From the NCBI GenBank assembly GCA_019120335.1, contig DWVH01000038.1:34321-58320 (forward strand): a stretch of DNA of 24,000 nucleotides, given 5' to 3'. The translations under genes were made by a program, and so were the position numbers. This stretch comes from Candidatus Enterococcus stercoripullorum. Lineage in GTDB: Bacteria > Bacillota > Bacilli > Lactobacillales > Enterococcaceae. Below the pieces are notes generated by a model. The model did not search any database and had not been told where the DNA came from. It saw only the letters and a list, made by a program, of their open reading frames with translations. Of the stretch, positions 1 to 24,000 are shown in pieces (positions within the stretch are counted from its first letter, which is position 1; every line of letters starts with the position of its first letter).

Positions 1-132
1 ATAATTAATTTGTACAAATATTTAGAACCTGCACTTCGTTGATAAAATCGACATTTCGTAGATAGTTAATTGAAATTTTTCTTTTAAGGGTTTACATTGT
101 AGTTGAAAAGAGAAAGAAAGGGGGATAAGAAA

Positions 133-186
133 ATGATTCAGGCGGATATTTTTGACTGGTGGTGGCGGATAATTACTGGAAGATAG
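133..186 (+). CDS. Micro-ORF, 17 aa (MIQADIFDWWWRIITGR); function unknown
   Basis: ATG at 133 lies 7 nt after a strong SD-like GGGGGA (120-126). Stop TAG is at 184-186. It sits directly upstream of the thioredoxin-like gene. Too short for the ORF track. No homology can be asserted. Confidence 0.2.
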   Translation: MIQADIFDWWWRIITGR

Positions 187-217
187 AAATAATGTTGAAA
201 AAATTGGGGGAGATTAG

Positions 218-817
218 GTGTATAGTAAGATAAAATTTATCGTTTTAACTATGGCTATAATTTTACTTATTTTTTTTGGATTCTACATAAAGAATCAGGA
301 AAATAAGGGAGTATTAAATTCAAAAGTGAGACAAACAGTTCAAAAACAAGCTTATGATAAAATGGAGAATTATGAAAAATATTGGTTGGAAAAGTCTATT
401 CCGTCAATGAAAGTAACAAATCTGAGTAATGAACCTATTATAATTGAAAACAACTCTAGCCCTAGTTTATATGTGGTATGGGCTAGTTGGTGTCCCGATT
501 GTCAAAGAGAGTTACCTATTATTGATTCACTATATAATGAGTTTTCGGAAAATGTTAATTTTATTACGATAGATTTAGTCGGTTTTAAGGGAGAAACTAT
601 CGAAGATGCAAAAAGAATGTGTGAAGATAAAGATTTGAGTGTGCCAGTGTTTTTTGATACTACCAAGCAAGTTTACCAAAAATTAAATATTTTTGCTATT
701 CCAACTTTATTTTTTGTAAATAATAAAGGAATTATTAAAAATATAATAATTGAAAATGCTGATGAAAGTACATGTAGAAAGCTTATAAAGAATTTATTAG
801 TTAGTAATAAATCTTAA
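218..817 (+). CDS. Membrane-anchored thioredoxin-like thiol-disulfide oxidoreductase (TlpA/ResA/BdbA-like)
   Basis: GTG start lies after SD GGGGGAG. N-terminal TM helix (FIVLTMAIILLIFFGFYI). Thioredoxin-fold active site VVWASWCPDCQRELP (CxxC). A cis-Pro region (FAIPTLFF) is typical of the family. Confidence 0.8.
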   Translation: MYSKIKFIVLTMAIILLIFFGFYIKNQENKGVLNSKVRQTVQKQAYDKMENYEKYWLEKSIPSMKVTNLSNEPIIIENNSSPSLYVVWASWCPDCQRELPIIDSLYNEFSENVNFITIDLVGFKGETIEDAKRMCEDKDLSVPVFFDTTKQVYQKLNIFAIPTLFFVNNKGIIKNIIIENADESTCRKLIKNLLVSNKS

Positions 818-908
818 GTTTATTAAAGTTTAATTTTTGTCGTTACTATTTATTTATAGTAGGTTGGAATGTAACAGTTGGGTGAATTGAAAGAGAGGGG
901 GTGATACT

Positions 909-1007
909 ATGAAAAAACTAACTCTAAAGAAGAAACTTTCAGTTTTTGCTGGCCGTTTCTGTGTGATTGGACTTCCGTGGGGAATCGGACTATTTTGCTT
1001 CGATTAA
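909..1007 (+). CDS. Candidate bacteriocin/peptide precursor, 32 aa (MKKLTLKKKLSVFAGRFCVIGLPWGIGLFCFD)
   Basis: My own translation; the ORF is not in the track. Strong SD AGAGGGGGTG ends about 6 nt before the ATG. Basic N-terminus is followed by a hydrophobic C-terminal part with exactly two Cys. It lies between a thioredoxin gene and the ABC/C39 exporter genes. Confidence 0.6.
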   Translation: MKKLTLKKKLSVFAGRFCVIGLPWGIGLFCFD

Positions 1008-1013
1008 AGTAAT

Positions 1014-1049
1014 TATCAAATAATATAGCATATTGTTATCTATTTGATA
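1014..1049. promoter_or_regulatory. Imperfect palindrome (TATCAAATA ... TATTTGATA) just downstream of the peptide ORF; possible operator or weak hairpin
   Basis: The 9-nt arms at 1014-1022 and 1041-1049 are exact reverse complements. There is an inner AATAT/ATATT symmetry. AT-rich, so significance is modest. Confidence 0.3.
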
Positions 1050-1073
1050 CGAGAAGTTACAATTCTAGGTCAT

Positions 1074-1120
1074 GGTCGGTGGTTAATATGGTTTATGTAG
1101 ACTGCCGACCCTTTGTTTAT
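1074..1120 (+). terminator. Possible leaky terminator/attenuator between precursor ORF and ABC genes
   Basis: GGTCGG (1074-1079) pairs with CCGACC (1105-1110), followed by CTTTGTTTAT. The loop is large (~25 nt), so this is weak. Confidence 0.3.
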
Positions 1121-1134
1121 GGGGAGGTCTCCAA

Positions 1135-2001
1135 ATGGGTAATGAAATTCTTAGAATAGATAGAGTGTGTAAAAAATATGGTGCGAAATATGTTTTAAAT
1201 AATATTTCAATAAATATTAATAAGGGCGAAATATATGGAATTGTTGGTGAAAATGGTGCGGGTAAAACTACATTGATGAGAATTATTTTAAAACTTGTTT
1301 ATCAAACATCTGGAACAATATCATCATCAAAAACAATGCATATAGGTGGCTTAGTTGAAGCACCTGCACTTTATAATTCTCTTTCTGCATATGAAAATTT
1401 AAAATATTACGCTCAAGTGCTAAGTATTAACGATAAAGAAAGGAAAATTAAAGATATTTTGGATTGTGTAGGATTATCTAATGTTGAAGAAAATAAAAAG
1501 GTAAAAGATTTTTCTTTAGGAATGAAACAACGATTAGCAATTGCACTTGTTTTATTGGATAGACCGAATGTATTGATTTTAGATGAACCAACAAATGGAC
1601 TTGACCCTACTGGTGTGAGAGATATTAGAAAACTGATTATAAAATTAAAAGCAGATTACGATATGACAATATTGATTTCTAGTCATATTTTACGAGAACT
1701 AGATTCAATTGTTGACTGTTATCTCATTATGCATAAAGGGAGACTAATTACAAAACTAAGTAGTGATGAATTGATACAGAATAAAATAGTTATACAGGTA
1801 TCAAATATAAAATTAGCATATTCAATATTGAGTGACAGAGTAAATAATGTTGAAATAATAAACAAAAATATAGAAGTAAAAGATGAAAAAATAACAGTTG
1901 ATAATATTATAAACGTGTTGCGAGATAATAATATTGAAATAGAAGGAATTTATAAAAGAAGAATTAGTTTTGAAGATTACTATCTTGAAAAGAAAGAGTG
2001 A
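1135..2001 (+). CDS. ABC transporter ATP-binding protein, ABC-2 / LanF- or BcrA-like (putative self-protection transporter)
   Basis: Walker A GENGAGKTT, signature FSLGMKQR, Walker B LILDEP, H-loop SSHIL. SD GGGGAGG lies upstream of the ATG. Confidence 0.9.
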   Translation: MGNEILRIDRVCKKYGAKYVLNNISININKGEIYGIVGENGAGKTTLMRIILKLVYQTSGTISSSKTMHIGGLVEAPALYNSLSAYENLKYYAQVLSINDKERKIKDILDCVGLSNVEENKKVKDFSLGMKQRLAIALVLLDRPNVLILDEPTNGLDPTGVRDIRKLIIKLKADYDMTILISSHILRELDSIVDCYLIMHKGRLITKLSSDELIQNKIVIQVSNIKLAYSILSDRVNNVEIINKNIEVKDEKITVDNIINVLRDNNIEIEGIYKRRISFEDYYLEKKE

Positions 2002-2711
2002 TGAAGGTGTACAGTTTATTTAAAGCCGATTTACATAGATATATTTATGAAAAAAAATATTTATGGACTCTAATTATTCCGTTTTTGATAGTTGCGTGTC
2101 TGGGGATTATATTAAAAGACAAAACGAATACTCAGGGCGTCAACATTATTTTAAAAACAATGAGTATGATTAATCCATTATTTTTTTCGACTATTTGTCA
2201 TTTTTTTATTGGAGAGGATTTTTCTTCTAGGACTATCAATAATTTAATTATCAAATTTTCTAGAAACAAGATATTTTTCTATAAGAGTATTTCAACAATA
2301 ATTTATTCAATATTTTTTATATTTTATGTTTATACAATAATATTATTATTAAATTATTTCTTTTTCAGTTACTTTAATTTTAGTTTTATCTTTAAACTAT
2401 TTTTTTATCAATTTCCATACTATGTAGGTGTTGTTTCTTTATGTATATTCATATTTAATTATGTTGATAAAATTGTTCAAGCATTTGTTATATATTTGAT
2501 ATTTGCTATATCTTTTGACGATCTTTTCCTGTATGTTTTTGGAAATGTAATTGATTCCAAAGTAATCGAGAAGTTTCTCTTGTTTTATCAATTGAAAAAT
2601 ATTGATATTGATAAGTCTTTTTTTAATCTTTCGCTATGGATTGTAATCATATTTATTTTTACTTTCTTGTTATTAAGTTATTTCTTATTTAATACTAGAG
2701 AATTTAAGTAA
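2001..2711 (+). CDS. ABC-2 type integral membrane permease partner
   Basis: Overlaps the ATPase stop (TGATG; the track start is GTG at 1998). Extremely hydrophobic, about 6 predicted TM segments. Translationally coupled to the upstream ATPase. Confidence 0.75.
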   Translation: MKVYSLFKADLHRYIYEKKYLWTLIIPFLIVACLGIILKDKTNTQGVNIILKTMSMINPLFFSTICHFFIGEDFSSRTINNLIIKFSRNKIFFYKSISTIIYSIFFIFYVYTIILLLNYFFFSYFNFSFIFKLFFYQFPYYVGVVSLCIFIFNYVDKIVQAFVIYLIFAISFDDLFLYVFGNVIDSKVIEKFLLFYQLKNIDIDKSFFNLSLWIVIIFIFTFLLLSYFLFNTREFK

Positions 2712-2737
2712 AGGGATTCTATTGTGAGGTGATATTC

Positions 2738-3325
2738 ATGCGGAAAGTTTTTCCTTTATTAATTATAATTGTTTTACTATTTCTGTTAGCAATTTTAGTT
2801 AGTTTATATCAATCAAAAACCACAATTTATGTAGATAAATCGTGGACAATACAAGAAAAAAATATAGAAAGTATTGATTTGTATGGTACTGAACAGCCTA
2901 TAAAGGTATTGATAGATAACGAAAATAAGTTTGAAAGAACAGTGGTAAGCGTATCAGGAAATGTTTCAAAATCAACTTTAGATACAATAAAAAAAGCAAA
3001 AAATAGAAAAAGTAAGTTGTATATTCCGTTTTCTCAAAAAGGTTTTAAATTGATAACGACGTCAATTGGGAAAGATGAATTGATAGTGAAGATACAATTA
3101 GGACGAAATGCAACTTTTAAATTTATCAATATAAACACTTGGAATGGGAAAATCACAGTAAAGGTACCGAAAAATTATGACGGTAGTTATGATGTAAAAT
3201 TAAATCAAGGAGCTAAATTAATTGAATGTCCTCCTACTGAAAGAACAATGAAAAGTGTTATAAAAATAGATGCTTATCAAGATACAATTATTGAAAGAAG
3301 CGATAGAAATGATTCATCATCATAA
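2738..3325 (+). CDS. Membrane-anchored, beta-rich extracytoplasmic protein of unknown function (possibly DUF4097/LiaG-like)
   Basis: ATG at 2738 follows SD GAGGTGA (the track start 2729 has no SD). Single N-terminal TM (FPLLIIIVLLFLLAILVSL). Alternating beta-like segments such as NTWNGKITVKVPKNYDGSYDVKL. The family assignment is tentative. Confidence 0.55.
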   Translation: MRKVFPLLIIIVLLFLLAILVSLYQSKTTIYVDKSWTIQEKNIESIDLYGTEQPIKVLIDNENKFERTVVSVSGNVSKSTLDTIKKAKNRKSKLYIPFSQKGFKLITTSIGKDELIVKIQLGRNATFKFININTWNGKITVKVPKNYDGSYDVKLNQGAKLIECPPTERTMKSVIKIDAYQDTIIERSDRNDSSS

Positions 3326-5348
3326 ACAACATTCTATTTCAGATTGCGGTCTGTCTTGTTTAAAAACATTATTATCTTATTTAAATATACAAACAAATGA
3401 TATAGATAAATATTTTGATTTATGTGGTGAACAAGGACTTTCTTTATATGATTTGGAAAAAATTTTACGAAAATATGGGGTAGAGTCAGAAGCTTATGAA
3501 ATTATAGATACTTCATTAATTGAGTCTATTAGTTTACCATATATTGCAGTTATTAGTAGAAATTCTTTTACACATTACATTGTTGTTCTTGATTATAAAA
3601 TGGATATAGGTTTTACGGTATCTGATCCAGCAGAATCTACGTTTACAAATCTGCGATATGACGATTTTATCAGTATATTTACAGGGATTGTATTAACACC
3701 TGTAAAAAATGTAAATACAATGAATAGAAAAGTTAGAACATTTTCAAAAGAAAAAGATGATTATTCAAAAGAACTGTATAATGAGTTTATAAAAGAACTT
3801 TCGATATTAAAAAGAATGAATTTATTTGTTTTAGGATGTGTAAAAATTATTTTACCGATTTTTCTTTCCTTGTTTATGCAGTATATGACTGTAAATATAA
3901 TATCTATTGAAATGAGCACTCAAGTTTTTTTGGTTATTTTCATTATATTTTGTCTAATAGTATATAAAATAATCAGTATGACTGAAGTTAATTTGAGAGT
4001 AAGTTTAGAAAATGAACTTTTAAAAATAGTTTTGAATAGGTATTATGAGAAAAGACTACAAAAAATTGCAGATAATAGAAACTATGACTACATTTTGGGA
4101 TATTTTTGGAATTTACTAACGTCTGTTTCGGGAATATTACAAAAATTTTATATGAAGATATACCTATTTTTAGTTGTTATTTCAATTTTGTTAATATTTT
4201 GGTTTAATTATATTTTTGGGATTATTACATGCTTATTTTTAATGTTTTTATTTTTATACAATGGTTTCAAATTATCATACATAGAAAGTATTCAGAGAGG
4301 CTTGGTAAGTTCAAGTTCCAATTTTACTTATCTAGTTGAAAGTTCAATTGATGGAACTTATGATATTTTATCATTTTCTAAGGTAGATGATTTTAGAAAA
4401 GAATTTGATAAAAGGTTAAGTAATTTATTACAAGAAAAGATGAATTATGAGAATATTAACAATCAAATATTAACATCTATTCAAGTTTTTTCAGTAACTT
4501 TAATTTGTTTACTGATATTAGTTAGTCATATATTTTATTTTGATACAACAATTATTGACTATACAAATATTGTTTTCATTATATTGTTGTTATCAACTAT
4601 ATTACAGCCTCTACTTGTTACTTGGTTATCTTATTTCAAAAGTAAGTATTCTATGAATTTTGTTCATTTGAAATCGTTTTTTTACGAACAAACATTGATA
4701 GAAAAAAACTTAACATTTAACAAAATTGATTCTGTCGTTCTTGAAAATATATCTGCTACTTATGGTGATAAAAGAATTTTTGATAATATAAATATTCGTT
4801 TTGATTCTGGAAACATATATGTAATAACTGGTCATAACGGTTCTGGAAAAAGTACTCTATTAAAAATATTACATGGATTTATAAAACCAAATCAAGGTTA
4901 TATATATTTAAATGATTCAAAATTTGAAAGTTTAATAGATACTGATGTACAAAAGTATGTGGCTCTTTATACAAATGAGTTTAGGGTGTTTGCTGGAAGC
5001 GTAGAACAAAATATAAAATTTAATATGTTTGATGATGTAAGACAAATAGTAGCAGACGATAGTTCGTTTATTGGTCTACCTTTGTCATATCTAATTAATT
5101 CTAATGGGCGTAATCTATCTCAGGGTCAAAGACAAAAAATTTTATTGTTAAGGACACTGAAGCTAGATAGGGATATATATTTTTTTGATGAACCTACAAC
5201 AAATTTAGATACTCATACAAAAAAAGAATTTATTAAGAAGCTTATGGAGTTGAAAGAGCGTGGAAAAATTATTTTAATTGTTTCACATGATAATGATTTA
5301 ATAAAAATATCGTCTAATATTCTGAATATGAATCAATACGCAGTTTAA
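3309..5348 (+). CDS. Bacteriocin-type ABC exporter with N-terminal C39 peptidase domain (SunT/LagD/ComA-like)
   Basis: C39 motifs: Q-x5-C (KQHSISDCGLSCL), His (FTHYIVVLD), Asp (VSDPAE). Multi-TM core. C-terminal NBD with Walker A GHNGSGKST, signature LSQGQRQK, Walker B YFFDEP, H-loop VSHD. Start is uncertain (3270 in the track; 3309 puts the ATG just before the C39 domain). Confidence 0.85.
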   Translation: MIHHHKQHSISDCGLSCLKTLLSYLNIQTNDIDKYFDLCGEQGLSLYDLEKILRKYGVESEAYEIIDTSLIESISLPYIAVISRNSFTHYIVVLDYKMDIGFTVSDPAESTFTNLRYDDFISIFTGIVLTPVKNVNTMNRKVRTFSKEKDDYSKELYNEFIKELSILKRMNLFVLGCVKIILPIFLSLFMQYMTVNIISIEMSTQVFLVIFIIFCLIVYKIISMTEVNLRVSLENELLKIVLNRYYEKRLQKIADNRNYDYILGYFWNLLTSVSGILQKFYMKIYLFLVVISILLIFWFNYIFGIITCLFLMFLFLYNGFKLSYIESIQRGLVSSSSNFTYLVESSIDGTYDILSFSKVDDFRKEFDKRLSNLLQEKMNYENINNQILTSIQVFSVTLICLLILVSHIFYFDTTIIDYTNIVFIILLLSTILQPLLVTWLSYFKSKYSMNFVHLKSFFYEQTLIEKNLTFNKIDSVVLENISATYGDKRIFDNINIRFDSGNIYVITGHNGSGKSTLLKILHGFIKPNQGYIYLNDSKFESLIDTDVQKYVALYTNEFRVFAGSVEQNIKFNMFDDVRQIVADDSSFIGLPLSYLINSNGRNLSQGQRQKILLLRTLKLDRDIYFFDEPTTNLDTHTKKEFIKKLMELKERGKIILIVSHDNDLIKISSNILNMNQYAV

Positions 5349-5389
5349 TAGATTGGTTGGACCGTGTAAAGTTTTTGTTGGTAAGTTAA

Positions 5390-5418
5390 TTACGAACATC
5401 CCCTCCATGGTGTATAAT
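5390..5418 (+). promoter_or_regulatory. Possible sigma-A promoter (TTACGA-17-TATAAT)
   Basis: The -10 TATAAT at 5413-5418 is perfect. The -35 TTACGA at 5390-5395 matches 3/6. It lies upstream of the 29-aa ORF. Confidence 0.3.
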
Positions 5419-5451
5419 AATAGTGAACAACAAACACAGGAGGAGAGATAC

Positions 5452-5541
5452 ATGTATAAGTTGATTATGTACCAATTTTTACAAAATTTAAATCAAGAAA
5501 GCTTAGAAGATAGCGTAAATGTCTTATTGTTTTTTGATTAA
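5452..5541 (+). CDS. Small ORF, 29 aa (MYKLIMYQFLQNLNQESLEDSVNVLLFFD); unknown
   Basis: Strong SD AGGAGG (5437-5442) lies about 8 nt upstream of the ATG. This is the 3' part of track ORF 5353..5541, whose upstream start lacks any SD. No TM segment, no Cys. Confidence 0.3.
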   Translation: MYKLIMYQFLQNLNQESLEDSVNVLLFFD

Positions 5542-5557
5542 AAGGCTTACAATGAGA

Positions 5558-5586
5558 TTGACGAAAGGAAAGTGTGGTTATAAGAT
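5558..5586 (+). promoter_or_regulatory. Sigma-A promoter candidate (TTGACG-17-TAAGAT)
   Basis: TTGACG at 5558-5563, 17-nt spacer, TAAGAT at 5581-5586. About 75 nt upstream of the 55-aa membrane ORF. Confidence 0.45.
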
Positions 5587-5661
5587 GACTTTTCATAAGT
5601 GGTGGCAGTGATTACTCATTAGCTATTATAGAAAGAACATGGATAAAAGAAGGGAAAAGCG

Positions 5662-5829
5662 ATGAAAAAAGATCATTTATTAATCTTTAGTTTTGTATTA
5701 GCATTTTTACTGACGATTATTTTCAATGCTTATCTTCCTTCCGTCGCAAAAGTATTTAATTTTGTCACTTTTTGGATGCTAATTGCTGTGATAGTATATA
5801 GAGTCTTAATAAATAGAAGAAAGAGATGA
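5662..5829 (+). CDS. Small 2-TM membrane protein, 55 aa; paralog of the 7231..7425 product
   Basis: My own translation: MKKDHLLIFSFVLAFLLTIIFNAYLPSVAKVFNFVTFWMLIAVIVYRVLINRRKR. It aligns with ...LLPILLNSFSPTAARVYDFVSFWLFIFAALYLVVYELYKKKKG. SD AAGGGAAAAG lies upstream. Confidence 0.55.
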   Translation: MKKDHLLIFSFVLAFLLTIIFNAYLPSVAKVFNFVTFWMLIAVIVYRVLINRRKR

Positions 5830-5844
5830 AGGAGGGAATTTCAG

Positions 5845-6105
5845 ATGGTAATTAAGAAGTATTATCCAGTTCTACTTGTGATTGGTCTGTTGTTTTGGTT
5901 GAGTGTGTTTATCCTTCCCGCTGATTTTTTGAGTGCTATATTAGGAAATTTTCGTTGGGGTGGTGTCGTCGGATTGATTATTAATCCGATAATTGGTGTA
6001 ATTTGTTTGCTTTTGGCTTTACGATATAAGAATTATTGGATAGCTGGCTTAAGCATTCTTTTAGCTGGACTTCTTCCACTTGCAATTACGTTATTTGGAT
6101 TTTAA
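5845..6105 (+). CDS. Small integral membrane protein, 86 aa, unknown function
   Basis: SD GAAGGAGGG lies 8 nt upstream. Three hydrophobic segments. Follows the previous small gene by 15 nt. Confidence 0.6.
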   Translation: MVIKKYYPVLLVIGLLFWLSVFILPADFLSAILGNFRWGGVVGLIINPIIGVICLLLALRYKNYWIAGLSILLAGLLPLAITLFGF

Positions 6106-6110
6106 GTATG

Positions 6111-6155
6111 TCATTCTCCTTCGAAAATTAAATGAGGAAGAATGATTGTTTCGTT
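6111..6155 (+). terminator. Rho-independent terminator candidate
   Basis: TCATTCTCCT (6111-6120) pairs with AGGAAGAATGA (6135-6145) with a 1-nt bulge, followed by TTGTTTCGTT. Confidence 0.5.
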
Positions 6156-6157
6156 GT

Positions 6158-6331
6158 AATGATAACGTTTTATCTCAAGCGTGAGTTGTTATATAATGAA
6201 CTTATGAAAGTGATGTTGAAGTAAGGAAATAGGAAGAAAATCTTGATAGCTGATTCTATTTACTCATCATTGGAGTTACACATTAGAAAGATGGGAAGAG
6301 TCTTATGTTGCAAGCATTAAACAAAAAATGA
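6158..6331 (+). pseudogene. Decayed duplicate of the promoter/5' region of the 7164..7458 small-membrane-protein operon
   Basis: Shared blocks: AATGATAACGTTTTA (6158-6172 and 7164-7178); TATAATGAAC; GAA(G/A)AAAATCTTG(-/G)(A)TA. The 24-nt block GAGTCTTATGTTGCAAGCATTAAA is identical (6298-6321 and 7424-7447). In this copy the first gene is collapsed and interrupted, and the second ends after 8 codons (MLQALNKK*). Confidence 0.5.
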
Positions 6332-6445
6332 TATTAATATTACAGCGTAGAATAATCATGAATGATTAGAAAGGAGAAATTATTTCGGAAAAATGCGGTT
6401 ATTTAGTGGTTTTGTAATAATTTATAATATTTAGAAAAGAGGCGA

Positions 6446-6940
6446 ATGAAAATGTCAAAGAAATTAGTAAAATTGGGAGCTACTATTTTTTTAATTATCA
6501 CATTATTTAGTCAAGTATGTATTCCTTTTATCTATGCGGATGAAGTAGGGGATCAGACTATGAAAATTGAAATCGAAAAGAAAGAATTAGATAAAACAGA
6601 TACCATGAAAAATGTAGAATATTTAGAAAATCAGTGGTTAATAGGATATTTAAATAAAGATGGTAATATTGAAATGTATACTTCAATAGGGAGAGAGAGA
6701 AATGGTGCATTATTAAAAATCTTGGTTTATATAGGGAAGATAGTTGTTGGGTATATATATGCTACAGTTATTGATGGTATTGTCATTGCTGCTACTGGTA
6801 AAAGTGGTGCAGAATGGGTATCTATTGCTATTAAAAATGTTGTAGGAAAAAAATATACAGGGAAAGTATATTTGCCTGAAAATGGTCCATATACTTGTCC
6901 CAGTGTAGTTATTGACCATTCTGGAATGTGTGGTGGATAA
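6446..6940 (+). CDS. Secreted protein, 164 aa, with Gly-rich hydrophobic C-terminal half and C-terminal Cys pair; candidate secreted toxin/large bacteriocin-like protein
   Basis: Sec-type signal peptide (KKLVKLGATIFLIITLFSQVCIPFIYA|DEV). C-terminal segment GALLKILVYIGKIVVGYIYATVIDGIVIAATGKSGAEWVSIAIKNVVGKK, then YTCPSVVIDHSGMCGG. No family recognised. Confidence 0.6.
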   Translation: MKMSKKLVKLGATIFLIITLFSQVCIPFIYADEVGDQTMKIEIEKKELDKTDTMKNVEYLENQWLIGYLNKDGNIEMYTSIGRERNGALLKILVYIGKIVVGYIYATVIDGIVIAATGKSGAEWVSIAIKNVVGKKYTGKVYLPENGPYTCPSVVIDHSGMCGG

Positions 6941-6942
6941 TT

Positions 6943-7035
6943 ATGAAAAAAACAGCTAAAATAAATAAACTATCTTTAAGTGCTTATATTTTAGGTATAC
7001 TTATATATATATTGGTACATCTCCTGCTTTTGTAA
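6943..7035 (+). CDS. 30-aa hydrophobic peptide (MKKTAKINKLSLSAYILGILIYILVHLLLL); possible immunity/partner peptide
   Basis: My own translation. The ATG lies 2 nt after the stop of the 164-aa gene (translational coupling is plausible). Single TM-like segment. Followed by a terminator. Confidence 0.4.
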   Translation: MKKTAKINKLSLSAYILGILIYILVHLLLL

Positions 7036-7060
7036 CAAATAGTGTAATATGCATACACAA

Positions 7061-7094
7061 AAAGCTCCCTCTTTACGAACAGGGAGTTTTTCTT
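7061..7094 (+). terminator. Rho-independent terminator
   Basis: GCTCCCT (7064-7070) pairs with AGGGAG (7081-7086), 10-nt loop, then TTTTTCTT. An A-run lies upstream. Confidence 0.55.
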
Positions 7095-7194
7095 GTCCAT
7101 TAACTTTAATGTTGACTTTTGTTAGTCATTTGAACGTAAATAAAAAGTTACACTATCCCACACAATGATAACGTTTTAATTTGTTATAAATACA

Positions 7195-7203
7195 TGATAT
7201 AAT
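7195..7203 (+). promoter_or_regulatory. Extended -10 promoter element (TGATATAAT)
   Basis: TG-n-TATAAT with the hexamer at 7198-7203, about 28 nt upstream of the ATG at 7231. No good -35. Confidence 0.45.
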
Positions 7204-7230
7204 GAACCTATAAGAAAGGCTGTGAAAATC

Positions 7231-7425
7231 ATGAACAAAAAGAAAAAATCTTGGTATACAATCCTGTTTATTTGTGCTGGAATTCTTGGGTTTTTGCTAC
7301 CTATTCTCTTAAACAGCTTTTCCCCAACAGCTGCTAGAGTTTATGACTTTGTTAGTTTCTGGTTGTTCATTTTCGCAGCACTTTATTTAGTCGTTTATGA
7401 ATTATATAAGAAAAAGAAAGGGTGA
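7231..7425 (+). CDS. Small 2-TM membrane protein (64 aa from ATG 7231; the track gives GTG 7222)
   Basis: Hydrophobic 2-TM protein with a Lys-rich C-terminus. Paralog of the 5662..5829 product. SD AGAAAGG lies upstream. Confidence 0.6.
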   Translation: MNKKKKSWYTILFICAGILGFLLPILLNSFSPTAARVYDFVSFWLFIFAALYLVVYELYKKKKG

Positions 7426-7430
7426 GTCTT

Positions 7431-7661
7431 ATGTTGCAAGCATTAAATAAAAAAATGAGAAGTCTAGATCTAAAATTTAGAAGTTTAGATAGTACGATGA
7501 AATTTTTGGTTGTCATTTATGGCGCGCTATTTGGCTTTATGACTGGTTACTTAATCTATAAATTATTTGTGGCACATGACTATTTCTTTCTATTCATTTA
7601 CATTATTTTTATGATTGGAATGTATATCAATTTATATTTTCAAAAAAAGTATCCGATGTGA
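7431..7661 (+). CDS. Small membrane protein, 76 aa from ATG 7431 (the track gives GTG 7422)
   Basis: SD AAGGGTGAG overlaps the upstream stop and lies about 5 nt before the ATG. Two hydrophobic segments. Confidence 0.6.
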   Translation: MLQALNKKMRSLDLKFRSLDSTMKFLVVIYGALFGFMTGYLIYKLFVAHDYFFLFIYIIFMIGMYINLYFQKKYPM

Positions 7662-7725
7662 GCTTGCTTTGAGTGCGTGCTGCTATTTTTAAATGATAAA
7701 GGGATACGAATTTAGGTAAAATTAG

Positions 7726-7767
7726 AAACGATGTGATGAATTTGATTTCGGGCATCGTTTTTTTGTC
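7726..7767 (+). terminator. Rho-independent terminator candidate
   Basis: AAACGATG (7726-7733) pairs with CATCGTTT (7753-7760), followed by a T-run. The loop is about 19 nt. Confidence 0.45.
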
Positions 7768-7811
7768 ATATTTTTAGTATAATGGAAAGGATGAAGGGAT
7801 TGAAATGATTT

Positions 7812-10229
7812 ATGGCGCAAAGAAAGAAAAGAAAATCGACCAAGAGAACAAAAAAACAGCAAGCCAATAATCAAACCATGGCAATGATTATTACCGGCTT
7901 TTCTTTTATTTTTTTAAGTTTACTTGGTTTATTTAAATTAGGCTTTTTAGGCATTTTATTTGCCAATATATTAAGATTTTTTGTTGGAAATACGTACCCA
8001 TTATTAGCGGTAATACTCATTTTTTATGGAATCTGGTTATTAGTCAAACATCAGCTTAGCGTATTTGATTCTCATAAGCGTAGTGCAGGATTGGCATTAA
8101 CTTATGTGGGGATATTAGTGATTGTTTCGGCGATGCTTTTTGCTAAGATTCATACGAAGAATCCTAATATTTTAGGAACAACGCTAAATCTATGGATGAG
8201 TGATTTAAAACATAGCCAAATTAGCCAAAGTCTTGGTGGAGGCATGATTGGTGGCGCACTCTATCAAGTAACCTATTTCTTAGTAGCCCAATTTGGTAGT
8301 TATGTATTGGGTGTCTTAAGTATTTTTGTTGGGGTCTTTTTATTTACGCAAAAGTCAGCACAAGATTTGATTGATTTTCTGCAAGATTTTGGCGAGGCAA
8401 TTAGTCAACGTCTCAAGGTCAGTGAAGAAAAACAAAAATTGCGTGAAGAAAAGAAAAAGGCCAAACAAGCGAAAAAAGAGGCTGAAAAAGAAGCACTCCG
8501 TCAGCAAATGTTAGAACAGCAGAAAAATCAAGTGCGACCTTTTACTGAAACTGAGGAACAAGAACGCCAGCATAAAGCACCAGAAATGATTATTGAGCCT
8601 CATCAGATGAGTTTAATTGAGCCAACTGAGGCTGAAAAGTTAATGCAAGAACAAAAGGATGCGAGTCAGATTCCACCCAAACGTTCCCACAAAACCAAAG
8701 CAGCTCCTGAAGAGGACATAGAAGGCGATGATCCATTAGAATTTAGTATGGAAAATGAGGAGCCAGATGAATTTTATGAGTTGCCACCAAATACATTACT
8801 TGATCCGGCAAAAGTTCAAGATCAAAGCGATGAATATGAAAAAATTAAGCAAAACGGGGAAATTTTAAATCAGACTTTCCAAAGCTTTGGCGTCGATGCT
8901 ACGGTGGTGAAGGCAAGTTTAGGTCCTTCTGTGACGAAATTTGAGATTCAGCCAGCTGTTGGGGTAAAAGTGAGCAAAATTGTTAGTTTAACCGATGATA
9001 TTGCCTTAGCTTTAGCGGCCAAAGATATTCGGATGGAAGCGCCCATTCCTGGTAAGTCATTGATTGGGATTGAGGTGCCAAACCAAAATATTTCGATGGT
9101 TTCGTTTAGAGAAGTCATTGAAGCCACACCGGCACATCCAGACAAGATTCTTGAAGTGCCATTAGGTCGTGATATTTCTGGTAAAGTGCAGACATGTGAT
9201 TTAACGAAAATGCCACACTTATTGATTGCTGGTTCGACAGGTAGTGGGAAGTCGGTAGCGATTAATGGGATTATCACCAGTATTTTGATGCAAGCCAAAC
9301 CACATCAAGTGAAATTAATGATGGTCGATCCGAAAATGGTTGAGTTGAATGTGTATAATGGCATCCCACATCTCTTAACACCAGTGGTAACCAACCCACG
9401 TAAAGCTGCCCAAGCGCTTCAAAAAGTCGTGAAAGAAATGGAAGAACGCTATGAAAAATTTGCGGCTACTGGTGTGCGCAACATTGCTGGTTATAATGAA
9501 CTAATTGAAGCAAAAAATCAAGAAGATGGGCAAAAACGTCCAATTCTACCATTTATTGTGGTGATTGTTGATGAATTGGCTGACTTAATGATGGTCGCAA
9601 GTAATGAAGTAGAAGATGCGATTATTCGTTTGGCACAAATGGCTCGTGCTGCTGGGATTCATATGATTTTAGCCACACAACGGCCAAGTGTTGATGTCAT
9701 TACGGGAATTATCAAAGCCAATGTACCTTCACGTATTGCCTTTGCGGTCTCTTCAGGAACGGATTCGCGCACCATTATTGATAGTCATGGGGCAGAAAAA
9801 CTATTGGGACGTGGCGATATGCTTTACCTACCAATGGGTGAGAATAAACCTATCCGTGTGCAGGGGGCCTTTATTTCAGATGGAGAAGTTGAGCGTATTG
9901 TCAAATTTGTAACCGATCAAATGGGGGCAAATTATGACGAGAAGATGATGAATCTGGAAGAAGAAGCACCAAGTGAAAGCAATAATGACTATCCACAAGA
10001 TGAATTGTATGAAGAAGCCAAGGCCTTAGTTGTTGAAATGCAAACGGCAAGTGTTTCGCTTTTACAACGGCGCTTTAGAATTGGTTATAATCGAGCTGCC
10101 CGTCTGGTAGATGAGTTAGAAGCCAATGGGGTAGTTGGCCCTTCTGAGGGGAGTAAACCACGTAAAGTCTATCTGGAATCCCTAGATACACCTGTAGATT
10201 ATGAGGAGATACCCCAAGATTATGAATAA
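7812..10229 (+). CDS. ftsK: DNA translocase FtsK/SpoIIIE
   Basis: N-terminal 4-TM domain and a charged Lys/Glu/Gln-rich linker. Motor domain with Walker [10 protein letters not shown] and Walker [14 protein letters not shown]-terminal gamma winged-helix ([24 protein letters not shown]). Confidence 0.95.
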
Positions 10230-10235
10230 CAAATC

Positions 10236-10283
10236 AGCCTTGCTAGGTCGAGAGGATCGACTCTGATAGCAAGGCTTTTGTTG
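10236..10283 (+). terminator. Rho-independent terminator of ftsK
   Basis: AGCCTTGCTA (10236-10245) pairs with TAGCAAGGCT (10267-10276). An inner GTCGA/TCGAC stem is present. Followed by TTTGTTG. Confidence 0.7.
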
Positions 10284-10344
10284 TATTGTGTATTTTTTTA
10301 TTTGTGATAAAATGTACAAGTATATTAAATATAAAGGAATTAAG

Positions 10345-11604
10345 ATGAAAACACTTAAACAACAAATCAATCATTATGTATTTCCCTTAATCGCCAGTCA
10401 GTTGCTACAGATGGCGATTGGCATTGTAGCACTACACTTTGCAACAGCTGGTTCTACGCATTCACTCTCCGCTATTACGATTATTCAAAATTTTTTATAT
10501 GCCTTTGGTGGAATATTAGGGGCATTTAGCCTGAGTTTTAATATTTTGGCGGCGCGAAGTTTTTACCAAGAGAAGCAACAGTTCCAGCAATTTGTGCATT
10601 CAGCCTTGCGCTTGTGTTTATTGTTTGGCGGGGGCTTCTTCGCTCTTTGCTTGCTTTTTGGCAAACTGTTTTTGCGATATTTTTATGGCTTTCAAGGGGA
10701 ACTATTACTAAAAGCGAGTCAGTATCTCTATATCATGTCGGGTTATATCTTACTATTATTGCTTTCGTTTCTCTTTAGCAATCTTCTCAAATTCGCCCAA
10801 AAGACAACAGTGATTTTTCGTATCGGCGTAATCAGTGCTTTACTCGAATGTGGTTTGAATATAATTTTAGTGCCACTTTGGGAGATTCAAGGGGCGGCCT
10901 TAGCGAATATGGCGGGTGTCTTGTACCTCGTATTGGCCTATTTATGGCATATTTTCCCCATCCTCAAGCAAAGTCTCATGCAATCGGCTAATCAAATGCT
11001 TGCTATCACACGCTTAGGTATTCCGTTAGCCATCCAGGAAATATTTGAGAGTGTCTTATTTATCCTAGTTTTTGAAAGTTTTATGGGACATTTGGGGAAT
11101 ACTACGCTAGGTGCTTATGCTGTCATTTCTCAAATGTTTGCAATTATAAAATTACCAAGCTTATTGTATGCCAATAGTTTGCCAATCTTTTTACCAGAAG
11201 TCACTCAAAAACAAAAGTCACAACTGTTAAAATGGTTATTGCGGGTAAATTTTCTATTGTTTATTGGGTTATCCATCGTAGGAACTTTGACTATCCCAGC
11301 TTTTGCGCAACTATTTACCCAGCAAATATTTAGTCACTTAACATTCATGGCGGGATTTACTTTTAGTGTGATGCTAGCTGTCCCGTTTTATGAAATTATT
11401 AAGGTCTACTTACAAGCGCAAAATCAAGAAAAAATGGTTGTTACGCAAACAATTATTGTCAATCTAGCAGGTTTGCTCGTGATGTTTGTTTGTCAGTTGA
11501 TACATATTCAAACTTACTATAGCCTATTTGTGGTCTTTGGCTTGACGCAAGTGGTGCTCGCACTTAGATTTTTTCAGGCCAGTTTTCAGCAAAATTTAAA
11601 GTAG
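10345..11604 (+). CDS. MATE/MOP-superfamily multi-TM transporter (efflux or flippase type)
   Basis: About 12 hydrophobic segments. The N-terminal PLIASQLLQMAIGIV... region resembles the MATE N-lobe. ATG 10345 has SD AAAGGA 6 nt upstream. The track start 10288 lies inside the promoter/terminator region. Confidence 0.65.
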   Translation: MKTLKQQINHYVFPLIASQLLQMAIGIVALHFATAGSTHSLSAITIIQNFLYAFGGILGAFSLSFNILAARSFYQEKQQFQQFVHSALRLCLLFGGGFFALCLLFGKLFLRYFYGFQGELLLKASQYLYIMSGYILLLLLSFLFSNLLKFAQKTTVIFRIGVISALLECGLNIILVPLWEIQGAALANMAGVLYLVLAYLWHIFPILKQSLMQSANQMLAITRLGIPLAIQEIFESVLFILVFESFMGHLGNTTLGAYAVISQMFAIIKLPSLLYANSLPIFLPEVTQKQKSQLLKWLLRVNFLLFIGLSIVGTLTIPAFAQLFTQQIFSHLTFMAGFTFSVMLAVPFYEIIKVYLQAQNQEKMVVTQTIIVNLAGLLVMFVCQLIHIQTYYSLFVVFGLTQVVLALRFFQASFQQNLK

Positions 11605-11610
11605 ATTTCA

Positions 11611-11639
11611 TTGCATTTCCCTAAATTTTTCGCTATAGT
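11611..11639 (+). promoter_or_regulatory. Sigma-A promoter candidate for rlmN (TTGCAT-17-TATAGT)
   Basis: Hexamers at 11611-11616 and 11634-11639 with a 17-nt spacer. Confidence 0.5.
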
Positions 11640-11672
11640 GGATACGATATTGATAAAGTGAGGGAAAAACGA

Positions 11673-12731
11673 TTGAAACCATCTATTTATGGATTAGAAA
11701 AAACAGAATTAATTGCCTGGTTTGAAGCAAATGGAGAAAAGAAATTCCGTGCGACTCAAGTTTGGGAATGGTTATATGAAAAGCGAGTGATGACTTTTGC
11801 GGAAATGACCAACCTATCCAAAGCATTGATTGCTAAATTAGAAGAGAACTTTGAGATTTGTCCGTTAAATCAAATTGTCGTGCAAGAATCAAGTGACGGT
11901 ACAGTAAAATATTTATTTGAATTACCTGACAAAAATATGATTGAAACAGTGTTAATGCGTCAAGATTATGGGATGAGTGTCTGTGTGACGACGCAGGTGG
12001 GCTGTAATATTGGTTGTACCTTCTGTGCGAGTGGCTTATTGAAAAAACAACGCGACCTAACAGCAGGGGAAATCATGGCCCAAATCATGCTTGTGCAACA
12101 CTATTTTGATGAGCGTGACTTAGGTGAACGTGTTTCTCATATCGTGGTGATGGGAATTGGTGAACCTTTTGATAATTATGATAATGTAACGAAATTTTTA
12201 CGCATCGTGAATGATCCTAAAGGTATGGCTATTGGTGCACGTCATATTACTGTTTCAACGAGTGGGATTGTACCGAAGATTAAAGAATTTGCTGATAATG
12301 GTTTACAAGTAAATCTTGCAATCTCTTTACATGCGCCAAATGATGAATTACGTACCTCTATTATGCGCATTAACCGCAGCTTCCCATTGGCAAAATTAAT
12401 GGATGCGGTAGATTTTTATTTAGAAAAGACTAACCGCCGTATTACCTTTGAATATATTATGTTAGCAGGCGTGAATGACCGTGTGCATCATGCCCAAGAA
12501 TTGGCGAATTTACTCAAAGATAAGAAGAAATTAGCCTATGTGAACTTAATTCCATATAATCCAGTCAGTGAACATGACCAATATTCAAGAAGTAGTAAAG
12601 ACGATGTATTGCGTTTCTATGATACATTGAAGAAAAATGGCGTTAACTGTGTCATCCGTAAAGAACACGGAACCGACATCGATGCCGCCTGTGGCCAACT
12701 ACGAAGCAAACAAATGAAAAAAAGGTCGTGA
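11673..12731 (+). CDS. rlmN: 23S rRNA (A2503-C2)/tRNA methyltransferase RlmN, radical SAM
   Basis: CNIGCTFC radical-SAM cluster motif. N-terminal [13 protein letters not shown]-terminal catalytic Cys (AACGQL). TTG start at 11673 (MKPSIYG...) lies 7 nt after SD GAGGGA. The track uses GTG 11658. Confidence 0.92.
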
Positions 12732-12976
12732 GAAGGGTCGAACAGCTACAAGCAAAAGGTTATCAATCAACTAGGTCAAATACGAGAAAATTCATGCGTT
12801 ACCTACTGCTAAGAAAATCGGATGAAAGGAGATTTTCTTAAGCAGTAGGGTGAATTTTCCGAGTATTTAGTTGATTGATACCGAGAAAGCTAAGTTTGTC
12901 CGGAATGCCAGGAAAATCCACTATGTTTTAAGATTTTCCTAGGCAGGCCGGCTTAGATGCGATGTAGCTACCCTTC
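12732..12976. repeat. Highly structured ~245-nt intergenic element (MITE-like or structured RNA): closing stem plus two long imperfect hairpins
   Basis: Hairpin 1 spans 12758-12882 (GGTTATCAATCAACTA...TAGTTGATTGATACC, inner CCTACTGCTAAGAAAATC / GATTTTCTTAAGCAGTAGG, loop GGATGAAAGGA). Hairpin 2 spans 12890-12956 (CCGGAATGCCAGGAAAATC / GATTTTCCTAGGCAGGCCGG). The closing stem is GAAGGGT..AGCTAC (12732-12749) with GTAGCTACCCTTC (12964-12976). The inner 88 nt recur at 19538-19625. Confidence 0.55.
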
Positions 12977-13044
12977 GAACGCCGTGGATAAGGTCGTAAA
13001 TCGACTCGGGCAGCTACGAGCAGCATGGAATAAAAAAGTTTATG

Positions 13045-13080
13045 AAGCAGTCTGGCAGTTTGCCAGACTGCTTATTTCAA
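13045..13080 (+). terminator. Strong rho-independent terminator (ends the rlmN transcript/structured element)
   Basis: AAGCAGTCTGGCA (13045-13057) pairs with TGCCAGACTGCTT (13061-13073), followed by ATTTCAA. Confidence 0.75.
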
Positions 13081-13231
13081 TGCATATCCAAAATTGAAAT
13101 CTAATTGTTTGAAATAATCTGAATTTTTTTATTTATGAAAAAGAACAGAAAAAAATCAATAAATCCCTAATAATATTAATATAAAAAGGTTTTGACTAAA
13201 AATAAAAACAATAAATAGATAGTAACTTTCA

Positions 13232-13246
13232 AATATTCTGAAAAAT
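13232..13246. promoter_or_regulatory. CodY-box-like motif upstream of oppA
   Basis: AATATTCTGAAAAAT matches the Firmicute CodY consensus AATTTTCWGAAAATT at 13/15 positions. It lies about 25 nt upstream of the -35. opp/dpp operons are classical CodY targets. Confidence 0.4.
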
Positions 13247-13269
13247 TAAAAATAATTGAGAAAAAATAG

Positions 13270-13298
13270 TTGCAATTTTAATAATTATTATTTAAAAT
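13270..13298 (+). promoter_or_regulatory. Sigma-A promoter candidate for oppA (TTGCAA-17-TAAAAT)
   Basis: Hexamers at 13270-13275 and 13293-13298 with a 17-nt spacer, about 50 nt upstream of the ATG. Confidence 0.55.
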
Positions 13299-13349
13299 TG
13301 CATTAAGCTAATTTTTTTTAAAATAAAATTAATGATAGGGGAGTTTAGT

Positions 13350-15017
13350 ATGAAGAAAAAATGGGCGATTGCAACTCTGGCAGTTTGCGGATTAGTGTTA
13401 GCGGGCTGTTCAACAGGAAACTCATCAAAAAAAGAAGAAAGCAAATCTTCTGACACAGCAGCAGTAGCGAAAAAACAAGTCTTTAATATGGTTGAGGGTG
13501 CTGAAATGCCATCAGCAGACCTTTCATTAGCAACAGATGAAGTGAGTTTTTCAGCTTTAAATAACTGCTATGAAGGTCTATATCGATTAGACAAAGATAA
13601 TAAACCAATTCCTGCAGGTGCTGCAGAAATGGCAAAAGTAAGTGAGGATGGATTAACTTACACATTAAAATTACGTGAAGATGCCAAATGGTCAAATGGC
13701 GACCCAGTAACGGCGAAAGATTATGTTTATGGTTGGCAACGTACAGTCGATCCAAAGACAGCTTCTGAATATGCTTACCTATTTGAACCAGTTGCTAATG
13801 CTTCTGATATCACTGCCGGTAAGAAAGCTACAAGTGAATTAGGTATTAAAGCGGTGGATGATTACACACTAGAAATTAAACTAGCAAAGGTAACACCATA
13901 CTTTGACCAATTACTAGCATTTCCAATCTTCTTCCCACAAAATCAAAAAGTGGTAGAAAAATTTGGTAGCGACTATGCAACAAAATCTGAAAATGCTGTT
14001 TATAACGGACCATTTACTTTAGAAGGTTTTGATGGCCCAGGTACAGATACAGAATGGTCTTATGCGAAAAATGATACTTACTGGGATGCTAAAAATGTGA
14101 AATTAGATAAAATCAATGTGAGTGTTATTAAAGAATCTTCAACAGCATTGAACTTATTTAAAGATGGGCAATCTGATCAAGTAACACTAAATGGTGAATT
14201 AGCACAACAGATGGCTAACGATGAAGCTTACTTAACTATTCCAGAAGCTTCAACTTTCTATCTAGAATTTAACCAAAAAGATGAAAAATCACCATATCGC
14301 AATGCTAATTTACGTAAAGCTATTTCCTATGCAATCAATCGTGATTCTCTAGCAAAACAAGTTTTAGCCAATGGTTCAATTGCGACAACGAACTTGATGC
14401 CAGAAAAATTCATTTATGATCCTAAGACTAAGAAAGATTTTGTCAAAGAAGCAAAATCTCCAGTGAAATATGATAAGAAGAAAGCAAAAGAATACTGGGA
14501 AAAAGCCAAGAAAGAACTTGGTGTGAATGAAGTGAAATTAGATATCTTATCTTCTGACTCAGATGTGGCTAAGAAGATGCTAGAATATCTACAAGGCTCA
14601 TTACAAGAAAACTTACCAGGTCTAAAAGTAAGTGTTAGTCCAGTGCCATTCTCAGTTCGTCTAGATCGTTCAAACAAAGGTGATTTTGATACGGTTCTAA
14701 GTGGATGGGGTGCTGACTATGCCGATGCTTCTAGCTTCTTAGATATGTTTACAATTGGTAACAGCTACAACCGCGGAAACTGGAACAATGAAGAATATAC
14801 GAAACTTGTTCGTGCTGCAGCTACTACAGATGCCGCTGATGAAGAAAAACGTTGGGATGACTTTGTAGAAGCTGAAAAGATTATCATGGATGAACAAGGG
14901 GTAGTGCCAATCTATCAAAAAGCAGTTGCCTATATGCGTAATCCAAAAGTCAAAGGTATCGTCAACCACCCAGCTGGTGCGAAATACGACTTCAAGTGGA
15001 CTTACATCGCTAAATAA
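13350..15017 (+). CDS. oppA: Oligopeptide ABC transporter substrate-binding lipoprotein (family 5 SBP)
   Basis: ATG 13350 lies 6 nt after SD AGGGGAG. Lipoprotein signal with lipobox LAGC. Size and sequence are typical of OppA/DppA SBPs. Sits next to oppBCDF. Confidence 0.9.
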   Translation: MKKKWAIATLAVCGLVLAGCSTGNSSKKEESKSSDTAAVAKKQVFNMVEGAEMPSADLSLATDEVSFSALNNCYEGLYRLDKDNKPIPAGAAEMAKVSEDGLTYTLKLREDAKWSNGDPVTAKDYVYGWQRTVDPKTASEYAYLFEPVANASDITAGKKATSELGIKAVDDYTLEIKLAKVTPYFDQLLAFPIFFPQNQKVVEKFGSDYATKSENAVYNGPFTLEGFDGPGTDTEWSYAKNDTYWDAKNVKLDKINVSVIKESSTALNLFKDGQSDQVTLNGELAQQMANDEAYLTIPEASTFYLEFNQKDEKSPYRNANLRKAISYAINRDSLAKQVLANGSIATTNLMPEKFIYDPKTKKDFVKEAKSPVKYDKKKAKEYWEKAKKELGVNEVKLDILSSDSDVAKKMLEYLQGSLQENLPGLKVSVSPVPFSVRLDRSNKGDFDTVLSGWGADYADASSFLDMFTIGNSYNRGNWNNEEYTKLVRAAATTDAADEEKRWDDFVEAEKIIMDEQGVVPIYQKAVAYMRNPKVKGIVNHPAGAKYDFKWTYIAK

Positions 15018-15042
15018 ATCAATGTGAAACTTTCAAAAAAAT

Positions 15043-15076
15043 AAGCTGATGCACTTTTACTTCAGTGCATCAGCTT
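15043..15076. terminator. Bidirectional rho-independent terminator between oppA (+) and the antisense membrane gene (-)
   Basis: AAGCTGATGCACT (15043-15055) pairs with AGTGCATCAGCTT (15064-15076). An A-run lies upstream and T-rich sequence downstream. Confidence 0.75.
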
Positions 15077-15083
15077 TATAGGT

Positions 15084-15422
15084 TTAAAAGTAACCAGAAA
15101 AAAGTAGACAAAGCACACTCGAAAGTAAGAGTAGGCCACTTATTTCAAAAAAGAAGCGGGAACTACCTTTACTTGCTTGTGAGAGTGTAAGATCATCTTC
15201 TTTTAATTTTTTGAAGGCTTTTTTCATGGAGTAATGGAAGAAATCAAACACTCCAGAAGATAAAATCCACAAAAAGACGGCAATGATTAAAAACGGCAGC
15301 ATGGATAAAAATAAGGTGTCTGAAAGATTGACCAAATGTAATTCATGCTTTATTGTGAGAAATCCTATATTGCCTAGTAAAATAATGAGATATAGATAAA
15401 GAGACCACTTTTTTGGGCGCAT
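15084..15422 (-). CDS. Small membrane protein, 112 aa (DUF3899-like, tentative)
   Basis: The minus-strand ATG at 15422 is preceded by SD AAAGGAG (the track start at 15482 lacks an SD). Two or three TM segments and a central amphipathic KKAFKKLKEDD segment. Confidence 0.55.
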   Translation of the reverse strand: MRPKKWSLYLYLIILLGNIGFLTIKHELHLVNLSDTLFLSMLPFLIIAVFLWILSSGVFDFFHYSMKKAFKKLKEDDLTLSQASKGSSRFFFEISGLLLLSSVLCLLFSGYF

Positions 15423-15518
15423 AAGAAGCTCCTTTCTTGGTTTATCTATGCTAAATGTACACAAAATAAAGTGAGAAGTCAAAAAAATCCTATACTTAAA
15501 AAATTGGAGGGAACCTAT

Positions 15519-16460
15519 TTGAATAGTTATGTAAAATATATTCTTAAGCGACTATTCTATATGGTGATTACTTTGTGGTTGATTGCTACCATTACTTACT
15601 TTTTAATGAAGCTTCTACCTGGTACACCATATACCAACGCTGAGAAATTATCTAAAGAACAAATTGCTATTTTAAATAAACAAATGGGGCTTGATCAACC
15701 AGTCATTGTTCAATATGGAAAATATTTATGGAACGCCCTACACTTTAATTTCGGAACCAGTTTCCAATTTAAAAATCAACCTGTTGCTTCATTATTAATG
15801 GATCGTATCGGCCCTTCCTTACAATTAGGTTTCCAAGCCATTGTTGTAGGTACGATTTTCGGAACAGTTTTAGGGGCGATTTCAGCCATGAAGCAAAATA
15901 CTTGGGTGGATACCTTGGCGACTTTAGTGGCTATCATTGGTCGTTCGATTCCTAACTTCGTGTTTGCGGTATTATTACAATATTTCTTTGCGATGAAATT
16001 ACATATTTTACCAATCGCGAAATGGGAAGGTTTTGCGTATACGATTTTACCAACGATTGCCCTTGCGATGAGTCCATTAGCCGATTCTGCTCGTTTTATT
16101 CGTACAGAAATGGTTGAAGTCTTACATAGTGATTATATCGAATTAGCGCGTGCCAAAGGATTGAGTCGTTGGCAAATTGTTTTCCGTCATGGTTTACGTA
16201 ATAGTTTGATTCCATTATTAACATTATTAGGACCTTTAGCAGTCGGTTTGATGACTGGTTCATTGGTTATCGAAAATATTTTTGCTATTCCAGGTATTGG
16301 GGAACAATTCGTTAAATCAATTACTACGAATGACTATCCAACCATCATGGCCGTAACAATCCTTTACTCTACAATGTTGGTTGTCGTTATCTTAGTGGTC
16401 GATATCCTTTATGGAATTGTTGATCCTCGTATTCGTGTATCAGAAGGGAGTCGTGGCTAG
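15519..16460 (+). CDS. oppB: Oligopeptide ABC transporter permease
   Basis: TTG start (MNSYVKYILKR...) lies 6 nt after SD GGAGGGA. BPD-type permease with an EAA-like loop (YIELARAKGLSRWQIVFRHGLRNSLIP). The track's upstream GTG start is less plausible. Confidence 0.9.
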   Translation: MNSYVKYILKRLFYMVITLWLIATITYFLMKLLPGTPYTNAEKLSKEQIAILNKQMGLDQPVIVQYGKYLWNALHFNFGTSFQFKNQPVASLLMDRIGPSLQLGFQAIVVGTIFGTVLGAISAMKQNTWVDTLATLVAIIGRSIPNFVFAVLLQYFFAMKLHILPIAKWEGFAYTILPTIALAMSPLADSARFIRTEMVEVLHSDYIELARAKGLSRWQIVFRHGLRNSLIPLLTLLGPLAVGLMTGSLVIENIFAIPGIGEQFVKSITTNDYPTIMAVTILYSTMLVVVILVVDILYGIVDPRIRVSEGSRG

Positions 16461-17501
16461 ATGGAAGCGAAACAAATGTATGAAGAGATTGCCAAAATTC
16501 CTGCTTCTGAATTTGAATTTCTACAAAAAGATACCGTTGAAGAACGTGAAGCCATTGCCGCCCCTTCTTTGACATTCTTGCAGGATTCATGGCGTCGATT
16601 AAAGAAAAATAAAGCCGCTGTATTTTCAATTACTTTATTAGCGATTATTTTAGTTGTGAGTGTGGGCGCAATTTTCTTCTCACCACATAATCCAGCTAAA
16701 CAAAATATTGACTATATTAATTTGCCACCAAAAATTCCTGGTGTAGATATCAATGGTCTTAATGGGAAAACCATGGTCGGGGGTGAATTAGTTGATAAAT
16801 ATAAAGAAGCTGGCGTCCCTAAAAATGTGTACTTTATCTTTGGTACCGATAGTTTAGGTCGCGATTTATTAAGTCGCTTATTAATGGGGACGCGAATTTC
16901 GCTATTTATCGCCTTTATTGCAGCAATTCTTGATATTTCCATCGGGGTAGTTGTCGGTTTGGTTTCTGGATTACTTGGTGGACGTGTCGATACGATTTTA
17001 CAACGTTTGATTGAAATTTTATCTGGTATTCCAACCTTAGTCGTGATGATTTTAATGTTAGTTGTATTTAAACCGGGGATTCCATCAATCATTGCGGCGA
17101 TGGCGATTACCAACTGGATTCCAATGGCCAGAATTGTGCGGGCTCAATCCTTGAAATTAAAAGATCAAGAATTTGTACTCGCAGCTACTACATTAGGTGA
17201 ATCAAAAATGAAGATTGCGTTTAAACATATCTTGCCAAATATTTCTAGTGTGATTATTGTACAAATGATGTTTAGTATTCCATCAGCAATTTTCTTCGAG
17301 GCCTTCTTAAGCTTTATCGGTTTAGGGATTAAGCCACCGGCAGCTTCTCTAGGGATGCTTTTGAGTGATGGATATAAGACATTCTTATTCTTGCCATATC
17401 AAATGTGGATTCCAGCCATTATGCTATCGGTAATTATGATTGGGTTTAACCTTTTAGCAGACGGTTTACGTGATGCTTTTGACCCTAAGATGAAGGAGTA
17501 A
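16461..17501 (+). CDS. oppC: Oligopeptide ABC transporter permease
   Basis: ATG abuts the oppB stop. N-terminal OppC-type extension. EAA-like loop (EFVLAATTLGESKMKIAFKHILPN). Confidence 0.92.
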   Translation: MEAKQMYEEIAKIPASEFEFLQKDTVEEREAIAAPSLTFLQDSWRRLKKNKAAVFSITLLAIILVVSVGAIFFSPHNPAKQNIDYINLPPKIPGVDINGLNGKTMVGGELVDKYKEAGVPKNVYFIFGTDSLGRDLLSRLLMGTRISLFIAFIAAILDISIGVVVGLVSGLLGGRVDTILQRLIEILSGIPTLVVMILMLVVFKPGIPSIIAAMAITNWIPMARIVRAQSLKLKDQEFVLAATTLGESKMKIAFKHILPNISSVIIVQMMFSIPSAIFFEAFLSFIGLGIKPPAASLGMLLSDGYKTFLFLPYQMWIPAIMLSVIMIGFNLLADGLRDAFDPKMKE

Positions 17502-17507
17502 ACAAAT

Positions 17508-18560
17508 ATGAAAAAAATTCTAGAAGTAAAAGATTTAGAAATTTCATTTGACACCTTCGCCGGCAAAGTGCAAGCCATCCGTAATGTGAGTTTTGATTTA
17601 TATGAAGGGGAGACCTTAGCGATTGTAGGGGAATCCGGAAGTGGTAAATCAGTCACTACTCGAAGTGTCATGGGCTTACTTGCAAGTAATGCCAATATTG
17701 AAAATGGTCAAATCTTATTTAATGGTCAGGATATTGTACAAAAGACCGAAAAAGAAATGCAAAAGATTCGTGGGAAAGAGATTGCAATGATTTTCCAAGA
17801 TCCGATGACTTCTCTGGACCCAACTATGCCAATTGGAAAACAAGTAGCAGAATCCTTGTTAAAACACACTAAAATTTCGAAAAAAGAAGCAATGGAACAA
17901 GCTTTAGAATTATTAAAACTAGTAGGCATTCCGAATGCTGAGAAACGCTTGAACAACTATCCACACCAATTTTCAGGTGGGCAACGTCAACGGATTGTCA
18001 TCGCGATTTCTTTGATTTGTTATCCACAAATTTTAATTGCTGACGAACCAACCACTGCGCTAGACGTAACGATTCAAGCCCAAATTTTAGAACTATTAAA
18101 AGATATTCAAGAAAAAATTAAAACATCGATTATCTTTATTACCCACGATTTGGGGGTAGTAGCAAATGTGGCAGACCGTGTAGCTGTTATGTATGGAGGA
18201 AAAATTGTAGAAATCGGAACTTCTGAGGAAATTTTCTATAATCCGCAACATCCATATACTTGGGGATTACTAGGTTCAATGCCATCCTTAGAAGGTGGGG
18301 AAGAGCGGCTGTATGCAATTCCTGGGACACCGCCTGATTTATTACAACCACCAAAAGGAGATGCTTTCTATCCACGAAATGAGTATGCTTTAAAGATTGA
18401 TGCTGAAAAACAACCACCATTCTTTGAAGTGTCACCAACGCATAAGGCTGCTACTTGGTTATTAGCACCTCAAGCACCAAAAGTAACACCGCCGAAAGAA
18501 ATTCAAATTCGTTGGGCAAAATTTGCAGAAAAAAATCAAATAAAAAAAGGTCAAGCCTAG
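17508..18560 (+). CDS. oppD: Oligopeptide ABC transporter ATP-binding protein
   Basis: Walker A GESGSGKS, signature FSGGQRQR, Walker B LIADEPTTALD. C-terminal oligopeptide/dipeptide ABC extension (HPYTWGLL). Confidence 0.93.
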   Translation: MKKILEVKDLEISFDTFAGKVQAIRNVSFDLYEGETLAIVGESGSGKSVTTRSVMGLLASNANIENGQILFNGQDIVQKTEKEMQKIRGKEIAMIFQDPMTSLDPTMPIGKQVAESLLKHTKISKKEAMEQALELLKLVGIPNAEKRLNNYPHQFSGGQRQRIVIAISLICYPQILIADEPTTALDVTIQAQILELLKDIQEKIKTSIIFITHDLGVVANVADRVAVMYGGKIVEIGTSEEIFYNPQHPYTWGLLGSMPSLEGGEERLYAIPGTPPDLLQPPKGDAFYPRNEYALKIDAEKQPPFFEVSPTHKAATWLLAPQAPKVTPPKEIQIRWAKFAEKNQIKKGQA

Positions 18561-18575
18561 AAAGGAAGTCGTAAC

Positions 18576-19520
18576 GTGAAAAAAGTTTTATTAGATGTTA
18601 AAAATTTAAAACAATATTTTAACGTTGGCCGCAAAGATGAAGTTAAAGCGGTAGATGACATTACTTTCCATATCTATGAAGGGGAGACTTTTGGCTTGGT
18701 AGGTGAGTCAGGAAGTGGGAAATCGACTACTGGCCGTACGATTATCCGATTAAATCAACCAAGTGGCGGGGAAATCACTTTTGATGGAAAAGATGTTATG
18801 AAGTTGAAAAAACGCGATGAATTAAAAGAATTTCGTCGTGAAGTACAAATGATTTATCAAGATCCTTATGCATCTCTAAATCCACGGATGAAGGTTCGTG
18901 ATATTATTGCTGAAGGGATTGATATCAACCATTTAGCAAAAAGTGAAGCAGAACGTAATCAAATGGTGGATGATTTGCTAAAAACAGTAGGGTTAAATCC
19001 AAACCATGGTACACGTTATCCACATGAGTTTTCTGGTGGACAACGACAAAGAATTGGGATTGCGCGTGCTTTAGCGGTTAATCCGAAATTCATTATCTGT
19101 GATGAACCGATTTCTGCGTTAGACGTATCGATTCAAGCGCAGGTTGTTAACTTATTACAAGACTTGCAAAAAGAAAAAAATCTTACCTATTTATTTATTG
19201 CCCATGACTTATCGATGGTGAAACATATTAGTGACCGTATCGGCGTAATGCATCATGGTAAATTACTTGAAATGGGTATAAGTGATGAAATTTATCATTA
19301 TGGGGTACATCCATATACAGAAAGTCTGCTATCAGCGATTCCATTACCTGATCCAGATTATGAACGCACACGCAAACGTATCAAGTATATACCACCTAAA
19401 GAAGACGGAATACCACGAAAGATGCAAGAAATCGCAGAAGGCCATTATGTCTATGCTAGCGATGAAGAAGCCAAACACTTTGCCGAAAAACTAGCAGAAA
19501 AGAAAAGGAAAAGGATGTGA
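18576..19520 (+). CDS. oppF: Oligopeptide ABC transporter ATP-binding protein
   Basis: GTG start after SD AAAGGAAG. Walker A GESGSGKST, signature FSGGQRQR, Walker B IICDEPISALD. C-terminal HPYTESLL motif. Confidence 0.93.
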   Translation: MKKVLLDVKNLKQYFNVGRKDEVKAVDDITFHIYEGETFGLVGESGSGKSTTGRTIIRLNQPSGGEITFDGKDVMKLKKRDELKEFRREVQMIYQDPYASLNPRMKVRDIIAEGIDINHLAKSEAERNQMVDDLLKTVGLNPNHGTRYPHEFSGGQRQRIGIARALAVNPKFIICDEPISALDVSIQAQVVNLLQDLQKEKNLTYLFIAHDLSMVKHISDRIGVMHHGKLLEMGISDEIYHYGVHPYTESLLSAIPLPDPDYERTRKRIKYIPPKEDGIPRKMQEIAEGHYVYASDEEAKHFAEKLAEKKRKRM

Positions 19521-19537
19521 GGTAGCTTGGGAAGCCT

Positions 19538-19625
19538 CGAAGAAATTCGTGTGCTTACCAAATGCTGAAAAAATCGGATGAAAGGAGATTTTTTCAAGTA
19601 GGAGGGCGAATTTCACAATATCTAG
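19538..19625. repeat. Second copy (~88 nt, diverged) of the inner hairpin of the 12732-12976 element
   Basis: Aligns with 12783-12870. The 23-nt core AAAATCGGATGAAAGGAGATTTT is identical (12814-12836 and 19570-19592). Its own arms still pair (GAAATTCG/CGAATTTC). The flank GAGGTAGCT...CTCGAAG resembles GATGTAGCT...CTTCGAAC at 12961-12980. Confidence 0.55.
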
Positions 19626-19654
19626 CTGCCGAACATCAAAATAAGGTTGATTCG

Positions 19655-20596
19655 ATGAAAAATTTAAAGGGTTATCGATTTAGAATTTATCCCAATGAAG
19701 CTCAAAAAAGGTTCTTCATTGAAACATTTGGTTGTGTTCGATTTATCTATAATTATTTTCTGAAGTTAGATACTGCTGAGCGCACAAGTGAAGAGGTAAT
19801 CACGCCTGCAAGTCTCAAGCGTGATTATCCCTTTTTAAAAAAGACAGATAGTCTAGCCCTTGCAAATGCGAAAAGAAATTTAGATAGGGCTTTTCAAAAT
19901 TACTATCAACAGCGTAGTGGCTATCCTAAGCTAAAAAATAAGAGTTCGGCCTGGCAATCTTACACTACTAATAATCAAAATGGGACGGTTCGTATAGAGG
20001 ACGGTTATCTGAAATTGCCAAAGTTAAAAGAAAAAATTCAAATATGCGAACATCGAAAAATTACTGGCAAAATTAAATCAGTGACCATTTCAGCTAAAAA
20101 TAACGAGGAGTTTTATGCTTCAATTTTGTGCGTAGAATCCATTGATAAATTTGAGAAAACAGGTAAAAACATTAGACTTTCTTTTGATGCACATCAATTA
20201 GTCCAACAAGCGAAATATCGTGCTGAAGTAATTGAATCCATTCAGCAAACGAAAGGACGTCTAGCGTTTTTACAACGAAGATTAAAGGTAAAGGCTCGGG
20301 GTGCGCGTAAGCAAAATCGGATATTAGCCGACTGTAAGAATTACCAGAAGCAAAAAAAACAGTATGACAAATTATTGACACACTTTAATAATCAAATAAA
20401 AGATTATTTAAACCATTTATCTATCTTTTATATTAAGGAATATGATGTAATCGAAATTGTCGAACCAGAAGATAGGTCTTGTGCTGAAGATGCATTATTC
20501 ACTAGTAATGAATGGCATCAATTAGTTCGTTTATTAAAATACAAAGCACAATGGTACGGTAAAGAGATTCAAATCATAAATTGTCAAAATATTTAA
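19655..20596 (+). CDS. TnpB-like protein, C-terminally truncated with RuvC motifs non-canonical or absent (313 aa); candidate TldR-type nuclease-dead RNA-guided repressor
   Basis: The N-terminus MKNLKGYRFRIYPNEAQKRFFIETFGCVRFIYNYFL is the hallmark TnpB (IS200/IS605 OrfB) start. PKLKNK..., LKLPKLKEKIQ and LKYKAQWYGKEIQII are also conserved. Where TnpB has vGiDlG it reads NIRLSFDAHQ; where it has IxIEDL it reads VIEIVEPED. The ORF stops right after WYGKEIQIIN, so the CxxC...CxxC zinc finger and the RDxNAAxNI RuvC-III motif are missing. Start is taken at ATG 19655; the track's 19562 start runs through the repeat. Confidence 0.75.
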   Translation: MKNLKGYRFRIYPNEAQKRFFIETFGCVRFIYNYFLKLDTAERTSEEVITPASLKRDYPFLKKTDSLALANAKRNLDRAFQNYYQQRSGYPKLKNKSSAWQSYTTNNQNGTVRIEDGYLKLPKLKEKIQICEHRKITGKIKSVTISAKNNEEFYASILCVESIDKFEKTGKNIRLSFDAHQLVQQAKYRAEVIESIQQTKGRLAFLQRRLKVKARGARKQNRILADCKNYQKQKKQYDKLLTHFNNQIKDYLNHLSIFYIKEYDVIEIVEPEDRSCAEDALFTSNEWHQLVRLLKYKAQWYGKEIQIINCQNI

Positions 20597-20685
20597 ATAA
20601 AAATAACTGGTAGGGGTGCCAGGGTTCGCCTAGGTAATAATTGATTTGTTTCTAGGAAATGTGCCCACTAATTATGAAAAACCAC
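20450..20685 (+). ncRNA. Presumed omega-RNA-like guide RNA (scaffold overlapping the tnpB-like 3' end plus a short guide); boundaries not determined
   Basis: Inference from the TnpB/TldR family, where the guide RNA scaffold overlaps the 3' end of the ORF and the guide follows it. About 90 nt of non-coding sequence lies between the stop (20596) and a terminator hairpin (20691-20713). I could not define the scaffold fold by eye. Confidence 0.3.
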
Positions 20686-20719
20686 AAAAAAATCAGCCTA
20701 TTCCGGGCTGATTTTTTTA
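20685..20719. terminator. Bidirectional rho-independent terminator shared by the tnpB-like locus (+) and the Nudix gene (-)
   Basis: AATCAGCC (20691-20698) pairs with GGCTGATT (20706-20713). Flanked by A7 upstream and T7 downstream. Confidence 0.7.
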
Positions 20720-21525
20720 TCGGTCTTTAATTGGTAGATTTTTGATGGTCGTCCAACACCACTTGCACGTTCACCGATAGCTTCTAAATGATCATTCAAT
20801 GCTTTTTTGAGGTTAGAGTGGTCAATATTTTTAAAATCAATGCCTAAAAATTTAGCAAAGACTTTTCTGGCATCGGTAATCGTAAAGCCAGGTCCCAATA
20901 CCAATAGTACGCGTGGGTCATGCATCATTGTTTCTAATACATGATGGAAAGCCTTAAGAATAATTTGGCTGTGGTCAAAGGCTAAGGTATCTTTTCCAAG
21001 GGATTCACCGTTTTCTAAATCGAGAATGATTTGTGTTTCTTGGTTTTCTAGGACGATTGTATTTTGTTTGCGATTTAAATTAAACCAGCGCACTTGGCTC
21101 GCATCATCGCCGGCATCTACTGGCTCTTCACCGATAAAGGCTAAATAGCTAACAGTTACCACCCAACCACGAGGGTCACGATTTGGCGTAGAAAATGTGT
21201 AGAGCTGTTCAATTTGATTTTGGTTAATATGTACGCCAGTTTCTTCTAATGTTTCGCGAATGACACTATCATCAGTGGACTCACCTTTTGAGACGAATCC
21301 TCCAGGTAAGGCCCAAGAATGACGGAATGGGTGACTTTTACGCTGAATCAATAGCAATTTCAGTTGTTCTTCTTGACGATTATAACAAAGCAATACCATA
21401 TCTACGGTTAAAGAAGGGGATTCGTAGGTAGGATGTTCTTGTTCATGGTACCACTTTAAGAATTCTTCTTCCGTTGCGATTTGTTCGTAATATTTTTTTT
21501 CTTCAGATTTTGATGAAAATTCCAT
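20698..21525 (-). CDS. NUDIX hydrolase with C-terminal winged-helix-like domain (NrtR-like architecture)
   Basis: Nudix box GGFVSKGESTDDSVIRETLEETGV (Gx5Ex7REUxEExGU). A C-terminal domain of about 90 aa follows the Nudix fold, as in the NrtR/ADP-ribose pyrophosphatase family. The regulator role is not shown. Confidence 0.8.
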   Translation of the reverse strand: MEFSSKSEEKKYYEQIATEEEFLKWYHEQEHPTYESPSLTVDMVLLCYNRQEEQLKLLLIQRKSHPFRHSWALPGGFVSKGESTDDSVIRETLEETGVHINQNQIEQLYTFSTPNRDPRGWVVTVSYLAFIGEEPVDAGDDASQVRWFNLNRKQNTIVLENQETQIILDLENGESLGKDTLAFDHSQIILKAFHHVLETMMHDPRVLLVLGPGFTITDARKVFAKFLGIDFKNIDHSNLKKALNDHLEAIGERASGVGRPSKIYQLKTDKKISPE

Positions 21526-21542
21526 ATTCGATCAACACCTCT

Positions 21543-21803
21543 TTAAGATAATATGAGATTTATTAAGAATAGTCCCGTATATGGGAACCAAAGATTGGGC
21601 TTTTTGCGGACCTGTGGCACACCTAGAATGATTATCCCTACTAAACAAAGAATTTTGAATAATAGGCGCAATTGTAAAAAGTTTGCCACACCGTGATGCA
21701 TCGCAAAGTAGGCTTGAATATAATCACGATTGATAAATAGCAAAATATGTAAAAAGGTCAGCACACATGCAAATAAAAAAGCCGCTTTCGAAGCTGATTT
21801 CAT
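21543..21803 (-). CDS. Small membrane protein, 86 aa, unknown function
   Basis: SD GAGGA lies 6 nt upstream of the minus-strand ATG. Three hydrophobic segments. Lies 17 nt upstream of the Nudix gene, so probably the same operon. Confidence 0.55.
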   Translation of the reverse strand: MKSASKAAFLFACVLTFLHILLFINRDYIQAYFAMHHGVANFLQLRLLFKILCLVGIIILGVPQVRKKPNLWFPYTGLFLINLILS

Positions 21804-21835
21804 AAATTATCCTCACAATTTTCTTGGTAACATTC

Positions 21836-21845
21836 ATTATATCAC
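21836..21845 (-). promoter_or_regulatory. Extended -10 element (TGATATAAT on the minus strand) for the small-membrane/Nudix operon
   Basis: The reverse complement of 21836-21845 reads TGTGATATAAT. About 30 nt upstream of the minus-strand ATG at 21803. Confidence 0.4.
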
Positions 21846-21918
21846 ATTTTAAGTAATTTGTACCTTTATTTCATTACACAACACTTTTCATGAGCTGCCT
21901 CACAACCTTATTTTTCAA

Positions 21919-21947
21919 TTGATAATCGTTTCATCTAATGCTACAAT
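21919..21947 (+). promoter_or_regulatory. Sigma-A promoter candidate for metG (TTGATA-17-TACAAT)
   Basis: Hexamers at 21919-21924 and 21942-21947 with a 17-nt spacer, 44 nt upstream of the ATG. Confidence 0.55.
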
Positions 21948-21987
21948 AATTTGGTATAAGTCGTTTATTGATTGGAGGAAAAATTGA

Positions 21988-24000
<2,013 letters not shown>

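Follow-up and report, generated by a model that had tools for sequence, protein, structure and literature searches.

Several described systems share components with the locus analysed here. The blp loci of Streptococcus thermophilus encode a thiol-disulfide oxidase, BlpG(St), and class II bacteriocins with two Cys are known among the salivaricins (PMC11564875; PMC10059821). Bactofencin A of Ligilactobacillus salivarius is a 22-aa peptide made with a GG leader and closed by one intramolecular disulfide (PMC3809560), and SdbA of S. gordonii (PDB 5UM7) is an oxidase that introduces disulfides into secreted proteins (PMC5112981; PMC10783030). Further points of comparison are the ABC pumps LanFEG, with LanH or LanI, and PmtABCD.

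The locus lies at the left end of the window, the whole analysed stretch of 24,000 nucleotides. Judging from its sequence, we consider, with a probability of roughly 0.6, that it encodes a class II bacteriocin-like peptide which is unmodified apart from a stapling disulfide, is under quorum control and is matched by ABC-type immunity. Like the Blp/thermophilin loci, it combines a LytTR regulator and an HPK10-type kinase with a C39-ABC exporter, two-Cys peptides behind GG-type leaders and a dedicated membrane-anchored thiol-disulfide oxidoreductase inside the locus (PMC11564875; PMC10059821). In contrast to Blp, the locus lacks a BlpC-like gene for a separate pheromone as well as any BlpB/ComB-type accessory protein, its core peptide belongs to a family of 16-17 aa cores instead of 30-60 aa, cleavage is predicted at Ala-Gly, and the exporter stays below every NCBIfam subfamily cut-off. 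Immunity apparently depends on a triad of ABC ATPase, permease and beta-helix protein, whereas Blp loci use CAAX/Abi or small immunity proteins. Bactofencin A resembles the predicted window peptide in being short, exported by a C39-ABC protein, closed into a large single-disulfide loop and otherwise unmodified (PMC3809560), but it carries a strong positive charge, its leader is 31 aa long, its immunity depends on a DltB homologue, and there is no sequence similarity between the two. As in the LanFEG and PmtABCD systems, an ABC-2-type pump stands beside a peptide structural gene and has an extra membrane-anchored extracellular subunit, and the closest NCBIfam models of the window ATPase are the lantibiotic-protection family TIGR03740 (210 bits, under the 309.75 cut-off) and PmtC (181 bits, also below cut-off). 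However, the window permease matches no MutE/EpiE/MutG model, lanthionine enzymes are absent, and the beta-helix protein that makes up the third subunit comes from a family, about 40 clusters in size, that has not been described. The window oxidoreductase is like SdbA in size, in its thioredoxin fold, in having an N-terminal anchor and in the WCPDC motif; SdbA has a housekeeping role, whereas the window gene is an accessory copy in a mobile island, present or absent between sister genomes.

Extent and regulation of the island

Six + strand ORFs fill window positions 1-5348 with the boundaries given in the earlier note, and the higher AT content which it described relative to the core, where GC is 35-43%, was borne out, GC being 0.21-0.30 over positions 1-8000 and 0.32-0.43 from ftsK (7812) onward. 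The AT-rich block extends further than 1-5348: it continues to about 7800 in the window, and on a longer contig of 22 kb (L001) its left edge lies about 2.3 kb upstream of position 1. Immediately before position 1, the same contig carries genes for an AgrC/ComD-type histidine kinase and a LytTR response regulator. The earlier note had allowed for a regulator in this place, and its view of a system self-contained within 1-5348 is replaced by a wider one, in which the first 5.3 kb are best explained as the output operon of a horizontally acquired island of about 10 kb in an Enterococcus lineage host. The RlmN of this host shares 95% identity with the protein of an E. columbae MAG. No modification enzyme was found in the block by the ORF list and Pfam/NCBIfam domain searches, as had been noted before, and the system has no ComB/LcnD-type accessory protein. 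The proposed searches of each protein with HMMs succeeded for the thioredoxin, the ATPase and the exporter, and left the permease and the 32-aa peptide without a family.

A putative LytTR-regulated promoter is located at 32..98 (+ strand), directly downstream of the regulator/kinase operon. It comprises the direct repeats CACTTCGTTG (32-41) and CATTTCGTAG (52-61) in a 20-bp register and a -10-like TACATT at 93-98, 31 bp past the second repeat. The exact paired motif is present in a single copy in the 22-kb contig, and the box is identical in a sister genome (L010), where it stands immediately before the peptide gene. Taken alone, the statistics of the repeat box are weak, because 33/100 shuffled sequences contain such a pair when up to three mismatches are allowed. 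Between the peptide and pump genes, a stem-loop at 1074..1120 (+ strand; GGTCGGTGG...CTGCCGACC then CTTTGTTTAT; fold z-score -2.8) may serve as terminator or attenuator; a simple terminator scan missed it, the T-run being interrupted. Equivalent GC-stem hairpins with a U-tract follow the peptide genes of L006, L008 and L011, giving four lineages with the window, and such an element after the structural gene is usual for bacteriocins. The regulators themselves vary by lineage. In place of the LytTR two-component system, the S. suis cassette is preceded by the gene of a cytoplasmic RNPP-type regulator, which has a candidate short hydrophobic peptide of its own; a kinase is missing there, and L006 has no adjacent sensor. 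Regulator swapping is commonly seen where bacteriocin cassettes have been connected to the quorum-sensing circuits at hand.

Precursor peptide and exporter

The 32-aa precursor, of the alpha type, is encoded at 909..1007 (+ strand), with the strong Shine-Dalgarno sequence that had been noted for it (AGAGGGGG) 8 nt 5' of the ATG. Its leader of 15 aa, MKKLTLKKKLSVFAG, is of the double-glycine type and terminates in AG, and the 17-aa two-Cys core that follows, RFCVIGLPWGIGLFCFD, is very hydrophobic (GRAVY 1.32) with a net charge of zero; cores across the family are 16-17 aa long, hydrophobic and neutral to mildly cationic. Positions -15, -12, -4 and -1 of the leader agree with the double-glycine consensus, as does the Glu at -8 in 5 of 8 aligned sequences. 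Cleavage at AG is putative, since position -2 is Ala instead of Gly and -7 is Lys instead of a hydrophobic residue.

One or two ORFs of 31-32 aa occupy the matching position in every homologous locus (S. suis and three metagenome lineages), with homologues in L006, L008 and L010-L013, a pseudogene in L099, and two distinct peptides per locus in three lineages. They share the motif M-[KR]-K-L…A-G↓[RQ]-x-C-x10-11-C-[FW]-D, in which nine residues are invariant (M1, K3, L4, K9, A14, G15, C18, C30 and D32), and their loop sequences vary strongly between lineages. Frame, length, position and these nine residues are kept where the flanking proteins are only 32-47% identical, so the ORF goes beyond chance. 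Six lineages have a C39 gene or a remnant of it and a contig that covers the peptide position; in each of them the peptide accompanies the exporter, and no alternative substrate is conserved alongside the exporter among the homologous loci. The earlier note had singled out this ORF as the only plausible substrate, of the leader-containing kind, had made its conservation in homologous loci the test, and did not recognise its family; all of this agrees with what was found, Pfam and NCBIfam having no family for the peptide. The two-Cys peptides, predicted to be secreted, are an undescribed family, a variation on the familiar class II bacteriocin theme, and the system is not of a new kind. The only annotation of the S. 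suis homologue is 'Uncharacterised protein', and in the window's species the ORF has never been called as a gene. Cores of the beta-type peptides begin with Gln.

The exporter, a Peptidase-C39 ABC protein of PCAT type (692 aa; 3270..5348, + strand), contains Peptidase_C39 (2.1e-19) and ABC_tran (1.3e-22) domains and matches PCAT1 (4RY2, 6e-34) and ComA (8HF7) over its full length. The Q/C/H/D motifs reported earlier are intact: five homologues all keep Q20, C26, H102 and D119, which coincide in alignment with the catalytic residues of PCAT1. The best NCBIfam match is the Mbov_0121 family, at 210 bits against a cut-off of 500. Identity is 41-47% across the homologous loci (S. suis and three metagenome lineages), and translation probably starts at M14 (3309), in line with the N-termini of the homologues.

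The ABC triad and the oxidoreductase

Three + strand genes lie between peptide and exporter. The ATPase (288 aa; 1135..2001; ABC_tran 5.5e-30) is 44-48% identical across all homologous loci. The permease (237 aa; 1998..2711) is multi-pass by hydropathy, has no Pfam or NCBIfam match, is 32-39% identical in homologous loci and always stands between the ATPase and a 198-aa protein (2729..3325) with an N-terminal TM helix and an extracytoplasmic all-beta, beta-helix-like domain. For the latter, a search of 1.84 billion proteins gave 44 cluster representatives at E<=1e-3, and its full-length relatives are nearly all 179-200 aa. Its AF2 model, based on a 34-sequence alignment (pLDDT 92.7), matches in Foldseek beta-helix structures labelled 'putative adhesin', namely 4QRK, 3PET and 3LJY (TM 0.32-0.42). 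The earlier label 'LiaG-like' holds for a weak sequence resemblance (23 bits, with the cut-off at 285) and a shared beta-helix fold; it does not hold for a stand-alone LiaG-like member, as the protein belongs with the ABC-2 pump and always follows the ATPase/permease pair, whether or not the C39 exporter is present.

The three proteins form a wider triad family, also found without peptide or exporter. A 6.9-Mb genome (L097) has the triad alone, behind a LytTR two-component system, and in L099 the triad is intact, the peptide nonsense-mutated and the exporter truncated. By analogy, the first would resemble orphan immunity modules and the second an immunity-retaining 'cheater'. Both patterns favour the immunity type previously assigned to the ABC-2 pair, and we predict that the triad is a producer self-protection pump; no relative of the permease or of the beta-helix protein has been characterised, and this role is suggested by analogy and context.

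The oxidoreductase, of SdbA/TlpA/ResA type (199 aa; 218..817, + strand), matches AhpC-TSA, Redoxin and Thioredoxin domains (E 1e-9 to 2e-13) and has both features ascribed to it before, a WCPDC site (VWASWCPDCQ) and a membrane anchor, here a single N-terminal hydrophobic helix. Its best solved relative is 5UM7, SdbA (E 1.2e-23), in which WASWCPDCQ is identical. In four of five lineages, namely those of the window, S. suis L011, L008 and L099, the gene adjoins those for the peptides; the S. suis orthologue, directly upstream of the peptides, is 35% identical. Absent from L006, L010 and S. suis L012/L013, it lies in the window within an indel segment at 118..890 (+ strand), with a small ORF, as seen by alignment of window 1-1010 with L010 and by tblastn. 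The segment, whose ends carry similar Shine-Dalgarno-like sequences (GAAAGAGA...GGGGG), is missing from L010, the exporter of which is 99.7% identical. Kinship with SdbA and recurrence beside the peptides make the protein a probable extracytoplasmic helper for disulfide formation, as had been supposed. It is not an obligatory part: since sister genomes of two species are without the gene, the helper appears facultative and oxidation by it not essential.

Proposed mechanism and alternatives

The LytTR regulator and the AgrC/ComD-class kinase, both encoded next to the window, would activate the direct-repeat promoter. Gene order and hairpin suggest a transcript that runs from the SdbA-like oxidase through the precursor and a leaky terminator to the triad and the exporter. 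As is known for its family, the C39 domain would cut the leader after the invariant Ala-Gly and translocate the core, in which a Cys3-Cys15 disulfide would staple a hydrophobic hairpin-like loop outside the cell. The dedicated oxidase, if present, may speed this step, which would otherwise fall to housekeeping oxidoreductases or air. The peptide would act on the envelope of competitors, and the three-component pump, its beta-helix subunit facing outward, would protect the producer. Because the window's species lacks a separate pheromone gene, the peptide is probably also the kinase inducer there, which is the weakest step.

The uncharged, very hydrophobic core is unusual for bacteriocins and more pheromone-like, and it counts against the bacteriocin reading. 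The peptide might instead be a pure pheromone, a disulfide-cyclised autoinducer exported by the C39 protein and sensed by the adjacent kinase, with no killing and with a triad that releases the hydrophobic signal from the membrane or recycles it. The macrocyclic core resembles known autoinducing peptides, the loop varies in a pherotype-like manner, the kinase and regulator are adjacent, no other leader-containing peptide occurs in the island, and the peptide gene is first behind the repeat box in L010. We nevertheless regard this as unlikely: the S. suis cassette has no kinase and L006 no sensor, three lineages carry two different peptides per locus, the pure pheromone systems ComC/ComAB and BlpC/BlpAB have no dedicated ABC-2 pump, and keeping the triad after loss of peptide and exporter, as in L099, is sensible for immunity and not for signalling.

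That the peptide is a further-modified RiPP seems improbable. The enzyme would have to be the 198-aa protein, the thioredoxin acting non-canonically, or a protein encoded elsewhere; the 198-aa protein has no known function, the invariant C-[FW]-D and [RQ]-x-C could serve as recognition sites, and the N-terminal Gln of beta-type peptides could cyclise to pyroglutamate. Yet radical-SAM, LanM/LanB, YcaO, cyclase and other modification domains are absent from all loci, and the 198-aa protein accompanies the ABC-2 pair even without a peptide and is modelled as a small extracellular beta-helix whose PDB fold matches carry no enzymatic assignment. About equally improbable is a general antimicrobial-peptide resistance pump next to an unrelated or decaying small ORF and C39 exporter, with no production system, a view to which the triads alone in distant genomes, the decayed lineage and the missing gene call would lend themselves. 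Against it, all window genes are intact with catalytic residues kept, the peptide ORF differs from that of L010 by one synonymous change (GGC -> GGT), and full-cassette lineages keep peptide, triad and exporter in synteny with the proteins diverged to 32-47% identity, which points to selection on the whole set.

The remainder of the island (5353..7661, + strand) encodes small membrane proteins of 55, 86, 67 and 79 aa and a 164-aa signal-peptide protein. These ORFs, without family matches in Pfam and NCBIfam, are present in the same or sister species only (L009, L010) and absent from S. suis and the other cassettes, and their connection to the peptide system is uncertain. The 55-aa and 67-aa products are paralogues of each other, and the 164-aa protein has two Cys at its C-terminal end.

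The peptide family and the C39 exporter

Six open reading frames (ORFs) on the forward strand occupy the 5' end of the window, at the positions assigned to them in the earlier note: a thioredoxin-like protein (218-817, 199 aa), a peptide (909-1007, 32 aa), an ABC ATPase (1135-2001, 288 aa), a permease (1998-2711, 237 aa), a beta-helix protein (2729-3325, 198 aa) and a C39 exporter (3270-5348, 692 aa). The protein labels, given by that reader from sequence alone, agreed with HMM domain scans against Pfam and NCBIfam. The 32-aa ORF had been proposed as the substrate of the exporter, a proposal that hangs on its conservation in homologous loci, and it is conserved there: one or two ORFs of 31-32 aa lie at the same position in every related locus that covers the region upstream of the ATPase. 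The window ORF, with AGAGGGGG 8 nt 5' of its ATG, encodes the leader MKKLTLKKKLSVFAG and the core RFCVIGLPWGIGLFCFD, and differs by a single synonymous change from that of a sister genome (L010). Pairs of precursors (leader/core) are encoded in the lineages L006 (MKKLSKKEKKMITAG/RFCIVGLPKRKGLFCWD and MKKLTNNEKKMITAG/RLCVFNIRKIGYFCFD) and L008 (MKKLTKLQKILVVAG/RFCIVGFPKGGGFLCWD and MRKLNILEKSSIAAG/QFCLYYWHGIRFLCWD) and in the Streptococcus suis locus L011 (MKKLTKLQKMFVVAG/RFCIIGFPGGGGFLCWD and MRKLKMREKTKITAG/QICLYYWYGIGFLCWD), and two further S. suis loci, L012 and L013, carry the second type only.

The eight aligned sequences agree fully in nine columns, namely M1, K3, L4, K9, A14, G15, both cysteines and the terminal Asp. 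Cores of the alpha subtype, to which the window peptide belongs, have 17 residues (RFC..G.P…G..C[FW]D), and those of the beta subtype have 16 and are more aromatic. With flanking proteins that share only 32-47% identity across lineages, the conservation of the peptides reflects selection. The earlier reader did not recognise the family, and neither did Pfam and NCBIfam scans of the peptides, which gave no match at E values up to 1. An exact look-up returned no called gene for the window peptide, and an S. suis copy is annotated merely as 'Uncharacterised protein'. A full-text literature search with peptide sequence words found no relevant paper, and no description of the locus was found in the literature on S. 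suis bacteriocins and RNPP regulators. The window core, if mature and oxidised as predicted, would have a monoisotopic mass of 1939.948 Da.

Double-glycine leaders are taken here as leaders of about 15-30 aa that end in Gly-Gly (or GA/GS), with hydrophobic residues at -4, -7, -12 and -15 and Glu at -8. The 15-aa leader of the family has an invariant Gly at -1 and Ala at -2 in 8/8 aligned sequences (Val-Gly in the pseudogene of lineage L099), invariant M at -15 and L at -12, and V or I at -4. Position -8 is Glu in 5/8, Gln in 2/8 and Lys in the window, and -7 is an invariant Lys and not hydrophobic. Agreement with the consensus is thus seen at -15, -12, -4 and -1 throughout, and at -8 in 5/8 sequences. 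The peptide genes lie on the same strand as a C39-ABC gene and less than 2.3 kb from it in the window, L006, L008 and L010-L013. A lipoprotein or Sec signal was ruled out, the leader being Lys-rich and having neither a lipobox nor a hydrophobic core.

The exporter matches Peptidase_C39 (PF03412, 2.1e-19), ABC_tran (1.3e-22) and, weakly, ABC_membrane (E 0.0011), and aligns over its full length with PCAT1 (4RY2, residues 19-674, E 6e-34) and ComA (8HF7); on these matches it combines a type I exporter membrane domain with a nucleotide-binding domain. The catalytic motifs reported as complete in the earlier note are Q20, C26, H102 and D119, which are invariant in five homologues and align with the PCAT1 active site. 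Scores stayed below the cut-offs of TIGR01193 bacteriocin_ABC (106.6 bits, 523.85 required), NF045998 Mbov_0121 (209.8, 500) and TIGR03796 (103.2, 853.3), and by these scores the protein is a divergent lineage below all curated subfamily cut-offs. Its relatives in the protein collection share 81, 47, 44 and 42% identity, and among 185,579 species genomes it occurs only in the window's own species and three S. suis genomes. In a word-indexed protein search the exporter had only five relatives and the 198-aa protein four; the wider family came to light with an exhaustive search. Scanning metagenome contigs with the exporter alignment gave 80 loci, at most 33% identical and with a peptide of the window family in none, in a scan dominated by the generic ABC motif DEPT[ST]NLD. 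The homologues begin at Met14 of the 692-aa ORF, so that the real start is probably 3309; the overlap with the 198-aa ORF (3270-3325) is then 17 nt instead of 56 nt. Comparable overlaps were seen in L006 and L011, and the overlaps suggest translational coupling.

The thioredoxin-like protein and the ABC triad

As the earlier note held, the 199-aa protein is thioredoxin-like and membrane-anchored, with a thioredoxin/Redoxin/AhpC-TSA match, a WCPDC site and one N-terminal helix. Among solved structures it is closest to 5UM7 (E 1.2e-23; identical WASWCPDCQ motif), the S. gordonii SdbA oxidase, which makes disulfides in secreted proteins, and with its thioredoxin fold, CXXC and N-terminal anchor it is of the extracytoplasmic SdbA/TlpA/ResA type. 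In S. suis L011 the gene next upstream of the peptide genes encodes an orthologue (35% identity, WCSDC), and C-terminal fragments stand upstream of the peptides at the contig edges of L008 (49% over 41 aa) and L099 (42% over 55 aa), so that the protein is a recurrent member of the cassette. It thus adjoins two-Cys peptide genes in four lineages.

The thioredoxin gene is absent from L006. S. suis L012 and L013 have neither it nor the alpha peptide, and L010, whose exporter is 99.7% identical to that of the window, lacks window positions ~118-890; in L010 the putative repeat-box promoter stands directly 5' of the peptide gene. The S. suis thioredoxin belongs to a cluster of 20 sequences in the protein collection, as against 204-243 for the triad proteins, a rough measure. 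Judged by this distribution, the thioredoxin is a dispensable cassette member. In two species, genomes differ in having or lacking the thioredoxin-containing segment (L011 ~6725-7640 compared with L012 and L013; window 118-890 compared with L010), and both deletions end in Shine-Dalgarno-like purine runs preceding the first and the retained ORFs. This pattern suggests that short repeated ribosome-binding regions have recombined recurrently. That genomes with and without the putative dedicated oxidase occur naturally in two species offers a ready-made test of how far Gram-positive bacteria need such disulfide catalysts to secrete peptides.

The ATPase, permease and beta-helix protein are referred to as the triad. 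The nearest NCBIfam model to the ATPase is that of lantibiotic-protection proteins (TIGR03740; 210.1 bits, below its cut-off of 309.75), with PmtC also matching, and the permease had no NCBIfam match at E<=0.01, MutE/EpiE/MutG included. Both resemble LanFEG-type transporters by context, as analogues and not as members. The description of the 198-aa protein as LiaG-like stood in part: it shares an anchor and beta-helix architecture with LiaG, and family membership was rejected (23.1 bits against 285), the match to NF049997 being confined to LiaG residues 1-112. Its Pfam DUF7330 match was below cut-off. The AF2 model from a 34-sequence alignment (pLDDT 92.7; 43 from the single sequence) has a TM helix and an all-beta domain, and Foldseek related it to 'putative adhesin' beta-helix structures with TM scores of 0.32-0.42; the likeness to LiaG is therefore one of architecture only. 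An exhaustive search gave 44 cluster representatives, nearly all full-length ones being 179-200 aa.

In three loci (L095, L096 and L101) ATPase and/or permease are followed by the 198-aa protein; the sequence recovered there, from contigs that are short or end right after the triad, contains neither a peptide ORF nor a C39 gene. In a 6.9-Mb genome (CP009284.1, L097) the triad stands alone behind a HATPase_c_5 kinase and a LytTR regulator, each ~20% identical to the window's counterpart; at that identity, an ancient link between two-component system and triad is unsupported. The ABC-2 pair and the 198-aa protein form one unit. In L101 (877-2045) one permease is followed by tandem 198-aa-protein paralogues of 189 and 195 aa. 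In L099 the ATPase, permease and beta-helix protein are intact, the beta-type peptide gene (260-365) has an in-frame TAA stop (MRKLSLNDKKKIVGVGF*ICIYRWRGFGFLCFD), and the C39 exporter (2628-3602) is broken into short ORFs that align over residues 14-193 only. The beta peptides of S. suis and L008 have Gln where the stop falls, so that it may have arisen by a CAA-to-TAA change. L099 would be an immunity-only genotype, with the pump kept and production lost, as expected of an immunity module. The triad, which is found as an orphan module as well, is probably a pump for peptide resistance, and with ~40 clusters it represents an uncharacterised family.

Regulatory inputs and possible function

The regulator suspected upstream of position 1 is present and belongs to the Agr/Com/Blp class. 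On L001, a longer contig with the identical exporter, a Response_reg+LytTR regulator (4586-5314) is followed by a multi-pass HATPase_c_5 kinase of 431 aa (5321-6616), whose gene ends ~115 bp before window position 1. An Agr-type system was ruled out, AgrB being absent. Window positions 32-61 hold the direct repeats CACTTCGTTG and CATTTCGTAG in a 20-bp register, with a -10 element (TACATT, 93-98) 31 bp 3' of the second repeat; HPK10/LytTR regulons show direct repeats of ~9-10 bp, ~20-21 bp apart, upstream of the -10. The exact pair is unique in L001, a single and statistically weak instance for which the chance expectation is not negligible. A hairpin with a GC stem and U-tract follows the peptide gene(s) in 4/4 lineages examined (window 1074-1120, z-score -2.8), and none lies between the thioredoxin and peptide genes. 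This arrangement suggests that the peptide is transcribed abundantly and that part of the transcription continues into the pump genes.

A small ORF at 103-186 is the first to follow the putative repeat-box promoter (MKRERKGDKKMIQADIFDWWWRIITGR; MIQADIFDWWWRIITGR counted from the ATG at 133, with AAAGGGGGA 8 nt 5' of it). It falls within the 118-890 indel, and L010 lacks it along with the thioredoxin. Its Trp-rich hydrophobic C-terminus is reminiscent of XIP/SHP-type pheromones. No RNPP regulator was found near it and no homologue was seen upstream of the L011 thioredoxin.

The region before the S. suis cassette (L011 5623-6853, strain WUSS225) encodes a 288-aa HTH_3+RNPP_C regulator, downstream of which lies a hydrophobic 22-aa ORF (MISAFLICKILLIISPEIHIRI, 6573-6641; a 20-aa version in L012). 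The two may form an undescribed RNPP/short-peptide quorum-sensing pair controlling the cassette. A membrane-like ORF of 42/48 aa separates the 22-aa ORF from the thioredoxin in L011, and L006 has no adjacent sensor. Differing quorum-sensing inputs to one conserved output cassette are usual for streptococcal bacteriocins (PMC5295010; PMC11564875).

The locus has the architecture of Blp/thermophilin-type class II loci, in which a thiol-disulfide oxidase and peptides with two cysteines are likewise encoded (PMC11564875, PMC10059821), and among peptides the nearest analogue is bactofencin A, which is 22 aa long and has a single disulfide (PMC3809560). Unlike those loci, the island encodes very short cores of an unrecognised family with an invariant Ala-Gly site, a divergent exporter below every curated subfamily cut-off and an undescribed three-component ABC/beta-helix pump, and has neither a BlpB/ComB-type accessory protein nor a separate pheromone. 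It calls for no new principle, and both the peptide family and the triad are uncharacterised. Gene content, motifs, conservation and context are read from sequence; the steps joining them draw on family knowledge. The LytTR system would drive the operon, the C39 domain would cleave after Ala-Gly and the transporter would export the 16-17-aa core. The two invariant cysteines would form a disulfide closing a 13-14-residue loop, an SdbA-like oxidase helping where present, and the triad would shield the producer.

The weakest step of this model is that the window peptide might also be the inducer of the kinase. This is proposed because no other leader peptide is encoded in the species' locus: L001 4300-14500 holds no separate GG-leader induction peptide gene and no other leader-type ORF. 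A pheromone-only role is kept alive by the window core, which is uncharged and very hydrophobic; homologue cores range from -1 to +3. We consider it unlikely, at roughly one chance in five, that the 17-aa disulfide-cyclised peptide is at once an antimicrobial and the ligand of an AgrC/ComD-class kinase, and that the extracellular beta-helix subunit of the triad captures it and so protects producers. If this dual role were true, the island would encode a class II bacteriocin that serves as its own inducer, a single peptide signalling as a disulfide macrocycle and not as a linear peptide or thiolactone. If active, the peptides, with 16-17 residues and one disulfide, would be among the smallest unmodified bacteriocins known. 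They are easily synthesised, and both the family and the triad are open to testing with synthetic peptides. Their carriers are a gut Enterococcus lineage and S. suis, which is zoonotic and an important pathogen of pigs.

Extent and composition of the island

The AT-rich block that the earlier reader set apart from the core has a GC content of 0.21-0.30 over 1-8000, against 0.32-0.43 past ftsK (7812). On the 61-kb metagenome contig L001, which carries the exact exporter sequence, low GC extends from ~4450 to ~14540 and reaches window position ~7800; the two-component system is therefore included in the block. No Rfam family was found in window 1-8000 and no tRNA on the 22 kb of L001 covering island and flanks. 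RlmN in the window core shares 95% identity with its counterpart in an Enterococcus columbae MAG and 80-85% with those in other enterococci.

Between 5353 and 7661, 3' of the exporter, lie four ORFs for small membrane proteins (55, 86, 67 and 79 aa), of which the 55- and 67-aa ones are paralogues (38% identical), and a gene for a 164-aa protein whose N-terminus resembles a signal peptide and which has two C-terminal cysteines (…YTCPSVVIDHSGMCGG). The L010 counterpart of this gene matches as two overlapping pieces. None of the five products had a family match, and the ORFs were seen only in the same or sister species (L009, L010). Possible roles for them are as immunity-like proteins or as a second substrate of the thioredoxin. 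In L009 a DDE_Tnp_1 transposase fragment (2337-3039) lies between the exporter and the 55- and 86-aa ORFs; these ORFs share 98% identity with their window counterparts and the exporter 81%, which together with the fragment indicates that the island is mosaic.

Follow-up and report, generated by a model that had tools for sequence, protein, structure and literature searches.

We consider it very probable that the gene at positions 19655–20596 (forward strand) of the window, the whole 24,000-nt stretch of Candidatus Enterococcus stercoripullorum DNA analyzed here, belongs to the oppF-associated TldR system of Enterococcus cecorum as an orthologue of the published EceTldR, and that, jointly with this identity, its product would act by guide RNA-directed occlusion of the oppA promoter. 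The preliminary description of this DNA had already placed the locus in, or close to, the oppF-adjacent enterococcal TldR clade, and this assignment is borne out by comparisons of the protein and of the guide. A scan with one genome for each species gave E. cecorum as the origin of the DNA. TldR of the window is 98% identical to that of E. cecorum ESM13AIC1 (L001) and 97% identical to that of the type strain DSM 20682 (L002), and the latter is the very record behind WP_016251060.1, the EceTldR of Wiegand et al. (bioRxiv 10.1101/2023.11.30.569447). Moreover, window positions 20669–20688, TAATTATGAAAAACCACAAA, are identical to the 20-nt EceTldR guide listed in the Supplementary Dataset of that study. 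EceTldR has been examined by RIP-seq, in which guide length was variable, and by ChIP-seq (Wiegand et al., bioRxiv 2023.11.30.569447). Because both protein and guide match, the window carries a strain variant of an already assayed protein. The system is thus already known, down to the EceTldR protein and its guide, having been described in 2023/24 and taken further in 2026. The study of Wiegand et al. reportedly also appeared in Nature in 2024.

The tldR gene and its operon

The assignment of tldR draws on the list of open reading frames, matches to TnpB families, protein identity and dN/dS. From an ATG at 19655 to a stop codon ending at 20596, the ORF runs without interruption and encodes 313 aa; a 344-aa version from 19562 was rejected as a mechanical ORF only. 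The TnpB N-terminus that had been recognized in this ORF from the sequence alone agrees with profile matches of NCBIfam guided_TnpB (136 bits, cutoff 100), Pfam HTH_OrfB_IS605 (1.3e-14) and IS200_TnpB (E=1e-60, yet under the equivalog cutoff of that model). In addition, ISDra2 TnpB (PDB 8bf8) aligned with E=2e-24, chain residues 5–319 corresponding to query residues 5–306. TldR is TnpB-derived, and retains the N-terminal, WED and REC-type regions together with part of the RuvC fold. The YKAQWYGK segment noticed earlier corresponds to YKAxWYGK, which is invariant in the family alignment together with DSLAL and QSYTTNNQ; these motifs hold the TAM-reading residues, and likeness to Efa1TldR of Enterococcus faecalis is at the level of such motifs.

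Genes of the locus are arranged in the order rlmN, oppA, an antisense DUF3899 ORF, oppB, oppC, oppD, oppF, tldR, a convergent NrtR-like Nudix gene and metG. The presumed regulated gene, oppA_T, encodes a substrate-binding protein (SBP_bac_5) at 13350–15017 on the forward strand, and the DUF3899 ORF lies between oppA and oppB on the reverse strand (15084–15482; 24.1 bits versus a cutoff of 23.4). It is followed on the forward strand by oppB (15471–16460), oppC (16461–17501), oppD (17508–18560) and oppF (18576–19520). As had been pointed out in the preliminary description, tldR comes directly after oppF, with 19520 as the oppF end and 19655 as the tldR start, and a terminator follows about 90 nt past the tldR stop. 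This terminator is a bidirectional intrinsic hairpin at 20684–20720, common to both convergent genes, which closes the tldR–guide RNA transcript from one side and the Nudix gene from the other. The space before it, which had been judged sufficient for a scaffold plus guide RNA, indeed holds both. The synteny oppABCDF-tldR-nrtR-metG is kept among E. cecorum strains and also in one other enterococcal species (L081/L082), and the Efa1TldR operon of E. faecalis, as described for strain V583, is arranged alike, with the antisense DUF3899 ORF in place (Xiao et al., bioRxiv 10.64898/2026.09.22.753285).

Loss of the catalytic site was proposed earlier from non-canonical RuvC-I and RuvC-II motifs and from an ORF end ahead of the zinc finger and RuvC-III, and alignment with ISDra2 TnpB and with relatives gave a triad that is not intact. 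At the RuvC-I Asp position (GIDLG), TldR has R or S within NIRLSF, according to the aligner used, and the Asp was missing in every alignment made. The RuvC-II Glu position is occupied by the Val of YDVIEIVE in the family alignment, with Glu at −2 and +1, and the third RuvC Asp has no equivalent. Hence, none of the three catalytic carboxylates remains (D to R/S, E to V, third D absent). The dataset of Wiegand et al. likewise gives the residues of the E. cecorum orthologue as S, V and "-", with 0 intact (bioRxiv 2023.11.30.569447). When compared with intact relatives of 380 aa, the alignment ends at residue 320, and the CxxC...CxxC zinc finger and HDRDINAS motif of these relatives have no counterpart in any frame of the tldR locus.

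These data bear directly on the reading that the gene encodes an active TnpB nuclease, the catalytic C-terminus of which was missed through a frameshift or a sequencing error. Glu residues do occur on either side of the RuvC-II position (VIEIVEPED), one of which is aligned to ISDra2 E278 by HMMER. However, a C-terminus hidden by frameshift was looked for in all frames and neither zinc finger nor RuvC-III was found, and the RuvC-I Asp is absent whatever the alignment. Moreover, there are only 101 nt between the tldR stop and the end of the convergent gene, which are taken up by guide RNA and terminator. The stop codon itself is identical in all six E. cecorum copies. Published plasmid-interference assays also showed no DNA cleavage by the tested TldR homologues, as reported for these as a group. 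As judged from the alignments, an active nuclease has a negligible probability and can be taken as already refuted.

A nuclease-dead gene could also be a decaying tnpB remnant of an IS200/IS605 element, that is, a functionless pseudogene that happens to follow oppF. Loss of RuvC residues and truncation of the C-terminus would suit such a remnant, as would the premature stop at 223 aa in the Enterococcus innesii orthologue (L056) and the absence of tnpA, which had been noted before and agrees with a tblastn search of the window with E. cecorum Y1 TnpA (best E=2.2). However, dN/dS of tldR among six E. cecorum-lineage copies is 0.02–0.10 at a substantial dS of 0.10–0.38, which argues that the gene is functional. 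Orthologues are not riddled with frameshifts: of 37 loci checked, 36 have an intact ORF, of 301–347 aa, in two genera and with conserved synteny. Conservation of the guide RNA and of its target also goes far beyond neutral expectation. Over the same E. cecorum-lineage divergence, the 76-nt scaffold plus guide shows 0–3 differences, and the oppA promoter block is identical down to Enterococcus columbae, whose TldR is 59% identical. Together with activity published for an orthologue, these observations make the remnant very improbable and refute it for practical purposes, in line with the earlier suggestion of domestication rather than decay.

Guide RNA and target in the predicted oppA promoter

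Regions downstream of about 50 tldR loci of Enterococcus and Tetragenococcus have a strongly conserved block in common, consisting of AACTGG.AGG..C.CCAGGG.TCGCCTAGG, a variable hairpin, TTTTGTTTCTAGGAA....GC.CAC and then invariant TAATTAT. RNAalifold alone recovered only helix P1 from this block, and the single-sequence MFE fold of the guide RNA was not significant (z=−1.05); the scaffold structure was therefore set by hand and tested by counting pairs on 37 sequences. It comprises P1, a pseudoknot that joins the P1 loop with the 3′ GCxC, P2 and a variable P3. Across the four helices, pseudoknot included, 93% of cells are paired and nine pairs have changes on both sides. None of 500 shuffles reached the observed covariation score, and all slid controls collapsed.

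A covariance-model search of the region had been proposed in the preliminary description. With a model built on 33 sequences from other species, E. cecorum being excluded, the window gave a single structured scaffold hit at 20605–20680 (73.1 bits, E about 1e-17), the runner-up reaching 11.7 bits; Rfam at gathering thresholds gave no hit in the window. The scaffold core lies at 20605–20668 on the forward strand, with P1 CUGG/CCAG, pseudoknot GGGU/GCCC and P2 CCUAGG/UCUAGG. P3 is largely deleted, E. cecorum scaffolds being without most of the P3 hairpin present in other species. The fixed guide begins straight after the scaffold (TAATTATGA...), 3′ of the tldR ORF, and occupies 20669–20688 on the forward strand, the junction being placed by cross-locus alignment and by the TAM and target string. 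Guide nucleotides 1–7 do not vary within the genus, and the functional length is probably about 9–16 nt.

A guide aimed at the opp promoter had been anticipated, and a TAM with a seed match is present inside the predicted core promoter of oppA. The TAM, 5′-TTTAA-3′, is found by sequence match at 13277–13281 (forward strand), this TAM having been defined experimentally in the published papers. It is followed at 13282–13290, on the same strand, by the target TAATTATTA, which matches the guide at positions 1–7 and 9 but not at position 8, giving 8/9 matches overall and a 7-nt seed match, TAATTAT, at 13282–13288. The TAM plus seed site stands 68 nt before the oppA ATG (13350). By consensus scan, the oppA core promoter is predicted at 13270–13298 (forward strand), with −35 TTGCAA (13270–13275), a 17-nt spacer and −10 TAAAAT (13293–13298); given these predicted positions, TAM and target would fill the spacer.

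For the 12-mer of TTTAA and TAATTAT, 0.18 chance occurrences are expected per window. Of about 50 loci examined in enterococci and Tetragenococcus, most have a TAM plus 6–7-nt seed located 66–88 nt ahead of an OppA-like gene; the TTGnnn-TAM-target-TAAAAT layout recurs across species. The 11-mer TTTAATAATTA usually occurs once per 20-kb tldR locus, or twice if a locus has two oppA paralogues, and its distance to an OppA-like gene is almost always within these 66–88 nt. It was found in just one of 23 more distant relatives fetched (L058–L080, mostly full-length TnpB loci). The 2026 paper gives the same TAM, TTTAA, with the target string TAATTATTT and a 6-nt seed (bioRxiv 10.64898/2026.09.22.753285).

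Another site, TTTAT followed by TTATGAAAAA at 13128–13142, was the first candidate for the target, with a 10-nt exact match and 83% identity over 24 nt. It was rejected, since the guide register is 3 nt off the published, conserved junction and since, of four further E. cecorum genomes used for comparison, three have mutations in the site.

Candidate repression of oppA and related systems

In the mechanism that we propose for this strain, TldR would bind the guide RNA made from the region 3′ of tldR, as orthologues do in published work. The complex would then recognize TAM TTTAA and pair the guide, through its 7-nt seed, within the −35/−10 spacer of oppA (13277–13290), and RNA polymerase would be excluded from the occupied promoter. 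OppA expression may fall in this way without DNA cleavage, while oppBCDF and tldR itself would be largely unaffected. Published data show that TldRs bind guide RNAs, bind TAM-flanked targets in ChIP-seq and repress reporters, and for Efa1TldR both reporter and native repression are published. Overexpression of TldR and guide RNA in E. faecalis V583 reduced oppA_T about 40-fold and left oppBCDF largely unchanged, oppA_T being the most strongly repressed gene (bioRxiv 10.64898/2026.09.22.753285). Native repression has been reported in E. faecalis only and on overexpression only, and under laboratory conditions, deleting the native system was without effect (bioRxiv 10.64898/2026.09.22.753285). 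We count these limits against the proposed mechanism, along with the short complementarity of 7 contiguous nt, the reliance on a predicted oppA promoter and start, the scaffold without P3 and the variable guide length of EceTldR in RIP-seq. In E. faecalis, the mapped transcription start overturned an earlier promoter prediction (bioRxiv 10.64898/2026.09.22.753285).

In a further reading, TldR is a functional RNA-guided DNA binder with a main target other than the oppA core promoter, or with a role besides promoter occlusion. Binding needs just a 6–7-nt seed, so many genomic sites qualify; a second one, TTTAT plus TAATTAT, is present in the window at 2755–2766, and further putative E. cecorum targets appear in published work. 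The E. faecalis target downstream of the transcription start and the deletion without phenotype would also be in keeping with such a role. However, the TAM plus seed close to oppA is the sole site that is positionally conserved across about 45 loci, and oppA_T, which ranked first for repression in E. faecalis, also speaks for oppA. We regard a different main target or role as quite improbable, and occlusion of the oppA promoter by the TldR complex as the preferred interpretation for this strain.

The nearest relative of the system is EceTldR in DSM 20682, with the same locus and gene order, the same TAM and target in the oppA promoter and a scaffold that differs from that of the window by 1 nt. 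Efa1TldR, for which cryo-EM and native repression are available (Xiao et al., bioRxiv 10.64898/2026.09.22.753285), belongs to the same clade and shares with the window the TAM TTTAA and the first seven guide nucleotides. Its target TAATTATTT, however, comes after the mapped transcription start, and its reported strand is opposite to that of the E. cecorum target, whereas the window target has 7 nt (8/9) of complementarity on the sense strand within the predicted −35/−10 spacer.

The same principle, in which a TnpB derivative devoid of nuclease activity uses a fixed guide to repress a promoter, is found in fliC-associated TldRs of Enterobacteriaceae prophages. These arose by independent domestication, use TAM GTTAT and a 16-nt guide, and are prophage-borne with the host flagellin as target. 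TnpBs of IS200/IS605 elements, such as ISDra2 TnpB and E. cecorum EceTnpB (L079, 39% identical), are homologous over residues 1–320 and have in common with TldR the guide RNA after the ORF and a TTTAA or TTTAT TAM. Unlike TldR, they carry GIDLG, IEDL and the zinc-finger/RuvC-III region, have a tnpA partner and transposon ends, and cut DNA. Engineered dCas12 or dCas9 CRISPRi works in the same manner, by RNA-guided steric block of transcription without cleavage; in contrast, the TldR system is natural, has no CRISPR array and relies on one hard-wired guide and a very short heteroduplex.

Strain differences and a dispersed repeat

Just upstream of tldR, a 59-nt repeat (19555–19613) was found to be a dispersed E. 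cecorum hairpin repeat, of which the fetched loci contain 27 copies. Its interpretation as a relic of a transposon left end was rejected, as the repeat is dispersed in E. cecorum and unrelated to tldR. The segment at 12900–12950 (TGCCAGG...CCTAGG) was likewise discarded as an orphan second guide RNA, being the same dispersed repeat and giving no second covariance-model hit. Compared with the EceTldR strain, the window has one copy of the repeat between oppF and tldR, not two or three. In addition, the EceTldR strain has a second oppA paralogue further upstream, which carries a TAM and 6-nt seed site of its own and has been lost in the window strain.

We put forward, tentatively and as a rather unlikely reading, that repression by TldR is deliberately weak or tunable, given that in E. 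cecorum, and in the majority of enterococci covered here, guide and oppA target pair over a 7-nt seed only and position 8 has a conserved mismatch. Strength and scope of repression might then be reshaped between strains by the hairpin repeat. Recombination between repeat copies could have removed the second TldR-addressable oppA paralogue here, and tldR expression may be altered by the variable repeat copies that lie between it and oppF.

To the published work, the window adds only independent confirmation and strain-level detail, namely a target in the promoter spacer, a truncated scaffold, a lost target-bearing oppA paralogue and repeats beside tldR. Since E. cecorum is a poultry pathogen, native tests in this species could be useful, though not conceptually new. 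More generally, TldRs are transposon nucleases domesticated into natural, CRISPRi-like transcription factors, and the oppF clade ties this domestication to the control of peptide import by enterococci.

The dispersed repeat and differences among strains

An intergenic repeat, dispersed, modular and MITE/REP-like, occurs in the window at ~12720-13025 and ~19511-19649. Across the window and the fetched E. cecorum-lineage comparison loci (L001-L006 and L079) we found 27 copies, against zero in the fetched loci of other species, and the repeat appears specific to E. cecorum. At its core is a hairpin whose loop, GGATGAAAGGA, is invariant and whose stem covaries among copies. Rfam gave no match to it, and it is presumably similar to the E. 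faecalis EFAR repeats. The 5′ motif AAGG(A/T)(T/C)GTGA provides the TGA stop codons of rlmN (12729-12731) and oppF (19518-19520), and the 3′ motif TAAGGTTG sits 8 nt upstream of the ATG of tldR (19655-20596, plus strand), where it could serve as the ribosome-binding site of that gene.

The window strain lacks a segment of ~2.4 kb at ~12988-12991, which is present in all four of the E. cecorum-lineage genomes set against it (L001, L002, L004 and L005) and whose counterpart in strain ESM13AIC1 (L001) spans 571-2934. On it lies a second oppA paralogue (63-64% identity), which has a TTTAA+TAATTA site of its own 88 nt upstream; an equivalent upstream paralogue is present in E. columbae. The position of the breakpoint, within dispersed-repeat copies, suggests that the segment was deleted via recombination between repeats. 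Strains also differ in the length of the spacer between oppF and tldR. In the window this spacer (19521-19654) is 134 nt long and holds one repeat copy, as apparently does that of L005, whereas in L001, L002 and L004 it is ~340-400 nt longer, corresponding to one or two extra repeat units. A comparable insertion or deletion of ~280 nt was observed at 21875-21899.

Related loci in E. cecorum and E. innesii

In E. cecorum DSM 20682, the source of EceTldR, there is also an IS200/IS605 element that includes both tnpA and tnpB (9580-10978 of L079, the EceTnpB locus). This tnpB retains intact GIDLG and IEDL motifs and is 39% identical to TldR; its ORF ends at 328 aa, immediately before the zinc finger, and is followed downstream by an OppA-like C-terminal fragment (11327-12151). 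In E. innesii, the tldR orthologue (L056, 10001-10672) is cut short at 223 aa by a premature stop. Both the guide RNA and the oppA TAM and target of this locus are intact despite the early stop, and the TldR protein may have been lost recently.

Guide-RNA scaffold and target pairing

The E. cecorum scaffold (20605-20668) is without the variable P3 hairpin, GAAAAAnnn...nnnTTTTT, which nearly all other species have, and 11 model positions are absent from it. Scaffolds of the E. faecium group have instead an additional hairpin upstream of GCTCAC. Contiguous complementarity between guide and target was at most 7 nt in all ~50 loci examined, a set that did not include E. faecalis itself. When the guide (20669-20680 in the window) was compared with the targets of all loci, position 8 of the guide was G or A, and the target there was usually T. 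For E. faecalis, the target string of Xiao et al. (bioRxiv 10.64898/2026.09.22.753285), TAATTATTT, is 9 nt long, and its guide might pair with all 9 positions or with fewer.

The sole other site in the window with a TAM and 7-nt seed is TTTAT+TAATTAT at 2755-2766 (plus strand), which agrees with the guide at 8/9 positions. It lies 27 nt within an ORF (2729-3325), as counted from the mechanical start, that adjoins ABC-transporter and C39-peptidase genes, and it could be either a chance occurrence or a secondary target.

Possible additional regulators at the oppA promoter

A perfect 11-bp inverted repeat, TGCAATTTTAA-N10-TTAAAATTGCA, at 13271-13302 flanks the TldR target on both sides. It overlaps the predicted −35 and −10 elements of oppA, is identical in the oppA promoter of E. 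columbae, and could be an additional site for a dimeric protein regulator. On the minus strand, ATAATAATT comes after the TTTAA and fails to match the guide seed.

The CodY box has the consensus AATTTTCWGAAAATT, and AATATTCTGAAAAAT at 13232-13246 agrees with it at 13/15 positions. In E. cecorum this CodY-like box lies upstream of the oppA promoter, and most other species have a similar ATTATTCTGAAAATT placed between the −10 element and the ribosome-binding site. OppA may thus be under the dual control of CodY and TldR.
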